From the NCBI GenBank assembly GCA_031291995.1, contig JARLHZ010000004.1, positions 5,272-69,271 on the forward strand: a stretch of 64,000 nt of DNA. Direction: 5' to 3'. The notes under the pieces were generated by a model. The model saw nothing but the letters and a program-made list of their open reading frames with translations. It had not been told where the DNA came from and did no database searches. The translations under genes were made by a program, and so were the position numbers. Numbering within the stretch: the first letter of the stretch is position 1; each line of letters begins with the position of its first letter. Positions 1-64,000 of this stretch are shown here, one piece after another. This DNA comes from Candidatus Doudnabacteria bacterium. GTDB taxonomy: Bacteria > Patescibacteriota > Doudnabacteria > UBA920.

Positions 1-2073
1 GACGGCACCGGCGTGGTCCATAACGCGGCCATGTATGGGGAAGAAGACTACCAGCTGGCCAAGGAAAAAGACCTGCCCCGTACAGACATGCTGGACCACA
101 AGGGCCGGTATCTCCCGATGGCTCCGGAAAATTTAAGGGGAGTGTTTTTTAAAGACGCGGAAAAAATCATCCTTAAGGAACTTCGCGAGAAAAATTTGGT
201 TTATAAAACCGAGCATTACAAACACAACTATCCTCACTGCTACCGCTGCGGCACGCCGCTGTTTTACAATGCTTTGCCGGCCTGGTTTATTAACATTCAA
301 AAAATCAAACCCGAGCTGGTAAAAAATAACCAGGACGTCAGCTGGTACCCCGAGCATTTAAAACACGGACGTTTCCAGCAGGGCGTGGAAAACGCGCCGG
401 ATTGGAATATTTCCCGCAACCGGTTTTGGGCCACGGCTTTGCCGTTTTGGAAATGCGAAAACGCGGATTGTAAAAATGTGACTTGTATCGGTTCGGTGGA
501 AGAACTGCGCCTAAAGTCCGTAAATTTTGCGGAGGTTTATCCGGAAACCGAATCGGAAATTAGGAATCGTGAATCGACAGATCCTAATTCGAAATTCCTA
601 ATTCAAAATTCCAATTTGGATTTGCATCGGCCATATATAGATCGTGTTAAACTTAAATGCGACAAATGCGGCGGCCAAATGGCCCGCATTCCCGAAGTCG
701 TGGACTGCTGGGTGGAAAGCGGCAGTATGCCGTTTGCCGAACTCCACGCGCCGTTTGAAAACCAGGAATTATTCAACAGCCGATTCCCATCCGATTTTGT
801 CGTCGAATATATTCCCCAGACCCGCGCCTGGTTTTATGTCATGCACGTGGTATCCACCATAATTTTCGGCAAAGCGCCGTTTAAAAACGTGGTCACAACC
901 GGAACGATTTTGGCCGAAGACGGCAGCAAAATGTCCAAGAGTAAAAATAATTATCCGGATCCGAATTTGGTCATAGAAAAATATGGCGCCGACGCCCTGC
1001 GTTTTTACCTGCTGACCAGCCCGGTGGTAACCGGTGAAGATTTAAATTTTTCCGAAAAAGGCGTGGCCGACATAGGGCGAAAAATTAACTCGCTGCTTTA
1101 CAATGTCTGGAGTTTTTACCGAATGTACTCAAAAGAGCAAATCAGTCTATCAGCTGATCAGCTTATCAGTTCGGACAGCCATATATTGGATAAGTGGATA
1201 GAGGCGCGGTTAAACCGGGTGCAGGTTGAGGTGACTAAACAGCTGGACGCTTACAATACGGTCAAAGCGGGGAAATCTTTGATTGAGTTCATAAATGACC
1301 TGTCCACCTGGTATTTGCGCCGCAGCCGCGACCGGCTCAAACTGCAAAACGAGGAAAGCAAACGGGTGGCCGCGGTCTTAGGGTTTGTCTTGGCTGAAAC
1401 CGCTAAACTTTTGGCGCCCTTTATGCCATTTTTGGCCGATTTCATTTATAAAGACGTCACCGGCCGGGAATCCGTCCATTTGGAATCATGGTCTAATGTC
1501 AATGCGGCCGCCATAGACAGCGACGTTTTAAATAAGATGGAAATTGTCCGCGAAGCCGTAACCCTGGGCCTGGCCGTAAGAAAAACCAAAAACTTTGCCG
1601 TGCGCCAGCCGCTACTGTCGCTGGCTTTTGATTTTCAGGACGAAAAAGTTGAGCTGGGAGGGGAATATGTTCAGCTGGTTTTGGATGAACTGAACGTCAA
1701 GCAAACCGACAATAATCTTTTGGATAAGAATTTGCGCTCCACAGATACCGTGGTGACGCCCGGAACGAAGGCCGTAAAAGCATTCTACCTGGACCTGCAT
1801 ATTACTCCCGAACTGAAACAGGAAGGCGTGGCACGGGAACTGGAGCGCGCCGTTCAGGATTTGCGCAAAAAAAGCGGGCTGAAGGTCGGCGATCTGGCGG
1901 ATATATACTACAATACCCAGGACGGCGATTTGGAAAATATTTTGCTGAAAATGCTCGACCGTAAAAAAACTTTCATTAGCCAAATCAGCAAAAGTCTGGA
2001 AGTGGAAGTCGACTTTGAAGTTCAGGCTGAAATTGACGGCAAGCCAATTTGGATGGGGATAGTCAAAATATAA
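1..2073 (+). CDS. ileS: isoleucyl-tRNA synthetase, C-terminal ~690 aa (gene starts upstream of window)
   Basis: KMSKS motif (KMSKSKNN), class I aaRS anticodon-binding region, CxxC knuckles (CYRCG, CDKCGG). The frame is open from position 1, so the listed start at 13 (GTG) is internal. Confidence 0.85.
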   Translation, partial: DGTGVVHNAAMYGEEDYQLAKEKDLPRTDMLDHKGRYLPMAPENLRGVFFKDAEKIILKELREKNLVYKTEHYKHNYPHCYRCGTPLFYNALPAWFINIQKIKPELVKNNQDVSWYPEHLKHGRFQQGVENAPDWNISRNRFWATALPFWKCENADCKNVTCIGSVEELRLKSVNFAEVYPETESEIRNRESTDPNSKFLIQNSNLDLHRPYIDRVKLKCDKCGGQMARIPEVVDCWVESGSMPFAELHAPFENQELFNSRFPSDFVVEYIPQTRAWFYVMHVVSTIIFGKAPFKNVVTTGTILAEDGSKMSKSKNNYPDPNLVIEKYGADALRFYLLTSPVVTGEDLNFSEKGVADIGRKINSLLYNVWSFYRMYSKEQISLSADQLISSDSHILDKWIEARLNRVQVEVTKQLDAYNTVKAGKSLIEFINDLSTWYLRRSRDRLKLQNEESKRVAAVLGFVLAETAKLLAPFMPFLADFIYKDVTGRESVHLESWSNVNAAAIDSDVLNKMEIVREAVTLGLAVRKTKNFAVRQPLLSLAFDFQDEKVELGGEYVQLVLDELNVKQTDNNLLDKNLRSTDTVVTPGTKAVKAFYLDLHITPELKQEGVARELERAVQDLRKKSGLKVGDLADIYYNTQDGDLENILLKMLDRKKTFISQISKSLEVEVDFEVQAEIDGKPIWMGIVKI

Positions 2074-2075
2074 TA

Positions 2076-2159
2076 TTTTACGAAGTACGAACGGATACGA
2101 ACTTACGAACCCGTTAAGTACGTCAGTTCGTATGTTCGTAAAATTTCGTACTTCGTAAA
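2076..2159. repeat. word-built palindromic hairpin (tacgaa/ttcgta family) between ileS and recO
   Basis: ttttacgaagtacgaa...ttcgtacttcgtaaa inverted arms. The right arm abuts the recO ATG. A near-identical element lies at 61660-61737. Confidence 0.7.
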
Positions 2160-2162
2160 CTC

Positions 2163-2873
2163 ATGCCGCAGGAACAAACCCGGTTAGCGATAATTTTAAA
2201 AAAGCAGCCGTATAACGAGGGCGACGAGTTGATTACGGTTTTTACCAGGGAAGCGGGTAAGCTTCGGGCTTTGGCCAAATCGGTCAAGCTGCAAAAAGCC
2301 AAACTTCAGTCCAGGCTGCAGCAGTTATTTTTGGTTAATCTGGAATTAACTTCGGCCAAATTGCCAAAAATAATTGGCGTGGAATCCCGCGCGACTTTTT
2401 TAAAAATGCGGGACAACCTGGCGGCGGTAAAAATGGCCTATTATGCCAGTGAACTGATATTAAAATTTACCCCGGACGAACAGAAAAATGAAGCCTTATT
2501 CGATTTGCTGGCGGAGTTCCTAAAATTTTTGGACAGCGAATCAAAACAGCCGGTTTTGGATTTGGCATTGGCCAAATTTAAAATTAATATTTTGCGGACA
2601 TTGGGTTTGGATATTAGTTATCCGGCGGGCGCGAAATTTTTCAGTAACAGCCATGGCGGCTTTGTTGCCGGACAGTCCCAGGATTCCCGGCCCGTTACCC
2701 TCCCGACGCTGGATTTATTTATTTCTTTAAAAGACTGTCGGTTTGATTACTTAGTCAGTCTTAATTTTGGAGACCAAGTCCTCCTGGAGAACTTACAAAA
2801 TTTGTTGTCCCAATTTGTGGAATACCAGCTGGAAAGGCCTGTAAAATCGGAGCGGTATTTAAAACATGGCTAG
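2163..2873 (+). CDS. recO: DNA repair protein RecO-like
   Basis: N-terminal OB-fold pattern AIILKKQPYNEGDELITVFTREAGKLRALAKSVK is typical of RecO. Length ~236 aa. No C4 zinc finger seen. Confidence 0.5.
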   Translation: MPQEQTRLAIILKKQPYNEGDELITVFTREAGKLRALAKSVKLQKAKLQSRLQQLFLVNLELTSAKLPKIIGVESRATFLKMRDNLAAVKMAYYASELILKFTPDEQKNEALFDLLAEFLKFLDSESKQPVLDLALAKFKINILRTLGLDISYPAGAKFFSNSHGGFVAGQSQDSRPVTLPTLDLFISLKDCRFDYLVSLNFGDQVLLENLQNLLSQFVEYQLERPVKSERYLKHG

Positions 2874-2963
2874 AATTTAACGCTCCCGGTAATTTTATGG
2901 TATAATATTGGGGCTTAGGTCAATTATTTAAGCCGAATTATTGTAAAAAATTAACAACAAAAT

Positions 2964-4790
2964 ATGGAAGATCCAAATCGTCCCGGCAATGATTTCGTTA
3001 AAAAGCAGGTCGCGGGGCCGTCGGCCCAAATGTCCGTAATTTCAGGCGGTATTAATACCCCAAAGGTGGCGGACGGAGGTTTTAAAAGTTTTTACCGGTC
3101 CAATAAATGGTATTTTTTGGCGATTATCGCCGGGGTAGTAATTATTTCCCTATTGGGTTACTATGCCTTCAAAAAAGGTCCGGCATCCACGTCCAAGCAG
3201 GCCAATGTGGCCATAAATATAGATGTCCCGCAAACCGTGCCCAGCGGGGGAGAAGCGGTATATAAAATTACGGTCACCAATAACGATGCGCAAAAACTCG
3301 TCAGTATGCAGCTTGAACTGGCTTATCCCGAGGGTGAAAGTTACGAAAGCAGCAGCCCGCAGGCCGCTGACCTTTCCGGCAGCCTGTTCAGCGTCCCAGA
3401 TTTGCTTCCGGGCCAGAATGCTGTGGTTATCGTTAAAACCAAAATTACCGGCAACGTGGGAGACCAAAAAACGCTTGACGCCAAACTCCATTACAGTTAC
3501 GGAAATTTTAACTCCCAATTTGTCAAAGACCAGACCTCCACTATCCAATTGGCGGCTTCGAATATCGGCCTGACCCTGCAGGGGCCGACTAATACCAGCA
3601 ACGCCCAGCTGGTCATGTACACCATAACTTACCAGAATAATTCGGGCGGCGATGTGCAAAACGCCCGGGTGGAAATGGACTATCCGGATGGTTTTGTGTT
3701 CGCGCAGTCCACGCCGGCTCCGGATTTGGGAAGCAATACCTGGGTCATTCCCACGCTTTCCAAAAACGCTTCCAGCACCATTACCGTACAGGGGACGTTT
3801 TCCGCGGCCAATCCGGGGGAGAACAAAACCGCGACGGCTAATTTCCTAATTCAGGGGCCGGACGGGAATTATTTTACCCAAAACTCAACCACTTTTTCCA
3901 CGCAAATTTCCAGCCTGCCGCTCTTAGTGACGCAGTCGCTCCAGGCGGCCAATACCGGCAACGTCGTCAATCCGGGTCAAAATTTAACTTTCAATATTAC
4001 TTATCAAAATAACGCCAGCGTGGCCGCCACGGGCGTAAACGTAGAGGTGGATTTGAACACCAAGGTAATCGACCCGGCATCCATTTCATCCCAGGGCGGG
4101 CAAATTAACAACAGTACGATAATTTGGAACGCGTCCGGCGTGCCCCAGCTGGCCAGCTTGCTGCCTAACCAGTCCGGCCAGTTGTCGTTTACTTTGAAAG
4201 TCAACAATCCGGCCACGAAGGATTCTTCCAAGAACCTGACAATTATTTCCGACATCAAAATAAAATCCAACGAATATTCCACGGCGTTCCCCGGGAATGA
4301 ACTGGCGCTAAAAGTTTCCAGCCCTTCCAGCGTCAACACGGCTTTGACTTATGTTTCGGGAAGTCTGCCGCCACAGGTCGGCAAGTCGACGGTTTACCAG
4401 GTCAGTGTTTCTTTGACTAATTCCAGTAATGATTTTTCCAGCGGCGTCTTTACGGCATTTATACCGGCGGCCAGCTTTTCGCAGTCGGGTGTTTCGCCGG
4501 ACGAAGCCCAAAATGTGCAGTTTGATCCGGCCACTAACAAATTAACCTGGAATGTGGGCAGTTTGCCGGCTAATACCGGCCGGTTCAACCAGGCCAGAAT
4601 ACTGACTTTTGACCTGACTTTAAATCCCGGAGCCACTAACGCCAACCAGCCGGTAGTCCTGCTCAACAAAATGAATTTTTCCGCTACCGACTTGTTTACC
4701 AACCAGCCGGTCAGCGTGGCCGCGCCGGATCTCCGCACCTCCGACCTCCAGGGGCAGGGCGGCTTTAGCCAGGGGACGGTTCAGCCGTAA
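2964..4790 (+). CDS. membrane-anchored surface protein with DUF11-like repeated domains
   Basis: N-terminal TM helix (WYFLAIIAGVVIISLLGYYAF) followed by ~5 repeated ~110-aa T/N/S-rich beta domains (GEAVYKITVTNNDAQ..., VMYTITYQNNSGGDVQNARVEMDYPDG...). Confidence 0.5.
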   Translation: MEDPNRPGNDFVKKQVAGPSAQMSVISGGINTPKVADGGFKSFYRSNKWYFLAIIAGVVIISLLGYYAFKKGPASTSKQANVAINIDVPQTVPSGGEAVYKITVTNNDAQKLVSMQLELAYPEGESYESSSPQAADLSGSLFSVPDLLPGQNAVVIVKTKITGNVGDQKTLDAKLHYSYGNFNSQFVKDQTSTIQLAASNIGLTLQGPTNTSNAQLVMYTITYQNNSGGDVQNARVEMDYPDGFVFAQSTPAPDLGSNTWVIPTLSKNASSTITVQGTFSAANPGENKTATANFLIQGPDGNYFTQNSTTFSTQISSLPLLVTQSLQAANTGNVVNPGQNLTFNITYQNNASVAATGVNVEVDLNTKVIDPASISSQGGQINNSTIIWNASGVPQLASLLPNQSGQLSFTLKVNNPATKDSSKNLTIISDIKIKSNEYSTAFPGNELALKVSSPSSVNTALTYVSGSLPPQVGKSTVYQVSVSLTNSSNDFSSGVFTAFIPAASFSQSGVSPDEAQNVQFDPATNKLTWNVGSLPANTGRFNQARILTFDLTLNPGATNANQPVVLLNKMNFSATDLFTNQPVSVAAPDLRTSDLQGQGGFSQGTVQP

Positions 4791-4846
4791 ATTAGCATTT
4801 AGTAGGTAGTATATAGAATATAGAGTATAGGGTTTATACATTCCAG

Positions 4847-4983
4847 TAAGGCCGTGACGGCCGGATAAAATTTTTTTTGCCTCTACGTCTTGCCAGGTAG
4901 CAACGTTGATAAAAGTAAAACCGTGCGTTGGCAAGGCGCGGGGCAAAAAAATTTTACCGCCCGCCCCGCCCTTACCTTAAGCG
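4847..4983. repeat. ~130-bp repeat element, copy 1 (second copy at 31327-31453)
   Basis: taaggccgtgacggccggataaaa...ttttgcctctacgtcttgcca...ttggcaaggcgcggggcaaaa... shared with 31327-31453. Internal inverted repeat ttttgcc..cgccttgccaa / ttggcaaggcg..ggcaaaa. Confidence 0.6.
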
Positions 4984-5032
4984 TCTTAAATCAATTTTGA
5001 AGTTAAAATCCTATCTCAGACAGGCTACAAGC

Positions 5033-5060
5033 AAAAACACGTTTAGCCAAACGTGTTTTT
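5033..5060. terminator. bidirectional hairpin terminator between convergent genes
   Basis: aaaaacacgtttagccaaacgtgttttt is a perfect stem with an A-run and a T-run on either side. Confidence 0.5.
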
Positions 5061-5163
5061 AAATATGCAGTGAGTATATTTGCTGAAGAAACAGTTTTAG
5101 ATGATGGGGTAAGCGCGCTTCCGCGGCACGATCAGCGCAGATATCCGCGACCAATCCGCGGTA

Positions 5164-6468
5164 TTACGGATAAATATACCCTTTAATATGCGAATCGCTT
5201 GTGGAGACCCAGCGCTGGTCAATCCTGTTAAAATGGTCGTAGTTCATTTCCGAAACCAATATGCGGCCGGAGTCCACGCTTTCCACGTAGGCCACGTGGC
5301 CATAGCGACCATAGCCAGCTCCGCTAAAGACCACGGCCGAATGGCTGGCCGGTTCGCGGCCGGTTACATAGCCGCTGGCACCCGCGTTGGCCAGCCAATT
5401 TTTGGCGTTTCCGCCAAAAGTGATTTTCATTTTAGTCGCCACATAGTAGGTACAATAACCAACCGGGAACAGATGGTTTACCCCATCATAGCCCGAGCTG
5501 ATGCTGGTAACGGTATCGCCGTTGTCGTAAGTTGGGGTATTTTTTGTCTTGGGCTTCGGTTTGGCCGTTGGCGTCGGCACGGGCGGGGGAGTGGTTACAA
5601 CGCCGCCGGGAATTATTAGGAAGTCCCCGGGGTTGATGTCTTCGGCGCTGTCCAGACCGTTGTAGGAAATAATTGTGGCCAGCAACTGCGCCGCGGTCTG
5701 ATCGCGGGTTTGTTTGTTGGTGTTATACCGGTCCGGGCTGTATTGCGCGGCCAGGTCGGGCAGGGTGGTGTTAGGTCCGGCGGTGACCGCCACGCCGTCA
5801 ACCGGCGGGATTATCAGGTTCCATCCCGGCTTTATGGTATTGGAAGTTAGAGAAGGGTTGCTCCAGAGGATGCTGTTGACGGAAATGCCGTTTTTAGCGG
5901 CTATGGATTTTAGGGTATCTCCATCCTGGGTCAGGTAGACTTTTTTAGTTACGTTGCTGACCATGGATTTAAGGCTGTCCGGGCTTGGCGCCACCATGCC
6001 GTTGTTGTCGTCCATAACCGTCCCGCTGTTCTCGGTTGTATTGTCGGAAGACACGGTATCGGGATTCAGTCCGGAAAAATCGTCGGCATAAGCCTGAGGC
6101 ACAAAATTATTTTTGGCCACAACGGTAATGATGCTGGAGTTTTTGGCGTACAGTTTGGCGTTAAGCACCTGGTGGCGGTTAATAAAATTACCGGCCAGGC
6201 TGTTGTCCGCAAAGCTGCCGCCGGTAAAAAAGAATATATTCAGCCCGGCCACCATCAGGCTGAGCATAATTACAAACAGTTCGCTGGAAAATTTCAATAC
6301 AAAATCCATCCAGTCCATCTTTTTTAAATGGATGGCCGGAAAACTCTGCAAATGCAGCCTCTTTAAATTAGGCGCCCTTCGGCTGATGTCGCCGAAAAGC
6401 TGTTTAATTTCCGTTTTGGCGGTAAAGGTCAGGCGGGAAAGGTAGCGTTTGAGTCGCGACCGCCACAA
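5164..6468 (-). CDS. LysM + CHAP domain peptidoglycan hydrolase (membrane anchored)
   Basis: LysM (YLTQDGDTLKSIAAKNGISVNSILWSNP). C-terminal CHAP signature (GYCTYYVATK...GHVAYVESV...VSEMNY). N-terminal TM. The start may be an internal Met. Confidence 0.7.
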   Translation of the reverse strand: MWRSRLKRYLSRLTFTAKTEIKQLFGDISRRAPNLKRLHLQSFPAIHLKKMDWMDFVLKFSSELFVIMLSLMVAGLNIFFFTGGSFADNSLAGNFINRHQVLNAKLYAKNSSIITVVAKNNFVPQAYADDFSGLNPDTVSSDNTTENSGTVMDDNNGMVAPSPDSLKSMVSNVTKKVYLTQDGDTLKSIAAKNGISVNSILWSNPSLTSNTIKPGWNLIIPPVDGVAVTAGPNTTLPDLAAQYSPDRYNTNKQTRDQTAAQLLATIISYNGLDSAEDINPGDFLIIPGGVVTTPPPVPTPTAKPKPKTKNTPTYDNGDTVTSISSGYDGVNHLFPVGYCTYYVATKMKITFGGNAKNWLANAGASGYVTGREPASHSAVVFSGAGYGRYGHVAYVESVDSGRILVSEMNYDHFNRIDQRWVSTSDSHIKGYIYP

Positions 6469-6873
6469 GCTGATTTTTTGGATATCGGCTCCTTATTTTA
6501 CGCGTTGTGGTCCAAACCAGACCCGCATAAAATAATAATATATAGATAAGCTCGTTTTTTTATGGACAACAGGGGAAATTGCCAGCTAATTCCTATATAT
6601 ATTAATTGTCTTTTTTAGAGTGATTTGCACTTATTAGTTTAACAAGATAAGGAGCAGGGGGCAAGGATTTTATTCACAAGCCTGACATTTTTGGCTTTAT
6701 TTACAGGAGATTTTTTTAACCTACCTTTAAAATAGAGGCGAATTTAGGCCGCTATCCATTTTAACAATTGCCATCCTAATATTTTATCAACGCATAAAAT
6801 CGCGTCACGTTAATTAAAAATTAGGACTAAACGATTATAAAATGTTAAAATGATAAGATGTTAAAATAATCCT

Positions 6874-9078
6874 ATGGATTTATCGGCGTTAAATAATCAG
6901 CAAAAGCAGGCGGTCACAGCGGGTCTCGGGCCGGTTTTGGTATTGGCCGGGCCGGGCAGCGGCAAGACCAAAACCTTAACCCACCGGCTGGCGTATTTAA
7001 TTGAAAAAAAACTCGTGCCGCCGGCCAACATTTTAGCCCTGACTTTTACAAATAAGGCGGCTAAGGAGATGCGCGGCCGGGTGGCTGTGCTGTTGGCGAG
7101 ATTTGTTTCCGCGACGGAACAATTGACCATGGGAACTTTTCACGCCGTGTGCGCCAAAATTTTGCGGCACGAAATCGCGGTTTTAGGCTATGGCCATGAT
7201 TTTGTGATTTTTGACAGCCAAGACCAGCAAAAAGTCATTAAGGAAATTTTGGAAGAACTGCGCGTGGACACCAAGCGTCTGCCGGCCTCTATGTTTGGCG
7301 CCCTGATTTCCCGCGCCAAAAATCTTCTGCAGCTGCCGGCGGAACTGGATTTGGGATTGGATTCCCCGCTCCGCGAAAAATTAGCCGAAGTTTACGCGCG
7401 TTACCAGGACAGCCTGTTTAAGCAAAACGCTCTTGATTTTGACGACTTGCTGATGCTCACCGTAAAAATTATGGAAAACTTCCCCAAAATACTCCAAAAA
7501 TATCAAAAAAAGTTCGTTTATGTTTTGGTTGATGAATACCAGGACACCAACGCCGCCCAATACCGCCTGTTACGAATGTTCTCCGAACACCGCAATTTGT
7601 TCGTGGTCGGCGACGACGCGCAGAGCATATATAAATTCCGCGGCAGCGACATTACCAACATCCTGAATTTTGAAAAGGATTTTCCCGAGGCTCAAATTAT
7701 CAAACTCGAACAGAATTACCGGAGCACCAAGAATATTTTAAACGCCGCGCAAAAGGTTATAGAGCTTAATCCCGAACAAAAACCCAAAACTTTGTGGACG
7801 GAAAATCCGGACGGGGAAAAAATTATTTTGGCCTGCGAAGAGGATGAGCAGGCCGAAGGCGGGTTTGTGGCCAGAAATATTATTAAGCTGGCCACCAACC
7901 AGGGAACCGGGGAATTGGAATACGAGACGGACGACAGCCAAAAGGACAATGACGATAAGCCAAGTTTCTCTATTCTCGACAGGTTCATTAAAGCCAAAAA
8001 AATGCAGGCCAAATATTCACCGTCGCTGGGCAGTTTTGGCCGGGGGCTGTTACCGCAGCTGCCGAAAAAGCACGAACCGCTTAGGGAATTTTGCGTACTT
8101 TACCGGACCCACGCGCAGAGCCGTGCCATTGAAGAAGCTCTAATAGAATCAAGTATTCCGTACCAGATTGTCGGCGGCCTGAAATTTTACGAACGCAAGG
8201 AAATTAAGGACATGCTGGCTTATTTGCGCCTGACGCTCAATTTTCGCGACTTGGTATCGTTAAAGCGCGTGGTTAACGAGCCGCCGCGGGGGATTGGGGA
8301 TAAGTCTTATGAGATAATCAGGGATTTTATATTAAATTTTAAACAGGATGAGAAATCCGAAAAACCGGATAAATCAAAGAAGCTCGCTTCTGATTCCCCA
8401 GTTCTCCGCCTTTCAGAATTTAGGAGCGCGTTTGCCGAAGTTACGCTGCAGCGCAAAGCCTGGCATTCGGCGCAGGATTTTTTTGCCGTGCTCGGGGAGC
8501 TTACGGAGTTTAACGAAAAATCCGCTTTGTCCGAGCTGATGAAATTGGTTGTCCGGAAAACGGGATACGAAAAATACTTGCGCGACGGCAGCGAGGCCGG
8601 CGAATCGCGTTTTGAAAACGTGGAAGAACTGTATTCCGTGGCGCAAAAGTTCGGCAACCTGCCGTGGCGGGAAGCGTTGTCGGAATTTTTGCAGGAAGTG
8701 GCGCTTATTAGCGAAATCGACCAAAAAGACGAAAGCAAAGACGCGGTAACTCTTATGACCCTGCATAGCGCGAAGGGTCTGGAGTTCGATAATGTGTTTT
8801 TTGTGGGGCTGGAAGAGGGGATATTGCCTCACAGCCGCAGCCTGCTGGACCCGAGCGAACTGTCCGAAGAAATCCGCCTGGCTTACGTGGGCCTGACCCG
8901 GGCGCGCAAACGCCTGTTTTTGGTCTACACCCACAGCCGCCGCGTGTTCGGCAATTGGCAAATCAGCCAACCGTCGCGCATTCTTAAAGCTTTGCCCAGA
9001 GAAAATATGGAATACCGGGGAACTGCCAAAGAACATTTTAGCGGCAACGATGGGGAACTGGAGTATGAAGTCACGTAG
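6874..9078 (+). CDS. uvrD: UvrD/PcrA/Rep-family ATP-dependent DNA helicase
   Basis: Walker A GPGSGKTKTLTHR, motif II VLVDEYQDTN, and a UvrD C-terminal motif VGLTRARKRLFL. Confidence 0.85.
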   Translation: MDLSALNNQQKQAVTAGLGPVLVLAGPGSGKTKTLTHRLAYLIEKKLVPPANILALTFTNKAAKEMRGRVAVLLARFVSATEQLTMGTFHAVCAKILRHEIAVLGYGHDFVIFDSQDQQKVIKEILEELRVDTKRLPASMFGALISRAKNLLQLPAELDLGLDSPLREKLAEVYARYQDSLFKQNALDFDDLLMLTVKIMENFPKILQKYQKKFVYVLVDEYQDTNAAQYRLLRMFSEHRNLFVVGDDAQSIYKFRGSDITNILNFEKDFPEAQIIKLEQNYRSTKNILNAAQKVIELNPEQKPKTLWTENPDGEKIILACEEDEQAEGGFVARNIIKLATNQGTGELEYETDDSQKDNDDKPSFSILDRFIKAKKMQAKYSPSLGSFGRGLLPQLPKKHEPLREFCVLYRTHAQSRAIEEALIESSIPYQIVGGLKFYERKEIKDMLAYLRLTLNFRDLVSLKRVVNEPPRGIGDKSYEIIRDFILNFKQDEKSEKPDKSKKLASDSPVLRLSEFRSAFAEVTLQRKAWHSAQDFFAVLGELTEFNEKSALSELMKLVVRKTGYEKYLRDGSEAGESRFENVEELYSVAQKFGNLPWREALSEFLQEVALISEIDQKDESKDAVTLMTLHSAKGLEFDNVFFVGLEEGILPHSRSLLDPSELSEEIRLAYVGLTRARKRLFLVYTHSRRVFGNWQISQPSRILKALPRENMEYRGTAKEHFSGNDGELEYEVT

Positions 9079-9082
9079 ATAA

Positions 9083-9190
9083 TGCCAAATTTCAGATTTC
9101 AAATATCAAATCAATGGCGAAGTTTAAAATTTAAAATTTAAAATTAGGATTTGATTTAAAATTTTTAATTTAAAATTTGTAATTGTGTCC
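9083..9190. repeat. word-built hairpin, caaatttcaaat / atttgaaatttg family
   Basis: ccaaatttcagatttcaaatatcaaatc ... gatttaaaatttttaatttaaaatttgtaattg are inverted arms of A/T-rich words. Confidence 0.6.
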
Positions 9191-9192
9191 CA

Positions 9193-10095
9193 ATGAATGT
9201 AGATCAACTAAAAAATCTTCTCAAGCATTACCATCTCAAGCCCAACTTTACCTACGGCCAGAATTTTTTGATTGACGATATTGTGCTGCAGGACATAGTT
9301 GACGCGGCGGACATAAGCGAGGCCGACGCGGTTTTGGAAATCGGCCCGGGCATTGGCAACCTGACCCGCGCTTTGTGCGAGCGCGCGGGTTTTGTTTTGT
9401 CCATAGAAAAAGACCCGAAGTTTTTTCCAATACTGAAGTCCGTAAAAAAAGATTATCCCGAAAACTTCCGCTTTGAAATTGCCGACGCCCTTGAGTTCGA
9501 TTTTCAGGCGGAGCTATCTGCCAGGGGATTTATTAATCCAAACGCCGGAACAAATGTCGTTCCGCGTCCAGATCCGCGTAGCGGATCCGCGTTTAGATCC
9601 GCGGGTTATAAAGTTGTCGCCAACATCCCATACTACATTACCGGAAAAATTTTACAAATGCTGATGACGGCAAAAGTTAAGCCAAGCAGCATCGTCGTGC
9701 TAACGCAAAAAGAAGTCGCGCGCAACCTGGCGGCCAAAGCGGGGGACTTGGGAATTCTGGCCATCTCGGTCCAGCTGTACGGCGAACCTAAACTGGTGCA
9801 GGTCGTCCAGTCCAAAAGTTTTTATCCGGCGCCAAAAGTCGACAGCGCGATAGTCAAAATAGATTTGTACGACAAAGCCAAATATGAGCTCGCCGACGAA
9901 AAAAGATTTTTTAAAATTGTCAAAGCTTGCTTCGCCGGCAAGCGAAAACAAATCCATAACACCCTGGTAAACAATTTGCACCTGGATAAAAATTTCGTGG
10001 CCGATATTTTGCGCCAGCTAAAAATAAAACCTGAGGCAAGACCTCAGGAGTTAACCATTGAACAGTGGATTGACCTAGCCGGAAAGATTCAGTAA
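9193..10095 (+). CDS. rsmA: 16S rRNA (adenine1518/1519-N6)-dimethyltransferase RsmA/KsgA, with an internal ~25-aa insertion
   Basis: YGQNFLIDDIVLQDIV, SAM-binding motif VLEIGPGIGNLTRAL, and VVANIPYYIT. The insertion is encoded by gatccgcg-type repeats at ~9529-9615. Confidence 0.8.
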   Translation: MNVDQLKNLLKHYHLKPNFTYGQNFLIDDIVLQDIVDAADISEADAVLEIGPGIGNLTRALCERAGFVLSIEKDPKFFPILKSVKKDYPENFRFEIADALEFDFQAELSARGFINPNAGTNVVPRPDPRSGSAFRSAGYKVVANIPYYITGKILQMLMTAKVKPSSIVVLTQKEVARNLAAKAGDLGILAISVQLYGEPKLVQVVQSKSFYPAPKVDSAIVKIDLYDKAKYELADEKRFFKIVKACFAGKRKQIHNTLVNNLHLDKNFVADILRQLKIKPEARPQELTIEQWIDLAGKIQ

Positions 10096-10098
10096 TAA

Positions 10099-10200
10099 TT
10101 CGAAATTGCAAATATCAAATTTCAAATCAAGGCCAATATCTTAATTTTTTAATTTGGCATTAAAAATTGATTTGAAATTTGTAATTTGGTATTTGTCATT
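10099..10200. repeat. word-built hairpin, caaatttcaaat family
   Basis: cgaaattgcaaatatcaaatttcaaatcaa ... ttgatttgaaatttgtaatttggtatttg. Confidence 0.6.
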
Positions 10201-10861
10201 TTTTTAGTACCGCTTCATCGCCCGCCGTGATGTTGTTTTTTTTCGCCCACCCGGCATTTACTTCCACCACCCAATTGACCGGCGACGGGGGATAGTAAAC
10301 CGGGAGGCGCGAGTTGCAGCTTTCAACCGATAAGTTACAAATCGCGGGAGCGGGGACATCGGGAGTTACGCCTGTAACTTTTCCGTCCGCAATCCAAATA
10401 AAATCCAAATTAAATTTCATATCCTTCATCCAAAATCCGGTCATTTGCGCCGAGCCAAAATCAAACAGCATGCCCTGGCCTGTGGCCATGGAAATTCTGT
10501 CCGATAAACCTTGTTGCTGCTCCGCCGGCGTGTTCGCAATTTCCACATTCAAATTTTGTGAACCAATTTGCAATCGATGAGAGTAACTATATGGCTGAGC
10601 CGAAACCGGAGCAGAGGATAATATCTGCTGATTGCATCCCGCGGCCAAGACAGCCGTAAAAAAAATTAAAGCCAATAGTTTGAGTAAACGATTATTATTA
10701 AATGTGTCATCCCGACCCGCCGTCGCCAAGGCTTTGGCGGGCAAGCCGACATCATTATGAGCATGGGTCAGGCGAAGCCCTGAGCGGAGCGAAGGGGATC
10801 CCTTATGTGTAGAAATCGCAAATAATTTTATTTTCATCTCTAAATCATACCAAGTCCTCAA
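10196..10861 (-). CDS. DUF192-family lipoprotein. The N-terminal ~55 codons of the ORF probably belong to a repeat element and are not coding
   Basis: Lipobox-like LLALIFFTAVLAAGC and the DUF192 core GMLFDFGSAQMTGFWMKDMKFNLDFIWI. The upstream part of the ORF spans the MITE-like copy at 10694-10815, so the true start is probably near 10700. Confidence 0.55.
   Translation of the reverse strand: MRTWYDLEMKIKLFAISTHKGSPSLRSGLRLTHAHNDVGLPAKALATAGRDDTFNNNRLLKLLALIFFTAVLAAGCNQQILSSAPVSAQPYSYSHRLQIGSQNLNVEIANTPAEQQQGLSDRISMATGQGMLFDFGSAQMTGFWMKDMKFNLDFIWIADGKVTGVTPDVPAPAICNLSVESCNSRLPVYYPPSPVNWVVEVNAGWAKKNNITAGDEAVLKK
10694..10815. mobile_element. MITE-like element copy (TGTCATCCCG family)
   Basis: Starts tgtgtcatcccgaccc and contains gggtcaggcgaagccctgagcggagcgaaggggatccc. 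Related to the copies at 14564, ~15500, 15956 and 47170. Confidence 0.45.
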
Positions 10862-10983
10862 ACCTATTGCAAAATTTATCCGGATGTGCTATAATAAGAA
10901 TGTAAAAGGTAAAAGTTCGCTTAGAAATCAAAACAAAACACAATTTAATAACATCAAATCGGAGGCCAATAATTTAGGCCGAT

Positions 10984-11454
10984 TTGTATTGTGAAACAAA
11001 ATTAAAATCCAATATTATGAGGCATTATCACATGAGCCGAATTCTATATACTTTCATGGTAGCTTTGTTGTTAACTACCGCGGCCGTTTTTGTTTTGTAT
11101 TCGCAGGCGTTACCCGCAAAAGCGCTGCCGGTGTTTGTTCCTTATGGAGGCTTCGTAATTGCCGGCCCCTTGGCTGCCCAGAGTATTATTTGTCCGGAAT
11201 ATTCACTTGTAAATAATGTCGATTTGGAAAACGGTCTCGGGCCGGTTATTGGTATTGCCATCCCTGTCACGCCGCCGGCGCCGACTTATGATTTCAACGA
11301 TATATTTACACCCGGTAATCCTTTAGTGGGTGGCGTTCTGCCGACCCCCTGTGCGGTGGGCCTCGGAGGCGTCCAGGTTTATCCTATATTTTTTGACGCT
11401 CCGGACGGCCCGTTTTATTTGACCGGTACGGGCGGAATTCCGGGAACATATTAA
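10984..11454 (+). CDS. small secreted/membrane hypothetical protein (likely start at 11032, MSRILY...)
   Basis: N-terminal hydrophobic helix LYTFMVALLLTTAAVFVLY followed by a Gly/Pro-rich mature part. No family recognised. Confidence 0.35.
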   Translation: MYCETKLKSNIMRHYHMSRILYTFMVALLLTTAAVFVLYSQALPAKALPVFVPYGGFVIAGPLAAQSIICPEYSLVNNVDLENGLGPVIGIAIPVTPPAPTYDFNDIFTPGNPLVGGVLPTPCAVGLGGVQVYPIFFDAPDGPFYLTGTGGIPGTY

Positions 11455-11464
11455 AAAAACAAAT

Positions 11465-12331
11465 ATGGAAATTTCAAATCAGGAAGCTCAATCTGTTTCT
11501 CCTCAATCAATACAGTGGGGGCATTTTGGCATAATTATGTTTGCCGTAATTTTGCTTTTTGGCGCGGCGTACTTGGAAAAGCCCCAGCTGTTTGATTTTC
11601 ACAAAGCGCAAACCCTTGCCGAGGCCGGCTTGCCGCATTATGTTCCTTATGTTCCCTCGGCGGAAGACTTGCCTCAGCCGGCCGTGCTGGGGGCAAGCAC
11701 CGACCAGGGTCCGCAAATAATAGGGGACGACGGAAAAGTCGCCCCGGTAAACGTTGGACAAGTCTTGGGCGCCAGCACCCAGGGGGTTCAACTTTCTTTA
11801 AGCGATATTAAAGTAAATTCCATTCCCGACTCCGCGGGGTCAGTTAAACAATATTTTATCGATACGCAAGCCATAGAATCAAATGTTATTAGTAATAATG
11901 ATTTTGCAGGAGCTATAAACTCCGGAGACCAAGGGCAAATAAATATTCAGGCGCAAAAAATTTCCGGCTTGTTAGCCGCATTGCAGAAATTACCCGTTCC
12001 CCAGAGCCTTATAAAACTGCAGCAATTAAAAATCGTCCAGTATAATTCCACGATCGCTCTGCTGCAGAATTTTACGAAAGCCGATGAAAACCCCGACCAA
12101 ATTAGTGCCGATCTTCAGCAGTTTTTAAAGAGCCAGCAGGACTTGGATAATGAAAATATCGCGGTGGCGCAAAAATTTCCTCAGGACGACCCACAGTCGG
12201 CGTTGTATCTTAATGCTGACGGCTCCCCGGCTGTTTCGCAATCCACCATTGACAACTTTGGTTCCAGCGCGGTCACGCCAAGCCAAGTTTCCAGCTTAAC
12301 GAATTTAGACAACAGCGATGCGGGCCAATAA
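11465..12331 (+). CDS. hypothetical membrane-anchored protein
   Basis: TM helix HFGIIMFAVILLFGAAYL followed by a Q/S/D-rich hydrophilic domain. No recognisable family. Confidence 0.35.
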   Translation: MEISNQEAQSVSPQSIQWGHFGIIMFAVILLFGAAYLEKPQLFDFHKAQTLAEAGLPHYVPYVPSAEDLPQPAVLGASTDQGPQIIGDDGKVAPVNVGQVLGASTQGVQLSLSDIKVNSIPDSAGSVKQYFIDTQAIESNVISNNDFAGAINSGDQGQINIQAQKISGLLAALQKLPVPQSLIKLQQLKIVQYNSTIALLQNFTKADENPDQISADLQQFLKSQQDLDNENIAVAQKFPQDDPQSALYLNADGSPAVSQSTIDNFGSSAVTPSQVSSLTNLDNSDAGQ

Positions 12332-14276
12332 CGTCAAAAAAATAATTGCAGCGGCTTTAATTTTCAGCCAAATGGTTTTGATGCCGGGCTTGGCTTTTGC
12401 TTTGCCCCTTAGCGGTACCGGTACAGCTGCCGGGGCGGTCAATCCTGTGCCGATTAATGACAGCGGGTCGGTCGTCGGAAATACCGCATTTGATATTGCT
12501 TTAAAAGCAATTTTAACTTTAAATCCCGAATCCCTGGCGGTTTGCGATACTACACTGCAGGGATTCGAAAAAACGGATACTGTAACGCAGGTTGGGTTTT
12601 CTTTTTCTGCGATTATCGGTGGAGGAAATCTTTTGGCCGCGCAGTATGCCAAGGAGATTACCGCATACACCGCATATTTGGCGTGTCTTGAAGGCGATCC
12701 GACCTTGGGTTTTACGCCGGGCGTGCTCCCTGCTTTACAAGCTTTAACATCGCCAAACATTTATACCGCAAGCGTCAAGGAACAATATATTACTAAGGTT
12801 AACGCGAGTATTGAAGCCTATACCGCTAAATTGAACAGCGCCATTGCTAAATACAATGTTGCCAGCCAAAACATCTGGAAAGCCTTTTTAATTACCGTTC
12901 TTCTTCAAACCACGAAAGTCGTGGCTGACCAGTTGGTAAACAAGTTGGTGAATAATTTTAAAATTGCCAATATCAAAGCTTATACCGATTCGGTCGCGAC
13001 TTTAATGTATGACAACCAGTTTATTCGGGACAATTTTCCCGACAACCAGGGCCAGCTTATGGCCAGGGCTATTTTAACTAATCCGGCGTTCCGATTCCAG
13101 GTGCCGCCCGGGATTTACGTTCAAGCGGACACGGCTTTGGGTTATGCGACCTTGAATCCGGACGATCCCTATTTTTACAGCGACCTGGCCAAAGCCGGCT
13201 TTGCGGCTACGAATCCCTATTATTTACATACGACTTACGTAGGCGGTGTTGATCAATCTCATGGTTCGGCGCTGGCTTCGGCCAAGACTTTTATTTCCCA
13301 GGGCACCGGCTATAAAGCGCCGGTTAATTGCGCGGGCAGTCTGGCCCAGCAGCAGCAAATAGACACCGCGACCAAAGCCGCATCAGATCAGTTGGCTAAT
13401 AGAGCGGCATTGCTTCAAAGTTTGCAAAATGCCAGAAGTACCATGACTAATTTTACCACTGCGCAAATTCAGCAGATGGATAGCGACATAGCCAAAGCCC
13501 AGGCCGATTATAATACTGCGCTGGCCGCGTGGAATAATTTGCCATTTACCGTGACTGGTAATAATAGTGTTAGCAATTCAGCCGTGGGCGGCGGTAATAA
13601 CACCGAAGGCACCGCGGCTATTGTTATGTGCGAGGCTATTAATTCCCCGGCCGTGTTAGTCAATCAGGGTATAGATGCCATGTTTAAATCTTTAAACCTT
13701 GGCCAGTATACCCCCAACAACTTGCCCGGTTTCTTAAAGGCAATGGCTGGTATCGCAACACAAATCGGTTCCAGTATGGTTATGGGCGGCATTACCGGTC
13801 ACGCCGTAAATATAAATGAAAATATGGCTGCGGGCGCGGCGGTTTCCGTCACCCAAGCGGCGACCATTCAAACACTAAACAACAACACCGAAAGTAATAT
13901 GGCAAAGGGGATAGATCTTGAAGCTTACCCCAACTCGGGTGTAACCAACGGGTATACTTTAACCTGGACGGTTATGACGACTCAAATCGGGACCGCCAGT
14001 TATGCGGCGATTACCGGGCCGGGGGTAGTGGGTACTACGACAAGGCTGCCGCTCAGCGGGAGCATGCAAGTAGTTTCGCCGACGGGCGGCAATTATACAC
14101 TGACTGTATTTGATTCTTCCGGTAAACCACTGATTACCGCCGTAGCCACTGCCACACCGCAGCAGACCGCGTACAATAATAATGCAAACTCGCCAACCGT
14201 GGCCGGCGCGTTTACCAACCAGCCGGTAATTCTGCCCAGAGGCCTGGTGCCCGTATTTGCTCCGAGAGGGGAATAG
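12318..14276 (+). CDS. large secreted hypothetical protein (signal peptide)
   Basis: Signal peptide IIAAALIFSQMVLMPGLAFALP. 652 aa, A/T/N-rich. No family recognised. Confidence 0.4.
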   Translation: MRANNVKKIIAAALIFSQMVLMPGLAFALPLSGTGTAAGAVNPVPINDSGSVVGNTAFDIALKAILTLNPESLAVCDTTLQGFEKTDTVTQVGFSFSAIIGGGNLLAAQYAKEITAYTAYLACLEGDPTLGFTPGVLPALQALTSPNIYTASVKEQYITKVNASIEAYTAKLNSAIAKYNVASQNIWKAFLITVLLQTTKVVADQLVNKLVNNFKIANIKAYTDSVATLMYDNQFIRDNFPDNQGQLMARAILTNPAFRFQVPPGIYVQADTALGYATLNPDDPYFYSDLAKAGFAATNPYYLHTTYVGGVDQSHGSALASAKTFISQGTGYKAPVNCAGSLAQQQQIDTATKAASDQLANRAALLQSLQNARSTMTNFTTAQIQQMDSDIAKAQADYNTALAAWNNLPFTVTGNNSVSNSAVGGGNNTEGTAAIVMCEAINSPAVLVNQGIDAMFKSLNLGQYTPNNLPGFLKAMAGIATQIGSSMVMGGITGHAVNINENMAAGAAVSVTQAATIQTLNNNTESNMAKGIDLEAYPNSGVTNGYTLTWTVMTTQIGTASYAAITGPGVVGTTTRLPLSGSMQVVSPTGGNYTLTVFDSSGKPLITAVATATPQQTAYNNNANSPTVAGAFTNQPVILPRGLVPVFAPRGE

Positions 14277-14323
14277 TATTCGCTTTTCAATCGACCGTTT
14301 AGAAAAACAAAAATTAGGAGATC

Positions 14324-14352
14324 AAAAAACCATCATCAAAGATGGTTTTTTG
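14324..14352 (+). terminator. rho-independent terminator
   Basis: aaaaaccatc-atcaaa-gatggttttttg is a stem-loop followed by a T-run, downstream of 12318-14276. Confidence 0.6.
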
Positions 14353-14481
14353 ATAGTCACGGGTCTGCCGCCGAATATTTATGCTTAACGCGTTAGGCCT
14401 GACCCGGATAGTTATTTGCACTATAATTTGCATCCATCGGTTGCAAATAATTTCAATAAGCGTAAACTGTAGATAGCCATT

Positions 14482-14519
14482 TGGTAGACAAAACGTGCGG
14501 CCGCACGTTTTGTCTACCA
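14482..14519. repeat. 38-bp perfect palindrome, copy 1
   Basis: tggtagacaaaacgtgcggccgcacgttttgtctacca (centre GCGGCCGC). Confidence 0.9.
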
Positions 14520-14563
14520 ATATCAAATAAAAATTATTACAAGTAGTCTTAAAAATAAAGTTT

Positions 14564-14656
14564 CGTCATCCCCGGCTTGACCGGGGATCCAGAATTGTTC
14601 TTACTTGCTTGACTTGGATTCCTCCGTCCGCCTTAGGCGGGAGGACGGGAATGACG
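14564..14656. mobile_element. MITE-like element copy (TGTCATCCCG family)
   Basis: cgtcatccccggcttgaccggggatcc ... ggcgggaggacgggaatgacg. The termini are inverted (gtcatccccg / cgggaatgac). Confidence 0.45.
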
Positions 14657-14717
14657 TAAAGTGGTCAAAGGTTATTTTTTAAGATAGCTTCTAAGATAAA
14701 AATTAAATTTTACTTTT

Positions 14718-15251
14718 ATGCCGAAAAAAGATTCGACCGCGGTAAATGAAGTTTTATTTTGGCTGTACGAGACGGGGAAGCTTTTGTCCGTAATTTTCGC
14801 GTCCAAGCACGAATGGAAAAGGCGGATGTGGAATCATACCTGGGGGAACTACAACAATTATAAATCCACGGTTTACCATATGCGGGAACAGGGGCTGGTG
14901 GAAATCGTGTCCAAAGATGGCTTAAGGTTTTTAAAACTTACGTCCAAAGGGCAAATGGAAGCATTGCTGGCCAAAGCAAAAGTCGTTAAGCGAGCAGTTT
15001 GGGATAAAAAATGGCGGGTGCTGATTTTTGACATCCCGGAAGACGCCAAATTGCAGAGGAACCAATTCAGGCGTCTGTTAAAAAGAAATGAATTTAAAAA
15101 ATTGCAGGCCAGCGTTTATGTAAACCCCTACCCGTTTAACCGCGAGGCAATTGAATATTTAAAAGAATCAGGTTTAATAAAGTACATTCGGATTTTAAAA
15201 GTTGAAGAAATGGACAGTGATGCCGATTTGCGTAAGATGTTTAATATATAG
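14718..15251 (+). CDS. wHTH + Cas2/VapD-fold (PaaX-like) small protein
   Basis: N-terminal winged-helix-like region (VYHMREQGLVEIVSKDGLRFLKLTSKGQ). The C-terminal region matches the Cas2 beta1-alpha1-beta2 pattern (KKWRVLIFDIPED...QFRRLLKRNEFKKLQASVYVN). No cas1 or array is present. Confidence 0.4.
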   Translation: MPKKDSTAVNEVLFWLYETGKLLSVIFASKHEWKRRMWNHTWGNYNNYKSTVYHMREQGLVEIVSKDGLRFLKLTSKGQMEALLAKAKVVKRAVWDKKWRVLIFDIPEDAKLQRNQFRRLLKRNEFKKLQASVYVNPYPFNREAIEYLKESGLIKYIRILKVEEMDSDADLRKMFNI

Positions 15252-15325
15252 GACTTACTTCTTTCAAAGCGGAACACATTTTTTAATGAGCTTCTGATAC
15301 TAGTCAAATAATCTAAAAATAAAAT

Positions 15326-15363
15326 TGGTAGACAAAACGCGCGGCCGCACGTTTTGTCTACCA
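15326..15363. repeat. 38-bp palindrome, copy 2 (one mismatch)
   Basis: tggtagacaaaacgcgcggccgcacgttttgtctacca. Confidence 0.9.
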
Positions 15364-15732
15364 AAGACAAGAGTTGTATTTTTATATTTATAGGCGATAT
15401 TGGCGAATGGCGCGGGTGGTGTGGCGTGGCAAATCAAATCGGATATTCTGAAGGCAATTTCGGTTTTAATCGACACTATTCCCCGGAGCCCCACTCCAGG
15501 GTTAACAATTATGTCATCCCGGAATTTTTCAGGGCTGTGAAAAATATCCGGGATCCAGTCAGGGCGGCATTCTGGATCCCGGCTCTCTACCTTCGTCAAG
15601 GCTACGGCAGACAAGTCGGATGTATTCGGCCGAGCTGATACACTAGCTATTTGGACTTGTTACCACGCTGCTCTGCCGCGGGGAGGGCTCATTGAAAATC
15701 TGATGCCAATCTTAATAATCTAGAAAGAAAAT

Positions 15733-15770
15733 TGGTAGACAAAACGTGCGGCCGCACGTTTTGTCTACCA
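15733..15770. repeat. 38-bp perfect palindrome, copy 3
   Basis: tggtagacaaaacgtgcggccgcacgttttgtctacca. Confidence 0.9.
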
Positions 15771-15955
15771 AAGACAGGTTTTGTTGAAATTATATTTTAT
15801 AGACGATATCGGTGCGTGGCGCGGGTGGTGCGGGGTGGAAAATCGTCCCGGATATTCTAAAGGTAATGTCGGTTTTATCTAATTTTTACCAATACACAAA
15901 ATTGTTCCGTTTCCCGTAGGTTTGCCGGACTATATTTTGACTTTAATTCACAAGT

Positions 15956-16115
15956 TTGCCGAGGTTACTTCCCACTGGCCCTGTGTCATTGCGAGGAAAC
16001 AAGGGCTTTGACTTATTTCCGAAGCAATCTTAGAGAGACAATAAGATTGCTTCGTCGGCTGCACTCCTCGCAATGACACAACAATTCAATACCCAGTGGG
16101 CAGTAACTTGCCGAG
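15956..16115. mobile_element. MITE-like element with ~45-bp imperfect terminal inverted repeats
   Basis: Left arm ttgccgaggttacttcccactggccctgtgtcattgcgagga. Right arm tcctcgcaatgacacaacaattcaatacccagtgggcagtaacttgccgag. Internal palindrome gaagcaatcttagagagacaataagattgcttc. Confidence 0.55.
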
Positions 16116-16119
16116 TATT

Positions 16120-16147
16120 TTGTGATTTTTGGGGAATGTGGTATAAT
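16120..16147 (+). promoter_or_regulatory. sigma70-like promoter candidate for the VirB6-like gene
   Basis: -35 ttgtga at 16120-16125, a 16-nt spacer, and an extended -10 tgg-tataat at 16139-16147. It sits 24 bp upstream of the ATG at 16171. Confidence 0.4.
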
Positions 16148-16170
16148 TTTAGTGAAAGTCTTATCCACAA

Positions 16171-24782: not shown

Positions 24783-25181
24783 ATGGCAGATCAAAACAAA
24801 ATAATCCATAAGGATCTCAGTTATAAAATTGTCGGTGTTGCTTTTAGATCTTTTAAGGCAACAGGATATGGAATGCCTGAAAAGTACTGTCAAGGTGTGT
24901 TCGCTGCCGAACTTGAGAAAGCTGGGTTGCACTTTAATCGGGAAGTTTATGTTACTTTAAATTATGAAGGTAAAGTTATCACAAAGTATTTTTTAGATTT
25001 TATTGTTGAAGATTCGGTGGTTGTGGAATTAAAAGTTCGGCCAAAAATCGGATATGCCCATATTGAACAAGTAATGGCATACCTTAAAGCAACGAATAAG
25101 AAATTAGCGATTTTAATCTATTTTACCCAAGAAGGTGTGAAATATCGGAGAATCGTTAATTCTTACAACAAACTACAATGA
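24783..25181 (+). CDS. GxxExxY-family protein (PD-(D/E)XK-like)
   Basis: DLSYKIVGVAFRSFKATGYGMPEKYCQGVFAAELEKAGL...FLDFIVEDSVVVELKV...IEQVMAYLKATNKKLAILIYF. Confidence 0.7.
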   Translation: MADQNKIIHKDLSYKIVGVAFRSFKATGYGMPEKYCQGVFAAELEKAGLHFNREVYVTLNYEGKVITKYFLDFIVEDSVVVELKVRPKIGYAHIEQVMAYLKATNKKLAILIYFTQEGVKYRRIVNSYNKLQ

Positions 25182-25186
25182 GCAGG

Positions 25187-25222
25187 TTCGTATATTAATT
25201 TTAAATTTGTATATTCGCGATT
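25187..25222. repeat. right arm of the inverted repeat bracketing the GxxExxY gene
   Basis: ttcgtatattaattttaaatttgtatattcgcgatt. Confidence 0.7.
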
Positions 25223-25225
25223 ACT

Positions 25226-25909
25226 ATGAAGCTTGAAATGCAAAACAAAAAAAAGCCTATTGGGAAGCCGACGCAGAATTTTTTGCGTATTTCGGAAATA
25301 AAAAACGACACCGTGGTTATGGACGACGGAACTTTGCGGGTCATAATTATGGTGTCCAGCACCAATTTTGACTTAAAGAGCCAGGACGAACAGAATTCCA
25401 TTATTTTCGGTTTCCAGCGGTTTTTAAACAGCCTGGAATTTCCCGTCCAGATTCTCATGCAAAGCCGAAAAATGGAGATTGGCGGCTATTTGGAAAAATT
25501 AAAGAAATTGGCGGACAAGCAGACCAACGAGCTCCTCCGCGTCCAGACCAACGAATACGTGGAGTTTATTTCCCGGCTCATTGAGAACGCCAGCATTATG
25601 AATAAGAATTTTTATATTGTCGTCCCTCTGGGGGAAAGCATTTTTCCGGCCGCCGCGGGGTTCTTTAGCCGCGTATTCGGCAGGGGGCGGGAACGGGAAG
25701 TTACCGAGCGGATAGAAAATTTTGAAAAGGCCAAAGAAAAATTGGACAACCGCGCCACCTCGCTGGCCTCCAACCTTTCGGGTATTGGCATTCGGGCAGA
25801 ACGAATGAAGACGGAAGAAATTATCCAGCTGTATTATAATTCCTATAATTTTGAATCGGGCCCGCTGATAAACCCGGGAGAGCTTAAAGAAATCAAACTA
25901 TCACAATAA
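25226..25909 (+). CDS. protein resembling a VirB4/TrbE N-terminal domain (no ATPase motifs)
   Basis: FLRISEIKNDTVVMDDGTLRVIIMVSSTNFDLKSQDEQNSIIFGFQRFLNSLEFPVQILMQSR resembles the CagE/TrbE/VirB4 N-region. Confidence 0.3.
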   Translation: MKLEMQNKKKPIGKPTQNFLRISEIKNDTVVMDDGTLRVIIMVSSTNFDLKSQDEQNSIIFGFQRFLNSLEFPVQILMQSRKMEIGGYLEKLKKLADKQTNELLRVQTNEYVEFISRLIENASIMNKNFYIVVPLGESIFPAAAGFFSRVFGRGREREVTERIENFEKAKEKLDNRATSLASNLSGIGIRAERMKTEEIIQLYYNSYNFESGPLINPGELKEIKLSQ

Positions 25910-25923
25910 ATCAATTGATTAAT

Positions 25924-26030
25924 GTCAAATTATAAATATCAAATTTCAAATCAATGTCAAAGTTTGAAATTTAAAAAATTTGTAATTAGGTTTTGATTTG
26001 AAATTTGTAATTTGATATTTGAAATTTAAC
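25924..26030. repeat. word-built hairpin, caaatttcaaat family
   Basis: tgtcaaattataaatatcaaatttcaaatcaatgtcaaag ... ttttgatttgaaatttgtaatttgatatttgaaattt. Confidence 0.6.
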
Positions 26031-26032
26031 CT

Positions 26033-27880
26033 ATGTCTATTTTTAGCAAACTCACCGAACAGGATTTAGAACAAAAAAAGGCTCAGCTCAAGGAAAAGGA
26101 GAAGGAACATTCCCTGAGTTCGTCATTGGGCGATTTGGAAAAAACCTATAAGGAAGGCTTGACGACGTTAAAGGATATTATCGCGCCGTCGGCTTTAAAA
26201 TTTGAAGGGTCGCATTTTGAATTAAACGGCAAATACGGCCGCAGTTTTTTCGTGCTGGCCTATCCGCGCTTTTTGTCCAGCAACTGGCTGTCGTTTATAA
26301 TCCAGGCGGACGGAGCCCTGGATTTGTCGATGTTTATTTATCCCATAGACTCGGCGGACATTCTAAAAAAATTAAAGAGCAAGGTCGGGGAACTTGGTTC
26401 GCAAATGTCCATTAACCAGGAAAAGGGCATGGTCCGCGACCCGATGCTGGAGACGGCTTACAAAGACGTGGAAGGCCTGCGCGACAACTTAATGCAGGGT
26501 ACGGAAAAGTATTTTCGGTTCGCCCTGTACTTTACAATATACGCCAACGATTTAAAGGAACTGGACAAATCATCCTCGACCCTGGAAAGCAGCCTGGGGG
26601 CCAAGCTGATTGTTACCAAACGGGCGCTGCTTCAGACGCAGAACGGACTGAATTCCACGCTTCCCATGGGTTTGGACGAACTGGACGTGGCCAATAACAT
26701 GAATACCAGCCCGCTGTCCTCGTGTTTTCCTTTTGTGTCATCGGATTTGACTTCCAACGACGGGATTTTATACGGCATTAACCGACACAATAACAGTTTG
26801 ATATTATTTGACCGTTTTGCCATGGAAAATGCCAACTCCGTTGTGTTTGCCAAGTCCGGCGCGGGGAAGTCTTACGCGGTCAAATTGGAAGTTTTACGAA
26901 GTCTCATGGTTGGCACAGACGTTATTATCGTGGATCCGGAAAATGAGTACCAGCATTTGGCCGCGGCTGTTGGCGGAACTTATTTGAGCGTCAGTTTAAA
27001 TTCCCCGTCCCGCATTAACCCGTTTGATTTGCCGGTTGCCGTGGAAGGTGAAAGCAACGCGGACGTCCTGCGCAGTTCGGTTATTAACTTGCTGGGTTTG
27101 TTCAGTTTGATGCTGGGCAAGCTAAATCCCACCGAAGAAGCCATTATGGACAAGGCCATTTGGCAAACTTACGCCAAAAAAGATATTACATCCGAATTGG
27201 AAGATTTTAAAAACATTGAGTGCCCGACCATGAACGATTTGATGGAAATTTTAAACAGCATGGTCGGAGCCGAGAGCCTGGCTCAGCGGCTGACCAAATT
27301 TACCGAAGGCACTTTTGGCGGATTGCTAAACCAGGCGACCAACGTGGTGCTTAACAACCAGCTGGTGGTATTTTCCATCCGCGATTTGGAAGAGGAACTG
27401 AGGCCAATAGCCATGTATATTATTTTAAATTACATTTGGAATGTCGTCCGCAGCGAATTAAAGCGCCGCATTCTGGCCGTGGACGAAGCCTGGATACTCA
27501 TGCAGCATGAAGACAGCGCCAGGTTCCTGTTCGGTATTGCCAAACGCGCCCGTAAATATTACCTTGGCCTGACCACCATTACCCAGGACGTGGCCGACTT
27601 TTTGGCCAGCCCCTACGGCAAACCGATTGTGACCAACTCGTCCATCCAAATGTTGTTAAAACAATCCCCGGCGGCTATTAATGTAATCGCTGAAACATTC
27701 TTTTTGACCGAGGGAGAAAAATATTTATTGCTGGAAAGCGAAGTCGGCGAAGGGATATTTTTTGCCGGGCTGAAGCACGCGGCCATCAAAATTTACGCGT
27801 CCTACGTGGAAGACCAAATAATTACCACCGACCCCAAACAGCTTTTGGAAATTCAGGACAGCCAGGAAAAGTTGAACTAA
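26033..27880 (+). CDS. VirB4/TrbE-family type IV secretion ATPase
   Basis: Walker A FAKSGAGKSYAV, Walker B ILAVDEAWILM, and a VirB4-like N-region (GKYGRSFFVLAYPRFLSSNWLSFII...DLSMFIYPID). Confidence 0.65.
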   Translation: MSIFSKLTEQDLEQKKAQLKEKEKEHSLSSSLGDLEKTYKEGLTTLKDIIAPSALKFEGSHFELNGKYGRSFFVLAYPRFLSSNWLSFIIQADGALDLSMFIYPIDSADILKKLKSKVGELGSQMSINQEKGMVRDPMLETAYKDVEGLRDNLMQGTEKYFRFALYFTIYANDLKELDKSSSTLESSLGAKLIVTKRALLQTQNGLNSTLPMGLDELDVANNMNTSPLSSCFPFVSSDLTSNDGILYGINRHNNSLILFDRFAMENANSVVFAKSGAGKSYAVKLEVLRSLMVGTDVIIVDPENEYQHLAAAVGGTYLSVSLNSPSRINPFDLPVAVEGESNADVLRSSVINLLGLFSLMLGKLNPTEEAIMDKAIWQTYAKKDITSELEDFKNIECPTMNDLMEILNSMVGAESLAQRLTKFTEGTFGGLLNQATNVVLNNQLVVFSIRDLEEELRPIAMYIILNYIWNVVRSELKRRILAVDEAWILMQHEDSARFLFGIAKRARKYYLGLTTITQDVADFLASPYGKPIVTNSSIQMLLKQSPAAINVIAETFFLTEGEKYLLLESEVGEGIFFAGLKHAAIKIYASYVEDQIITTDPKQLLEIQDSQEKLN

Positions 27881-28040
27881 TTTCAAATTACAAATAACAA
27901 ATTTCAAATAAATTCCTAATTTTAAGCGCCAAATAATATCCAAAAGGCCGCGTGTTAAATTTCAAAAGTCCGGGTTTGGCCTTTGAAATTTGGATTTTGG
28001 CGTTGGTTTGATATTTGGAATTTGTAATTTGGAATTTTTT
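27881..28040. repeat. word-built hairpin(s), caaatttcaaat family
   Basis: tttcaaattacaaataacaaatttcaaat ... atttgaaatttggattttggcgttggtttgatatttggaatttgtaatttggaat. Confidence 0.6.
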
Positions 28041-28045
28041 ATTTT

Positions 28046-31000
28046 ATGGCCCAAGCAGCAACAACCGGAATTGACTCGGCGTCATCATCTGGAATACAGC
28101 CAACACCGGGACGTTCGACGGGAGGCGGGTCCAGAAAACCCAAGCTGATTGTTTTGGGCAAGCCGTTTTCCGGCGGAGCGTTTGTCTCTTACGTGTTTGT
28201 TAACGGCAAACCGGCTCCGGCAAATACCGCGGCGCAGTTAAAGCCGGGCGACGAAATCGCCATTGCCGGCGGCGGTTTGGTCGGGTTTTTAAGTTGGACA
28301 TTTTTCCAGCTGGGCCGCCCGGGAAAACCAATCGCGATTTTAACCGCGCACAGCGACAGCCGCGTGGTTTTTCAGGCGCCCGACTGGCATAACGCGTTTG
28401 ACCCGGGCCTGCCGATAATGCTCGCGTTTACCGACAAAGACAAAAATTCGGTATGGGGAATTCCGGTGTCTTTTTCCTTTGGCGAAGAATCCGAAAAAGA
28501 CCAGCAGCGGGCCGGGGGTAAAAAAATAGAAGACCAGCTAAATCGCAAGTTCGGTGAAGGGCAAAAAACCGGAGACGGTAATCTGGCAATGGAAGCGACC
28601 GGCGCGGCGCTCGCGGGTGTTTTGTCGCCGTTTATGCCGGGAGCCGATAAGGCGGCGGCGCGCGATGCTTTGGCTGCCGCTTTTAAATCGGGAGACTATA
28701 AGAAAGTTGAACAGGCAATCAACAATCTTAAAACGATGGGCAAGGATGGTGCTGAAATCATGCGGGAGTTCAGGGGTGTGCCGCCGCAGTTTCGATCGCT
28801 TTTAGACAAGGCTATTATTGATATAAATAATCAGACGATAACAAAGGCGGAGGTCGTAAGTAACTTGGAGAAAATCGCCGACACGGCTAATGTTGATGAC
28901 TTTGATGCTGAACAGGAGGGTGGCGGCCAACAAATTCAGACTTCAGAGGAAATATCATCAGCAACGTCAGGCGGCGGACAGTCCACTGTAAGCGTTCAGG
29001 AATCAGGCGGCGATGGGGCCTCATCTACAGTTGCAAGTTCAGGTTCCGCGGGCGGTACGGTTTCCTCAACGGTTACCGGTTCCGGCGATGGGGCGGGTAG
29101 CTCTACGGTCAATACCAACCAAAAGAGTACGGCGGAAATTAATCAACAGTCCACGGCGCGGGCGGCGTCGGGTGGCGGGGGCGGGACAAAAGTTACCGGT
29201 CAGGCTCAGGCGAGCGCGGGAGTTTCGGGGCAAGTTCCGATATCGGCCGGTAACCAGCAATCCTCCAAAGTCAGTAGCGGGATTTCCGGCGGCGTATCTG
29301 CAGCGGCAGGCGCAGGAATTGCGGCTGCGGTTGATTCAGCAGTCGGCGGGTTAAAAATTAGTTCAGTTGCCACAAAAGGACCGGCAGGTCCGGAAACTTT
29401 GCCAAAAAAACCGTCCGGCGAGTCGGCTGTTCTTGTGCAACCGGCCGGCGGGCAAAAATTGAACGTTACCGCGAAACTGGACCAGCGGACATTATCGGAT
29501 GTATCTGGCAAGCCTCAGGGTCAAGGGTTGGTTCCGGCATCTTTGATGAAAACCGGCGCTCCTGCGGGCTCGCCATCGGCAAAACAAGTGGGCAAGGGGC
29601 GAGGGGAAGTTGGCGGGGCTGCAAAAATGCAAGGATCGAAACAAGAAAATATCGCGCGCCCGTCCCCGCAGGAAGTTAATTTAAAATTAGAAACCCAAAC
29701 AATTTTAAAAGCGGAGGCAAAGACTGAAACTCCGACCGCATCTGAAGTCCCGTCCGGGATGAAAGAGATGTTCGAGAACGAGAGTGTCATGCGCCGGTTG
29801 AGTTTGGGGCGTGAAATTGCGGAACAGCAACCGGCCGAACCACCGTCTGGCGATAGCGCTCAACACGGGACTGGCAGGGAGGGCAAAGATCACGGGGCCC
29901 GGGATAAAGAGCCTTCACCGCCACCTCAAATTCCACGACGTCCGGAACCCGGAGAAATTAAGGAAGCCTTAAAGCCGCCAGCTCCTTTGCCGCCGAACCC
30001 GAAAGGGGAGTCAAATGCCGCTGGCGCGGCATCGGAAGGCCAGGGGCCTGAATCGGGACGCGAACCCAATGTCCCCGGGGAGCATTTGAACGCGCCTGCG
30101 TCTCCGGAAAATTTGGGCGAAGGCGGCCCGGGTGCGGCGGCCGGTGGAGCGCCGGTAGCGGCCGGTCAAGGTGAGGGTGGTACAGCCGGTCAAGGGGAAG
30201 AAGAAGCCGAGGAAGACGCGGCCGACGAAACGGGAGCTGGAGCGGCGGGTCGCCAGCCAGGTATGCCGGCAGTGCCTGTGCCGGGAGTGGCGGCCGGCAA
30301 GACCGGTCAGGGTAAAGGAAAAGGCGAAAAAGATAAACTTATTAAAGAAGCGACCGATTTGGTGAATACGGAGATGAACGGTTTCCTTAGCCAAGGAGCC
30401 ATTTGGGTGTGGGCGGTTGCCATTCCTTCGTTCGGACTTGCCGTAATTTTGGGTGCTGTTGTGGGCGATTTGCTGTTTGCCTTAAAAAAACGCCTGATTA
30501 AAATGGCGCTGGATAAAGTTTGGATTGCCAAAACTATTGTGGGTGACGAAATAACTCCCGACGAAATTGCCGACAACATCAATTTTAGCGTGGGCGTTAA
30601 GGCCAATGTCGCGGTAATGAATTTGATAACGGTATTAATGGTAGTACTTGTGATTATTTTTACCGGCGCGGTGGCATACTTAGGCTGTACATGGCCGCTG
30701 GGCAAGACAGTTGCCAGCGCGACAAATTATCAATTTACTATTTTAGGCGCCGCCGGTCTTAGTGGTGTTTGCCAGTCGATGACAAATGTTAATGTGTCAT
30801 TAAATAATTCCATTAATGCCTCCACCCCCGTCGGCTCCTGCGCCATTCTGCCTTCCGGAATCGCCACGCCGGGGCAGTTGGCTTTGACTTGTTTCGGGTC
30901 CAATCCCACCATAGACGCAACCGCCTCAATTGTCGCGGCGCATGAAAGCGGCGGGAACCCCGCAATTCCAAGCTCTGTAGATATATGCCAGCCCGGAGGA

Positions 31001-31294
31001 CAGCCGGTGTCGTTTGGACTATTTCAAATTAACATTACCAACCATAAAATTAACGGCCTTAACTGCCCGGCGGCATTCGATTATCCCGCCGGAGTCAGTC
31101 CGCGCGAATATGATGCCAACAACCATCAATGTACGATTGTAGATCAAACGTTATATAATAACTGTGTGACCGCGGCGGAAACAGCGGAATATAACATTGC
31201 GGCGGCCTGTCAAATTTCCGGCAACGGGACCAACTGGGGCGCCTGGCAGGCCGACATTAACGCTTGCGGGATTAGTAAAACAATTAGTCCATAA
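28046..31294 (+). CDS. giant low-complexity membrane protein with a C-terminal lytic transglycosylase (SLT) domain. A VirB1/PrgK-like cell-wall remodelling enzyme
   Basis: About 750 aa of G/S/A/P/E-rich sequence, a TM region (AIWVWAVAIPSFGLAVILGAVVGDLLF ... LITVLMVVLVIIFTGAVAYLG), then the SLT motif IVAAHESGGNP...QPVSFGLFQINIT. Confidence 0.55.
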   Translation: MAQAATTGIDSASSSGIQPTPGRSTGGGSRKPKLIVLGKPFSGGAFVSYVFVNGKPAPANTAAQLKPGDEIAIAGGGLVGFLSWTFFQLGRPGKPIAILTAHSDSRVVFQAPDWHNAFDPGLPIMLAFTDKDKNSVWGIPVSFSFGEESEKDQQRAGGKKIEDQLNRKFGEGQKTGDGNLAMEATGAALAGVLSPFMPGADKAAARDALAAAFKSGDYKKVEQAINNLKTMGKDGAEIMREFRGVPPQFRSLLDKAIIDINNQTITKAEVVSNLEKIADTANVDDFDAEQEGGGQQIQTSEEISSATSGGGQSTVSVQESGGDGASSTVASSGSAGGTVSSTVTGSGDGAGSSTVNTNQKSTAEINQQSTARAASGGGGGTKVTGQAQASAGVSGQVPISAGNQQSSKVSSGISGGVSAAAGAGIAAAVDSAVGGLKISSVATKGPAGPETLPKKPSGESAVLVQPAGGQKLNVTAKLDQRTLSDVSGKPQGQGLVPASLMKTGAPAGSPSAKQVGKGRGEVGGAAKMQGSKQENIARPSPQEVNLKLETQTILKAEAKTETPTASEVPSGMKEMFENESVMRRLSLGREIAEQQPAEPPSGDSAQHGTGREGKDHGARDKEPSPPPQIPRRPEPGEIKEALKPPAPLPPNPKGESNAAGAASEGQGPESGREPNVPGEHLNAPASPENLGEGGPGAAAGGAPVAAGQGEGGTAGQGEEEAEEDAADETGAGAAGRQPGMPAVPVPGVAAGKTGQGKGKGEKDKLIKEATDLVNTEMNGFLSQGAIWVWAVAIPSFGLAVILGAVVGDLLFALKKRLIKMALDKVWIAKTIVGDEITPDEIADNINFSVGVKANVAVMNLITVLMVVLVIIFTGAVAYLGCTWPLGKTVASATNYQFTILGAAGLSGVCQSMTNVNVSLNNSINASTPVGSCAILPSGIATPGQLALTCFGSNPTIDATASIVAAHESGGNPAIPSSVDICQPGGQPVSFGLFQINITNHKINGLNCPAAFDYPAGVSPREYDANNHQCTIVDQTLYNNCVTAAETAEYNIAAACQISGNGTNWGAWQADINACGISKTISP

Positions 31295-31326
31295 ATAGTA
31301 ACGGAATCAACGTTGTGTATTACGGC

Positions 31327-31453
31327 TAAGGCCAGGGCGGCCGGACAAAATTTGTTTTGCCTCTACGCCTTGCCAACGAACGGTGTTGGTAGTAGCAAAG
31401 CTTGGGCGGGCAAGGCGCGGGGCAAAATAATTTTTCCGGCCGCGCCGGCCCAT
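31327..31453. repeat. ~130-bp repeat element, copy 2
   Basis: taaggccagggcggccggacaaaatttgttttgcctctacgccttgccaa...ttggtagtagcaaagcttgggcgggcaaggcgcggggcaaaa matches 4847-4983. Confidence 0.6.
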
Positions 31454-31484
31454 ACTTAAGCGCACAAAACTTAATTCGTCGGGT

Positions 31485-31965
31485 AAATTGCCATATGAAA
31501 CCAATATATAAAATTTTAATCGGGGTTATTGTCGGCGGGATATTTTTATTCAGCATCTATTTGGCCGTAACTTCCCAAAAACAGGTCGCCAGCCCTGCAA
31601 CGGTACCGATAACCGGACCAACCTTAACCGTGCCGGCCAAGGGCGGCAGTCTGCCGGTTAGCGATTTTACCAAACATCCCCAGGAAGTTCTTGGGGCCAC
31701 TACCGTAATTAAGCAGAACGACAATTACAGTATTGTCTATTTCCCCGTAGACCAAAGTTTTTTAATTACAATTTTAGCCCAGCCCGTCCAGCAGAACCGC
31801 GATGCCGCGGAACAGCTGTTACTTAGCCAGTTGCAGGTGAGCGAGGCCGATGCCTGCAAACTGGCCGTTTCCTTAACCGTGCCGGCCGGCGTTAGCGAAC
31901 AACTGGCCGGAGTTGACTACGGTTTGAGTTTTTGCCCCAATGGCAAGGCATTTCCGTCACAGTGA
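31485..31965 (+). CDS. hypothetical membrane-anchored protein (start taken at MKPIYKIL)
   Basis: TM helix ILIGVIVGGIFLFSIYLAV. The ORF-track start at 31402 lies inside the repeat element. Confidence 0.4.
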
Positions 31966-32024
31966 AAGTAGTTCGGCTGTCATATCGAACCTGCGATTAA
32001 ACAGGTTCACAAGCCTGAGTGAGG

Positions 32025-32140
32025 CCGGAAATCCTGCCGATTTTCCTAGCTGCGGGGCTCCTCGTTCATCCGCTTTCAGCGGATATCACTTCGTCAGACA
32101 ATCCTCGCTGCGGAAAATCGCCAGTATTTCCGGCCTCCGG
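32025..32140. repeat. long imperfect nested hairpin (~115 nt)
   Basis: Outer stem ggccggaaat/atttccggcc, then ctgccgattttcc/ggaaaatcgccag, then gctgcgggg/cctcgctgc. Apical hairpin atccgc-tttca-gcggat. Confidence 0.5.
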
Positions 32141-32257
32141 GTTTGTTCTACTCGAGATTGTGAACTGTTACCACTGTCGAATTTCCCCAATCGGCCATTT
32201 TATGCTATAATACTCGCATAAGTTTTTCCACAGAATTATTTTTGTAACAAAAATAAA

Positions 32258-33445
32258 ATGAATAAAAAAGCCATTGCCATTTTAGGGGCCATATTTGTCT
32301 TGATTGTCGGGACTTTGGGTTTTTTGATATATCTTAAATACTCCGGTTCATCCAAAACCCCGGCTCCTTCCGCGAACCAAAATCAAAATGGAAATCCCGC
32401 CGCCGGCAGCCAGCCTGCCACCACGACAGCCCAAACGACCGGGCAGAATCCGGCTACGACAACTCCCGTTACCGGTCCGCCTCCCGCCATGGGGCTTTTG
32501 ACCTCGGACCAGGTGGTTTCACCCGCTTTATTTTTTAACGGCGGAGGTATAACCTATTTCGACAACCAGGGAAATTTATTCCAGGCGGCAATACAAACTA
32601 ACGCGGGGCAGTTGTCGTTAACCGGCAAAAAGCAACTGGATATCCCCACAAAGTCCAGCATCACAAAAATTTTCTGGCCGCAAAAAGGCAACGATTTTAT
32701 AATCCAGACCAATAATCCCGTCACCGGCCGGTACTCCTGGAGTTATTTTAACAGCACACTTGGGACTTATACCGATTTCCCGCCTCAGGTCGCGTCTTTT
32801 GACTGGATGCCAAACGGAACCCAAATCGCGTATATTTGGATAAACGGCGGCAAAGCAGTTTTGGAAGCGGGAGATCCGGCATTTAAATCATGGCAGAAAA
32901 TCGGGGATTTATATCAAAATGACAATGTTATAAGCGTGTCGCCGGACGGATCACAAATATTGTTTTACGAATCCGAGCCCGCCGGGACGCAAAATCCGAT
33001 TAATTCGGTGAGCATAGACGGTAAAGTCTGGAAGGGACTTATTAAAGACGGCTTTAATTACGGCGTGTTGTGGAGTCCGGATGGTCAGAAGTTTATTTTT
33101 GGGAAAAAAGATCCGGTCAGCCTTCAATTCCAATTGTGGTATGACAATTTGGCTTCCGGAGAAACTAAGAATTTGGGATTATTTACCACTACGCAAAAAG
33201 CCGTTTGGGGGTCTGACAGTAATACCATTTACGCCGCGGTGCCATCTTCGCCTGCCGCCAACCCAAACAGCCTGACCAACGACACTTTTTTCCGATTAAA
33301 CACAACTACTCTGGACAAACAGCAGTTCAGCATCGGTAATACGCCGGTGGACGGAGAAAATTTGTTTTTGAGTACGGATGGAAATGACCTGTTTTTTAAG
33401 AACGCGCAGGACGGCGGCTTGTATTATTTGAACGTTGCCCAATAG
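32258..33445 (+). CDS. membrane-anchored TolB-like (PD40/WD40-like beta-propeller) protein
   Basis: N-terminal TM, a T/P/Q-rich linker, then repeated SPDGSQILF / WSPDGQKFIF PD40-like motifs. Confidence 0.45.
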   Translation: MNKKAIAILGAIFVLIVGTLGFLIYLKYSGSSKTPAPSANQNQNGNPAAGSQPATTTAQTTGQNPATTTPVTGPPPAMGLLTSDQVVSPALFFNGGGITYFDNQGNLFQAAIQTNAGQLSLTGKKQLDIPTKSSITKIFWPQKGNDFIIQTNNPVTGRYSWSYFNSTLGTYTDFPPQVASFDWMPNGTQIAYIWINGGKAVLEAGDPAFKSWQKIGDLYQNDNVISVSPDGSQILFYESEPAGTQNPINSVSIDGKVWKGLIKDGFNYGVLWSPDGQKFIFGKKDPVSLQFQLWYDNLASGETKNLGLFTTTQKAVWGSDSNTIYAAVPSSPAANPNSLTNDTFFRLNTTTLDKQQFSIGNTPVDGENLFLSTDGNDLFFKNAQDGGLYYLNVAQ

Positions 33446-33454
33446 GAATAAACT

Positions 33455-33640
33455 GACAAGATTGACATAATTGAACAAAATTGACAAGATTATCATAGTA
33501 TAACCTTGTCAATTTTTTTTGGCTCGGCATTCTTTACACCAGGAACTACTTAGCAAAAATCGTTTATGATATTCCTGTCAATCCTGTCAATCCTGTCAAT
33601 CTTGTCAATCTTGTCAATCATTTTACTCTTGTCAATCATC
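33455..33640. repeat. word-built inverted arrays (ttgacaag x3 upstream, cctgtcaat/cttgtcaat x6 downstream) around a terminator hairpin
   Basis: ctgacaagattgacataattgaacaaaattgacaagatt ... hairpin ttgacaagattatcatagtataaccttgtcaa followed by an 8-T run ... cctgtcaatcctgtcaatcctgtcaatcttgtcaatcttgtcaatc. Confidence 0.6.
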
Positions 33641-33642
33641 CC

Positions 33643-34977
33643 ATGCCCAAATCATCCGTAGTCTTCATTTGCTCCAACTGCCAGTATAGTTCGCCGCGTT
33701 GGCAGGGCAAGTGTCCCAATTGCGGGCAGTGGAATACCCTGGTGGAAAGCCGGGTTAAAATATCAAATTCCAAACATCAAATTTCCAAAGCCGCCGAGCC
33801 GGTGGATTTGGCAATGGTGGATATTAGCCAGCGAGCCAAAATTGTCAGCGGCATATCCGAGTTTGACGACGTGCTGGGCGGGGGCTTTGTTCCGGGCAGT
33901 TTGGTTCTGCTCGGCGGCGACCCCGGTATTGGCAAATCCACATTGGCTTTGCAGATTTCCATGCGGCTGGGAGAAAAAGTTTTGTATGTGTCCGGCGAAG
34001 AATCGGTCCATCAGATAAAATTGCGCTCGGGCCGGGTCAGTGAAAGCCAGCAGCTAAATGTTTTAGCCGAAACGGATTTGGACGCGGTTTTGGCGTCGAT
34101 AGAAGCACGGTCTCCTGAATTGGTGGTTATTGATTCCATCCAAACAATGTACAGCCAGGAGGCCAGCGGCGTGGCCGGCGGCGTGGCGCAGGTTACATCG
34201 GCAGTGCAAAAAATTATGCGCTTGGCCAAGCAAAATCACATTTCTTTTATTTTAATCGGCCATGTTACCAAAGAAGGTTATTTGGCCGGACCTAAAACTT
34301 TGGAGCATATGGTGGACACAGTGTTGTACCTGGAAGGGGAGCGGTTCGCCAGTTTTCGCATTTTGCGATGCGTGAAAAACCGCTTCGGGACAACCAATGA
34401 GGTGGGAGTGTTTGAGATGCAGGGACAGGGTCTGGCCGAAGTTAAAAACCCATCGCAGTTGTTTTTGGGCGAGGAACAAATGCAGGCCAGCGGGAATATT
34501 ATAACATCGGTAATGGAGGGCAGCCGGGCTCTTTTGCTGGAAATTCAGGCTTTAACTTCCGCAACCAACTTTGGTTACCCAAAGCGCACCACGGCCGGTT
34601 TTGATGTTAACCGCCTGCAGCTGCTTACCGCCATTCTTTCCAAGCGGGCGGGGCTAAATTTAGCCAACCAGGACATTTATATTAATGTTGTCGGCGGCAT
34701 AAAAATAGACGAGCCGGCCGCCGATTTAGCCGTGGCGCTGGCCATTGTCAGCAGTTTAAAAGAAGCGGTGGTAGCCGATACTATTGTCGTAGGGGAATTG
34801 GGGCTTTCCGGCGAAGTCCGCTACGTGCCAAACTTGGAGAAACGGATTAAAGAAGCGGAAAAATTGGGATTCAAAAAAATTATCTGCCCCCGCATGCGCC
34901 AAGGTTATGATATTAAAAACGCAAAAATAAAAATCCTGCCGGTAAAAACCTTGCAGGAAGCGATAAACTTAATATAA
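33643..34977 (+). CDS. radA: DNA repair protein RadA/Sms
   Basis: Zinc finger CSNCQYSSPRWQGKCPNCGQW, Walker A GGDPGIGKST, KNRFG motif CVKNRFG, and a Lon-like C-terminal domain. Confidence 0.85.
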   Translation: MPKSSVVFICSNCQYSSPRWQGKCPNCGQWNTLVESRVKISNSKHQISKAAEPVDLAMVDISQRAKIVSGISEFDDVLGGGFVPGSLVLLGGDPGIGKSTLALQISMRLGEKVLYVSGEESVHQIKLRSGRVSESQQLNVLAETDLDAVLASIEARSPELVVIDSIQTMYSQEASGVAGGVAQVTSAVQKIMRLAKQNHISFILIGHVTKEGYLAGPKTLEHMVDTVLYLEGERFASFRILRCVKNRFGTTNEVGVFEMQGQGLAEVKNPSQLFLGEEQMQASGNIITSVMEGSRALLLEIQALTSATNFGYPKRTTAGFDVNRLQLLTAILSKRAGLNLANQDIYINVVGGIKIDEPAADLAVALAIVSSLKEAVVADTIVVGELGLSGEVRYVPNLEKRIKEAEKLGFKKIICPRMRQGYDIKNAKIKILPVKTLQEAINLI

Positions 34978-35176
34978 AAAGAAGAAGCCGGACAAACTTT
35001 GGGGTGCATTCCGGCAGTTTGTCCGACTCTCCGTACCGCCCGGCCGACGCGTAGCCGTGAGCAGTACGAACTTGAAGTAAGAGATGTCACCGAAAGCCCA
35101 TGCATTTAACCCTCCGCAAGGAAACCGATACGGATTCGGCTATTGCTTTTGGGTGAGCCTTGGGTGATGTCTCCTG

Positions 35177-35506
35177 CTAGGATGTGAGCGGCTTGTAATC
35201 GAGGCCGTTGACCCAAAGCAGGCTGCGACTAGCCTGTTTCAGTAACGGAGCCGTGCCAAGTATTTCCAGGGTCTTAACCGGTATTGCCCTGGTTTCCTTC
35301 TCCCCGTCGCGGCGACCTATTAGGATCAGGTGCCGTTGTTTTATTGAAAGCACGATCGCGTGCACTTCAATATAACTCAGGGTTTCATGTTTTCGCGAAA
35401 GAAGCCATGCGCGATTGTTGATGACCGCTCTTGCGGTATCGATTTCAGTTGAGATCGAAAAGGGGTCCGGGTCAACCCACTTTTTAACCAGTTTCCTCGT
35501 CATCAT
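35177..35506 (-). CDS. hypothetical protein
   Basis: 109-aa ORF with no recognisable family. Confidence 0.25.
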   Translation of the reverse strand: MMTRKLVKKWVDPDPFSISTEIDTARAVINNRAWLLSRKHETLSYIEVHAIVLSIKQRHLILIGRRDGEKETRAIPVKTLEILGTAPLLKQASRSLLWVNGLDYKPLTS

Positions 35507-35597
35507 TTCTATTCTCCTAGTCTACAATATCAATACCCCTCTTTTTAAATTGAATAAATTTTACAATAAATGAGGGAAATAAGCAAATTTTTTTATT

Positions 35598-37667
35598 TTA
35601 TTCAAAATGCACAACCTTGTCTTTTATTTTTTCTTTCAAACTTGGGTAGCTGTCCAAATTTAAATCATCAGTTAAAATCGCCAATGCTTCCTGGCGGGCG
35701 GGCTGGATGAGGGAGGTGTAGGAGGGGTCGAAGTATTTAAAGTTCCAGCCGCTTTGGGTTTGACCGTACATTTCGCCGAAGCCGCGCTGTTTTAAGTCTA
35801 GTTCGGCCAGTTCAAAACCGTCGTTGGTTTTGGTAAATTCAGTCAGCCGGTTTACCGTATCCGGATTTTGGTTATCGGAAAATAAAAAGCAATAGCTTTG
35901 GTGCTCCGCGCGGCCGACGCGCCCGCGGAACTGGTGGAGCTGGGCCAAGCCGAAACGGTCGGCACCTTCTATAATAATCGTGGAGGCATTTGGCACATCC
36001 ACCCCAACTTCGATTACGGAGGTGGAAACCAGTATTTGGGTTTTATTGTTCAAGAAATCTTTCATTGCCGCTTCTTTTTCCGGGCCTTTTAATCGGCCAT
36101 GCATTAGGCCGATTTGAAAAGTTGGAAATACCTTTTTAAGGTTTACTTGTTCCGATTTGGCGGATTTTACCCCGAGCTTATCGCTTTCTTCAATCAACGG
36201 GGTAATAACAAAAACCTGCCTGCCGGCCGTGACCTGTTTGGTTATGAACTCATAGGCCTTTTCGCGGTTAGTCGCGTTAACCAGCTTGGTGACAATATTT
36301 TTGCGGCCTGCCGGCTTGCTTTTAATTTGCGAAATGTCGAGTTCGCCGTAAACCGCCAGCTGTAAAGTTCGGGGGATGGGCGTCGCGCTTAAAGACAACA
36401 AATGGGGGACTTTGCCCCGGGTATTTATCAGTTGGGCACGCTGCTCCACCCCGAACCGGTGCTGTTCGTCTATAACAACCAAAGCCAATTTTTTAAATTT
36501 AATATTTTTCTGCAGAAGCGCGTGGGTGCCGATGTAAAGACCGGGCATTCCTTCTTTAATAAGCGCCGAAAGCTTGTCTTTTTTTTCCGGTTTGTTGTTC
36601 AGCAGGCAGTAATTATTGGTTATAAGCGCGCATCGCGCATTAAAATTTACGGGCGATTTACAAAACAGGCCATGGGCAGTTTGATAATGCTGGCTGGCTA
36701 AAATTTCCGTGGGCGCCAACAATACTGCCTGGTATCCGTCCGAAATTGCCTGCAGGGCGGCAATAAGCGCCACCAAAGTCTTGCCGCTGCCTACGTCTCC
36801 TTCCAAAAGCCGGTTCATCGGCAAGGGCTTTTGCATATCCTGTAAAACATTCCAGGCCGATTTTCGCTGGTCGGCCGTCAGTTTAAACGGCAGGCTTGCC
36901 ACAAAATTTTTAACCACGTTTTCTTCAAATTTTACAGCGTACGCCTTTTTTTCGGACAGTTTTATTTTATGCCGCCGCGCGGCCAGCTGGTTATAAAAAA
37001 TTTCCTCAAATGCCAGGCGTTTTCTAGCCTCGGCCATCCCGTCCGGGCTATCGGGGAAGTGTGACTGCTTTATCGTGGCGTCTATATCCATCAGCGCTTG
37101 GTGCTTAAGAATATCCGAGGGCAGGTTATCGGCAATCTGTCCCGACAAAGGTAAAACTTGGGCGACCAAATTACGGAAGGTTTTGGGGTAAATGCTTTGT
37201 TTTAAATGGTAGAGGGGTACCAGGCGCGCAGTATGAATCGGGAAGTCCGACAGTTTTTCGTAAATGGGGTTGGTAAGTTGCAGGCTCGATTTATAGTAAT
37301 CCGCCGAACCCGCTAAAAAGATTTCTTCACCGGCGGCCAGGCTTTTGGCCAAATAAGGCTGGTTAAACCAGACAACTTTTATCGATCCGGTATCGTCGGA
37401 TACCACGGCCTCGGCCAGGGCCATACGTCCGTACATGGCAAAGCGTCCCGAAATACTGTTTATCTTTACTTTCAGACTGACGTTTTCACCAGGTTTTAAA
37501 TCTATAATTTGTTTGACCCGGGAGAAATCCAGATAGCGGTATGGGAAATACAAAAGTACGTCCCGCGCCGTAAAAAGTCCGAGCTTTTTTAAAGCCGCAA
37601 TTTGCGGCTTTTGGAGTTTGAAAAAATTTTCGATCGGGGAGTCTAGTTCCGGCATAAAATGGTGCAC
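35598..37667 (-). CDS. recG: ATP-dependent DNA helicase RecG
   Basis: Motif I GDVGSGKTLVA, motif II VVIDEQHRFGV, and an N-terminal wedge/OB region. The listed start overlaps the tRNA-Arg 3' end by 8 nt, so the second Met (MPELD, ~37655) is the likelier start. Confidence 0.85.
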   Translation of the reverse strand: MHHFMPELDSPIENFFKLQKPQIAALKKLGLFTARDVLLYFPYRYLDFSRVKQIIDLKPGENVSLKVKINSISGRFAMYGRMALAEAVVSDDTGSIKVVWFNQPYLAKSLAAGEEIFLAGSADYYKSSLQLTNPIYEKLSDFPIHTARLVPLYHLKQSIYPKTFRNLVAQVLPLSGQIADNLPSDILKHQALMDIDATIKQSHFPDSPDGMAEARKRLAFEEIFYNQLAARRHKIKLSEKKAYAVKFEENVVKNFVASLPFKLTADQRKSAWNVLQDMQKPLPMNRLLEGDVGSGKTLVALIAALQAISDGYQAVLLAPTEILASQHYQTAHGLFCKSPVNFNARCALITNNYCLLNNKPEKKDKLSALIKEGMPGLYIGTHALLQKNIKFKKLALVVIDEQHRFGVEQRAQLINTRGKVPHLLSLSATPIPRTLQLAVYGELDISQIKSKPAGRKNIVTKLVNATNREKAYEFITKQVTAGRQVFVITPLIEESDKLGVKSAKSEQVNLKKVFPTFQIGLMHGRLKGPEKEAAMKDFLNNKTQILVSTSVIEVGVDVPNASTIIIEGADRFGLAQLHQFRGRVGRAEHQSYCFLFSDNQNPDTVNRLTEFTKTNDGFELAELDLKQRGFGEMYGQTQSGWNFKYFDPSYTSLIQPARQEALAILTDDLNLDSYPSLKEKIKDKVVHFE

Positions 37668-37736
37668 CCGGCTGGAATCGAACCAGCGGCCTTTCCCTTC
37701 GGAGGGGAACGCTCTGATCCACTGAGCTACGGATGC
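37660..37736 (-). tRNA. tRNA-Arg (anticodon CCG)
   Basis: The reverse complement reads GCATCCGTAGCTCAGTGGATCAGAGCGTTCCCCTCCGAAGGGAAAGGCCGCTGGTTCGATTCCAGCCGGGTGCACCA. Cloverleaf is consistent. Anticodon loop CUCCGAA. Confidence 0.85.
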
Positions 37737-37748
37737 AGAATAATCGCG

Positions 37749-38219
37749 CTAAAATTTAAACCGGTGCATAATTTTTTGTGCCGTGGTTTCCTGGGTCAGG
37801 TGGTGTTCGGGCAAGAACCGAACCAGAAAATTTCTGACTTCTTCGGGATCCTGCCGCTCTAGTTCCAAAATTACGACATTGTTAACCAGGGCGGAAGAAT
37901 GGAAGTTTACCGTTTGGTGCCGGTCGTTGTTAACAATCCAGAAATATTTAAGCTGTTTATAAGGGTAGGACAGATTGCCAAAGCGAATGCCCCGTTCATT
38001 GATTTCAATTTCCACGCGCTGGGGGGTTTGGCGGGCAAAAATAATAATTAACGCGCCGATAATGGCCAAGCTGACCGCCGCAAAGTAATCGCTTTCCACA
38101 ATAATGAAAAAAGCAATAAGTAAAATAAAAACCGCGACTAAAGTTATATACCATCCGGAAGTTTTGGGGTAATACTTAAATTCGTGCGCTTCCCAGGAAA
38201 TCGGGCTGAGGTTAGACAT
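37749..38219 (-). CDS. hypothetical membrane protein
   Basis: Two TM helices (WYITLVAVFILLIAFFIIV, AVSLAIIGALIIIF) followed by a soluble domain. Confidence 0.4.
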   Translation of the reverse strand: MSNLSPISWEAHEFKYYPKTSGWYITLVAVFILLIAFFIIVESDYFAAVSLAIIGALIIIFARQTPQRVEIEINERGIRFGNLSYPYKQLKYFWIVNNDRHQTVNFHSSALVNNVVILELERQDPEEVRNFLVRFLPEHHLTQETTAQKIMHRFKF

Positions 38220-38260
38220 AATGCTTTAGATTCATTAAAATATAGCAAGGTGTTATATTT

Positions 38261-38349
38261 GGAGAGGTCGCATAGTGGTTTAGTGCTCCGGTCTTGAAAA
38301 CCGGCAGGGCCAAAAGCTCTCGAGGGTTCGAATCCCTCCCTCTCCGCCA
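38261..38349 (+). tRNA. tRNA-Ser (anticodon TGA), type II with long variable arm
   Basis: GGAGAGGTCGCATAGTGGTTTAGTGCTCCGGTCTTGAAAACCGGCAGGGCCAAAAGCTCTCGAGGGTTCGAATCCCTCCCTCTCCGCCA. Anticodon loop CUUGAAA. Confidence 0.85.
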
Positions 38350-38385
38350 AGTTAATTACATTATACCATTTTTTTCAATAATAAC

Positions 38386-38427
38386 AAAAACGGCTTTTCT
38401 CTAGAAAAAGCCGTTTTATTTTTGTTT
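38386..38427. terminator. rho-independent terminator (bidirectional)
   Basis: aaaaacggcttttctctagaaaaagccgtttt followed by tatttttgttt. Confidence 0.65.
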
Positions 38428-38526
38428 CAGGATTATGGTCCAAAGCCCGGCTGTCGCCGCGTTTCGGATAATCTGTCGTCCTGAATCGGGAAAAGAAAGA
38501 TTTTCTTTTCGCCGGTCAAAACAACA

Positions 38527-39795
38527 TTAGGGATGGAATTTTGGAGCGGGGTCTTCTATTATAAACCCGCCGGTAGCCACGTTGGGGTCGGGCGTAAAGT
38601 TAAACATCGGGGTACTCGTGGCCTCGCTTTCCGCCGTTGTCGTGCCATTTTTTGAGGTAAAGGCTCCTTCCACTTTTTTGGCGCCCGGAGTGCTGGTCGC
38701 GGTGGGCTGGGATTCCGTAGCGGCCGTAGTAGTTGCCGCGATGCCGGGAATGGACGCAATTGTAGTAGTAGTGGTGGTAGAGCCGGAAGCGGAATCGGCA
38801 CCGTCTGTTAGCAAAATTTGGGTTGCCACCAGCATATTCTGTTCCGGTTTGCCAATGGCATTGACCGTTTGCCCGGCCGATAAATCGGATAGCCGCAGCA
38901 TGTCCCCGGAATTATTGGTAATAACAGTTTGCGGGTCGGTGTTAAACGTAATTTTTTCCACCGTAATCTTTCCGTTCTGAATGGTGTTTATTACGCCCAA
39001 TACCGTTACCATGGTGGAAGTGTTATTAAGCTGGGCCAGCGCCTGGCTGTTATCGGCAATGGTCATTGCCTGCTTAATTTGCGAGAGCTGTTTGGTGTTA
39101 TTGTTTAAGGCCGTCAACGCGGTTTGAGCCGCGGTTTGGATTTGTTTGTCGGACTTGATTTGTTTTAGCAATGATTGCTGTTTTTGAGTCAGGTCTTCCA
39201 GGGAATTCAGCAGCGGCTTGTTGCTTTGCGCCTGCGGGTCTGTTTGAGTGACTCCGGCCGCCGCCGCCAGCGCATTGGTCGTCTGGCTGGAAAGTTCGGT
39301 TAAGGCCGCGGTTTGCGCCTGCTGGCTATTTTGGCTTGGATTACTGAATATCTGCTGGGCTTCATCCAGGCGTTTTTGCGCAAACGCGATTTGCAGATTG
39401 GCTTTGGCCTGCGGATCCATGGCAAATATCAATTGTGTCTTTTCCTCGGCGCGTTTGAGGGCGAACAGGCTGTTTCCCGGCAAAGAATTTCTGGCCGCGT
39501 ATGCCGTAAAGGCGCCCGCGGACAAAAGCAGCATTAACCCGCTGCTTACGGCGGCAAACTTAAATGTGTAGGACCATTTCAGCCAGTACAACTTGGTTTT
39601 GCTAAGAGCATACTTTCTTTGCATCAGCGGAGTTGGTACTATCGCTTTCGGCATGTCCAGAAGCATTCGGCTAACGTCCAACAGGGGAGACATATCGTGA
39701 TTGGCCTCGTTAAAACTTGCCAGGATGTCCTGTTTGGAATGCCCCGCCGCGAGTTTGGCGAGCGCTTGATTGAAAATGTCTTCCCGGCTGTTCAT
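38527..39795 (-). CDS. membrane-anchored putative anti-sigma factor (DUF5667-like) with a T-rich C-terminal region
   Basis: Located immediately downstream of the ECF sigma gene with a 6-bp gap. Single TM (FKFAAVSSGLMLLLSAGAFTAYAA). Q/A-rich coiled region. Confidence 0.4.
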   Translation of the reverse strand: MNSREDIFNQALAKLAAGHSKQDILASFNEANHDMSPLLDVSRMLLDMPKAIVPTPLMQRKYALSKTKLYWLKWSYTFKFAAVSSGLMLLLSAGAFTAYAARNSLPGNSLFALKRAEEKTQLIFAMDPQAKANLQIAFAQKRLDEAQQIFSNPSQNSQQAQTAALTELSSQTTNALAAAAGVTQTDPQAQSNKPLLNSLEDLTQKQQSLLKQIKSDKQIQTAAQTALTALNNNTKQLSQIKQAMTIADNSQALAQLNNTSTMVTVLGVINTIQNGKITVEKITFNTDPQTVITNNSGDMLRLSDLSAGQTVNAIGKPEQNMLVATQILLTDGADSASGSTTTTTTIASIPGIAATTTAATESQPTATSTPGAKKVEGAFTSKNGTTTAESEATSTPMFNFTPDPNVATGGFIIEDPAPKFHP

Positions 39796-39801
39796 GTATG
39801 G

Positions 39802-40398
39802 TTAAATTTCGTTCGCGGGTTTTTCCGCGCTGATTAATTCCTGAAGCTTGGTAATGGCTCGGTGCTGAATAACCCTAACCGCTCCTTCGCTTTTGTGGAG
39901 CATTACGGCGATTTCCGCGTTATCCAAACCTTCCAGAAACTTTAATTTTATGACAATTTGCTGTTCATGCCCCAATTCCTTCATCAGTCTCAATAAAATT
40001 TTTTGCTGCTGCTGGAGATCCAAAACATCAATAATGTTGCTCTCATATTCCAGCGAATTTTCCAGCTCTTCAATATCGATTATCTGCTTTTTTTGCCGAT
40101 AATGGTCAATTACCAGGTTCCGCGCGATTTGATATAGCCAGCCCTGAAAGGAGGCATTATCGCTTACGTCGGACAATTTGGTGAACGCCCGCAAAAAAAC
40201 GTCTTCGGCCAAATCTTCGGCCAGCTGTTTATGCCCGACGCGGAAGAATATAAAACGATAGAGTTTTTTAAAATACAATTCGTAAATTTCCGTCAGGGCC
40301 TCCTGGTTGCCCTGCTTGGCTTTCGCCAGCAGAGCAGCCAAGGCGTCTTGGCCGGTAAAATTCGCGTTGCTTATATTGTAGACGGAATTTATGTCCAT
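39802..40398 (-). CDS. RNA polymerase sigma factor, ECF (sigma-70 group 4) family
   Basis: Region 2 (FFRVGHKQLAEDLAEDVFLRAF...IARNLVIDHYR) and region 4 HTH (LEGLDNAEIAVMLHKSEGAVRVIQHRAITKL). Confidence 0.75.
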   Translation of the reverse strand: MDINSVYNISNANFTGQDALAALLAKAKQGNQEALTEIYELYFKKLYRFIFFRVGHKQLAEDLAEDVFLRAFTKLSDVSDNASFQGWLYQIARNLVIDHYRQKKQIIDIEELENSLEYESNIIDVLDLQQQQKILLRLMKELGHEQQIVIKLKFLEGLDNAEIAVMLHKSEGAVRVIQHRAITKLQELISAEKPANEI

Positions 40399-40612
40399 TT
40401 GTTACAGACTGGAAGGTTATTAAGCAATAATTTGGGATTTTTGGCAATGAAACTGTCAAAAATACATGATTCCGGAGAAAAATTTAGGAATTAAGCCGTA
40501 ATCACATATCTATTTTACCATATTTAGGCGATTATTGGTGCCTAAAGCTCTTCACACATAAACCCTAATTTGCTAGTCTTATAATAAATAGTATATTAAT
40601 TAACGAAAAATT

Positions 40613-41008
40613 ATGTTTAAAGGCTTTAAAGATTTTGTGTTGCGGGGCAATGCGGTGGATTTGGCCGTAGGCGTGGTTATGGGAGCCGCTTTTGGCACCG
40701 TGGTTAACGCATTGGTTAAGGATTTCTTAACTCCGTTGATCGGGATTATTTTTAGGATTCCTCATTTATCCGGATGGAGCCTGACCATAAACGGCAGTAC
40801 TTTTTTGTTTGCCGACCTGATTAATTCGTTTATTGCCTTTTTACTGGTTGCTCTGGCTGTTTATTTTTTTGTCGTGGTGCCGATGAATACCCTGACAACC
40901 AAATTTAAAAAGCCCGTTGAGCCTGGGACTAAAAAGTGTCCAGATTGTTTGAGCGACATCCCCCTTGCCGCAAAGCGTTGCGCATTTTGCGGACAGGTAA
41001 TAGTTTAA
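40613..41008 (+). CDS. mscL: large-conductance mechanosensitive channel MscL with a C-terminal zinc-ribbon tail
   Basis: MFKGFKDFVLRGNAVDLAVGVVMGAAFGTVVNALVKDFLTPLIG and a C-terminal CPDC...CAFCG. Confidence 0.8.
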   Translation: MFKGFKDFVLRGNAVDLAVGVVMGAAFGTVVNALVKDFLTPLIGIIFRIPHLSGWSLTINGSTFLFADLINSFIAFLLVALAVYFFVVVPMNTLTTKFKKPVEPGTKKCPDCLSDIPLAAKRCAFCGQVIV

Positions 41009-41020
41009 ATTATGCTGACT

Positions 41021-41097
41021 AGTGTCAAGGGTCGCCCTTGACATAGATGTTTTTGAATAAAATCAGCGTTTTTGACGGCCGACAAAAACGCTGATTT
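41021..41097. terminator. two consecutive hairpin terminators between convergent mscL and the pspC-domain gene
   Basis: gtgtcaagggtcgcccttgacat, and aaaatcagcgtttttgacggccgacaaaaacgctgatttt with a perfect 15-bp stem. Confidence 0.55.
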
Positions 41098-41112
41098 TAT
41101 AAAAGCCGAAAA

Positions 41113-42177
41113 CTACCATCTTTTTATTTTTTCCCACACGTGCTGCCACCACAGGGAAACTTTGTAAAAGTAAGGATGCGAGTCGGGGACAAAGTGCCAA
41201 AGCAGCCAAATCATTATGGCCCAAAAAGCGAACCAGGCCATAGCCTCGGGAAAACCATCATGGTTATGATAATGGTGGATGTTTCCATCTTGCACGTAAG
41301 TCCAATGCCACCGCGCGGCTTTAAATGGCCAGACAATAAAACTATAAAGGCAGAGCCAAACTAAAACCGCGACCCAAATCGGAATTCCGGCCGGCACGGC
41401 ATAGCCTAATATCATGCCCTTCGTGGCCAGGCTGAGCAAGCCGAGTAACCAGAGTACCGACAACACGCCAATTATCAGGCCAAAAAACGGAATGTATCCC
41501 GGACCGTGATTGCTATACATTTCCTGGCGCCGGCGCTGTTTTTCTTCGCGGTGCTGCTGCTTTATTTCGTGCCGCCATTTTTTCCATTCGCCTTTGTCGG
41601 CAAAATTGTGGTATTCCTGTTTGGCCTTATCTACCCATTCCTGGGCGGTAAAGGGTCGGCCAAAAGCCTGGGCTTTTTCCTTTGAGGTCTTGGCCTTGGG
41701 AATCACAATCATCATAATTAAATAAACCAAAATCCCGAAGCCTTGGGTTACTAAAGTTAAAATAATAAAAATCAGGCGGATTAATGTTACGTCGGCGTTA
41801 AAATAGGCGGCTAAGCCGGTGCAAACGCCTCCGAATATGGCTCCTTCGCGAATAAGATACAATCGCTTGGGCGCGCCAGCGCTGTCATTTTGGCTCGAGT
41901 TAGCGGTTTCGTCTGTTTTTTGAGAACCCTGAACCGGCCCCATTTCCTTAAGAACTTCGTCGACTTCTTTTTCTAAAACCACTGTTTTTCCCGCGGCCAA
42001 AAACCGGCTGAATTTTTCGGCCACGGCCTGTTCCAGGTCGGCAATTATTTCTTCTTTGTCGGGATCCTCGCCGAGCCGAGTCCGGGCCTCTTGCAAATAA
42101 TTTTGCAGTTTTTCGTAACCGCCTTCTTCCAGCAAAAACGCGCGGCCGTTTAAATTTATGGTGATAACTTTGTTCAT
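41113..42177 (-). CDS. PspC-domain membrane protein
   Basis: PspC domain LYLIREGAIFGGVCTGLAAYFNADVTLIRLIFIILTL, followed by additional TM helices and a basic linker. Confidence 0.6.
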   Translation of the reverse strand: MNKVITINLNGRAFLLEEGGYEKLQNYLQEARTRLGEDPDKEEIIADLEQAVAEKFSRFLAAGKTVVLEKEVDEVLKEMGPVQGSQKTDETANSSQNDSAGAPKRLYLIREGAIFGGVCTGLAAYFNADVTLIRLIFIILTLVTQGFGILVYLIMMIVIPKAKTSKEKAQAFGRPFTAQEWVDKAKQEYHNFADKGEWKKWRHEIKQQHREEKQRRRQEMYSNHGPGYIPFFGLIIGVLSVLWLLGLLSLATKGMILGYAVPAGIPIWVAVLVWLCLYSFIVWPFKAARWHWTYVQDGNIHHYHNHDGFPEAMAWFAFWAIMIWLLWHFVPDSHPYFYKVSLWWQHVWEKIKRW

Positions 42178-42181
42178 AGTA

Positions 42182-42508
42182 CTAAAGCTGGTTAATGGTT
42201 AGGTTAATATTTTCCAAATAATCGAGAAGGGTTTTAAGCTGTTCCTTGCCTTTGGCGGTTAGCGAGTAATATTTGCGGGGCGGCCCCGATTCGCTTTCTA
42301 CCCAGGCGTAGTCTACGGCTTCTTCCCGGCGCAGCCGGCTGAGCAGGGGATAGAGCGTTCCTTCCTGCGTGGCAAAATCGGTAACCTTGAGTTTTTCCAG
42401 GATATCGGCGGCGTAAGCTTTTTTCTTGCTGATAATTTTTAACACGGCCGCCTCCAAAAGCCCCTTGCGGATTGGTCCAAATTTTTCTTCCAAGTTGGAG
42501 TTAACCAT
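42182..42508 (-). CDS. PadR-family transcriptional regulator
   Basis: LLEAAVLKIISKKKAYAADILEKLK...GTLYPLLSRLRREEAV...YYSLTAKGKEQL is a winged helix typical of PadR. Confidence 0.7.
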   Translation of the reverse strand: MVNSNLEEKFGPIRKGLLEAAVLKIISKKKAYAADILEKLKVTDFATQEGTLYPLLSRLRREEAVDYAWVESESGPPRKYYSLTAKGKEQLKTLLDYLENINLTINQL

Positions 42509-42744
42509 AAAAAGTCATTAAAGCTACCTTTTTATATAAAGGTAGCATAGACAAAAAATGTTGTCAAGTTTTTGGCGGGTAAAGATATAATTATATTTTT
42601 CCGTCGTTATTAACTATAGCGGCCAATTTCGGGTAATAGCCGGTTCATAACAAGTAATATTTAAAATTTTCCCGGCCGCGGCGAGTTATTTAAGATTCCT
42701 TGATAATTTTTAATTAAATGAAACACAAAAGGAGGTGATGAATT

Positions 42745-42933
42745 ATGGCAAAATATGGAAAAACGGCGCAAAAAAAAGTTAAACGCGCCATGCACGAAAT
42801 GAAGCGCGGAAAATTAATTAGCGGGCGAAGTCATAAGAAAGTGCGCAGTCGGCGACAGGCCATAGCCATCGGACTGTCAGAGTCCGGAAAAATGGGTGCC
42901 AAGGTTTCCAGGCCGAGAAAGAACATAAGTTAG
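42745..42933 (+). CDS. small basic hypothetical protein
   Basis: 62 aa, K/R-rich (AKYGKTAQKKVKRAMHEMKRGKL). Confidence 0.3.
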   Translation: MAKYGKTAQKKVKRAMHEMKRGKLISGRSHKKVRSRRQAIAIGLSESGKMGAKVSRPRKNIS

Positions 42934-42963
42934 CTGGTAATCTTAAATTTATAAGGAGAAACT

Positions 42964-43116
42964 ATGCTGTTATTTATTGCGATTATATTATTGGTTCTAT
43001 GGGGTTTGGGTCTGGCACTGCATGTTCTGGGCGGATTTATTTACATGTTTTTGGTGGCCGCTTTATTGGTTGGGTTGGCGCATTTTGTCAAAGGGAATAA
43101 GACGTCTAACTTATAA
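42964..43116 (+). CDS. lmo0937/DUF5670-family small membrane protein (not in supplied ORF track)
   Basis: ATG at 42964 to TAA at 43116. MLLFIAIILLVLWGLGLALHVLGGFIYMFLVAALLVGLAHFVKGNKTSNL. RBS-like aaggagaa at 42953. Confidence 0.5.
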   Translation: MLLFIAIILLVLWGLGLALHVLGGFIYMFLVAALLVGLAHFVKGNKTSNL

Positions 43117-43129
43117 TTAACTGACATTT

Positions 43130-43378
43130 ATGGGAATTATATTATGGATAATTTTTGGCGCGCTGGTCGGCTGGATTGCCTCGGCTATTATGGGCAGGAA
43201 TGAGGGGGTAGTTATGAATATTGTAATCGGTATCGTTGGGGCAATAATCGGCGGTTGGATTATGAGCGCCATTGGCTCAACCGGGGTAACCGGGTTTAAC
43301 CTATACAGCTTTCTGGTCGCCTTGCTCGGCGCGGTAGTACTTATCTTTATAGTCAGAGCGATTCGTGGAATGGCCTAA
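43130..43378 (+). CDS. GlsB/YeaQ/YmgE-family stress-response membrane protein
   Basis: MGIILWIIFGALVGWIASAIMG...VIGIVGAIIGGWIMSAIG...GFNLYSFLVALLGAVVLIFIVRAIRG. Confidence 0.8.
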   Translation: MGIILWIIFGALVGWIASAIMGRNEGVVMNIVIGIVGAIIGGWIMSAIGSTGVTGFNLYSFLVALLGAVVLIFIVRAIRGMA

Positions 43379-44122
43379 AAAAAGGGGTCAGGAGCCATTT
43401 ACTAGAAGATAGTTTTGTGGTATCTTTAAAATATGCCCAGATCCCAAAGAGCCGACATAGCCAATATTATTTACCATGTCATCAACCGGTCCAATGCCAG
43501 AATGGCCATTTTTGAAAAAGCCCAGGATTTTCTGGCCTTTTTGGAAGTTTTAAGTGAAGCCAGGGAGAAGTTTCTTGTGGAAGTTCTGGCTTTTTGCATA
43601 ATGCCCAACCATTGGCATTTAATTTTAAAACCTTTAAAATACGGGGAACTGTCCAAGTTTATGGCCTGGCTGACAATGACCCATACCCAGCGCTGGCATG
43701 CCTTTCACCACACCGTCGGCAGCGGCCATTTGTATCAGGGCAGGTACAAGTCTTTTCCGGTTCAAACCGATGAGTATTTTATTCAACTAGTCCGGTATGT
43801 GGAAAGAAACCCATTAAGAGCAAAGTTAGTCAAAAGTGCCGAAGACTGGAAGTGGGGCAGTTTATGGTTAAGGCAGCAGGGGACTTTACAACAAAAGCAA
43901 TTACTCGGTTCCTGGCCCATACCGCCGAGTAAAAATTACCTGAAGTTGGTTAATACTGTTCAACCTATAGCCGAAGTCGACTCTATTAGAACCGCCATTG
44001 CAAAAAACCGACCCTTAGGAGACGACCGCTGGGTACAACGCACGGCTAAGACATTGGGTTTAACATCCTCATTAAGAAACCCGGGTAGGCCAAGAAAAAA
44101 CGGCTCCTGACCCCTTTTTGTT
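43379..44122. mobile_element. IS200/RAYT-like unit: tyrosine (HUH) transposase gene bracketed by 18-bp perfect inverted repeats
   Basis: aaaaaggggtcaggagcc at 43379-43396, and ggctcctgacccctttttg at 44104-44122 overlapping the stop codon. Confidence 0.6.
43433..44110 (+). CDS. REP-associated tyrosine transposase (RAYT) / IS200-like HUH transposase
   Basis: HUH motif MPNHWHLIL, a conserved Y in RYVERNP, and the typical N-terminus YHVINRSNARMAIF. Confidence 0.75.
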   Translation: MPRSQRADIANIIYHVINRSNARMAIFEKAQDFLAFLEVLSEAREKFLVEVLAFCIMPNHWHLILKPLKYGELSKFMAWLTMTHTQRWHAFHHTVGSGHLYQGRYKSFPVQTDEYFIQLVRYVERNPLRAKLVKSAEDWKWGSLWLRQQGTLQQKQLLGSWPIPPSKNYLKLVNTVQPIAEVDSIRTAIAKNRPLGDDRWVQRTAKTLGLTSSLRNPGRPRKNGS

Positions 44123-44316
44123 CCTCAACCTCCTGCCGATATGAACGATAAAGTTTCCCGGACTTTCAACCCCAAATCACATAGTGTGCGAGTACTCGGA
44201 GATTAAAAGTTATGAAATTCGCAAATTGTCAGGAAACACTAAACTGGCTAAAAAACTGCGGAGAAAAAATACGACAGCTTGAACATAACCGTTATTTTTT
44301 CGCAAAAGAAAAACCC

Positions 44317-44574
44317 TCAAAGGGGTTTGGTTAAGCTGTCAGTTAACATAGTTTTTATCGTTGTTCTGCCTTTGGCGGTTTTTAAGTACATCTCCCGTCT
44401 TTTTGCGTCTTTGGTTGAGATATAAGCTTCATAAAACAGCAACTTCCATGGCCTGTAGGGTTTTGTTGCTATGGATAAGCCATCGTTGTGTTGCCTGAAC
44501 CTTTGCCGTAGGTCAGTCGTATATCCGATGTATAACCTACCTTTGAGGTTGCGTAAGATATAAACGTAAAACAT
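44317..44574 (-). CDS. GIY-YIG domain protein (small, UPF0213-like)
   Basis: MFYVYILRNLKGRLYIGYTTDLRQRFRQHN...Y is the GIY-YIG signature. Confidence 0.75.
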   Translation of the reverse strand: MFYVYILRNLKGRLYIGYTTDLRQRFRQHNDGLSIATKPYRPWKLLFYEAYISTKDAKRREMYLKTAKGRTTIKTMLTDSLTKPL

Positions 44575-44613
44575 ATTTGTTTTTTATGCCCCCCAACAGT
44601 TTAGTGTTGGGTT

Positions 44614-44730
44614 TGGTATCCCAGCACCATTCGGTGCGGGATTACCACGGCACCAGCCCGTGGCTAATTTACACTGGTTTAAAGGATTGGTCGCAAGCGG
44701 TTGGCTACGGCCACGCACCGAATGGTGCCG
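44614..44730 (-). other. structured element: a 15-bp perfect stem enclosing ~80 nt with internal hairpins, between tRNA-Glu and the GIY-YIG gene
   Basis: gcaccattcggtgcg ... cgcaccgaatggtgc. Internal hairpins tggc-cgta-gcca and ccacgg-gctggtg-ccgtgg. Confidence 0.4.
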
Positions 44731-44805
44731 TGGTAGCGCTACCGGGAATCGAACCCGGATTTAGTGGATGAGAACCACTTATCCTAACCATTAGATGATA
44801 GCGCC
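44731..44805 (-). tRNA. tRNA-Glu (anticodon CTC)
   Basis: The reverse complement reads GGCGCTATCATCTAATGGTTAGGATAAGTGGTTCTCATCCACTAAATCCGGGTTCGATTCCCGGTAGCGCTACCA. All four arms pair. Anticodon loop UUCUCAU. Confidence 0.8.
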
Positions 44806-45029
44806 ATATAAGGATTTGTCGGAGCTTTGGTTGATTTACTTGATAATCTCATCAATTTTACCAAATTTTGCGAAAAGCCTCAAGGTATGGCATACTAATA
44901 AAAAGCTTATGCTACTAAAATAACGCTGATAGGCACGCTGATTATGCCGCTGAAACTTCAGGTCGCTTTGATCCTGGCAGTAAGAATCAGTAGTCATTCA
45001 GCGGAAAAAGTACTTATTCGAAACAAAAC

Positions 45030-46271
45030 ATGCCGAAACAAAAGCTGTTTTTTCCCAAGGATTTTTTGTGGGGTGCTTCCACTTCGGGGCATCAGACAGA
45101 AGGCAACAACACCAACAGTGATTGGTGGGCTTTTGAACATAGCCAGCGCCGGGAGGCAGTGCTTAAGGCAGCGGGGAAAAATATTCCTGACTATCAAAGC
45201 GGTATTGCCTGTGACAGCTACAATAGGTATGACGAAGATTTCGCTTTAGCCCAGCATCTTAACCATAACGCCACGCGTATTGGCATTGAATGGGCGAGAA
45301 TTGAACCGGAAGAAGGAAAATTTTCCGAAAAAGAACTGGCTCATTACGAAAAAGTTTTGCAATCGGCCAAATTCCACGGTCTGCAGACTTTTGTCACGTT
45401 GCACCACTATACATTGCCCAAGTGGCTGGCCGATAAGGGCGGATTTTTAAACCCGGCCTCCGTAGGATTGTTCGCCCGCTACGTGTCCGCGGTCTCGCGG
45501 CGGCTTAACCAGTATACCGATTTTTGGTTGACAATAAACGAGCCGGAAGTTTACGCCACACACTCTTATTTATTGGGCCGATATCCGCCCAAGAAAAAAA
45601 GCCTGTTTAAAACATTGAAGGTGGTAAATAATTTGGTTGATGCCCATAACCAGGCCGCGAAAATTTTAAAATTTGAAACCGGCAAACCGGTGAGTATGGC
45701 CTATCAGCTGTCCGATTTGGAACCTTCCGGATTTTTCAGCCATTTTACCCATTTTTTGGCGGAATATTTGGCTAATGAATATATTATAAACCGGACCATC
45801 GGCACCTGCGATTTTATTGGGGTAAACTATTACATCCACCATCACATTGGTTTTTGGGGTATCAGGAAACACAGCCATAGTAAGCATGAACAAAACGATT
45901 TAGGATGGGGGATACATCCCGACGGTTTGGAACGCCTGCTGGTCAATTTGAAAAAACACAATAAGCCAATTTACATTACCGAGAACGGGATTGCCGACTC
46001 AAAGGACATTAAAAGGGAAAAATTCATTAAAGACCATTTATACCATGTGCACTGCGCCATACAAAAAGGCGTGGACGTGCGCGGTTATTTATACTGGTCG
46101 TTAATCGACAACTTCGAGTGGTTACACGGTTTTTGGCCGCGGTTTGGGCTGGTTGAAATCGACCGGGAAGACTTGCTTCGCCGGAAGGTCCGTTACAGCG
46201 CTTTAAAGTACGCGGAAATTTGCCGGACCAATTGTTTGGAAGTGGATGCGTCCCAAGTGCATAACATATAA
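45030..46271 (+). CDS. glycoside hydrolase family 1 beta-glucosidase
   Basis: FLWGASTSGHQTEGNN, TINEPEVY (acid/base), YITENGIAD (nucleophile). Confidence 0.8.
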   Translation: MPKQKLFFPKDFLWGASTSGHQTEGNNTNSDWWAFEHSQRREAVLKAAGKNIPDYQSGIACDSYNRYDEDFALAQHLNHNATRIGIEWARIEPEEGKFSEKELAHYEKVLQSAKFHGLQTFVTLHHYTLPKWLADKGGFLNPASVGLFARYVSAVSRRLNQYTDFWLTINEPEVYATHSYLLGRYPPKKKSLFKTLKVVNNLVDAHNQAAKILKFETGKPVSMAYQLSDLEPSGFFSHFTHFLAEYLANEYIINRTIGTCDFIGVNYYIHHHIGFWGIRKHSHSKHEQNDLGWGIHPDGLERLLVNLKKHNKPIYITENGIADSKDIKREKFIKDHLYHVHCAIQKGVDVRGYLYWSLIDNFEWLHGFWPRFGLVEIDREDLLRRKVRYSALKYAEICRTNCLEVDASQVHNI

Positions 46272-46273
46272 TA

Positions 46274-47161
46274 ATGATTACGCTGCTTACAATCTTCCAA
46301 TATCTTATCCAGGCCGTGGTGGACTTAATGGATAAGTTTTTAATTACGGCGCGCAAACTGGAGCCGGTGAAGTATACCTTTTATACGGTTGCGACGGGCG
46401 CCTTGCTGGCCGTATTGTGGCCCTGGAATTTTGCCGTTATCCCGTTGAAGTTTATAGTTTTGGATTTATTTTCCGGCGCTTTTTTTAGCCTGGCAATGTA
46501 TGTATTTTTTGTGGCCTTGTCTCAGGGCGAAGTTTCCCGCGTGGTGCCGTTTGTGTTTGGCCTGGTTCCGGTATTTGACGTGGTTATTTCCCTAATTACC
46601 GGCCACAATAGTTTGCGGATCAATGAGCTTGCCGCGGTATGCCTGCTTATTCCCGGAGCGCTGCTGATTTCCCATCAAAAACACGCCGGTTGGATAAAGC
46701 ATGCCGGCCTTAAAGTTTTAAGCGCGCTGCTGTTCAGTGTTTATTACGCATTGTGGCAATTCGGGGCGCAAAGCGGCCCCGTGCTGAACAATTTGATTTG
46801 GAACAGGCTGGGCGCCGCCGCGATTTTAGTTTTGCTGCTGTTGGTTCCGGTTTTTAGGAAAAAAGTTTTTTCGATAGATGAAGTAAAAAATCGCGCCAAC
46901 ACCTCGTTTTTATTTTTATTTAAACAGGTTTTGGGAGGTGCGAATTTTATATTTTTGAGCTTTCTATTTGTGGTCGGGAAAATTTCGATAATTAACGCCC
47001 TGCAAGGCTTTCGTTACGCGTTTTTGCTGTTATTGAGTTTTCTGCTGGCCCGCCACCATATGCATTTAATGGATGAAAAAACCGACCGAAAGGTGGTAAT
47101 TCAAAAAACCGCGGGAATAATTTTAATATTTATCGGCACGGTCTTATTGTTTGTGACGTAG
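46274..47161 (+). CDS. polytopic membrane protein (DMT/EamA-like?)
   Basis: About 9-10 predicted TM helices. No specific motifs recognised. Confidence 0.3.
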   Translation: MITLLTIFQYLIQAVVDLMDKFLITARKLEPVKYTFYTVATGALLAVLWPWNFAVIPLKFIVLDLFSGAFFSLAMYVFFVALSQGEVSRVVPFVFGLVPVFDVVISLITGHNSLRINELAAVCLLIPGALLISHQKHAGWIKHAGLKVLSALLFSVYYALWQFGAQSGPVLNNLIWNRLGAAAILVLLLLVPVFRKKVFSIDEVKNRANTSFLFLFKQVLGGANFIFLSFLFVVGKISIINALQGFRYAFLLLLSFLLARHHMHLMDEKTDRKVVIQKTAGIILIFIGTVLLFVT

Positions 47162-47169
47162 TTTATAGT

Positions 47170-47285
47170 TGTGTCATCCCGAGCCGGAACATTACAGGGA
47201 TCAAAGGCGAGGGATCCCTTAACGCGAGATAATCGATTAATTTTAGGGATTCCTCAGTCGGCCGCACTCCTTCGGAATGACACAG
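47170..47285. mobile_element. MITE-like element copy (TGTCATCCCG family) with inverted termini
   Basis: tgtgtcatcccgagccgg ... ccttcggaatgacacag. Internal gggatcaaaggcgagggatccc. Confidence 0.55.
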
Positions 47286-47298
47286 TAAAAAATCTAAA

Positions 47299-48288
47299 AT
47301 GAAAAAAAGCGTTATCGTTATTCTTATAGTTATCGTTGCCGCTATCCTTGGCCTGTATTGGTATGGCAAACCTAAAGCGGGGCCGATTACCTATGGCGTG
47401 ACTTTTAGCGTGCCCGACGCCCAAAGTTTGGGGCTCGACTGGAAGCAGGCTTACGCGGCCACGCTGACCGATTTGAACGTTAAGCTCATACGCATTCCGG
47501 TTTATTGGGACGAAGTGGAAAATTCCGAGGGGCAATATAATTTTGGCGACATTGATTATATGGTAAACCTGGCCGAGCAAAATCATGCCCAGGTTATTTT
47601 GGGCATTGGCAAGCGACTGCCGCGGTGGCCGGAGTGCCATGAGCCCGACTGGGCCGGGAAACTTTCGGCGGACGCGCAACAGACCGCGCAATTGTCCTAT
47701 ATGGAAACCGTTGTGAACCGTTATTTGGATAATTCGGCTGTCAGCACCTGGCAGGTGGAAAACGAACCGTTTTTGGCATCCTTCGGCCCGTGTCCGTTGC
47801 TGGATGAGAATTTTTTTGCCACGGAAATTGCCACGGTTAAAAAGCTGGATCCGTCGCGGCCGATTTTGGTTACCGACAGCGGGGAGCTTGATTGGTGGAT
47901 AAAAGCAAGTAAGTACGGCGATGAATTTGGGACGACGTTTTACCGATACGTATATTCTGACGTGCTGAAGCGCTATTGGACTAATTTTTACTTTGCGCCC
48001 TTTGTATACAATATAAAAGCGGGTATAATGAAATTAGCGCACCCGGGAAAACCGGTACAAATAGCGGAGCTTGAAGCCGAGCCCTGGACAACGGCCGGAA
48101 TAACTTCCACGCCCATAGACCAGCAATTCGGCACCATGAGCCTGGATCATTTTAAAACCATAACCCGCCTGGCGGCACAAACCGGCTTTTCCCCGCAAAT
48201 TTTGTGGGGCGTGGAATGGTGGTATTGGATGAAGACCACGCAGGGGCATCCGGAATTTTGGAACGCGGCTAAGGAATTAATTAAATAA
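47299..48288 (+). CDS. secreted/membrane-anchored glycoside hydrolase (TIM-barrel, GH5-like NEP motif)
   Basis: N-terminal TM. The catalytic-acid-like motif WQVENEPF. No closer family assignment. Confidence 0.45.
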   Translation: MKKSVIVILIVIVAAILGLYWYGKPKAGPITYGVTFSVPDAQSLGLDWKQAYAATLTDLNVKLIRIPVYWDEVENSEGQYNFGDIDYMVNLAEQNHAQVILGIGKRLPRWPECHEPDWAGKLSADAQQTAQLSYMETVVNRYLDNSAVSTWQVENEPFLASFGPCPLLDENFFATEIATVKKLDPSRPILVTDSGELDWWIKASKYGDEFGTTFYRYVYSDVLKRYWTNFYFAPFVYNIKAGIMKLAHPGKPVQIAELEAEPWTTAGITSTPIDQQFGTMSLDHFKTITRLAAQTGFSPQILWGVEWWYWMKTTQGHPEFWNAAKELIK

Positions 48289-48471
48289 AATTGCCCAAGA
48301 TTAAATAAAACTAAATAAAGGTTCCCCGCCGCAAGCAGCGGGGTATTACTGCAAAGACATCGCTACAATTGCGCGGCGAGCCGCGCGGTATTGAACCTGT
48401 ATTATCTCCTCGGCTCGCTCGGCCATAAATGGCCGGACTCGCTCTACGTCGCTAATAAAATTTGCTACAAA

Positions 48472-48516
48472 TCAATTTTACTTAATTTTACTTAATTTTA
48501 GTAATTTTACTTAATG
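48472..48516. repeat. short tandem direct repeats (ttttacttaat x3-4)
   Basis: tcaattttacttaattttacttaattttagtaattttacttaatg immediately upstream of the ROK gene. Confidence 0.6.
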
Positions 48517-48521
48517 AATTT

Positions 48522-49283
48522 ATGAACATAATCGGCCTGGACATCGGCGGAACAAAAATTACCGGGGCGGTTTATGACGGTAAAAAAGCCGTTGAAGAAC
48601 TTACCATTGTCACGCCGAAAAATTTGTTTGAATTTGAGCGCAACATAATTAAGTTGGTGGATTTTTTGTCGGCCAAACAAAAAATTGCCGGCGTCGGCAT
48701 AGGCATGGCTGGACTGGTGGACTCCAAATCGGGTATTGTCAGGCATTCGCCGAATATCAAATATATAAAAGATTTTAATTTGGTTAATCTGTTTAAACTG
48801 AACGGTGTAAAAAAAATTAAAATTGATAACGATGCAAGTTGTTTTGCCAGGGCGGAACTATTGACGGGGCAGGGGAGAGGCTCGCAGAATTTTTTGGCTA
48901 TAACTTTGGGTACGGGTATTGGCGGCGGCATAGTGATTGCGCGGAAGTTGTATCGCGGATCCGATAACTTTGGCGGCGAGTTGGGACACGCGATTGTCGG
49001 CGACGGATTTTTTGAAGAAAACTTTAAAAAATTCCGCGACAAGCGGGATTTTAAAAGCGCCGGTGTGTTAATTGGCAAAGCCTGCGCGTCTTTTGTAAAT
49101 ATTTTTTCTCCCGAAGCCATAATCATTGGCGGCGGATTCGGACATAACGAAAGCAAAAAATATCTGCCATACGCCAAACGGGAAATTAAGAAATATCTTT
49201 TTAACGAAAAATCGCAAGTTAAAATATTGATTACACAATTAAAAAACCCCGGCGCCCTGGGCGCCGCGCTAATGTATCATTAA
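48522..49283 (+). CDS. ROK-family sugar kinase (glucokinase-like)
   Basis: IGLDIGGTKITGAVYDG and the LGTGIGGGIV motif. Confidence 0.7.
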   Translation: MNIIGLDIGGTKITGAVYDGKKAVEELTIVTPKNLFEFERNIIKLVDFLSAKQKIAGVGIGMAGLVDSKSGIVRHSPNIKYIKDFNLVNLFKLNGVKKIKIDNDASCFARAELLTGQGRGSQNFLAITLGTGIGGGIVIARKLYRGSDNFGGELGHAIVGDGFFEENFKKFRDKRDFKSAGVLIGKACASFVNIFSPEAIIIGGGFGHNESKKYLPYAKREIKKYLFNEKSQVKILITQLKNPGALGAALMYH

Positions 49284-49288
49284 TTTAT

Positions 49289-49411
49289 ATGAAGAAAATT
49301 ATAATAATTTTGGGCCTTTTAACATTAATGGCGGCGGGATGCGCCAAAGTGCAGCTTCAACAAAACGTGCCGACATCGCCGGCCGCGTCTTACGAGGAGC
49401 TGCCGAAATAA
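49289..49411 (+). CDS. small lipoprotein (40 aa, not in supplied ORF track)
   Basis: MKKIIIILGLLTLMAAGCAKVQ has a lipobox-like LMAAGC. Confidence 0.3.
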   Translation: MKKIIIILGLLTLMAAGCAKVQLQQNVPTSPAASYEELPK

Positions 49412-49412
49412 T

Positions 49413-49754
49413 ATGAATGAATTTCGTAAAGTAATTAAACATATAAATGTGGAAGCTAATGAAGCCAAGCGCTCGGGAAAAGAGCCGTTCCAAAAAATGC
49501 CCGTGGATTTTAAAGGTTTTGTTGAATCGGCGAGAAACCAAAAGGAGCTTTGGCGTGGGTGGGTGTCCGAACAGAACATTACCCGGCTTTTAGCGGGGAA
49601 CCCCGGTGAATTATATGTTGTAATAGAAGGCCGAACTAAAGGTGAGTTGAAGGACTTTTTGAAATATTTGGACGATGTTCTTCCGGATATGGATGAAATT
49701 CCGGACGAAACTGCTAAATTTTGGGAAACGCTTAGAAGTCAGGCAGAGAGTTAA
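49413..49754 (+). CDS. hypothetical protein
   Basis: 113-aa ORF with no family recognised. Confidence 0.35.
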   Translation: MNEFRKVIKHINVEANEAKRSGKEPFQKMPVDFKGFVESARNQKELWRGWVSEQNITRLLAGNPGELYVVIEGRTKGELKDFLKYLDDVLPDMDEIPDETAKFWETLRSQAES

Positions 49755-49829
49755 AATAATTGTACAAAACCCGCCAAGAGTATGGCGGGTTTTGAACGGA
49801 TTTATTCGCGTAAATTTGGGTATCATTAT

Positions 49830-50678
49830 CTATTCTTCTTCATCGGCGTCTTCGTCTTCGGCGTCGCTGTCCTCTGTCGCCGCTTTGTCACCAAATTTTC
49901 CATATTCACCGGGCTGTGCCAATTCGGCCGGGGCGGCGATTTCGGGATTTATTTCCGGCTTTATCGCAGGAGGCTGATTATTTAATTCCGATTGTATGAC
50001 GGTTTCTTCCGGCGCGGATACTGCCATTTGTGAATTATCGGGATGTTCAAGAATTGGCGTAACGGATATCGGATCCCTTGAAGCTGGGGCGGCAACCAAC
50101 GGGACATCCGGAGGATTATCGATAGTCATAGCTTCCTGGTTTAATCCCGGCGTTTCCGGCAGTTTAATTTGGCTGACAAGTTTTTCGAATTCCGGCAGTT
50201 CGCCGACCGATTGCAGACCAAGGTTCATCAGAAATTCCGTGGTGGTTTGGTACAAAAAACTGCGCGCGTCGTGCGGGTTGGGGATTTTTTCTATGAGTCC
50301 TCTCATAAGCAAACTGCGGACGCTGTATTGGGAGTTTACCCCTCTTATGGCCTCGATTTCCGCTTTGGAAATCGGCTGGCGGTAGGCGATTATAGCGAGG
50401 ACTTCCACTGTGGCGTCGGTCAGTTTTTCCCGTAATTCGGCGTTTAGGAAATTTTTTACCTGGGGGGAATATTTGCTGTTGGTCGATAATTGAAATTCGC
50501 CGTTGTTATCGAGCAGGACAATCCCGTCGTCTTTTTTCCGTTCGGCCAAATTGGCCAGCGCCTGCTGGACGGCAGACTCTTCCAATTCCAAAATTTTTGC
50601 CAGCTCCCTGGCTTTCAACGGCTTGCCGGCTACAAAGAGTATGGCTTCCAAAGTTTTTATCAGGTGTTCCTGTTCCAT
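49830..50678 (-). CDS. scpB: segregation and condensation protein B with an acidic C-terminal extension
   Basis: LIKTLEAILFVAGKPLKARELAKIL ... VEVLAIIAYRQPISKAEIEAIRGVNSQYSVRSLLMRGLI. Confidence 0.8.
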   Translation of the reverse strand: MEQEHLIKTLEAILFVAGKPLKARELAKILELEESAVQQALANLAERKKDDGIVLLDNNGEFQLSTNSKYSPQVKNFLNAELREKLTDATVEVLAIIAYRQPISKAEIEAIRGVNSQYSVRSLLMRGLIEKIPNPHDARSFLYQTTTEFLMNLGLQSVGELPEFEKLVSQIKLPETPGLNQEAMTIDNPPDVPLVAAPASRDPISVTPILEHPDNSQMAVSAPEETVIQSELNNQPPAIKPEINPEIAAPAELAQPGEYGKFGDKAATEDSDAEDEDADEEE

Positions 50679-50902
50679 AGTAAAAATAGACCGATAATAA
50701 TTAAGATGAACGCGTAAAATAAAATAGTCGGCTTTCGGCCCAGCAAAGCCGGTACGCTGTCTTTGTCGGGGGTCGGCGGCGCTTTAATCCAGTTATGCTC
50801 TATTAAATAGCCAAAGGTGTGTTTGTAAATATCATCAAATGCCAGGCTGCCGTAGCAAATGCCGGCAAGGAGAAAGATTAGGGCGATTAGGGTTTTGGAC
50901 AT
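50660..50902 (-). CDS. small membrane protein
   Basis: Two TM helices (LIALIFLLAGICYGSLAF, TILFYAFILIIIGLFLLW). Confidence 0.35.
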   Translation of the reverse strand: MSKTLIALIFLLAGICYGSLAFDDIYKHTFGYLIEHNWIKAPPTPDKDSVPALLGRKPTILFYAFILIIIGLFLLWNRNT

Positions 50903-50946
50903 AAAAGATACTGATATACTAATACATACCGATAATACGGATAATA

Positions 50947-51687
50947 CTAATCGTTAGTGCTGTCAGAATTATGTTTCCTAATGACAACGTCCGCGAAAAG
51001 CGTTTCCTGGTCGGCAATAAAAATTTTCTGCTTAATGAGTTCCAACAATGCTAAAAAAGTGATTATAATTTCGCCTTTATTTTTCGCGGTTTTTAGAAGC
51101 TCGCTGAGCTTGGTCTCAATTTTGCCGCTTAACTGGATTTGCAGCTGGTTGATTTTTTCCTGAATGGAAACCGCTTCCTTGAGCTTGGCTTTGGGTAAAT
51201 TATCAAGCTCTTTTAAGCCCTTTAAAACGGTCAGTATCGCGTTATGCAGTTCCTGGGCGGTGGCCGAAGGGTCGGGATAGAAACTGATTTTTTGTTCAAA
51301 AGTAACTTCGCGTATAAAACCTTGCCGGCGGCGCGAGTCCAGTTTTTTTAAATATTTGGCGACTTCCTTAAATTGTTTATATAGCAGGAGCCGTCCTTCC
51401 AAATCAAAACCCGCGTCTTCCTCTTCTTCCTCAATTTCCAAAGTCGGCAAAATGGCCTTGGATTTTATAACCAGCAACTTCGCGGCAATGGATAAATAAT
51501 CTGCCAGGCTTGTCGGGTCAATTTGCTCCAGTTGTTTAATGTATTGGATAAACTGCTCGGTAACTTCGGCTAAGGCTATCTCGGTAATATTAAGCTGCCG
51601 TTGTTCTATAAGCGTCAGCAGTAAATCCAGCGGGCCTTCGAATTGTTTGACTTTGGTGTGGAGCATAAAATATGAAATATGAAGCAT
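50947..51687 (-). CDS. scpA: segregation and condensation protein A
   Basis: FEGPLDLLLTLIEQRQLNITEIALAEVTEQFIQYI is the kleisin ScpA N-terminus. Confidence 0.75.
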   Translation of the reverse strand: MLHISYFMLHTKVKQFEGPLDLLLTLIEQRQLNITEIALAEVTEQFIQYIKQLEQIDPTSLADYLSIAAKLLVIKSKAILPTLEIEEEEEDAGFDLEGRLLLYKQFKEVAKYLKKLDSRRRQGFIREVTFEQKISFYPDPSATAQELHNAILTVLKGLKELDNLPKAKLKEAVSIQEKINQLQIQLSGKIETKLSELLKTAKNKGEIIITFLALLELIKQKIFIADQETLFADVVIRKHNSDSTND

Positions 51688-51702
51688 GAAACATGAAGCA
51701 TG

Positions 51703-52059
51703 TTAAGGCATTCTGCGCAACATACCCCAGAGCATTCTCGCAATTTCTTCCGCTTGTTGATTTAATTCTTGAAAATCTTTTTCCGACATGAATTTTTCGT
51801 CGTGGCAAAAATTTATCAGAAACAGCACTTCTTTTAATGAGCCATAAGAAATTTCAATAAAATTTTTGTGGACTTTTTCTTTAATTCTTGCGTATCCTTC
51901 CGTATAATTTAGAGCAACTGATATAACCGCACGTCTGAATTGAGAAGTAATGCCGTATAATTCATCCTTAGGGAATCCTCTGCAAATTTTGTATGACAAA
52001 TGGCAAAATTCCTTAATTTTGGCCTTCAAATTTTCGTGGTAAGTTTGCTCCATATTCAA
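51703..52059 (-). CDS. four-helix-bundle protein (23S rRNA intervening-sequence protein family), second copy
   Basis: ICRGFPKDELYGITSQFRRAVISVALNYTEGYAR...FIEISYGSLKEV. Confidence 0.75.
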   Translation of the reverse strand: MNMEQTYHENLKAKIKEFCHLSYKICRGFPKDELYGITSQFRRAVISVALNYTEGYARIKEKVHKNFIEISYGSLKEVLFLINFCHDEKFMSEKDFQELNQQAEEIARMLWGMLRRMP

Positions 52060-52074
52060 TGGGTGTTTCGAGCT

Positions 52075-52641
52075 TCATTTTTTTGCTTTACTGAAATTAC
52101 CTAAAATGGGTTTCACCATCTTTTGAAAGTCTTTCAACCCGACTTCCACGCTATCGGTAAAGGTTCCGGCGCTGGCGATCATTTTCTTGGATCGGGACAT
52201 TCCTTTATCCAGTAACGTTTGCAGGTTGTATTCGGACCCGAACGGGTGGAGTAGGCCGACTTTAGTTTTTAGGTATTTGGCAATGTCTTTTTCACTCGCC
52301 ATACTTACTTTTTTCGCCTTTAAAGCTTTTTTGATGCCGCTAAAATCCACGTACTTGCCGGCGGGTAACACGATTAAAACAAAATTCACAGAATCCTTTT
52401 TCTTTATCGAACTTTTAACACTGGACGGCTCCCAGCCGTCCACCTTAACCAAAACCACCTTAGCTATTTCGCTAAGTTTCCTTTTCGTCGTCGCCCCCAC
52501 ATCGTGCGCGGTAAAAACGACTTTATGTTCTAACGTCTTATACTTAATTTTTGCCTGGTCTAAAAGTTTGGTGACTTTAGTTTGAATTATCTTGGTCTGC
52601 TTTTTAATTTTTGCTTTTTTGGATATTTTTTTCTTAGGCAT
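52075..52641 (-). CDS. YbaK/ProX-type aminoacyl-tRNA deacylase domain protein with a Lys-rich N-terminal tail
   Basis: VKVDGWEPSSVKS...FVLIVLPAGKYVDFSGIKKAL ... VGLLHPFGSEYNLQTLLDKGM (G..PFG...D motif). Confidence 0.5.
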   Translation of the reverse strand: MPKKKISKKAKIKKQTKIIQTKVTKLLDQAKIKYKTLEHKVVFTAHDVGATTKRKLSEIAKVVLVKVDGWEPSSVKSSIKKKDSVNFVLIVLPAGKYVDFSGIKKALKAKKVSMASEKDIAKYLKTKVGLLHPFGSEYNLQTLLDKGMSRSKKMIASAGTFTDSVEVGLKDFQKMVKPILGNFSKAKK

Positions 52642-52651
52642 AAATTTATTA

Positions 52652-52978
52652 TTAACTTTTTGTATAAAAAATGTAAATCAGGAAAGCAACCACAAGAATT
52701 ATGAACGCAACCGTCGCTATATAAGGGTGTTTCTGTTCAGGTAGATTATTGTTATCTTTACGAATTAATGAAACCCAAAACCAAGATATTGGACCCATCC
52801 CGCCATATTTTATCTGTAAAAAAATTTCCGCAATAAAAACGAAAATTATTAAGCCAAGAGTATATAGGACTATTGCGGCCACAGCCCATTCATAATATTG
52901 GTCTAAAATCATTAAGGCTATAAGGCCTCCAAGTAAAATTCCTATTGTGATTAATATTCCTTTTAATTGTTTCGGCAT
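52652..52978 (-). CDS. small polytopic membrane protein
   Basis: Three TM helices. Confidence 0.35.
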   Translation of the reverse strand: MPKQLKGILITIGILLGGLIALMILDQYYEWAVAAIVLYTLGLIIFVFIAEIFLQIKYGGMGPISWFWVSLIRKDNNNLPEQKHPYIATVAFIILVVAFLIYIFYTKS

Positions 52979-53113
52979 GTTTGTACTTTTATTTTAAAAG
53001 TAAAATTAAAGACATTTGACTGGATCCCGGATATTTTTTGCGGCTTATGATGTTCATATTCGCAAAAAAATCCGAGATGACGCTTGAAGTTCGGCGATAA
53101 TTCAGCGTACCTA

Positions 53114-54994
53114 TCAGCGATTATTCAGCGGTTTCTTCGGCAAATCCAATTTTATATGCAATTCCTTAAGCTGTTTTTCTTCCACGGTGCCGGGGGCGCC
53201 CATCATGACGTCTTCGGCACTGCCGTTTTTGGGGAAGGCGATGACTTCGCGGATGTTGGGTTCATTTTGAAAAAGCATTAGCATCCGGTCAATTCCCGGG
53301 GCGAATCCGCCGTGCGGCGGTGCGCCGTATTCAAAAGCGCGAATCATGCCGCCGAATTTTTCGTCCACGGTCTCTTTGCTATAGCCGCAAATTTCAAAAG
53401 CTTTGTACATTATTTCGGGTTTATAGTTGCGAATCGCGCCGGATGAAAGTTCCAGACCATTGGCAATAATATCGTATTGATATGCTCTAACCTCATCAGG
53501 TTTCTGCGTATTTAAAGCCTCCAGGCCGCCCTGCGGCATGGAAAACGGGTTATGCATAAAGTCCCAGCGCTTTTCAGTTTCGCTGTATTCAAACATCGGA
53601 AAATCCGTAATCCAGGCCCAGGCTACAACACTAGGATCCTTTAAGCCGAACATATCTCCAAGTTTGTCCCGGAGTTTGCCTAAAACTTTATTTACGATAT
53701 TTTTTTGGTCCGCGCCAAAAAATATAATATCGCCGGGCACCGCGCGGGTTTTGTTAAGGATTGATTGGATTTCATCAGCAGATAAGAATTTGAGGATGGG
53801 GGAGCGTAGCGTAATTGGTTCGTTGTCCGCGCCGTAGTGCAGGCCCGTGGCCTGCTTTTCCTGATTAGGCAGACCGGGGGCCTGCACTATATCCGAATCA
53901 GGTTGACCGCAAACAATATAAGCCAATCCTCCCGCGCCTTCTTTTTTAACCATTTCGGTTAACTCGTCAATCTGGCTTCGTGACATTTTCGCGCCGCCCT
54001 GGCAGCAAATGGCTTTAACCGCGCCACCGCTTTTAATCGCGTTGCCGAAAACGAAAAATTTAGTATCCTTTAAATCTTCGGTTAAATTTACCATCTTCAT
54101 GTCAAACCTCAAATCGGGTTTGTCGCTGCCGTACAAATCCATTGCCTCCAGATAGGGGATGCGGGGAAACGGTTTTTGCCAGACTTTTTTACCGGCAAAT
54201 TTTTCTGTAAGCTCAACAAACAGCGGTTCCATCTCATTAAATACGACCTCATCTTTGTCGGCAAAAGCTATTTCCAAATCAAGCTGGTAGAATTCTCCGG
54301 GGCTTCTGTCGGCGCGCGGGTCCTCGTCGCGGAAGCACGGGGCAATTTGGTAATATTTCGGTACGCCGCCGGTCATGAGCAGCTGCTTAAACTGCTGCGG
54401 CGCCTGGGGTAAAGCATAAAACTTGCCCGGATGTAATCGGGACGGAACTAAAAAGTCGCGCGCGCCTTCGGGCGACGAAGACGTTAAAATCGGTGTGGTA
54501 ATTTCTATAAAACCATGCTCGGTCATGTAGTGATGAATAGTCTGGATCATCTGGTGCCTTTTTTTCAACATGATTTGCATTTTTTCCCGCCGCAAATCCA
54601 AAAAGCGGTATTTTAACCGCAAATCTTCGTTTATATCCGCCTGTTCGCCATGGCCGTGCGCCACCTGGAAGGGGAGAGGCTTGGAAGAATTTAAGACAGT
54701 GATTGACAACGTTAAAATTTCCACGCCGCCGGTGGGCAAATTTTCATTTTTAGTTTCAGCCGAGCGTTCAATAATTTTTCCTTCGGCCTTGATAACAAAT
54801 TCGTCGCGGCATTTGTCCGCCACGGCAAAAGCTTCCTTGTCCTCGGGGTGAATTGCGAGCTGGACTATTCCGGTGTGGTCACGCAGGTCAATAAAAATCA
54901 CGCCGCCGTGATCGCGCCGTGAGTTTACCCAGCCGGAAACCGTAACTTCATGCCCAACCAATTTGGGCGTTTCTAATGCGTATGTTCTTCCCAT
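53114..54994 (-). CDS. aspS: aspartyl-tRNA synthetase
   Basis: OB domain GWVNSRRDHGGVIFIDLRD, class II motifs FRDE and GGGIDRML-like GIDRMLMLF. Start taken at MGRTYALE. The track ORF extends to 55081. Confidence 0.85.
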   Translation of the reverse strand: MGRTYALETPKLVGHEVTVSGWVNSRRDHGGVIFIDLRDHTGIVQLAIHPEDKEAFAVADKCRDEFVIKAEGKIIERSAETKNENLPTGGVEILTLSITVLNSSKPLPFQVAHGHGEQADINEDLRLKYRFLDLRREKMQIMLKKRHQMIQTIHHYMTEHGFIEITTPILTSSSPEGARDFLVPSRLHPGKFYALPQAPQQFKQLLMTGGVPKYYQIAPCFRDEDPRADRSPGEFYQLDLEIAFADKDEVVFNEMEPLFVELTEKFAGKKVWQKPFPRIPYLEAMDLYGSDKPDLRFDMKMVNLTEDLKDTKFFVFGNAIKSGGAVKAICCQGGAKMSRSQIDELTEMVKKEGAGGLAYIVCGQPDSDIVQAPGLPNQEKQATGLHYGADNEPITLRSPILKFLSADEIQSILNKTRAVPGDIIFFGADQKNIVNKVLGKLRDKLGDMFGLKDPSVVAWAWITDFPMFEYSETEKRWDFMHNPFSMPQGGLEALNTQKPDEVRAYQYDIIANGLELSSGAIRNYKPEIMYKAFEICGYSKETVDEKFGGMIRAFEYGAPPHGGFAPGIDRMLMLFQNEPNIREVIAFPKNGSAEDVMMGAPGTVEEKQLKELHIKLDLPKKPLNNR

Positions 54995-55179
54995 AAAACC
55001 GCTGATCAAACGCGGATAGCTACGCTGATACCACGCTGACAGCCAATTCCGCCCTCGTCCGATAGACAGTCGGCAGGGCATTAATATTATGCCCTAATTA
55101 TATCGTAAATGCGGATTTTTGCCAAATAGTTTTATTTTGAATATAATGGATAAAGTTTGATAAATAATCGAAATAAAAA

Positions 55180-55758
55180 ATGTTAAAAAAGATAGTTTTG
55201 GATCTTGAAACCCAGAAATCTTTTCAGGATGTCGGGGGGCGGGGAAAGAATCATTTGTTAAAAATTAGCGTGGCCTGCATTTACGATTATTCGACGGGTA
55301 AATATTCCTCTTTTGAAGAATATGAGCTTCCCAAACTGGCTCCCATTTTACAGACCGCGGACCAGATTATCGGTTACAACATTAGAGATTTTGATTTTCA
55401 GGTTATTCAGCCGTATTTAAATTTTAATGTTTCCGAGGTGCCGTATTTGGACTTGCTGGTGGAAATAGAAAAAGTTTTGCAGCACCGCATCAAGCTGGAG
55501 TTGGTGGCGCAGGGGACACTGGGTACCGGTAAATCGGGCTCGGGGCTCGAGGCCCTGCTTTTTTACAAAAACGGCCGGATGGATTTGCTGAAAAAATATT
55601 GTCTGGATGACGTAAAAATTACCAAGCAGGTTTACGATTACGCCATAAAAAACGGCAAACTTTTATATAAAGATTTTTTTAAGACCAAGGAGATTGCTTT
55701 AAAAATCGCGGATGCCGTGCCGCGGGTGGGAGTGAAACACCAGGCGGCTTTGTTCTAA
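55180..55758 (+). CDS. RNase H-fold 3'-5' exonuclease-like protein (PolB exonuclease-domain-like)
   Basis: IVLDLETQ ... IGYNIRDFDFQVI ... YCLDDVKITKQVYDY is a DEDD-like arrangement. Confidence 0.4.
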   Translation: MLKKIVLDLETQKSFQDVGGRGKNHLLKISVACIYDYSTGKYSSFEEYELPKLAPILQTADQIIGYNIRDFDFQVIQPYLNFNVSEVPYLDLLVEIEKVLQHRIKLELVAQGTLGTGKSGSGLEALLFYKNGRMDLLKKYCLDDVKITKQVYDYAIKNGKLLYKDFFKTKEIALKIADAVPRVGVKHQAALF

Positions 55759-55879
55759 CACGCGGAATGGGCGCAGATATGTACGCTGATTAGGCCGCTG
55801 ATATTTCGGGCATCTTCCGGGAACTGTAATATACATCGGATTTTCCGCGATCGCGCTCTCGTAGTATTTATAAAAGCGA

Positions 55880-56728
55880 ATGAAAAAATATCTTTTAGCC
55901 AGTATTATTTTACTCATCGGTTTATTTTTCTTTTTGAAAAATGTTTTTTCCGGCGGGCTAATTTTGCCCCAGACGTTCCGTCTTGGGCCGGTCGTAATTC
56001 ACTATTACGGAATAATTATGGCCGCGGCGGCCGCGGCGGGGTTTGTTTTAGCCACAAGCCGCGTGCGAAAATTTGACCTTGAACCTAAGGCGGCTGAAGA
56101 CATGCTGTTTTGGGTAATCGTTGGCGGCTTTGTCGGCGCGCGGCTGTACCATGTATTGTCTTCATTCGGATATTATCTGCAGTATCCGCTCGACGCCTTC
56201 AAAGTCTGGAACGGCGGATTGTCCATTTATGGCGCCGTCTTGGGCGGCATCTTAACCTTATGGGTTTTAAAACGCCTATTCACTAATCACTATTCACTAT
56301 TCACTATTTTAGACTGGCTCGCGCCGTCCGTTATTTTAGGCCAAATTATTGGACGTTTCGGCAACCTGTTTAATTATGAAGCTTTCGGCTACCCGACCAA
56401 TTTGCCGTGGAAAATGTTCGTGCCGGAAATATTCCGTCCCGTGCAGTTTATCCGGTCGGCTTATTTTCATCCCTGGTTTTTGTACGAACTTTTAGGCAAT
56501 GTTTTAATTCTGACTTTCCTTTTAAAAATGGGAAAGCCGAAACGTCCGGGCCAGGTTGTTTTATTCTATATTTTATTGTATAATAGTCTGAGATTTTGCC
56601 TGGAATTTTTAAGAATTGACAGTACTTTTATCGGGGCTTTCAGGCTAAACGCGATATCGAGCCTGGTTTTGGTGCTCGCGGCCGCCGTGGGACTATTTTA
56701 TGCAAATAAGCGCACTAAGCCATCATAA
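55880..56728 (+). CDS. lgt: prolipoprotein diacylglyceryl transferase
   Basis: GPVVIHYYGIIMAAAA...GARLYHVL...WNGGLSIYGAVLGG...GRFGNLFN...HPWFLYE. Confidence 0.8.
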   Translation: MKKYLLASIILLIGLFFFLKNVFSGGLILPQTFRLGPVVIHYYGIIMAAAAAAGFVLATSRVRKFDLEPKAAEDMLFWVIVGGFVGARLYHVLSSFGYYLQYPLDAFKVWNGGLSIYGAVLGGILTLWVLKRLFTNHYSLFTILDWLAPSVILGQIIGRFGNLFNYEAFGYPTNLPWKMFVPEIFRPVQFIRSAYFHPWFLYELLGNVLILTFLLKMGKPKRPGQVVLFYILLYNSLRFCLEFLRIDSTFIGAFRLNAISSLVLVLAAAVGLFYANKRTKPS

Positions 56729-57458
56729 ATTGGTCGCGTTTGTCCTGGCATTGCTGTTTTTGGCGGTGATGCAGGTTTTTTCCATTCCCCAGCCAATTTT
56801 CAGGTTTATGGTGCCGGCTTTTTTTGGTTTTGTCGCCTTGCTGACCTGGTATAACCATTGGTATCTGACCCGTGTACAAAAATATAATTTTTGGCTGCTG
56901 GTCCGGCCAATCTTACTGCTTTGCGCGAGTTTTGGAATATTTTTGATTATTCCTTCAATCGCCCTGCGCGGAATATTTCTGATGACGTCGGCGGCCATAA
57001 TTTTTTTTATAGAACTGATTTTGGGTAATCTGGCGGAGAACATTCTGCTCAACGAAACTTTGTTAATAGCCTTTGGCCTGTTTTTAGCCTGTTTCGCGGC
57101 TTATTATTACCTGCCGCAATTTGAACCGTTATACCTGGCCGGAATATTTTTATCGGCCGCGCTTCTGACCCGCTCATTTTACGAGGTGGTGCCCCGGCCC
57201 GACAGAGTTAAAACTATCGGGGCATTGGCCATCGGACTGTTTTGCTCCGAGCTTTACTGGGCGCTGAATTTTTTGCATTTCCATTTTAGCGTGCTGAGCC
57301 TGGTACTTTTCAATATATTTTACCTTTGTCTTATCCTCAATTATTACCATTTATTCCATTTGTTAAATTTTAAAAAAATCCAGTTCCATTTAATTTTAAT
57401 CTCCGTTTGCGTGCTGTTGGTTATTTTTTCCACGCCCTGGTCAATCTTACCCCAATAA
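56700..57458 (+). CDS. polytopic membrane protein
   Basis: About 7 TM helices. No family recognised. Confidence 0.35.
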   Translation: MQISALSHHKLVAFVLALLFLAVMQVFSIPQPIFRFMVPAFFGFVALLTWYNHWYLTRVQKYNFWLLVRPILLLCASFGIFLIIPSIALRGIFLMTSAAIIFFIELILGNLAENILLNETLLIAFGLFLACFAAYYYLPQFEPLYLAGIFLSAALLTRSFYEVVPRPDRVKTIGALAIGLFCSELYWALNFLHFHFSVLSLVLFNIFYLCLILNYYHLFHLLNFKKIQFHLILISVCVLLVIFSTPWSILPQ

Positions 57459-57459
57459 T

Positions 57460-58524
57460 ATGAACAAAAAACAGGCCACCTTTATAATTTTAGTCTCCGT
57501 AATTTTGACTTTGCTGGTGAATATATTTTTTGGCCGATATCTCATGGCGAAAATTTCCACCTGGCCGGTATTGAATCGCCTACGGCTGCTTAGCCCCCAG
57601 GCGCCGATTGTTATAAACAATAATCAGACCGTGCGCGTCAGCGACAGCGGCGACGCGGGCCAGTTGGTCCGCCAGGTTAACCCCAAACTGGCAACCGTTG
57701 TTCTGGTAAATAACGGGTCTGTTACGGTGGCCGGAGCAGCCGCTAATTTAACATCCGATGGCGGTTTTGTGGCGGCAACGTCGAGCTTTGGGGCAAAAGC
57801 ACCCGCCGGATATTTTGTGGTGTTAAGCGATGGCACCGAGGCGCCAATTACCCAAATCGCGCTGGATCCCGCGACCTCGCTGGCTTTTTTTAAAGCCGAC
57901 TTAAGCGGCGTCCCTGTGCAAAACCTGGACAACTCGGCCGAAGTGGCCGCCGGAGACAAGCTTTTCTTCATCCAAAACTCCCTGCAAAATTTTACCGCTA
58001 AAGTTGCGGAAGGCGCGGCGGTATCCGGCCAGTCCGATATTGAGGGACAGGTTTTTGCGGCCGACAATCCCAGCCGGGGGTTTGGCATCGGTTCTACCGC
58101 GGGGTTATCGGCGGGCGAAGCGGTTTTAGACAGTTCGGGAAATATTGTGGGAATTTTTAATGGTAGCGCGATAATTTCCGCCGACGTGTTAAAAAAGGCG
58201 ATGAGTTTATTTTTTGGCAATCCGGCGCAAATAATCCGGCCGAGCTTCGGTTTTAATTATTCGATTGTTACACGCAATGACAGCAGGCTGACGGGTCTGC
58301 CGCAGGGCGCGGCGGTAAAATCGGTAGCCGTAACCGGTCCCGCCCGAACCGCCGGCTTGGAAGTTGGCGATATTATTATTTCCGTCGACAGCCAGGCCGT
58401 CAGCGAAGCCTCCACCCTGGAACCGTTGCTGGAAAATTATCAACCCGGGGACACGGCCGCCTTTGTGGTCGCGCGCGGGAAGAACCAGCTGACTTTAAAA
58501 TTAAAAGTCGGACAATTAAAGTAA
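57460..58524 (+). CDS. membrane-anchored PDZ-domain protein, HtrA-like with apparently degenerate protease motifs
   Basis: N-terminal TM and a C-terminal PDZ (GLEVGDIIISVDSQAVSEASTLEPLL...GDTAAFVVARGKNQLTLKLKV). No GNSGG serine motif. Confidence 0.45.
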   Translation: MNKKQATFIILVSVILTLLVNIFFGRYLMAKISTWPVLNRLRLLSPQAPIVINNNQTVRVSDSGDAGQLVRQVNPKLATVVLVNNGSVTVAGAAANLTSDGGFVAATSSFGAKAPAGYFVVLSDGTEAPITQIALDPATSLAFFKADLSGVPVQNLDNSAEVAAGDKLFFIQNSLQNFTAKVAEGAAVSGQSDIEGQVFAADNPSRGFGIGSTAGLSAGEAVLDSSGNIVGIFNGSAIISADVLKKAMSLFFGNPAQIIRPSFGFNYSIVTRNDSRLTGLPQGAAVKSVAVTGPARTAGLEVGDIIISVDSQAVSEASTLEPLLENYQPGDTAAFVVARGKNQLTLKLKVGQLK

Positions 58525-58533
58525 TGTGTAATT

Positions 58534-58983
58534 ATGGATATTGATAAATTACATCTGGAACCGGCAAAAAAAGTTAAGACCAGCGACCATCGGGGCATTG
58601 AGAACGGCTGGCTGATGGAACTGTATAAAGACAAAGACACGGGACAAAAAACCGAAGCTTATTTAACCGCGGCCTTACCGGGCGCGTTTAAGGGCTATCA
58701 TCTTCACCGCGTCCGCGCGGCCAGGTATGTGGCTGTAAAAGGGCGAATGAAAATTACCTGCTACGAAAACCAAGGCGGCAAATGGAAGCCGAGCGAGTAT
58801 ATTTTGTCGGCGGATAACCCGCAAAGATTGTTTATTCCCAAAAATGTGGCCACCGGTCTGGAAAATATCGGCAGTGAAGAAGCCTGGCTCATTAATTATC
58901 CGGATCCAGCCTATGACCCAAGCTTGAAAGACGAACAGGTGGAATACACAAGGGAAGAGCTGGAACGGGGCATTGTTAAATGA
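58534..58983 (+). CDS. cupin-type sugar epimerase/isomerase (RfbC/FdtA-like)
   Basis: HRGIENGWLMELYKD...AFKGYHLH...FIPKNVATGLENIGSEEAWLINYPD. Immediately upstream of rfbB-rfbD-rfbA. Confidence 0.5.
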   Translation: MDIDKLHLEPAKKVKTSDHRGIENGWLMELYKDKDTGQKTEAYLTAALPGAFKGYHLHRVRAARYVAVKGRMKITCYENQGGKWKPSEYILSADNPQRLFIPKNVATGLENIGSEEAWLINYPDPAYDPSLKDEQVEYTREELERGIVK

Positions 58984-59068
58984 ATTAGGAATGATGAATT
59001 AGGAATGATGAATTAGGAATTATGAGTTTGTCCCATTCCTAATTCCTAATTCCTAATTCCTAATTCCA
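58984..59068. repeat. word-built hairpin (taggaa/ttccta family)
   Basis: aattaggaatgatgaattaggaatgatgaattaggaattatg ... cattcctaattcctaattcctaattcctaattcc. Confidence 0.7.
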
Positions 59069-59071
59069 ACT

Positions 59072-60046
59072 ATGAAATTACTAGTGACCGGCGGAGCCGG
59101 GTTTATCGGTTCCAACTTTGTCCATTATTGGCTGAAACATCATCCGGACGATAAAATTGCCGTTTTGGATAAATTGACGTACGCCGGAAATTTGGAAAAT
59201 CTGGCCGCGGTGAAAGACAAAATCGAGTTTATCAAAGGCGACATTTGCGAAGAAGCCGATGTCGAACGGGCCATAAACAATGTAAATGTACTGGTACACT
59301 TTGCGGCCGAAAGCCACGTGGACCGTTCCATAACCGGACCCGACGAATTTATCCGGACTAATGTATTGGGAACGCACCAATTGTTAAAGTCGGCCCGCAA
59401 ACATAACCTCAGTCGTTTCCATCATGTTTCCACGGACGAGGTGTTCGGCAGCCTGCCGCTTAATTCGCAAATAAAATGGACGGAAAATTCTCCTTATAAT
59501 CCCCGCAGCCCCTATTCGGCCTCCAAGGCCGCGTCCGACCATTTAGTCCGCGCTTATTTTTATTCTTACGGCCTGCCCATTACCATAAGCAATTGCGCCA
59601 ATAATATTGGGCCATTTATGTTTCCGGAAAAATTGGTTCCGCTGGCGATTACCAACCTGTTGTCCGGGAAAAAGGTGCCGGTGTACAAACCCGGAAATCA
59701 GATCCGCGAATGGCTTTTTGTCGACGATCATTGCAGCGGAATAGAGGCGATTTTGGAAAAAGGGAAAGTGGGGCAGACATATTTTATCGGTCCGGACAAT
59801 CCCGAATTTAGCAACCTCGAAGTTATCAAAAAGATATTGGTTCTGATGGGCCTGGGCGAGGATAATATTGAGTTTGTGGGCGACCGTCCCGGTCACGACC
59901 AAAAATATTCCCTCAGCCATGACAAAATAACCGCGGAACTCGGTTGGTCGCCAAAATTTAATCTGGAAGAGTCTTTGAAACAAACGGTTGATTGGTATAA
60001 AACAAATATTGATTGGTGGAAAAAATTAAAAAATCTGATACCATAG
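59072..60046 (+). CDS. rfbB: dTDP-glucose 4,6-dehydratase
   Basis: MKLLVTGGAGFIGSNFV, catalytic YSASKAASDHL, 324 aa. Confidence 0.85.
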   Translation: MKLLVTGGAGFIGSNFVHYWLKHHPDDKIAVLDKLTYAGNLENLAAVKDKIEFIKGDICEEADVERAINNVNVLVHFAAESHVDRSITGPDEFIRTNVLGTHQLLKSARKHNLSRFHHVSTDEVFGSLPLNSQIKWTENSPYNPRSPYSASKAASDHLVRAYFYSYGLPITISNCANNIGPFMFPEKLVPLAITNLLSGKKVPVYKPGNQIREWLFVDDHCSGIEAILEKGKVGQTYFIGPDNPEFSNLEVIKKILVLMGLGEDNIEFVGDRPGHDQKYSLSHDKITAELGWSPKFNLEESLKQTVDWYKTNIDWWKKLKNLIP

Positions 60047-60047
60047 C

Positions 60048-60881
60048 ATGAGCAATATTTTAATTTTAGGATCGCAGGGAATGCTGGGAGGGGAGCTGAA
60101 ACGCACTTTCTCCAAGGCTTTGGGTTGGGATCGAAAGGAACTTGACCTCGGGCAAATAGGCGATCTTGAGCAACGCCTGGCCGCTTTGCCGCAACTCCCG
60201 GACGCGGTTATTAATTGCGCCGCTTATAACGATGTTGACGGCGCGGAAGCGTATCCCGACAAGGCCTTTTTAATAAATTCCACGGCTGTGGGCAAGATTG
60301 CTTCGGCTTGCAACAGTTTGGGCATCCCGCTCATCCACTTCAGCAGTAATTACGTTTTCGACGGGGAGAAGGGCGAATACCGTGAAGACGACCAGCCGAA
60401 CGCTCTTTCGACCTACGGTAAGTCCAAATATCAGGGGGAGCAATTGCTCCGGAAAAACTGTTTTAAATATTATTTAATCCGCACTTCGGTTTTGTTCGGG
60501 CAGGAGGCCGAGAGCCAATTTGCCAAAAAAAGCTTTATTGAAATTATGCTGGAGCTCAGGGAGACAACCGACACTATTAAAGCGGTAACCGACGAAATTA
60601 ACAGCCTGACATACGTTTCCGATTTGGCCTCGTCGGTGGAAGCCTTAATTACCAAAAAATATCCATATGGAATTTACCATATTGTAAACGGCGGCCAGGC
60701 CAGCTGGTACGACTTTGCCCAGGAAATTTTTCGGTTAAAGGGCAAAGAAGTTAAGCTGGAAGCCGTAGACTCATCCGCATTCCCGCGCAAGGCCTCGCGG
60801 CCGAAAAAAGCTGTTTTACTTAACACCAAGTTCCCCGAGTTGCGCTCCTGGCAGGAAGCGCTCGCGGAATTCCTTAGTTAG
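60048..60881 (+). CDS. rfbD: dTDP-4-dehydrorhamnose reductase
   Basis: ILILGSQGMLGGEL...YGKSKYQGE and a NAD(P)-binding Rossmann fold. Operon context. Confidence 0.75.
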   Translation: MSNILILGSQGMLGGELKRTFSKALGWDRKELDLGQIGDLEQRLAALPQLPDAVINCAAYNDVDGAEAYPDKAFLINSTAVGKIASACNSLGIPLIHFSSNYVFDGEKGEYREDDQPNALSTYGKSKYQGEQLLRKNCFKYYLIRTSVLFGQEAESQFAKKSFIEIMLELRETTDTIKAVTDEINSLTYVSDLASSVEALITKKYPYGIYHIVNGGQASWYDFAQEIFRLKGKEVKLEAVDSSAFPRKASRPKKAVLLNTKFPELRSWQEALAEFLS

Positions 60882-60944
60882 GAATTAGGAAGTAGGAATA
60901 AGGAAACTCCTAACTCCTACTTCCTAACTCCTAAATCCTAATTC
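60866..60944. repeat. word-built hairpin (taggaa/ttccta family)
   Basis: ttaggaattaggaagtaggaataaggaaactcctaactcctacttcctaactcctaaatcctaattc. Confidence 0.7.
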
Positions 60945-61658
60945 ATGAAAGGCATCATACTCTCCGGCGGAACGGGCACGCGCCTTTATCCGCTGACCAA
61001 AGTCACATCCAAACAGCTTCTGCCGGTCTATAACCGGCCGATGATTATGTATCCGCTGGATACTTTGCTTAAGGCCGGCATAAATGAGATTTTAATAATT
61101 GTTTCTCCCGAACACGCGGAGGATTACGGCAAACTTTTGGGCGACGGCGGCGAATTCGGCTGCCGAATAGTCTATAAAGTTCAGGACAAGCCGGAAGGGC
61201 TGGCTCAGGCATTTATTTTAGGGCAGGAATTCATAGGCAATGACAGCGTGTGCATGATTTTGGGCGACAATATTTTTGAAGATGATTTTTCGGGTGTCAT
61301 CAAGAATTTTAAAAGCGGCGGACAAGTCTTCGCCAAGGCGGTAACGGATCCTGAGCGCTTTGGGGTGGTTAAGTTTAACGATAAAATGCAGGCCGTTAAA
61401 ATAGAAGAAAAACCTAAGGAATTTCTATCTAATTTTGCCATTACCGGCTTATATATTTACGATAACCGCGTGGCCGAGGTGGCAAAACAGGTTAAGCCTT
61501 CCGCGCGCGGCGAATTGGAAATAACCGAATTGCATAATTGGTATTTAACGCGCGGCGAATTAAAAGTGGATTTGGTTAAAGGGGAATGGGTGGATGCCGG
61601 AACTTTTGAATCCCTGTTCCATGCCGGCGAACTAATGCGCCGTAAAGCCACGGGGTAA
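60945..61658 (+). CDS. rfbA: glucose-1-phosphate thymidylyltransferase (short form)
   Basis: MKGIILSGGTGTRLYPLTKVTSKQLLPVYNRPMIMYPL. Confidence 0.8.
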   Translation: MKGIILSGGTGTRLYPLTKVTSKQLLPVYNRPMIMYPLDTLLKAGINEILIIVSPEHAEDYGKLLGDGGEFGCRIVYKVQDKPEGLAQAFILGQEFIGNDSVCMILGDNIFEDDFSGVIKNFKSGGQVFAKAVTDPERFGVVKFNDKMQAVKIEEKPKEFLSNFAITGLYIYDNRVAEVAKQVKPSARGELEITELHNWYLTRGELKVDLVKGEWVDAGTFESLFHAGELMRRKATG

Positions 61659-61737
61659 TTTACGAAGTACGAAGTTTTACGAACCTACGAACGCGCGAAC
61701 TTCGTAAGTTCGTACCTCTTCGTACTTCGTAAACTCC
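61659..61737. repeat. word-built hairpin (tacgaa/ttcgta family), near-copy of 2076-2159
   Basis: tttacgaagtacgaagttttacgaacctacgaacgcgcgaacttcgtaagttcgtacctcttcgtacttcgtaaactc. The right arm abuts the ATG at 61740. Confidence 0.7.
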
Positions 61738-61739
61738 AT

Positions 61740-64000: not shown

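Follow-up and report, generated by a model that had tools for sequence, protein, structure and literature searches.

Palindrome-bracketed genes for a short PaaX-like protein with a Cas2-like domain in Patescibacteria

A short PaaX-like protein, encoded at 14718..15251 on the plus strand of the window (the whole 64-kb stretch of DNA analysed here, from a MAG of Candidatus Doudnabacteria, an ultra-small patescibacterium), belongs to a family whose genes sit between their own pair of roughly 40-bp palindromes. This bracket, established by comparing sequences, is a family trait and is new here. As modelled, the protein is a winged helix joined to the central Cas2-like domain of PaaX, minus the C-terminal effector-binding domain, and the palindromes are most likely the binding sites of the protein that they bracket. 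With a confidence somewhat above even, we lean towards a sensor-less PaaX-type dimer that would occupy PaaX-sized palindromic operators and repress its own gene.

The open reading frame (NCBI locus tag P4L74_00485) starts with ATG, encodes 177 aa and is a 100% match to P0001 in the homology search. The sequence-only reading had seen a Cas2 pattern in the C-terminal half of the product, a winged helix fused to its N-terminus and a resemblance to PaaX-like regulators, and all three are borne out. The two motifs that it had picked, WRVLIFDIPED and LQASVYVN, occupy residues 99-109 and 129-136 and fall within a Cas2-like (PaaX_M) ferredoxin-fold domain at 14994..15224 (plus strand; residues 93-169), recognised by PF20803, PF09827, AlphaFold and Foldseek, which also holds the Asp105 codon (15030-15032, plus strand). 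PF20803 PaaX_M, described as a 'central Cas2-like domain', matches residues 93-169 clearly (E=1.1e-18, 67.6 bits against a cut-off of 24), and the alignment spans model positions 2-78 of 83. The predicted order of the domain is beta-alpha-beta-beta-alpha-beta at pLDDT 81-92, with strands at 99-104, 127-130, 133-136 and 157-162 and helices at 108-123 and 142-151; the AlphaFold model has low confidence over the first 40 residues of the protein. The winged-helix region lies at 14736..14978 (plus strand), with a recognition helix at residues 45-57 and a wing at 61-74, both predicted from the AlphaFold secondary structure. Its Foldseek matches are the wHTH proteins F-93, AspA, MarR and IdeR, and its profile matches are PaaX residues 57-165 and wHTH chains.

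Searches with the protein rank E. coli PaaX (8a39) first by fold, followed by Rv0674, Cas2 (5zyf, TM 0.61-0.65 normalised to the target) and VapD, and the sequence-profile search likewise puts PaaX 8a39 ahead of Rv0674. The TIGR02277 PaaX equivalog model reaches 34.1 bits against a cut-off of 264.55, with model positions 38-159 of 279 matched. PaaX_C gives no Pfam match at E up to 10, and the protein ends 8 residues past the Cas2-like domain.

Could the protein be a genuine Cas2 of CRISPR adaptation that has been orphaned, in line with the PGAP and IMG labels of several members? The source annotations of the family read either 'CRISPR-associated endonuclease Cas2' or 'phenylacetic acid degradation repressor PaaX', and the Cas2 models do respond: PF09827 CRISPR_Cas2 scores 25.2 bits (E=1.8e-5) against a cut-off of 23.8 and TIGR01573 scores 26.0 against 24.5, both passing marginally and over the N-terminal half of the models only, while PADLOC Cas2 models match at E about 1e-6. 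The defence-system and phage libraries return weak Cas2 matches and nothing more. However, the CRISPR_Cas2 match is limited to the first 45 of 74 model positions, PaaX_M outscores it by 42 bits, and the domain is fused to an N-terminal wHTH. The absence of cas1 and of a CRISPR array, remarked on from the letters alone, holds within the 64-kb window, where ORFs of 225-450 aa give no match to Cas1 and CRISPR-like spaced repeats are lacking. No cas gene family recurs among the neighbours of 79 homologous loci, and several paralogues occur per roughly 1-Mb genome in housekeeping contexts. Taken as a CRISPR adaptation protein, the assignment is almost certainly wrong.

The gene had been described as lying like a cassette between two copies of a 38-bp palindrome. 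The bracket stands and proves to be the most informative part of that description, since it is conserved across the family; the length is 40 bp rather than 38, and there are three copies rather than two. The palindrome, TTGGTAGACAAAACGTGCGGCCGCACGTTTTGTCTACCAA, consists of 20+20 bp with zero loop and the centre GCGGCCGC. P1 (14481..14520), a perfect copy 197 bp upstream of the ATG, is a probable operator. P2 (15325..15364) begins 73 bp past the stop codon and has one mismatch, T to C at 15340. The third copy, P3 (15732..15771), is perfect and solo. It precedes a TrbL-like type IV secretion gene by 400 bp and is part of a stretch of about 180 bp that is present twice (15293-15470 and 15700-15880, 82-92% identical). 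Shuffles lead one to expect 0 such matches. No copies or half-sites beyond these three occur in the 64-kb window, and the palindrome has no matches in JGI metagenomes. A regulator with detectable sites only around its own gene, within 64 kb, has no obvious purpose, an observation that weighs against the autorepressor model.

Other features of the spacers were considered. An Rfam scan of the 2-kb spacer region gave chance-level matches to the hairpin itself only, so no known RNA family accounts for it. A small conserved ORF in the 82%-identical segments after P2 and P3 was rejected: the reading frames differ, and third codon positions hold no more of the differences than chance would give. Nor is CGGCCG a rare, avoided site, being 6.7-fold over-represented in the window (64 against 9.6 expected), and the GC-rich small hairpin elements of the spacers have no repeats elsewhere in the window.

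The bracket was sampled in 79 homologous Patescibacteria loci, counting zero-loop palindromes with arms of at least 12 bp and at most 1 mismatch. They stand at 73 of 156 family-gene boundaries (47%) and at 19 of 1323 other boundaries in the same loci (1.4%; odds ratio 60, p=3e-61), and their density per base near the family gene is 45 times that in the rest of the loci. Under these strict criteria 27 loci have palindromes on both flanks and 25 on one; about a third of the loci, mostly of more distant relatives, have none. Median length is 38 bp across the family. Of 34 upstream copies, 30 end 5-63 nt before the ATG, and of 47 downstream copies, 41 start between -27 and +33 of the stop codon. 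All six members of the window gene's orthologous group have at least one palindrome, and orthologues place them 17-35 bp from the ATG and 9-27 bp after the stop. Orthologues that are 47-69% identical keep palindromes and synteny while the arm sequence shifts symmetrically.

The internal pattern of the palindromes points to the bracketed protein. Their centres are CGGCCG in 62 of 81, CGATCG in 9 and TGGCCA in 4, and related protein clades have centre types in common. The arms differ among paralogues and are locus-specific, and proteins with the same recognition helix have the same outer arm block (AGTTGAT in L003 and L009, TTTGTTG in L016 and L020). Where a gene has two copies, positions 1-7 and 12-16 from the centre are alike in both, and positions 8-11 differ, each copy nevertheless staying symmetric there. 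Compensated differences between copies outnumber one-sided ones by 71 to 10, a count that carries an ascertainment bias from calling at most 1 mismatch. The symmetric change at positions 8-11 suggests either an added demand for a hairpin or cruciform or a process that makes symmetry. For the autorepressor model the perfection of the palindromes along their whole length is awkward, as a dimeric repressor needs two half-sites only.

A reading that separates the palindromes from the protein, as generic terminators, insulators or mRNA-stabilising hairpins, draws on their placement: the family gene is mostly co-oriented with both neighbours, the palindrome fills the short spacers between them, and P2 and P3, read on the minus strand, have terminator-like scores, with a hairpin and then TTTTATTTTT or TTTTCTTTCT. 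Yet a T-run follows only 8 of 44 downstream copies, and hairpins with a loop, a GC stem and a T-run are what these loci ordinarily have as terminators. The contrast between family-gene boundaries and other boundaries of the same genomes, together with the co-variation of centre and arms with protein clade, makes an unconnected role highly improbable.

The same co-oriented arrangement, with palindromes filling the short spacers and perhaps included in polycistronic RNA, could also serve an RNA-level module, in which the palindromes are transcribed as 5' and 3' mRNA hairpins that the Cas2/VapD-like domain cleaves or binds. Such a module would act in post-transcriptional autoregulation, or as a VapD-like toxin that the N-terminal domain of the same protein restrains. 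Endoribonuclease activity is known from VapD and several Cas2 proteins, VapD 3ui3 is among the fold matches, and candidate promoters upstream of P1 mean that P1 would be transcribed. RNA hairpins, however, need no self-complementary loop, whereas symmetry runs through the centre in nearly all palindromes; among 24 mismatches in 1554 pairs there is no sense-strand G.T (G.U), and 17 are transversion-type. The self-complementary centres, the lack of sense-strand G.T and the scarcity of T-runs favour a DNA-level over an RNA-level role. The VapD model NF041506 yields 14 bits where 100 are required, the 79 loci show neither a partner nor an antitoxin gene that is conserved (no neighbour family occurs in more than 6 of them), and stable vertical inheritance beside housekeeping genes is unlike toxin-antitoxin modules. 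We therefore consider an RNA-level module very unlikely. The toxin-like module that the sequence-only reading had entertained finds no backing in a family that lacks a conserved partner, whose orthologues are fixed among housekeeping genes and which is nearly absent from viral contigs.

The family is large and, as that reading had supposed, common in CPR: there are at least 586 matches in species genomes, almost all of them Patescibacteria, and 6343 clusters at 50% identity. Length is about 175-200 aa in the best 150 representatives, and PF20803 is present in all 120 homologues listed. Same-genome paralogues are about 45-57% identical to the query and to one another; P0059 (P4L74_00420), at 49%, lies on the same contig beyond the window, and its context was read from another assembly. 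The Cas2-type Asp, Asp105 in the query, is kept in 248 of 249 family sequences, and D105, R114, Q130 and S132 are each conserved in at least 99% of the 249. This Asp aligns with the Cas2 motif FDMP...QFSVY and is missing from E. coli PaaX and Rv0674. Near-invariance of Asp105, R114, Q130 and S132 is more than dimerisation alone would call for, a further observation against the autorepressor model.

Could these residues betray an enzyme? In a site-specific nuclease or nickase, the Cas2-like dimer would cut or resolve the palindrome centres, with a pair of Asp105 residues at the dimer axis plus Arg114 and Arg118 as the active site and the winged helices recognising the palindromes. On this view the gene and its two palindromes would make up a domesticated element, or one that used to be selfish, comparable to REP-associated transposase genes with their flanking REP palindromes; cuts at the two centres would free the gene, with terminal inverted repeats of 20 bp, and what stays behind would be a solo palindrome like P3. 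Besides the conserved residues and the Cas2 models that are just passed, this proposal can call on loopless perfect palindromes that stay symmetric while diverging, as hairpin or cruciform substrates or the products of a symmetric process would, on a palindrome for every paralogue and on solo copies (P3, L068:1749, L059:7470). Against it, signs of mobility are lacking: orthologues as distant as 47% identity hold the same chromosomal locus, same-genome paralogues are no closer than the range given above, the palindrome is not dispersed in 64 kb, and 2.9 million viral contigs contain one relative. The nuclease activity of Cas2 is weak and dispensable for spacer integration, and the conserved Arg residues could equally bind backbone. 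A nuclease of this kind seems unlikely, and nothing suggests that the palindrome-gene cassette is mobile at present. Bolder still, and decidedly unlikely in our estimate, is the proposal that the Cas2-fold dimers of the family, their acidic site intact, are a widespread class of palindrome-specific DNA enzymes special to Patescibacteria: two winged helices would direct each dimer to its cognate perfect palindrome, which it would nick, cut or resolve at the CGGCCG centre. If true, the bracketed genes would belong to a Cas1-independent, repeat-associated Cas2-like system, either as its remnants or as components still at work, and this could bear on the divergence of Cas2 and PaaX from a common nuclease ancestor.

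Among the functions that the sequence-only reading had offered, a nuclease-derived regulator is the best supported. For the sensor-less autorepressor we infer that the protein binds the palindromes, how the complex is arranged and what binding does to expression. The protein would dimerise through its Cas2-like domain, as in Cas2 and in PaaX, whose central part is a dimerisation motif (PMC9493321). The two-fold axis of the dimer would be placed on the centre of a roughly 40-bp perfect palindrome, so that the conserved Cas2-like core might touch the conserved CGGCCG/GCGGCCGC centre and the two variable winged helices might recognise the outer arms peculiar to each locus, some 12-16 bp away from that centre. 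PaaX binds an operator of similar build, TGATTC-N27-GAATCA, 39 bp, and represses its own promoter (PMC9493321). In the family, the 5' palindrome would lie at or just downstream of the promoter, and because of this position its occupation would repress the gene. The palindrome at the stop codon may cooperate with the first by looping, or may block transcription between the gene and its neighbours.

In the window, a candidate sigma-70-type promoter (TTGCAA-16-TAAACT, 14441..14468, plus strand), read from the letters just upstream of P1, would yield a transcript with P1 at roughly +6 to +46. At the matching position the orthologue L081 carries TTGACA-17-TAAACT; a consensus promoter scan picked another site, 14399-14427. 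Upstream of these, a hairpin with a T-run at 14321..14354 (plus strand; inverted repeat I10, seen in the palindrome scan as well) ends a three-gene unit and separates it from the palindrome-gene cassette. How palindrome and promoter are placed relative to each other varies among loci, and in the window P1 lies 197 bp from the ATG; both observations count against the autorepressor model. A bidirectional promoter within the palindrome was also considered, a TTGACG centre or -35/-10 elements across the arms being present in some loci, and was rejected as inconsistent across loci. A replication origin nearby was rejected as well, with DnaA boxes not enriched (16 against 12.6 expected) and no skew turn in the window.

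Downstream, the gene at 16171..19932 (plus strand) encodes a 1253-aa membrane protein and is the first of a type IV secretion cluster, with PrgI at 24201 and a VirB4-like gene at 26033 (Pfam on window ORFs). It is an orthologue of TrbL_3-type proteins by synteny, its counterparts in L081 and L083 matching PF19590 TrbL_3. A conserved promoter of its own, TTGTGA-16-TATAAT with TG, stands at 16120-16147; the gene is treated here as a neighbour of the unit and may be a regulatory target. Extra cognate palindromes a few kb off, before other genes, occur in L068 and L059, as P3 does here. The other window neighbours include UvrD, KsgA, DUF192 and secreted proteins.

Patescibacteria have very few recognisable regulators and a largely unknown biology, and the family is a tractable entry to their gene regulation, in which each gene's two flanks would predict a candidate binding site for its own protein. 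The window copy may regulate a type IV secretion cluster, thought important for epibiotic life; a paper on Patescibacteria T4SS does not mention the gene. Literature searches on PaaX combined with Cas2, CPR, Saccharibacteria or palindromes returned nothing on the short PaaX-like family, and no paper that names both PaaX and Cas2 was found in the literature searched. The Cas2 and PaaX labels now carried by members mislead, and they can make CRISPR components look too numerous in a largely CRISPR-less group. Since it keeps Cas2 active-site-like residues, the family ties PaaX to Cas2 more closely than PaaX itself does.

Among known systems the closest is PaaX of E. coli W (PDB 8a39; TIGR02277), the phenylacetyl-CoA-responsive repressor of the paa operon, which likewise joins an N-terminal winged helix to PF20803. 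The two proteins have a WDGKW motif in common, and the span of the PaaX operator matches that of the family palindromes. Unlike PaaX, which has about 310 aa, the 177-aa window protein is without PaaX_C and hence without the effector domain for sensing phenylacetyl-CoA; its locus has no nearby paa genes, none being found among the window ORFs scanned; and it keeps the Cas2-type Asp that PaaX has lost. The putative operators of the family also differ from that of PaaX in being perfect along their full length and present on both sides of the gene. Rv0674 of M. tuberculosis (PDB 3kfw), ranked second by both fold and profile, and a PaaX-like regulator of Jannaschia (PDB 3l09), twelfth by fold, have the same first two domains but are longer, three-domain proteins, and Rv0674 has another residue in place of the Asp that ends strand 1 (IVTSIG). 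VapD, a Cas2-fold endoribonuclease toxin (H. pylori HP0315, PDB 3ui3; Foldseek rank 13), belongs to the same fold class; the window protein differs in that a VapX-like partner is absent from the 79 loci and the family is not found on mobile elements.

In its arrangement, and in that only, the family resembles REP-associated tyrosine transposases (RAYTs), whose vertically inherited genes are flanked by cognate, paralogue-specific palindromes, as the family genes are flanked by theirs. The REP transposase has an HUH/Y1 fold, and REPs are imperfect and dispersed in many copies per genome, whereas the family combines a wHTH with a Cas2-like fold and only 1-3 local palindrome copies are seen. Cas2 itself (PF09827, TIGR01573; S. 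pyogenes 5zyf, E. faecalis 5xvn) differs from the family protein, which is fused to a wHTH, has no cas1 or array in the window, stands in housekeeping contexts and has many paralogues per genome. The two nevertheless have in common a ferredoxin-like fold, FD(I/M)P ending strand 1, Q-SV(Y/F) in strand 2 and an Arg-rich first helix. In the Cas1-Cas2 complex the Cas2 dimer lies on the middle of the DNA duplex, which is the geometry proposed here for the window protein on its palindrome.

The gene at 14718-15251 on the forward strand opens with an ATG and encodes a 177-aa protein, which is identical to a hypothetical protein already on record (P4L74_00485, from a Candidatus Doudnabacteria metagenome-assembled genome). 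The sequence-only reading had described it as a winged helix fused to a Cas2/VapD-type fold, in the manner of PaaX-like regulators; the ORF and the quoted motifs are present, and Pfam, AlphaFold, Foldseek and profile searches agree on the structure. Pfam PaaX_M ("PaaX protein central Cas2-like domain") covers residues 93-169 (E=1.1e-18), and CRISPR_Cas2 passes marginally (25.2 bits against a threshold of 23.8). Among NCBIfam models, the PaaX equivalog reaches 34 (cut-off 264), cas2 26 (cut-off 24.5) and VapD 14 (cut-off 100). The AlphaFold model, for which 44 homologues were used (mean pLDDT 76; 81-92 in the C-terminal domain), predicts three helices with a beta wing, and after them a domain of beta-alpha-beta-beta-alpha-beta topology. 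When it is compared with the PDB by Foldseek, E. coli PaaX (8a39) comes first and Rv0674 (3kfw) second, ahead of several Cas2 chains (TM 0.61-0.65 on target) and VapD, and winged-helix proteins match the N-terminal half. A profile search of PDB sequences orders its matches likewise, and its alignments pair the family FDIPE...LQ-SVY with Cas2 FDMP...QFSVY. The catalytic-type Asp is conserved, with Asp105 found in 248 of 249 family sequences and Arg114, Gln130 and Ser132 in 247 each. Domain scores, fold matches and these four residues together identify a PaaX-type two-domain protein that is nearer to Cas2 than PaaX itself. Its architecture is already covered by Pfam, and it belongs to a known domain family.

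A profile run against 1.84 billion cluster representatives detected 6343 relatives (E<=1e-3). Nearly all of the best 150 are 175-200 aa long and share the short architecture; source annotations call family members "Cas2" or "PaaX". More than 586 stretches encoding a relative, counted with one genome per species, come almost entirely from Patescibacteria, several species genomes carry three to five paralogues, and 2.9 million viral contigs yielded one relative only. In two fetched loci a second, divergent member lies less than 3 kb from the first (L012, 3359-3856, and L029, 6608-7108, both on the reverse strand); in L012 this second gene is accompanied by a palindrome of its own, which abuts the stop codon and differs in its centre (…GCTGCTTAAGCAGC…).

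The orthologues in loci L081 and L083 are 65-69% identical to the window gene and hold the same place in a gene order that runs UvrD, KsgA, DUF192, three unannotated proteins, the family gene, a TrbL_3-type membrane protein and a type IV secretion (T4SS) cluster with PrgI, a TraC-like protein and a VirB4-like ATPase. The upstream 652-aa neighbour is common to three further loci (L001, L002 and L014; 47-57% identity). In all six members of the orthologous group the gene is accompanied by a palindrome, at 17-35 bp from the ATG or 9-27 bp past the stop; these palindromes share the inner core AAAA(T/C)GCGGCCGC..., and their outer arms have diverged symmetrically. The paralogue P4L74_00420 is located between smpB and argS, and another orthologous group has a Kef-type antiporter gene on one side and cysS on the other. 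Family genes are mostly co-oriented with both neighbours, the short spacers being largely filled by palindromes. These conserved positions and the neighbour data show that family genes are old paralogues, inherited vertically. A currently mobile cassette is rejected because orthologues stay in place, and the toxin-like module once suggested is not a two-gene toxin-antitoxin pair, since every neighbour family is confined to at most 6 of 79 loci. In agreement with the claim that cas1 and CRISPR arrays are absent, neither a Cas1 domain (ORFs of 225-450 aa) nor CRISPR-like spaced repeats were found in the window. A true orphan Cas2 has next to no probability, being contradicted by the genomic context.

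A perfect DnaA-box consensus, TTATCCACA, at 16161-16169 (+), 2 bp 5' of the start codon of the TrbL-like T4SS gene, is kept in L081 and not in L083; DnaA boxes show no overall enrichment in the window (16 vs 12.6 expected). Two small genes interleaved with the T4SS genes (23749-24123 and 24783-25181) encode a 23S rRNA-intervening-sequence-type four-helix protein and a PDDEXK_3 nuclease-fold protein, and the corresponding cluster of L081 holds three PDDEXK_3 copies (17778-20331). Intergenic AT-rich motifs of the AAATTTGTAATTTGATATTTGAAATT type form a family (9087-9177, 10103-10168, 24116-24174, 25927-26026), which includes an identical 26-mer at 24149 and 26001 within the T4SS cluster and may be a common regulatory or promoter element. 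The 9-mer TCCTGTCAA is repeated in tandem at 33573-33637 (7.2 copies, 83% matches), directly 5' of a RadA-like gene (33643). A 225-aa ORF at 43433-44110 (+) contains Y1_Tnp (Pfam, IS200-like transposase, E=9e-17); because it exceeds the typical length of IS200 TnpA, its product could be REP-associated (RAYT-type) or a domesticated Y1 transposase.

The palindrome reported on either side of the gene exists, but it measures 40 bp rather than 38, and a third copy had gone unlisted. With two 20-nt arms, zero loop and the centre GCGGCCGC, TTGGTAGACAAAACGTGCGGCCGCACGTTTTGTCTACCAA occurs at 14481-14520 (P1), 15325-15364 (P2, one mismatch) and 15732-15771 (P3); beyond these copies neither palindrome nor half-site is present in the 64-kb window, and shuffled sequence gave zero matches. 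Its spacing from the gene, 197 bp upstream and 73 bp downstream, is wider than in orthologues. P2 and P3 each lie in one copy of a duplicated segment of ~180 bp (15293-15470 and 15700-15880, 82-92% identity), made up of one palindrome and ~105 bp on its right side, and no ORF consistently spans both copies. Small GC-rich hairpin or inverted-repeat elements surround the gene (14565-14592, 14612-14650, 15509-15590, 15982-16080), among them GTCATCCCCGGCTTGACCGGGGATCCAG and the 16-nt arms TGTGTCATTGCGAGGA/TCCTCGCAATGACACA. They have no further copies in the window and look like insertions, since they are missing from the much shorter spacers of L081 and L083. Over the whole window CGGCCG (64 vs 9.6) and TGGCCA (36 vs 13.1) exceed, and CGATCG (5 vs 13.1) falls below, expectations from base composition in which codon usage is not separated out.

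The palindrome bracket is a family-wide trait. We scanned 80 fetched loci, 79 of which entered strict counts (no loop, arms >=12 bp, <=1 mismatch), and the recurrent arrangement is one zero-loop perfect palindrome just 5' of the start codon and another abutting or overlapping the stop codon. At least one palindrome, 24-58 bp long (median 38), is present in 52 loci, and both flanks have one in 27. Could these be generic terminators? Palindromes stand at 73 of 156 family-gene boundaries (47%); for the other genes of these loci the count is 19 of 1323 boundaries (1.4%; odds ratio 60, p=3e-61). A T-run follows just 8 of 44 downstream copies, and the two results in practice exclude that reading. 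The centre is CGGCCG in 62 of 81 palindromes, CGATCG in 9 and TGGCCA in 4, and beside it come T/C and then an A/T-rich stretch. The arms differ in every paralogue; the two copies at one gene match each other and, counted from the centre, agree best over positions 1-7 and 12-16 and less over 8-11. Their differences comprise 71 compensated double changes vs 10 one-sided, a count biased towards symmetry because calling allowed at most one mismatch. A role of the palindromes at the RNA level is disfavoured and improbable: they are self-complementary right across the centre, their 1554 pairs contain 24 mismatches with no sense-strand G.T among them, and the VapD model stays below cut-off.

In a literature search of incomplete coverage we found no description of cognate perfect palindromes that bracket the gene throughout a family and conserve a CGGCCG centre, of Cas2 active-site-like residues kept in a PaaX-type protein, or of the spread of the short form across Patescibacteria. 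"PaaX" appeared nowhere together with "Cas2" or with "Saccharibacteria", and a paper on Patescibacteria T4SS leaves the window gene unmentioned.

With a slight preference, we infer binding, geometry and regulatory outcome alike: the family protein is perhaps a dimeric PaaX-type repressor acting on the palindromes. In the simplest model it would dimerise via the Cas2-like domain, centred on the dyad; this conserved domain would face the CGGCCG centre, which is conserved too, and the outer arms, which vary, would be read by the winged helices, variable as well. Several anecdotal observations fit. The outer arm block AGTTGAT is common to L003 and L009, and TTTGTTG to L016 and L020, pairs of loci whose proteins have identical or near-identical recognition helices, and related clades have centre types in common. 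A sigma-70-like promoter ends a few bases 5' of the upstream palindrome in the window (TTGCAA-16-TAAACT) and in L081 (TTGACA-17-TAAACT), so that the palindrome is placed as repressor sites classically are. In L068 and L059 additional cognate palindromes occur at a distance of a few kb; like P3 in the window, they suggest that control by the family protein may extend to some of the neighbouring genes.

A dimeric repressor has no need of perfection over the full length of a palindrome, of symmetry at positions where two sites of the same protein differ, or of the invariant Cas2-type Asp with its invariant Arg, Gln and Ser, lost in true PaaX. This excess symmetry and these residues keep alive a nuclease or structure-specific role, in which a Cas2-type dimer would have its Asp pair on the dyad, right above the palindrome centre. 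However, nothing points to mobility or dispersal, and we consider such a role unlikely, if worth keeping in mind.

For the repressor reading the comparison is with PaaX, whose winged helix is joined by a central dimerisation motif and a C-terminal effector domain, and which represses its own promoter by steric hindrance from a 39-bp operator, TGATTC-N27-GAATCA (PMC9493321). The window protein has no such effector domain, and the family keeps the Asp that has been lost in E. coli PaaX (LLLSEGL at that place) and in Rv0674 (IVTSIG). The span of the PaaX operator equals that of the family palindromes.

Follow-up and report, generated by a model that had tools for sequence, protein, structure and literature searches.

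The closest described counterpart of the locus reported here is PaaX, the regulator of the phenylacetate catabolon in E. coli and Pseudomonas, which acts at the Px, Pa and Pz operators. The E. coli protein recognizes an inverted repeat of 39 bp, TGATTC-N27-GAATCA, and represses transcription from Px, its own promoter, through steric hindrance (PMC9493321). A protein predicted from the 64,000-nucleotide stretch of Candidatus Doudnabacteria DNA analyzed here (the window), which we call mini-PaaX, shares with PaaX the combination of a winged-helix N-terminal domain and a Cas2-like dimerization domain. Its putative target is likewise a long inverted repeat, spanning approximately 39–40 bp, with one site at the regulator's own promoter. 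In contrast to PaaX, mini-PaaX lacks the C-terminal phenylacetyl-CoA-binding domain, and its neighbors are not paa catabolic genes but KsgA, DUF192, unannotated ORFs and a T4SS-like cluster. The site also differs: the PaaX target consists of two 6-bp half-sites around a free N27, whereas the dyad found here is palindromic over 40 bp, is centered on GGCC and is unrelated in sequence. Moreover, a second copy of the site, and here also a third, directly follows the stop codon of the regulator.

Members of the CPR/Patescibacteria have tiny genomes with few recognizable regulators, and to our knowledge their transcriptional regulation is almost entirely unexplored. No literature joining PaaX with Cas2-like, Patescibacteria or Candidate Phyla Radiation was found. 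The features of the locus are listed below by their positions in the window.

14441–14468, + strand: TTGCAA-16 nt-TAAACT, a candidate promoter for the PaaX-like gene, with its end 12 nt upstream of palindrome 1
14481–14520: palindrome 1 (upstream site), TTGGTAGACAAAACGTGCGGCCGCACGTTTTGTCTACCAA; 40 bp, perfectly dyadic, 197 nt ahead of the start codon of the PaaX-like gene
14561–14659: hairpin/MITE-like insertion between palindrome 1 and the start codon, with the inverted repeat TTTCGTCATCCCCG / CGGGAATGACGTAA
14718–15251, + strand: mini-PaaX gene, encoding 177 aa with an N-terminal winged helix and a PaaX_M/Cas2-like domain, without the PaaX C-terminal effector domain
15285–15470, no strand assigned: unit A, made up of a left flank (15285–15324), palindrome 2, an AT-rich linker (15365–15386) and block A
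15325–15364: palindrome 2 (downstream site, first copy), 39/40 identical to the other copies (T>C at 15340), 73 nt past the stop codon
15387–15468: block A, with a G-rich + strand; 66/81 positions match block B
15471–15692: non-duplicated spacer between units A and B, with hairpin repeats at 15516–15554 and 15548–15582
15693–15880, no strand assigned: unit B, made up of a left flank (15693–15731), palindrome 3, a linker and block B
15732–15771: palindrome 3 (second copy of the downstream site), perfectly dyadic, 480 nt past the stop codon
15796–15877, no strand assigned: block B
15964–16107: nested hairpin/MITE-like insertions, the outer with the inverted repeat GTTACTTCCCACTGG/CCAGTGGGCAGTAAC, the inner (15982–16080) with 16-nt perfect terminal inverted repeats
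16120–16147, + strand: promoter of the T4SS-like operon, TTGTGA-16-TATAAT with a TG extension, scoring 10/12 in the promoter scan
16171–19932, + strand: gene for a giant TrbL_3/VirB6-like membrane protein, the first of the T4SS-like cluster

The mini-PaaX protein is identical to the NCBI MAG protein P4L74_00485 from Ca. Doudnabacteria, and it matched the Pfam family PF20803 (PaaX_M) with an E-value of 1.1e-18 and 67.6 bits, the cutoff being 24. The profile TIGR02277, whose cutoff is 264.55 bits, reached 34.1 bits and was aligned only at its positions 38–159 of 279; the protein ends at residue 177, directly after PaaX_M. None of the Pfam winged-helix models scored above threshold. In the AlphaFold model (pLDDT 79), helices are predicted at residues 7–18, 30–36 and 45–57 and a beta-hairpin wing at 61–74. 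A fold search with this model returned full-length E. coli PaaX (8a39, E=1.5e-6) as the best PDB match; the N-terminal half matched the winged-helix proteins MarR, PadR, AspA and F-93, and the Cas2-like half matched Cas2 and VapD. Only the fold search revealed PaaX; a sequence search of solved structures yielded nothing but a spurious BglG match. The modeled winged helix, the PaaX_M domain and the predicted PaaX-like fold mark mini-PaaX as a PaaX-like protein.

The mini-PaaX gene is bracketed by the three palindromes. The initial annotation had described two palindrome-bearing units; both were recovered, but it had missed the third, perfect copy upstream of the gene. Palindromes 1 and 3 are 100% identical to each other, and their flanks are unrelated. 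Within the 64-kb window, the palindrome arm was matched six times against 0.22 matches expected, all of them around this one gene. The copies are spaced 844 and 407 bp apart, leaving intervals of 804 and 367 bp between them. CRISPR arrays consist of regular repeats of ~28–37 bp with spacers of similar size, often accompanied by cas genes. Such an array, considered because of the Cas2 match, was rejected on the basis of the two intervals, one of which holds the gene, and of the lack of other cas genes.

The two downstream copies belong to a larger duplication, lying in a gene-free gap of 919 bp (15252–16170) that the initial annotation had rightly given as ~900 bp. The reported repeat, at approximately 80% identity, was recovered both by repeat search and by global alignment, far beyond chance. 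The repeat search returned two pairs, one of 82 nt (15387–15468 / 15796–15877, 82% identical at a spacing of 409) and one of 71 nt (15307–15377 / 15714–15784, 92% identical at a spacing of 407). In the global alignment the units extended over ~15285–15470 and ~15693–15880, and identity dropped to ~45% beyond these limits. Each unit measures ~186 bp, with the 40-bp palindrome and the ~82-nt block common to both; the two copies differ by a 2-nt indel between palindrome and block. The description as a ~408-bp tandem duplication was correct as to the duplication but not as to a head-to-tail arrangement, since the 222 bp of 15471–15692 intervene and have no second copy after unit B. This spacer holds a dispersed hairpin repeat and has a 22-nt exact match to 53017–53038 on the minus strand.

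The similarity between the units extends beyond the palindrome, contrary to the outcome that the initial annotation had named as its refutation, although the palindrome is the best conserved part. It is identical at 39/40 positions (97.5%), compared with 112/142 (79%) for the remainder (Fisher p=0.0024). The remaining parts fall between 75 and 81%: block 66/81, left flank 30/40 and linker 16/21. The segment of ~100 bp that had been described as conserved is thus repeated, but it is not specially conserved, as the block is no better preserved than the flank.

The block was analyzed further. Blocks A and B matched each other by BLAST with E=3e-7 within the window, where the block was found only twice, and they have a 14-nt exact core, TGGCGCGGGTGGTG, in common. 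Compared with shuffled sequences on both strands, the block did not fold any better (z +1.3, −0.2, +1.1 and −0.3). Rfam detected only tRNAs in the whole window at gathering thresholds, and at E<=1 over 14280–16200 only hairpin matches far below threshold. The block was absent from 11 other PaaX-like loci. A metagenome scan with the block core TGGCGCGGGTGGTGNGGNGTGG returned 19 loci, all limited to the 22-nt pattern, and these were discarded as chance matches in G-rich DNA. No match to 15270–15900 was found in plasmid and phage collections by blastn in distant mode. Six-frame translations of both blocks gave nothing against the window and all loci, and no ORF of the gap 15252–16170 or overlapping the units had a Pfam match. 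In the best frame on either strand, the synonymous to non-synonymous ratio between A and B was 5:7, a comparison of 15 differences with no power; counts by codon position had no power either. Two mini-ORF frames on the + strand are open in both copies, and one of them keeps its start (ATG/GTG) and stop (TGA/TAA). A Shine-Dalgarno motif was present in 0/43 genes of the window, so its absence is no argument against these mini-ORFs. The 14-nt core and the two mini-ORFs may be functional.

Once the comparison was extended to 12 PaaX-like loci, comprising orthologs and paralogs (42–69% identity), the same arrangement was observed throughout. In 12/12 loci the gene is flanked by a locus-specific dyad of ~40 bp, centered on GGCC in 11 of them; one copy lies across the promoter or transcription start of the gene itself, the other behind the stop codon. 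An unbiased local alignment of upstream against downstream intergenic DNA recovered the site in each of 11 loci: cognate pairs scored 15–37, whereas 110 non-cognate pairs averaged 9.2 and did not exceed 19. The site was GGCC-centered in 10 of these 11, and no further such palindrome occurred within those loci. The remaining locus, with 42% identity, is organized in the same way. The arms of the dyad vary from locus to locus, even among paralogs of a single genome (as in L028 of this genome and L029 versus L001), and paralogs adjoin argS, sugar-nucleotide epimerases, gyrA and mnmA-type genes. The L029 dyad is imperfect, with 14–15/20 arm pairs, yet 34 nt are identical in its two copies, imperfections included, which fits recognition of a sequence and not merely of a hairpin.

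The position of the upstream copy relative to the promoter follows two patterns. In L004, L005, L031, L032 and L036, the left arm contains TTGACA and the right arm a −10-like hexamer, with 13–14/20 positions paired; in the window, L001 and L033, the site begins just after a −10. Upstream sites are 80% paired overall with a covariation score of 0.57. Downstream sites are 95% paired, and both partners change in 17/20 pairs; their covariation score of 0.88 compares with 0.22 when shuffled and ~0.15 when slid. In the relatives, a single downstream site stands in a gap of 230–420 bp with nothing like the block. The gene order UvrD, KsgA, DUF192, three ORFs, PaaX-like and TrbL-like is kept in orthologous loci down to ~58% protein identity. 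With this order and a diverged site of its own at each locus, the module is ancient and vertically inherited. In the T4SS-linked group, the downstream site lies ~60–370 bp upstream of the conserved operon promoter and does not overlap it; with so variable a distance, direct control of the T4SS-like operon promoter is unproven. The recognition helix and the half-site are both shared by the window and L001, a correspondence that is only suggestive, being confounded by phylogeny.

These results are probably best explained if each unit holds a cognate operator, possibly also a terminator, of an autoregulated mini-PaaX repressor, with the block as a hitchhiking spacer. Binding of mini-PaaX to the 40-bp dyad is suggested by their co-location and by the locus-specific identity of the copies, and we infer that binding leads to repression. 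The protein presumably acts as a dimer. Bound to the upstream copy, it would block RNA polymerase at its own promoter or transcription start and thereby repress itself, as PaaX does at Px in E. coli. The downstream copy, past the stop codon and ahead of the next unit (here the T4SS-like operon), is probably a second operator. It may serve as an auxiliary or looping site or as a control site of the next gene, and in some lineages it may double as a hairpin terminator or insulator. The regulatory sites proposed in the initial annotation thus hold in spirit, with one probable operator per unit, given that the dyads bracket PaaX-like genes in all loci compared and overlap promoters.

In lac (O1/O2/O3) and gal (OE/OI), too, an operator at the promoter is accompanied by further copies within a few hundred base pairs. 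As in the looping of these systems, the additional copies would raise the local repressor concentration, here with spacings of several hundred base pairs. Unlike in lac and gal, the loop would enclose the whole regulator gene, there is no sign of oligomerization beyond a dimer, and the function is a prediction. In the lineage of the window, a piece of ~190 bp, consisting of the downstream operator with ~40 bp of left and ~110 bp of right flanking DNA, would have been copied once, and the two copies would later have been parted by ~220 bp of hairpin-repeat DNA. Afterwards the palindrome would have been held almost unchanged and identical to the upstream copy, everything else drifting to ~79%. 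From this difference the block is most likely a hitchhiking spacer without a function of its own, its neutrality being judged from two copies. A winged-helix dimer normally needs less than symmetry over all 20 arm positions, and such complete symmetry argues for selection on a hairpin or cruciform, at least in the downstream copies.

A rival reading takes the palindromes as RNA hairpins only, namely intrinsic or bidirectional terminators or mRNA-end stabilizers, unbound by protein and homogenized by gene conversion. This reading is unlikely. It draws on the resemblance of the sites to bidirectional Rho-independent terminators: a long perfect hairpin with a GC-rich center after a stop codon, whose arms covary over their full length in the downstream sites and whose inner part, in the T4SS-linked orthologs, is an A-tract, a GC stem and a T-tract. 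A similar palindrome with other arms also lies between convergent genes at 41059–41098. Palindromes 2 and 3 score as terminator-like, with an 18-bp stem followed by a T-run (TTTTATTTTT and TTTTCTTTCT, respectively), and their hairpins dominate the RNA fold (z −3.4 and −5.3) as the sole stable element there. However, the terminator pattern is confined to the minus strand; in the sense of the PaaX-like mRNA (+ strand) no T-run follows, and palindrome 1 does not fit the pattern. The upstream gene, moreover, already has separate canonical terminators. In the five loci in which the upstream copy is itself the core promoter, it would not be transcribed as a hairpin, and it is incompletely paired. 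L035, L029, L034 and L033 lack a U-tail, as their tracts are in reverse order or missing. A terminator has no need of an invariant palindromic GGCC center, or of paralog-specific arms that match a site across the gene, at its promoter. The two L029 copies also have the same imperfections.

A small gene in each unit, either a minus-strand sRNA of ~125 nt with a C-rich unstructured body and the palindrome as terminator, or a mini-ORF on the + strand (MARVVWRGKSNRIF / VARVVRGGKSSRIF, or a 27–33-aa FI(G/D)DIG..WRGWCGV.. peptide), has only a small chance of being correct. The minus-strand hairpins with their T-runs, present in both units, would suit the former, as would a promoter-like site in unit B (TAGATA-16-TAGAAT, 9/12) at the right distance; the putative minus-strand −35, however, is not the same in the two units and straddles the duplicated segment or lies beyond it. 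The latter is favored by the two open frames, but in the long frame the 2-nt indel results in different N-termini, and the stop positions differ. The lack of a fold signal and of Rfam and Pfam matches, the absence of the block from relatives in the 11 other loci and the metagenome scan, and its conservation, no better than that of the flank, speak against the duplicated small RNA put forward in the initial annotation; the Rfam covariance search it had proposed gave no more than the hairpins mentioned above. Less probable still are mobile-cassette ends or attachment sites, a REP/MITE family, or iterons of the origin of an integrated conjugative element. Identical repeats do bracket a small gene beside T4SS-like genes, small hairpin repeats have invaded the surrounding intergenic DNA, and iterons of plasmids and ICEs are similar sites repeated in non-coding DNA near conjugation-type genes. 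Against this, gene order is conserved with a diverged site per locus, and, unlike a REP/MITE family, the palindrome occurs within 64 kb only at the PaaX-like gene, in three copies. No transposase, integrase or replication (Rep/DnaA-type) gene is adjacent, and the plasmid and phage collections gave no match. Iterons are direct repeats of 17–22 bp, in contrast to three 40-bp dyads hundreds of base pairs apart. The iteron-like replication sites suggested earlier are not supported either: no Rep gene lies nearby, there is no AT-rich unwinding element, and the skew does not change, cumulative GC skew in the window being monotonic without inflection.

If the operator reading holds, it would provide a testable, sequence-level pairing of regulator and operator in a regulator family that has expanded in the CPR, with a separate 40-bp site per paralog built around a common GGCC center. 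This would include the paralog ahead of the T4SS-like cluster, a cluster presumed to be important for the episymbiotic lifestyle. In itself, the duplication is a minor, lineage-specific event, whose value lies in exposing which 40 bp of intergenic DNA are constrained. A wider proposal, rather improbable as a whole, is that mini-PaaX proteins and their paralog-specific, mostly GGCC-centered 40-bp dyads constitute a widespread undescribed module of Patescibacteria. The full dyad, possibly as a cruciform or hairpin, would be recognized instead of two half-sites, one such pair would gate the T4SS-like apparatus, and the third site would be functional, in looping or insulation, instead of a product of drift.

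GGCC-centered palindromes were also found away from PaaX-like genes, and these count against the operator reading. The palindrome at 41059–41098 in the window has different arms and no PaaX-like neighbor. A scan of species-representative genomes with the palindrome core returned one locus, L008, in another Doudnabacteria MAG, where a GGCC-centered palindrome with different outer arms sits between adk and map with no adjacent PaaX-like gene. This locus was uninformative for the block.

The intergenic DNA on both sides of the gene differs from that of the relatives in further respects. Unlike most of them, the window has as its upstream copy a perfect palindrome without −35/−10 hexamers, distant from the start codon; the stretch between palindrome and start codon, which holds the 14561–14659 insertion, is only 14–38 nt long in the relatives. 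The candidate promoter at 14441–14468 is weak (8/12) and absent from the promoter-scan list, which has CTGACC-17-TATAAT at 14399–14427 instead. The closest relative, L001, has a matching arrangement, TTGACA-17-TAAACT with the site 4 nt later. Downstream, the label VirB6-like given earlier to the next gene is reasonable: orthologs of this protein carry PF19590 (TrbL_3), and genes for PrgI, a VirB4-like ATPase and SLT_3 follow it. The promoter of this T4SS-like operon is nearly invariant in six orthologous loci.

The two repeated units described in the initial annotation were recovered by repeat search and by global alignment. The repeat search returned a 71-nt pair (15307-15377 and 15714-15784; 92% identity, spacing 407), inside which lies a 40-bp palindrome, TTGGTAGACAAAACGTGCGGCCGCACGTTTTGTCTACCAA, and an 82-nt pair (15387-15468 and 15796-15877; 82% identity, spacing 409). 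The global alignment placed the limits of units A and B at about 15285-15470 and 15693-15880, beyond which identity fell to ~45%. The 222-bp spacer (15471-15692) carries small hairpin repeats, one with a 22-nt exact match to 53017-53038 on the minus strand. Since this spacer is not repeated past unit B, the arrangement is not the simple 408-bp head-to-tail duplication that had been proposed. The palindrome was conserved between the units significantly above the remainder (Fisher p=0.0024).

Identity between units A and B, by part
Left flank: 30/40
Palindrome (15325-15364 in A, 15732-15771 in B): 39/40
AT-rich linker: 16/21
Block (15387-15468 in A, 15796-15877 in B): 66/81

A third copy of the palindrome, perfect and identical in sequence to that of unit B, lies at 14481-14520 between unrelated flanks. 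No copies beyond these three were found in the window, where arm matches numbered 6 against 0.22 expected by chance. The three palindromes bracket a PaaX-like gene (14718-15251) of this Candidatus Doudnabacteria (CPR/Patescibacteria) MAG. Its 177-aa product, identical to P4L74_00485, matched Pfam PaaX_M (E=1.1e-18), the Cas2-like central domain of PaaX, and scored just 34 bits against the PaaX equivalog, for which the cutoff is 264. The best PDB match of its AlphaFold model (pLDDT 79) was E. coli PaaX 8a39, over the full length (E=1.5e-6); in structure searches the N-terminal half also resembled the winged-helix regulators MarR, PadR and AspA, and the C-terminal half matched Cas2 and VapD. Given these matches and the low equivalog score, the protein was labeled a "mini-PaaX", with a predicted DNA-binding winged helix and dimerisation domain but no effector-binding C-terminal domain.

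The window was compared with 11 further PaaX-like genes: six T4SS-linked orthologs (L001, L004, L005, L031, L032 and L035), two epimerase-linked paralogs (L029 and L034), an argS-linked paralog from the window's own genome (L028), a gyrA-adjacent homolog (L033) and a homolog of 42% identity (L036). Unbiased local alignment of upstream against downstream intergenic DNA recovered one common site per locus, and L036, treated by inspection instead, has the same design. Scores of cognate alignments ranged from 15 to 37, whereas the 110 non-cognate pairs averaged 9.2 and did not exceed 19. Eleven of the 12 loci have a GGCC-centred site, and no other long GGCC-centred palindromes were found within the fetched loci. 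Its arms vary between loci and between paralogs of the same genome, yet match across the two copies at a given gene; although the dyad of L029 is imperfect, its two copies share 34 identical nt. The sole locus without the GGCC centre was L028 (1188-1215 and 1748-1785), the second PaaX-like paralog (P4L74_00420), which lies outside the window, adjoins smpB and argS and has its own unrelated site, beginning ATACATTAATnAAnCGTACCT, upstream of the start and directly past the stop.

Judged by position and sequence, the copy upstream of the gene overlaps its core promoter. In L004, L005, L031, L032 and L036 its left arm contains TTGACA or TTGACG and its right arm TATAAT, TATTAT, TATTAG or TATACT, and in the window, L001 and L033 it starts just 3' of a -10. 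In all loci but the window, the downstream copy is placed at -4 to +25 nt relative to the stop codon; the window's two copies are at +73 and +480. Across loci the downstream sites were 95% arm-complementary, with both-side changes in 17 of 20 pairs and a covariation score of 0.88 (0.22 in shuffles, ~0.15 in slid controls); the upstream sites were weaker (80%, score 0.57). The downstream copy is also more perfectly palindromic, its inner part consisting of an A-tract, a GC stem and a T-tract in the T4SS-linked orthologs. In the epimerase-linked paralogs one copy precedes the regulator's start codon and the other the start codon of the following gene, at equally short distances, which fits a single putative operator controlling both genes.

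In E. coli, PaaX binds an inverted repeat that spans 39 bp (TGATTC-N27-GAATCA) and, by keeping RNA polymerase off, represses its own promoter (PMC9493321). The system described here is similar in site span, promoter overlap and protein fold, and the most economical reading, which we consider rather probable, makes the 40-bp dyad the putative operator, or cognate cis-site, of the adjacent mini-PaaX; the bracketing of the gene is much firmer than the binding. Dimeric regulators that have a common scaffold and are insulated from cross-talk would be expected to have such sites, with an invariant GGCC centre and arms specific to each paralog. That the palindromes are purely RNA hairpins or terminators would account for their full-length symmetry, but is unlikely: the upstream copies are promoter-embedded and poorly paired, imperfections are common to both copies, U-tracts are reversed or missing in several loci, and the invariant centre is left unexplained. 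Regulatory or replication sites had been suggested initially, and the regulatory half found some support, as the dyads bracket a regulator and overlap its promoter. Iterons, like a mobile cassette or REP element, are very improbable: the synteny is ancient and conserved, all copies are local, genes for mobility or replication are lacking, and the GC skew is featureless.

A small RNA or mini-protein gene within the block is improbable too, with a few weak signs in its favor against several negative tests. Two plus-strand mini-ORFs stay open in both copies; codon statistics are powerless with only 15 differences. No Shine-Dalgarno-like motif (GGAG, GAGG, AGGA, GGGG, AAGG) was found in the 20 nt upstream of the start codon in any of 43 well-defined genes (2163-63945); the genome thus appears to lack SD-led initiation, and a missing SD at the mini-ORFs is uninformative. 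On the minus strand both downstream palindromes are followed by a T-run and score as terminators. A promoter-like site (9/12) is suitably spaced in unit B; the matching -35, however, lies at or past the boundary of the duplicated segment, and unit A has only a poor version of it. The block was no better kept than the left flank, its folding was not above shuffles on either strand, and it was absent from all fetched loci of relatives. The Rfam covariance search gave no match, nor did six-frame translations or any overlapping mechanical ORF, and when metagenomes were scanned with its best-conserved 22 nt, every hit was a chance match confined to the query pattern. The small RNA proposed at first thus found no support, and the "conserved" block probably has no functional role.

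Under the operator reading, the downstream copy may, given its more perfect palindrome and its A-tract, GC stem and T-tract, double as a hairpin terminator or as an insulator that separates the regulator gene from the T4SS-like operon; alternatively, it may be an auxiliary operator for looping. It does not overlap the promoter of that operon. In the window's genome, a ~190-bp segment with the downstream site would have been duplicated, hairpin-repeat DNA would later have come between the copies, and selection, or conversion against the upstream copy, may have kept the palindrome intact while the rest decayed. The duplication is minor and specific to this lineage. Winged-helix repressors that regulate themselves through palindromic operators are a known kind of element; what appears new is an effector-less mini-PaaX with paralog-specific 40-bp dyads (11/12 GGCC-centred) set tightly on both sides of its own gene, and that one such module heads a T4SS-like operon. 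A limited literature search found no publication on this module. It would be of greater interest if the full dyad, rather than half-sites, were recognised and the module were general in Patescibacteria.

In T4SS-linked orthologs the gene order is UvrD, KsgA, DUF192, three ORFs, PaaX-like and TrbL-like. The three ORFs (156, 288 and 652 aa; 10984-14276), for which no family matches were found, always precede the PaaX-like gene in these loci and may be part of the same functional neighbourhood. The T4SS-like cluster downstream begins with a giant protein, whose orthologs have TrbL_3 matches, followed by PrgI, a VirB4-like ATPase and an SLT lysozyme. Two small genes, a 23S rRNA intervening-sequence protein (four-helix bundle family) and a PD-(D/E)XK_3 nuclease (23749-24123 and 24783-25181), break it up beside the PrgI-like gene. 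The operon promoter (16120-16147, TTGTGA-16-TGgTATAAT) is near-invariant in six orthologous loci. The region 16120-16155 (TTTGTnnTT...TGTGgTATAATTTTAGTGA) has equivalents in L001, L004, L005, L031 and L032, and its 93% identity to L001 over 57 nt, against ~69% in adjoining coding DNA, suggests an extra conserved regulatory site. The PaaX-to-TrbL gap is 230-420 bp in orthologs (reliable gene calls only) and 919 bp in the window, because of hairpin/MITE-like insertions mostly missing in relatives. Such elements occupy the expanded intergenic DNA flanking the PaaX-like gene (14561-14659; 15509-15585; 15964-16107, with 15982-16080 nested within it), with another at 53017-53080; their terminal inverted repeats are of the GTCATCCCCGG... 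and TGTGTCATTGCGAGGA types.

GGCC-centred palindromes also occur without a PaaX-like neighbour. One of 40 bp with different arms (AAAATCAGCGTTTTTGACGGCCGACAAAAACGCTGATTTT; 19/20 pairs), at 41059-41098 between the convergent mscL (40613-41008) and a PspC-domain gene (41113-42177), looks like a bidirectional terminator. A second, in another Ca. Doudnabacteria MAG (CAVYGQ010000001.1; L008, 4922-4958), has nearly the window's inner core (TTGTTGACAAAACGCGCGGCCGCGCGTTTTGTCAACA) and fills a 55-bp gap between an adenylate-kinase-like gene (adk) and map; it could belong to the regulon of the ortholog in that genome, or simply be a terminator.

Follow-up and report, generated by a model that had tools for sequence, protein, structure and literature searches.

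What is a protein for that carries some 780 residues ahead of a membrane anchor and only a small lysozyme-like domain behind it? Such a protein is encoded directly after virB4 in the window, a 64,000-nucleotide stretch of a Candidatus Doudnabacteria genome. [quoted passage not shown]

The long reading frame is conserved as a unit

The ORF list gives the gene, for a T4SS-linked membrane-anchored lysozyme-like protein, as a single 1082-codon frame with an ATG start and no internal stop. A frameshift that would set its low-complexity part apart as a separate ORF, a concern raised in the initial annotation, was looked for and is absent, and the DNA holds no tandem repeats of note. The identical protein is present in the public collection as a MAG hypothetical protein (NCBI P4L74_00535, Candidatus Doudnabacteria). 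An exhaustive search with the C-terminal part retrieved 550 relatives, among them about 28 cluster representatives of 950–1200 amino acids with the same module at their extreme C-terminus, and in ten GTDB species the equivalent gene slot is filled by an ORF of 636–1124 amino acids. Because of these long relatives and the recurrent slot, neither chance nor a chimera explains the frame; the long architecture is a conserved family of unusual build. In this ultrasmall CPR cell, the build joins a ~780-residue, largely disordered front part, an anchor and a small lysozyme-like end domain.

An artefact, in which a sequencing error fused separate genes for the low-complexity part and for the membrane and SLT part, is extremely improbable and already contradicted. 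Its appeal stems from the closest k-mer match, P0002, which is called as just 319 amino acids, and from P0003, called as 469; in a variant of this reading, the true start would be M777, the methionine directly before the hydrophobic segments, as called for P0002. However, 1082 codons run without a stop, the long frame recurs in the independent representatives and species genomes described above, and both the N-termini (MAD...) and the N-domains are conserved. Moreover, the contig of P0002 (L001) is a palindromic, error-prone assembly; read from the inverted copy, the low-complexity region continues in frame into ...KEALIKEAADFVNPAMNGF.

Two predicted domains precede a disordered spacer

The N-terminal part had been described as ~750 residues of extreme low complexity. 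This is too much: low complexity is confined to about residues 291–763 (28916–30334; ~470 residues) and does not extend to residues 30–147 and 200–290, which are folded in AlphaFold2 (AF2) models and alignable family-wide. Residues 30–147 (28133–28486) are predicted to form an eight-stranded Ig-like beta-sandwich (alignment A3; block pLDDT 87–97) that is alignable in all long members. Foldseek matches it in the PDB to Ig V domains, Rel-homology C-terminal (IPT) domains, SoxYZ, NPC2 and LAIR-1 (E 2e-4 to 5e-3, prob ~1.0). An acidic linker follows (residues 148–199; 28487–28642; pLDDT <50) whose conserved hydrophobic motif GNLAMEATGAALAGVLSPFMPG is kept in the alignments (family consensus GPTGLMMDAxG..G.V.PF). 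It leads into a helical bundle (residues 200–290; 28643–28915) with AF2 helices over residues 200–286 (pLDDT 74–90) and the family consensus ALKSGDKKxI...K..GD..GL (A3).

The low-complexity region, delimited by composition and entropy by block, is probably disordered. Its first half is rich in G/S/T/A/Q/V and its second half, rich in P/E/G/A, is acidic; neither contains cysteine, and block entropy falls to 2.8–3.2 bits solely in residues 301–450 and 651–750. Across 28 proteins the region averages 48% G+S+A+T+Q, 24% P+E+K and 17% hydrophobic residues, with a median net charge of -13.5 and cysteine in none. Its length is conserved and its sequence is not. The N-parts of these 28 proteins place 688–915 residues (median 782) ahead of the first hydrophobic segment and together hold 3 cysteines in ~22,000 residues. 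Inside the disordered region lies a conserved short linear motif, MKEMFENESVMRRLSLG (residues 572–588; 29759–29809; A2 alignment block), which reads roughly [LF]xxN[DE]xxLxR and is seen in most of the 22 long members in A2.

The C-terminal domain retains an invariant glutamate

Residues 931–1078 (30836–31279) make up an SLT_3 (PF18896) lysozyme-like domain. The Pfam match itself (residues 958–1067, E=1e-5) scores 26.3 bits, 0.7 bit short of the gathering cut-off of 27 bits, and P0016, a relative at 73% identity, scores 35.5 bits. As the initial annotation had pointed out, AAHESGG (E967-S968) and GLFQIN (991–996) both lie within the last ~150 residues. The candidate catalytic glutamate, E967 (codon GAA, 30944–30946), is present in 100% of 142 relatives, which removes the objection that such a residue might be missing. 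S968 (99%), D979 (97%) and S989 (98%) are nearly invariant, and C1007, C1040, C1074 and W1067 are fully so; the domain holds eight of the protein's ten cysteines. AF2 models most of it at pLDDT 87–98, with E967 at the C-terminal end of a helix.

All five Foldseek matches of this domain in the PDB contain a C-type lysozyme (GH22), three as the enzyme alone and two as complexes holding one, but at E>=0.8. Likewise, hhalign places E967 on Glu35 of hen egg-white lysozyme (HEWL; sequence verified) and GLFQIN on GILQIN (P 1e-3 and 0.1 in two runs). Over 82 columns at 30% identity, the alignment pairs FGLFQIN with YGILQIN and GNGTNWGAW..C with GNGMNAWVAW..C; the similarity is statistically non-significant (hhalign probability 0.6–20%). 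The counterpart of HEWL Asp52 is ambiguous: S989 or, structurally, perhaps D979. Like HEWL, our domain would be disulfide-rich and extracellular; unlike it, ours belongs to a bacterial, membrane-anchored protein. Profile searches with the window protein found no relative among PDB sequences. The domain also resembles VirB1 of Agrobacterium tumefaciens and the family-1 lytic transglycosylases (PF01464), with which it shares the E-S motif, followed ~25 residues on by G-L-x-Q, and, for VirB1, a presumed role in opening peptidoglycan for a T4SS. By contrast, the window protein has no PF01464 match, these enzymes lack the invariant Asp (D979 here) and the ten cysteines, and VirB1 itself is small, soluble and periplasmic and has a signal peptide. 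Of the initial label "C-terminal lytic transglycosylase", a lysozyme/SLT-type domain with an invariant E967 stands, and the lytic transglycosylase assignment is not established.

Three members with the long scaffold carry a different domain in place of SLT_3. In P0031 this domain scores PF01464 SLT just below the cut-off (E 2e-4, 21.2 bits vs 21.3) and has an E-S motif too. This exchange of domains in some long members suggests that glycan-strand cleavage is the function selected at the C-terminal position. It also speaks against a catalytically dead scaffold, in which the SLT_3 domain would merely bind peptidoglycan and fix the T4SS in the wall, in parallel to the degenerate LytM domain of PrgK. 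The weak fold match to lysozymes would suit such a scaffold, yet with E967 strictly invariant, and S968, D979, S989 and GLFQIN nearly so, in 142 diverse relatives, we consider it very unlikely.

Two hydrophobic segments and the sidedness of the protein

Instead of the one transmembrane segment first annotated, hydropathy reveals two, at residues 785–813 and 855–880. A conserved juxtamembrane helix, KLIKEATDLVNTEMNGFL (residues 764–784; 30335–30397; A2 block; AF2 helix from fragment residue 6), leads into segment 1, AIWVWAVAIPSFGLAVILGAVVGDLLFAL (30398–30484). The 29 residues of this segment, with a P-S-F-G turn in the centre, either span the membrane as a helix or form a re-entrant hairpin. 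Two of them, W789 and G803, are invariant, and A804 and D808 come close to it. A basic loop, KKRLIKMALDKVWIAK... (residues 814–854; 30485–30607), predicted from its charges to be cytoplasmic, connects to segment 2 (30608–30685; hydropathy 2.8), the putative anchor into the extracytoplasmic part; the segment ends in ...AYLG, right before C881. Next comes a linker of low pLDDT (residues 881–930; 30686–30835; fragment residues 115–154) that joins the membrane to the enzyme domain and contains the invariant C881 and C909. In 28 long members, the loop counts 215 K+R against 97 D+E; the corresponding counts are 34/47, net acidic, for the 20 residues before segment 1 and 31/8 for the 20 after segment 2.

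Several observations lead us to infer that the N-part is cytoplasmic. None of the 28 long members has a signal peptide, all starting instead with acidic MAD/MAE-type termini, and the loop between the segments is basic. P0075 keeps homologous N-domains and has one hydrophobic stretch only. In the shorter relatives P0034, P0038 and P0054, a charged or low-complexity N-terminal extension and basic residues precede a single span, with SLT_3 behind it; the layout is unambiguously type II. Relatives with a single anchor retain only the segment-2-type span, and where they also have an N-terminal extension their N-terminus must be inside. The C-part, in turn, would be extracytoplasmic, since it holds ten cysteines (nine invariant among long members) vs the near-absence of cysteine from the N-parts. 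Two considerations count against an inside N-terminus: Ig-like beta-sandwiches and S/T/G/P/E-rich spacers are commoner in extracellular proteins, and if both segments are true transmembrane helices flanking an inside basic loop, the N-part would face outward by the positive-inside rule alone.

The latter arrangement would make the protein a surface stalk: both segments would span the membrane in the manner of VirB2 pilins, with the basic loop inside and therefore both ends outside. The ~470-residue disordered region would then cross the wall and show the Ig-like and helical head to a host cell, with the lysozyme domain at its base; the N-part would be exported by an unconventional route such as extraction by the T4SS and VirB4. 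The charge distribution around segment 1 is consistent with this, as is the pairing of an Ig-like fold with an acidic, Cys-free S/T/G/P/E-rich spacer, as in Gram-positive surface proteins. So are the commoner short relatives, CPR "pilin-lysozyme" proteins of ~280–430 amino acids (P0004, P0006–P0015), in which a signal peptide and a VirB2-like PF18895 T4SS_pilin domain precede SLT_3. Just upstream, their loci encode a separate secreted, C-terminally anchored protein of 785–1108 amino acids, whose topology is what a fusion would yield. However, N-tail translocation is not known to handle ~780 residues with two folded domains, and a signal peptide is missing throughout. Comparison of the hairpin with the pilin domain reveals no detectable homology (hhalign probability 1%; PF18895 at E<=0.5 in none of eight long members searched), nor do profiles of the N-part and the hairpin hit the proteins encoded upstream in the short-form loci. 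Together with the single-span relatives and PrgK as a precedent for an intracellular N-part, this leaves the stalk an unlikely arrangement.

In the preferred topology, the disordered region lies on the opposite side of the anchor from the enzyme, so that the initial picture of a tether with a muramidase tip is not supported. With the disordered region N-terminal to the anchor and the enzyme C-terminal to it, behind a linker of ~50 residues, the spacer cannot distance the enzyme from the membrane. Rather, the protein would be synthesized without a signal peptide, and the ~780 residues ahead of the anchor (Ig-like domain, helical bundle, and acidic spacer with its short motif) would remain in the cytoplasm beside the VirB4/TrsD ATPase. 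Segment 1 would lie in the membrane or dip in from the inside, the basic loop would stay inside, and segment 2 would cross to the Cys-rich linker and disulfide-rich SLT_3 domain outside. There, with E967 as general acid and D979 perhaps in a supporting role, the domain would make local cuts in glycan strands that may open a passage through the wall for a secretion channel or pilus.

The gene sits in a Gram-positive-type T4SS locus

The proposed T4SS link is borne out by the position of the gene directly downstream of virB4. That gene (26033–27880) encodes a VirB4-like conjugal-transfer ATPase of the CD1110 family (NCBIfam NF045971, 363.8 bits vs a cut-off of 325; Pfam matches to TraG P-loop and CagE_TrbE_VirB). 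Upstream lie a TrsD-like or VirB4 N-terminal-like gene (25226–25909), with NCBIfam matches far below the cut-offs (VirB4_plasma N-part 33.4 bits vs 590; TrsD 26.5 vs 200), and the VirB3-like prgI (24201–24653; PF12666, E 3.9e-13). Further upstream, here and in related loci, is a gene (16171–19932) for a 1253-residue polytopic membrane protein, with a signal peptide, at least five hydrophobic spans by hydropathy and no match in Pfam or NCBIfam; its position makes it a candidate extended VirB6/PrgH-like channel subunit.

Downstream, a gene for a 156-residue protein (p156; 31495–31965) was recognized by synteny and alignment A4. Its product has an N-terminal membrane anchor and a ~125-residue domain with two invariant cysteines, ending G.DYGLSFCPNGK. 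Most of the 80 CPR loci examined have a homologue after the SLT_3 gene, in the position that prgL (VirB8-like) takes after prgK, although searches of Pfam and PDB sequences gave no match and homology to VirB8/PrgL was not found. The likely role of this conserved partner is to dock the enzyme or hold it in check, as PrgL does for PrgK. Then comes a membrane-anchored PD40/TolB-like beta-propeller (32258–33445; Pfam PD40; downstream synteny). The gene order here (VirB6-like, PrgI, TrsD-like, VirB4, long protein, small anchored partner, PD40, RadA) follows that of prgH-I-J-K-L on pCF10, and p518-p507-PrgI-TrsD-like-VirB4-long protein-p156-PD40-RadA is kept in ten other species genomes (L003–L008, L011, L012, L014, L015).

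Relation to PrgK and to other CPR loci

The likeness to PrgK (Enterococcus faecalis pCF10; "DELTA" class) and TraG rests on gene position and architecture, not on sequence similarity. Each gene directly follows that of VirB4 and precedes that of a small anchored protein (prgJ-prgK-prgL) in a Gram-positive-type T4SS, and each product combines an N-region of low predicted order, intracellular (for ours, by prediction), with an anchor and, outside the cell, a domain that cleaves glycans by means of a catalytic Glu, predicted here. PrgK-type hydrolases had been described as compact, which PrgK itself is not: an intracellular N-domain of ~253 residues with low AF confidence precedes a transmembrane helix (254–274) and three extracellular hydrolase domains, in which the numbering of catalytic residues runs as far as His828, and the protein binds PrgL (PMC11323569). 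Unlike PrgK, the window protein has an N-part about three times longer (~780 vs ~253 residues), with Ig-like domain, helical bundle and ~470-residue disordered spacer; its anchor is a two-segment hairpin instead of one helix, and its catalytic domain is a single Cys-rich SLT_3, with no LytM or CHAP.

The CPR "pilin-lysozyme" proteins have the SLT_3 domain in common with the window protein (31–51% identity; invariant residues and Cys pattern agree), and likewise the p156-type partner and PD40 gene downstream and the T4SS neighbourhood. They differ in their cleavable signal peptide and pilin domain and lack the ~780-residue N-part, and their genes lie 3–5 kb downstream of virB4, behind three other membrane or surface proteins. 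In the Saccharibacteria member Southlakia epibionticum ML1, genes for lysozyme and peptidase homologues follow virB4 closely on its downstream side, a likeness to our locus by position only; these homologues are reported to be essential to epibiotic growth (PMC12102498, which cites Wang et al. 2023).

The lysozyme-like domain could act on host peptidoglycan, instead of or besides the producer's own, opening the envelope of a bacterial host at the epibiont-host contact for T4SS-mediated exchange. This reading concerns the target and fits either topology; we regard it as a doubtful but live possibility. A tie of ~50 residues to the producer's membrane limits the reach of the enzyme, no secretion signal or cleavage site is recognizable in the window protein, and p156 could be an immunity protein or equally a docking subunit. 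In its favour, T4SS genes of Patescibacteria are essential for epibiotic growth while relaxase and coupling proteins are missing (PMC10633639; PMC12102498), and nothing else in this otherwise conserved locus diverges as fast as the gene: between L002 and the window, the VirB4 end retains 98% protein identity, the C-part of the long protein 49%, and the N-part has been replaced.

Domain architecture of the window protein

The window protein is encoded by a single ATG-initiated open reading frame of 1082 codons (28046..31294, + strand), exactly as described in the initial annotation, and an identical protein is on public record as a hypothetical protein from a Candidatus Doudnabacteria MAG. Its anatomy was derived from block-by-block composition, two structure predictions (AF2) and coordinate checks. 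An unstructured start without a signal peptide (residues 1-29) leads into an eight-strand beta-sandwich (residues 30-147, pLDDT about 90-97), an acidic low-confidence linker that ends in a conserved hydrophobic motif (residues 148-199) and a helical bundle (residues 200-290, pLDDT 74-90). The low-complexity region that follows (residues 291-763) is G/S/T/A/Q-rich at first, then acidic and P/E/G/A-rich. A conserved juxtamembrane helix (residues 764-784) precedes a hairpin made of hydrophobic segment 1 (residues 785-813, with P-S-F-G at its centre), a basic loop (residues 814-854) and hydrophobic segment 2 (residues 855-880). Beyond the hairpin, a Cys-containing linker (residues 881-930) connects to a domain matching Pfam SLT_3 (residues 931-1078). 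All ten cysteines of the protein are located after segment 2.

This architecture revises two features of the initial annotation. The extreme low complexity, put at ~750 aa, is present but spans only ~470 aa, the remainder including two folded domains, and the supposed single TM segment is in fact two hydrophobic segments. By Foldseek, the N-terminal domain is Ig-like, matching Ig V, Rel-homology/IPT, SoxYZ and NPC2 domains (E 2e-4 to 5e-3). At the DNA level, the low-complexity part has no tandem repeats of significance; with only four tiny G+C-rich repeats present, we discarded an origin of this region in recent tandem duplication.

The C-terminal domain is predicted to be lysozyme-like

The match of the window protein to Pfam SLT_3 (PF18896) amounts to 26.3 bits (E 1e-5) and misses the gathering cut-off of 27 by 0.7 bit. 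P0016, a relative 73% identical to it, reaches 35.5 bits, and for the identical protein the public database entry lists PF18896 as a precomputed assignment. An NCBIfam search of the window protein returned no match, and neither did PF01464 (SLT, family-1 lytic transglycosylases) at E<=0.1. The catalytic signature reported near the C-terminus is there in both its parts, AAHE967S968GG and G991LFQIN996. The candidate catalytic glutamate, which the initial annotation had singled out for alignment, is conserved in 100% of 142 relatives (E967), alongside S968 (99%), D979 (97%), S989 (98%) and the invariant C1007, C1040, C1074 and W1067. The GLFQIN columns are not independent evidence of conservation, because this set of relatives was chosen by that motif.

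The AF2 prediction is confident over most of the domain (pLDDT 87-98) and displays the classic lysozyme arrangement, in which the C-terminal end of a helix carries E967 and short strands come next. All five Foldseek matches in the PDB contain C-type lysozyme (three the enzyme alone, two complexes), at non-significant E-values of 0.8-4; matches to LT_GEWL and phi29 gp13-type entries in a viral library were likewise non-significant. A low-probability profile alignment to hen lysozyme places E967 on Glu35, FGLFQIN on YGILQIN, and GNGTNWGAW..C on GNGMNAWVAW..C. PDB sequence searches with the SLT_3 domain and with the profile of alignment A1 found no relatives.

Three relatives (P0031, P0143 and P0160) keep the long scaffold of N-domains, low-complexity region and hairpin and end in a different C-terminal ~215 aa, which carries ..VVVQKESGG...YGIGLTQWT. 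The P0031 version scores 21.2 bits against PF01464 (cut-off 21.3) and is the only Pfam-scored member matching that family; hhalign of SLT_3 against the swapped domain yields a short C-terminal match with a probability of 4%. Because the domain that takes the enzyme's position scores as SLT in P0031, this swap independently supports a role in glycan-strand cleavage. We conclude that the SLT_3 domain is a putative glycan-strand cleaving enzyme of the lysozyme superfamily with E967 as its likely acid catalyst. It would be either a lytic transglycosylase or a hydrolase that uses D979 as its second carboxylate. Chemistry should be read from a domain name with caution, given that PrgK has an 'SLT' domain that was shown to be a muramidase (PMC11323569).

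A family of long proteins with length-conserved disorder

A full-length k-mer search, overrun by low-complexity words, returned nothing beyond the window protein, and a k-mer search with residues 1-295 found no relatives. The C-terminal 308 residues retrieved 14 relatives, mostly of 220-500 aa. It was an exhaustive search of 1.84 billion representatives with the C-part, rather than the k-mer searches, that revealed the long members. It found 550 relatives (209 at E<=1e-10), and in about 28 of them, measuring 950-1200 aa, the matching module sits at the extreme C-terminus. These long members lack a signal peptide and start with acidic MAD/MAE-type residues. They have in common the beta-sandwich and helical ALKSGDKK... 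bundle, the motif GPTGLMMDAxG..G.V.PF, a low-complexity stretch that cannot be aligned, the hairpin and the C-terminal domain.

The initial annotation had raised length conservation of the low-complexity region as a question, and the N-part, that is the ~780 residues before segment 1, does keep its length. The long members have 688-915 residues ahead of the first hydrophobic segment (median 782, n=28) and the window protein has 782-784. Their central regions average 48% G+S+A+T+Q and 24% P+E+K, have a median net charge of -13.5 and contain cysteine in none of the 28 proteins; the complete N-parts hold only 3 Cys in a total of roughly 22,000 residues. Within the disorder lies one conserved island at residues 572-588, MKEMFENESVMRRLSLG, which follows roughly [LF]xxN[DE]xxLxR. 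A ~470-residue, probably disordered region has kept its length, its composition and one embedded short motif across deep divergence.

Among the close relatives, only P0002 (319 aa) seems to be short. Its contig, L001 (9620 bp, public metagenome), is error-prone and palindromic, the first half repeating the second in reverse complement and in degraded form. This near-palindrome is probably an assembly artefact, and it gave rise to clipped gene calls such as P0002. In the inverted copy, the low-complexity region is in frame with the juxtamembrane helix; the short P0002 is a gene-calling artefact, not a split gene. Locus L002 comes from a close relative. At the protein level, its VirB4 is 98% identical to that of the window over the last 54 residues; identity falls to 49% in the C-part, and other sequence takes the place of the N-part. 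An unrelated 299-aa ORF (L002:339-1238) with a weak match to Pfam PT-TG (the pre-toxin TG domain of polymorphic toxins) precedes a 469-aa hairpin-SLT_3 protein (P0003; L002:1428-2837) with a different ~190-aa N-part. We considered this ORF as a split-off N-domain and rejected it for want of similarity. The window gene diverges much faster than its neighbours, its N-terminal module turning over between close relatives.

The gene follows virB4 in a chromosomal T4SS operon

The window gene starts 165 bp after the end of the gene for a 615-aa VirB4 ATPase of the CD1110 family (26033-27880, +; NCBIfam 363.8 bits, cut-off 325). Further upstream are a 227-aa TrsD-like/VirB4-N-terminal-like ORF (25226-25909, +), PrgI (VirB3-like; Pfam E 4e-13) and, ahead of PrgI, two soluble proteins of ~510 aa each. 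VirB4 function is split here, the TrsD-like ORF preceding the ATPase, and related loci show the same arrangement. A 1253-aa polytopic membrane protein (16171-19932, +) combines a signal peptide and large hydrophilic domains with at least five hydrophobic spans (373-669). Pfam and NCBIfam gave no match for it, parts of it are kept upstream of PrgI in several related loci, and it is a candidate extended VirB6/PrgH-like subunit. The window gene sits in an operon with PrgI, the TrsD-like ORF, VirB4 and a VirB6-like candidate. Two genes are inserted in this series: a 23S-rRNA-intervening-sequence-type four-helix-bundle protein between p507, one of the proteins upstream of PrgI, and PrgI (23749-24123, +), and a PD-(D/E)XK (PDDEXK_3) protein between PrgI and the TrsD-like ORF (24783-25181, +). 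In related loci, tblastn matches to the flanking core T4SS genes lie closer together.

Downstream, p156 (31495-31965, +) is a 156-aa protein anchored in the membrane by its N-terminus; its ~125-aa domain contains two invariant Cys and ends in G.DYGLSFCPNGK. Two genes after the window gene lies a membrane-anchored PD40/TolB-like beta-propeller (32258-33445, +), which is conserved in many CPR loci and may contribute another envelope part to the T4SS, followed by the RadA and RecG genes. Such co-localisation of T4SS genes with radA and recG is also a feature of ABY1-type loci (PMC12102498). Elsewhere the window carries housekeeping genes (tRNA synthetases, UvrD, KsgA), so the T4SS is chromosomal.

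A locus scan with one genome per GTDB species yielded 80 loci, almost all of which bear the label of a Patescibacteria lineage. In ten (L003-L008, L011, L012, L014, L015), a 636-1124-aa ORF fills the same slot, in the order p518-p507-PrgI-TrsD-like-VirB4-[long protein]-p156-PD40-RadA. Behind the gene for the SLT_3 protein, be it long or pilin-fused, most of the 80 loci have a p156 homologue (for example L021:10357-10842, L045:10438-10878 and L003:10993-11472). By position, p156 corresponds to prgL (VirB8-like). It has no Pfam match and no PDB sequence or profile match, and with these searches empty we set aside a recognisable VirB8/PrgL-like identity; inhibition or immunity is another possible role for p156.

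Short relatives fuse the same domain to a pilin

The commonest SLT_3 architecture is a ~300-aa protein composed of a signal peptide, a VirB2-like pilin (PF18895 where annotated), a linker and SLT_3 (P0004, P0006-P0015 and many of P0037-P0161; loci L013, L017, L021-L023, L036, L042, L045, L049, L053, L054, L067 and L082). This form appears to be a T4SS pilin with a lysozyme-like domain at its C-terminus, which a published survey of Patescibacteria T4SS (PMC12102498) would count as a VirB2 pilin only. Most of the scanned loci outside the ten with a long ORF have this form, and in them the SLT_3 gene lies 3-5 kb after virB4, behind three proteins: a small 2-3-TM protein, a six-TM ~220-aa protein and a secreted, C-terminally anchored protein of 785-1108 aa. 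An origin of the long form as a fusion of short-form genes was rejected, as the N-part and hairpin profiles match none of the intervening proteins.

Like the VirB2-like CPR pilins, the window protein has two hydrophobic segments and a basic loop; unlike them, it lacks a signal peptide, has 784 residues ahead of its first segment, and its loop measures ~40 residues against ~10 in the pilins. PF18895 (T4SS_pilin) has no match in the window protein at E<=0.1 or in eight long members at E<=0.5, and when 24 hairpins are compared with 55 pilin regions by hhalign, the probability is 1%. There is thus no sequence case for the hairpin as a degenerate VirB2 pilin.

Membrane topology

Across the 28 long proteins, the loop between the hydrophobic segments contains 215 K+R against 97 D+E, and such a strongly basic loop should be inside. 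The charge-poor flanks beyond segment 2, together with the ten conserved cysteines, would place the C-part outside the cytoplasmic membrane. The location of the N-part depends on segment 1. If it is re-entrant or interfacial, the N-part would be cytoplasmic; if both segments span the membrane, the N-part would be outside, as in VirB2 pilins.

We regard a cytoplasmic N-part as the more probable arrangement. None of the 28 long members has a signal peptide, and to our knowledge ~780 residues with two folded domains exceed known N-tail translocation. P0075 keeps the N-domains yet has only a single hydrophobic stretch. P0034, P0038 and P0054 consist of a charged/low-complexity N-terminal extension, basic residues, one span and then SLT_3, a layout that can only be N-in. 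The build of PrgK points the same way: an intracellular N-domain (~253 aa, poorly ordered), which precedes a TM helix and extracellular hydrolase domains, in a protein that binds PrgL (PMC11323569). An external N-part, which we consider less probable but credible, would fit the Ig-like fold of the N-terminal domain, the similarity of the spacer to wall-spanning regions and the true pilin fusions among the short relatives. Yet the hairpin has no detectable homology to the pilin domain, and the N-part has none to the proteins encoded between virB4 and the SLT_3 gene in short-form loci.

Under either arrangement, the disordered region lies across the anchor from the enzyme and cannot be a tether carrying a muramidase tip, which rules out the geometry first proposed for it. 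In an elaboration of the external arrangement that strikes us as unlikely, the hairpin would be VirB2-like, with N- and C-termini both out, and the protein a giant T4SS surface subunit exported signal-peptide-free by the VirB4 machinery, whose Ig-like head on a ~470-residue disordered stalk touches the host while the lysozyme-like base opens peptidoglycan. If true, and taken with the widespread pilin-SLT_3 fusions in other CPR lineages, this would mean that Patescibacteria break into their hosts with secretion pili or stalks to which a wall-cutting enzyme is physically joined.

A candidate wall-opening subunit of the T4SS

Returning to a cytoplasmic N-part, we propose that the window protein is the wall-opening subunit of the Doudnabacteria T4SS, anchored beside VirB4; in this proposal, topology, activity, the function of p156 and the target wall are all predictions. 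The extracellular lysozyme-like domain, on a leash of ~50 residues, would cut glycan strands locally and let the channel or pilus pass through the wall. The adjacent p156 might dock or restrain it, and the large N-part, with its hydrophobic motif and embedded short motif, may serve as a cytoplasmic scaffold or spacer that touches other T4SS parts. The wall attacked could be the cell's own, the host's or both; an earlier proposal is that lytic transglycosylases of Patescibacteria compromise the envelopes of hosts (PMC11665869).

In function, PrgK, a hydrolase at the same gene position in the prototype Gram-positive T4SS, comes closest, followed by TraG of pIP501. By descent, the window protein is closest to the CPR pilin-SLT_3 proteins. 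The window protein differs from known T4SS cell-wall hydrolases in its catalytic family (it has no match to the VirB1/SLT family, PF01464), in its anchor and in its giant, length-conserved and largely disordered N-part. The survey of Patescibacteria T4SS sought VirB1 with the CONJScan profiles MPF-FATA TrsG, CD419 and MPF-T VirB1, and pilins with PF18895; it rarely found a VirB1-type hydrolase near virB4, concluded that pilus biogenesis may not need one and suggested that other glycosidases might fill the VirB1 role (PMC12102498). Its text and available supplements make no mention of PF18896. Our literature search found no description of the ~1000-aa family, of the pilin-lysozyme fusion as such or of the conserved partner gene.

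Our results indicate that an SLT_3 protein and a small anchored partner are a conserved part of T4SS loci in many CPR lineages, and that the SLT_3 protein comes in two forms, one pilin-fused (~300 aa) and one of ~1000 aa right behind virB4, where PrgK stands in its own system. In the only Patescibacteria amenable to genetics, type IV secretion is essential, but its parts list is incomplete. The SLT_3 protein is a candidate for the 'missing' T4SS hydrolase of Patescibacteria, and p156, itself conserved, is a candidate partner that may be a VirB8 analogue or an inhibitor. Their use lies in completing the parts list of an essential, enigmatic CPR machine rather than in a new principle for T4SS hydrolases.

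Further features of the window

A second cell-wall hydrolase, a 433-aa LysM + CHAP protein (5164-6468, -), lies outside the T4SS operon, and a 177-aa PaaX central/Cas2-like domain protein (14718-15251, +) is encoded ~900 bp upstream of it. The window also contains 10 copies, against 0 expected, of a heptad-like repeat (ATTTGNA)n, for example ATTTGGAATTTGTAATTTGGAATT, at 10170, 21037-21067, 22388, 23709-23739, 25996 and in the spacer between virB4 and the window gene (27879-28036). Several copies lie between T4SS genes, and two inverted copies form a palindrome with 41-nt arms that fills this spacer. As RNA, the palindrome folds with -48.8 kcal/mol (z = -4.4), and it may be a terminator, an attenuator or a lineage-specific intergenic element.
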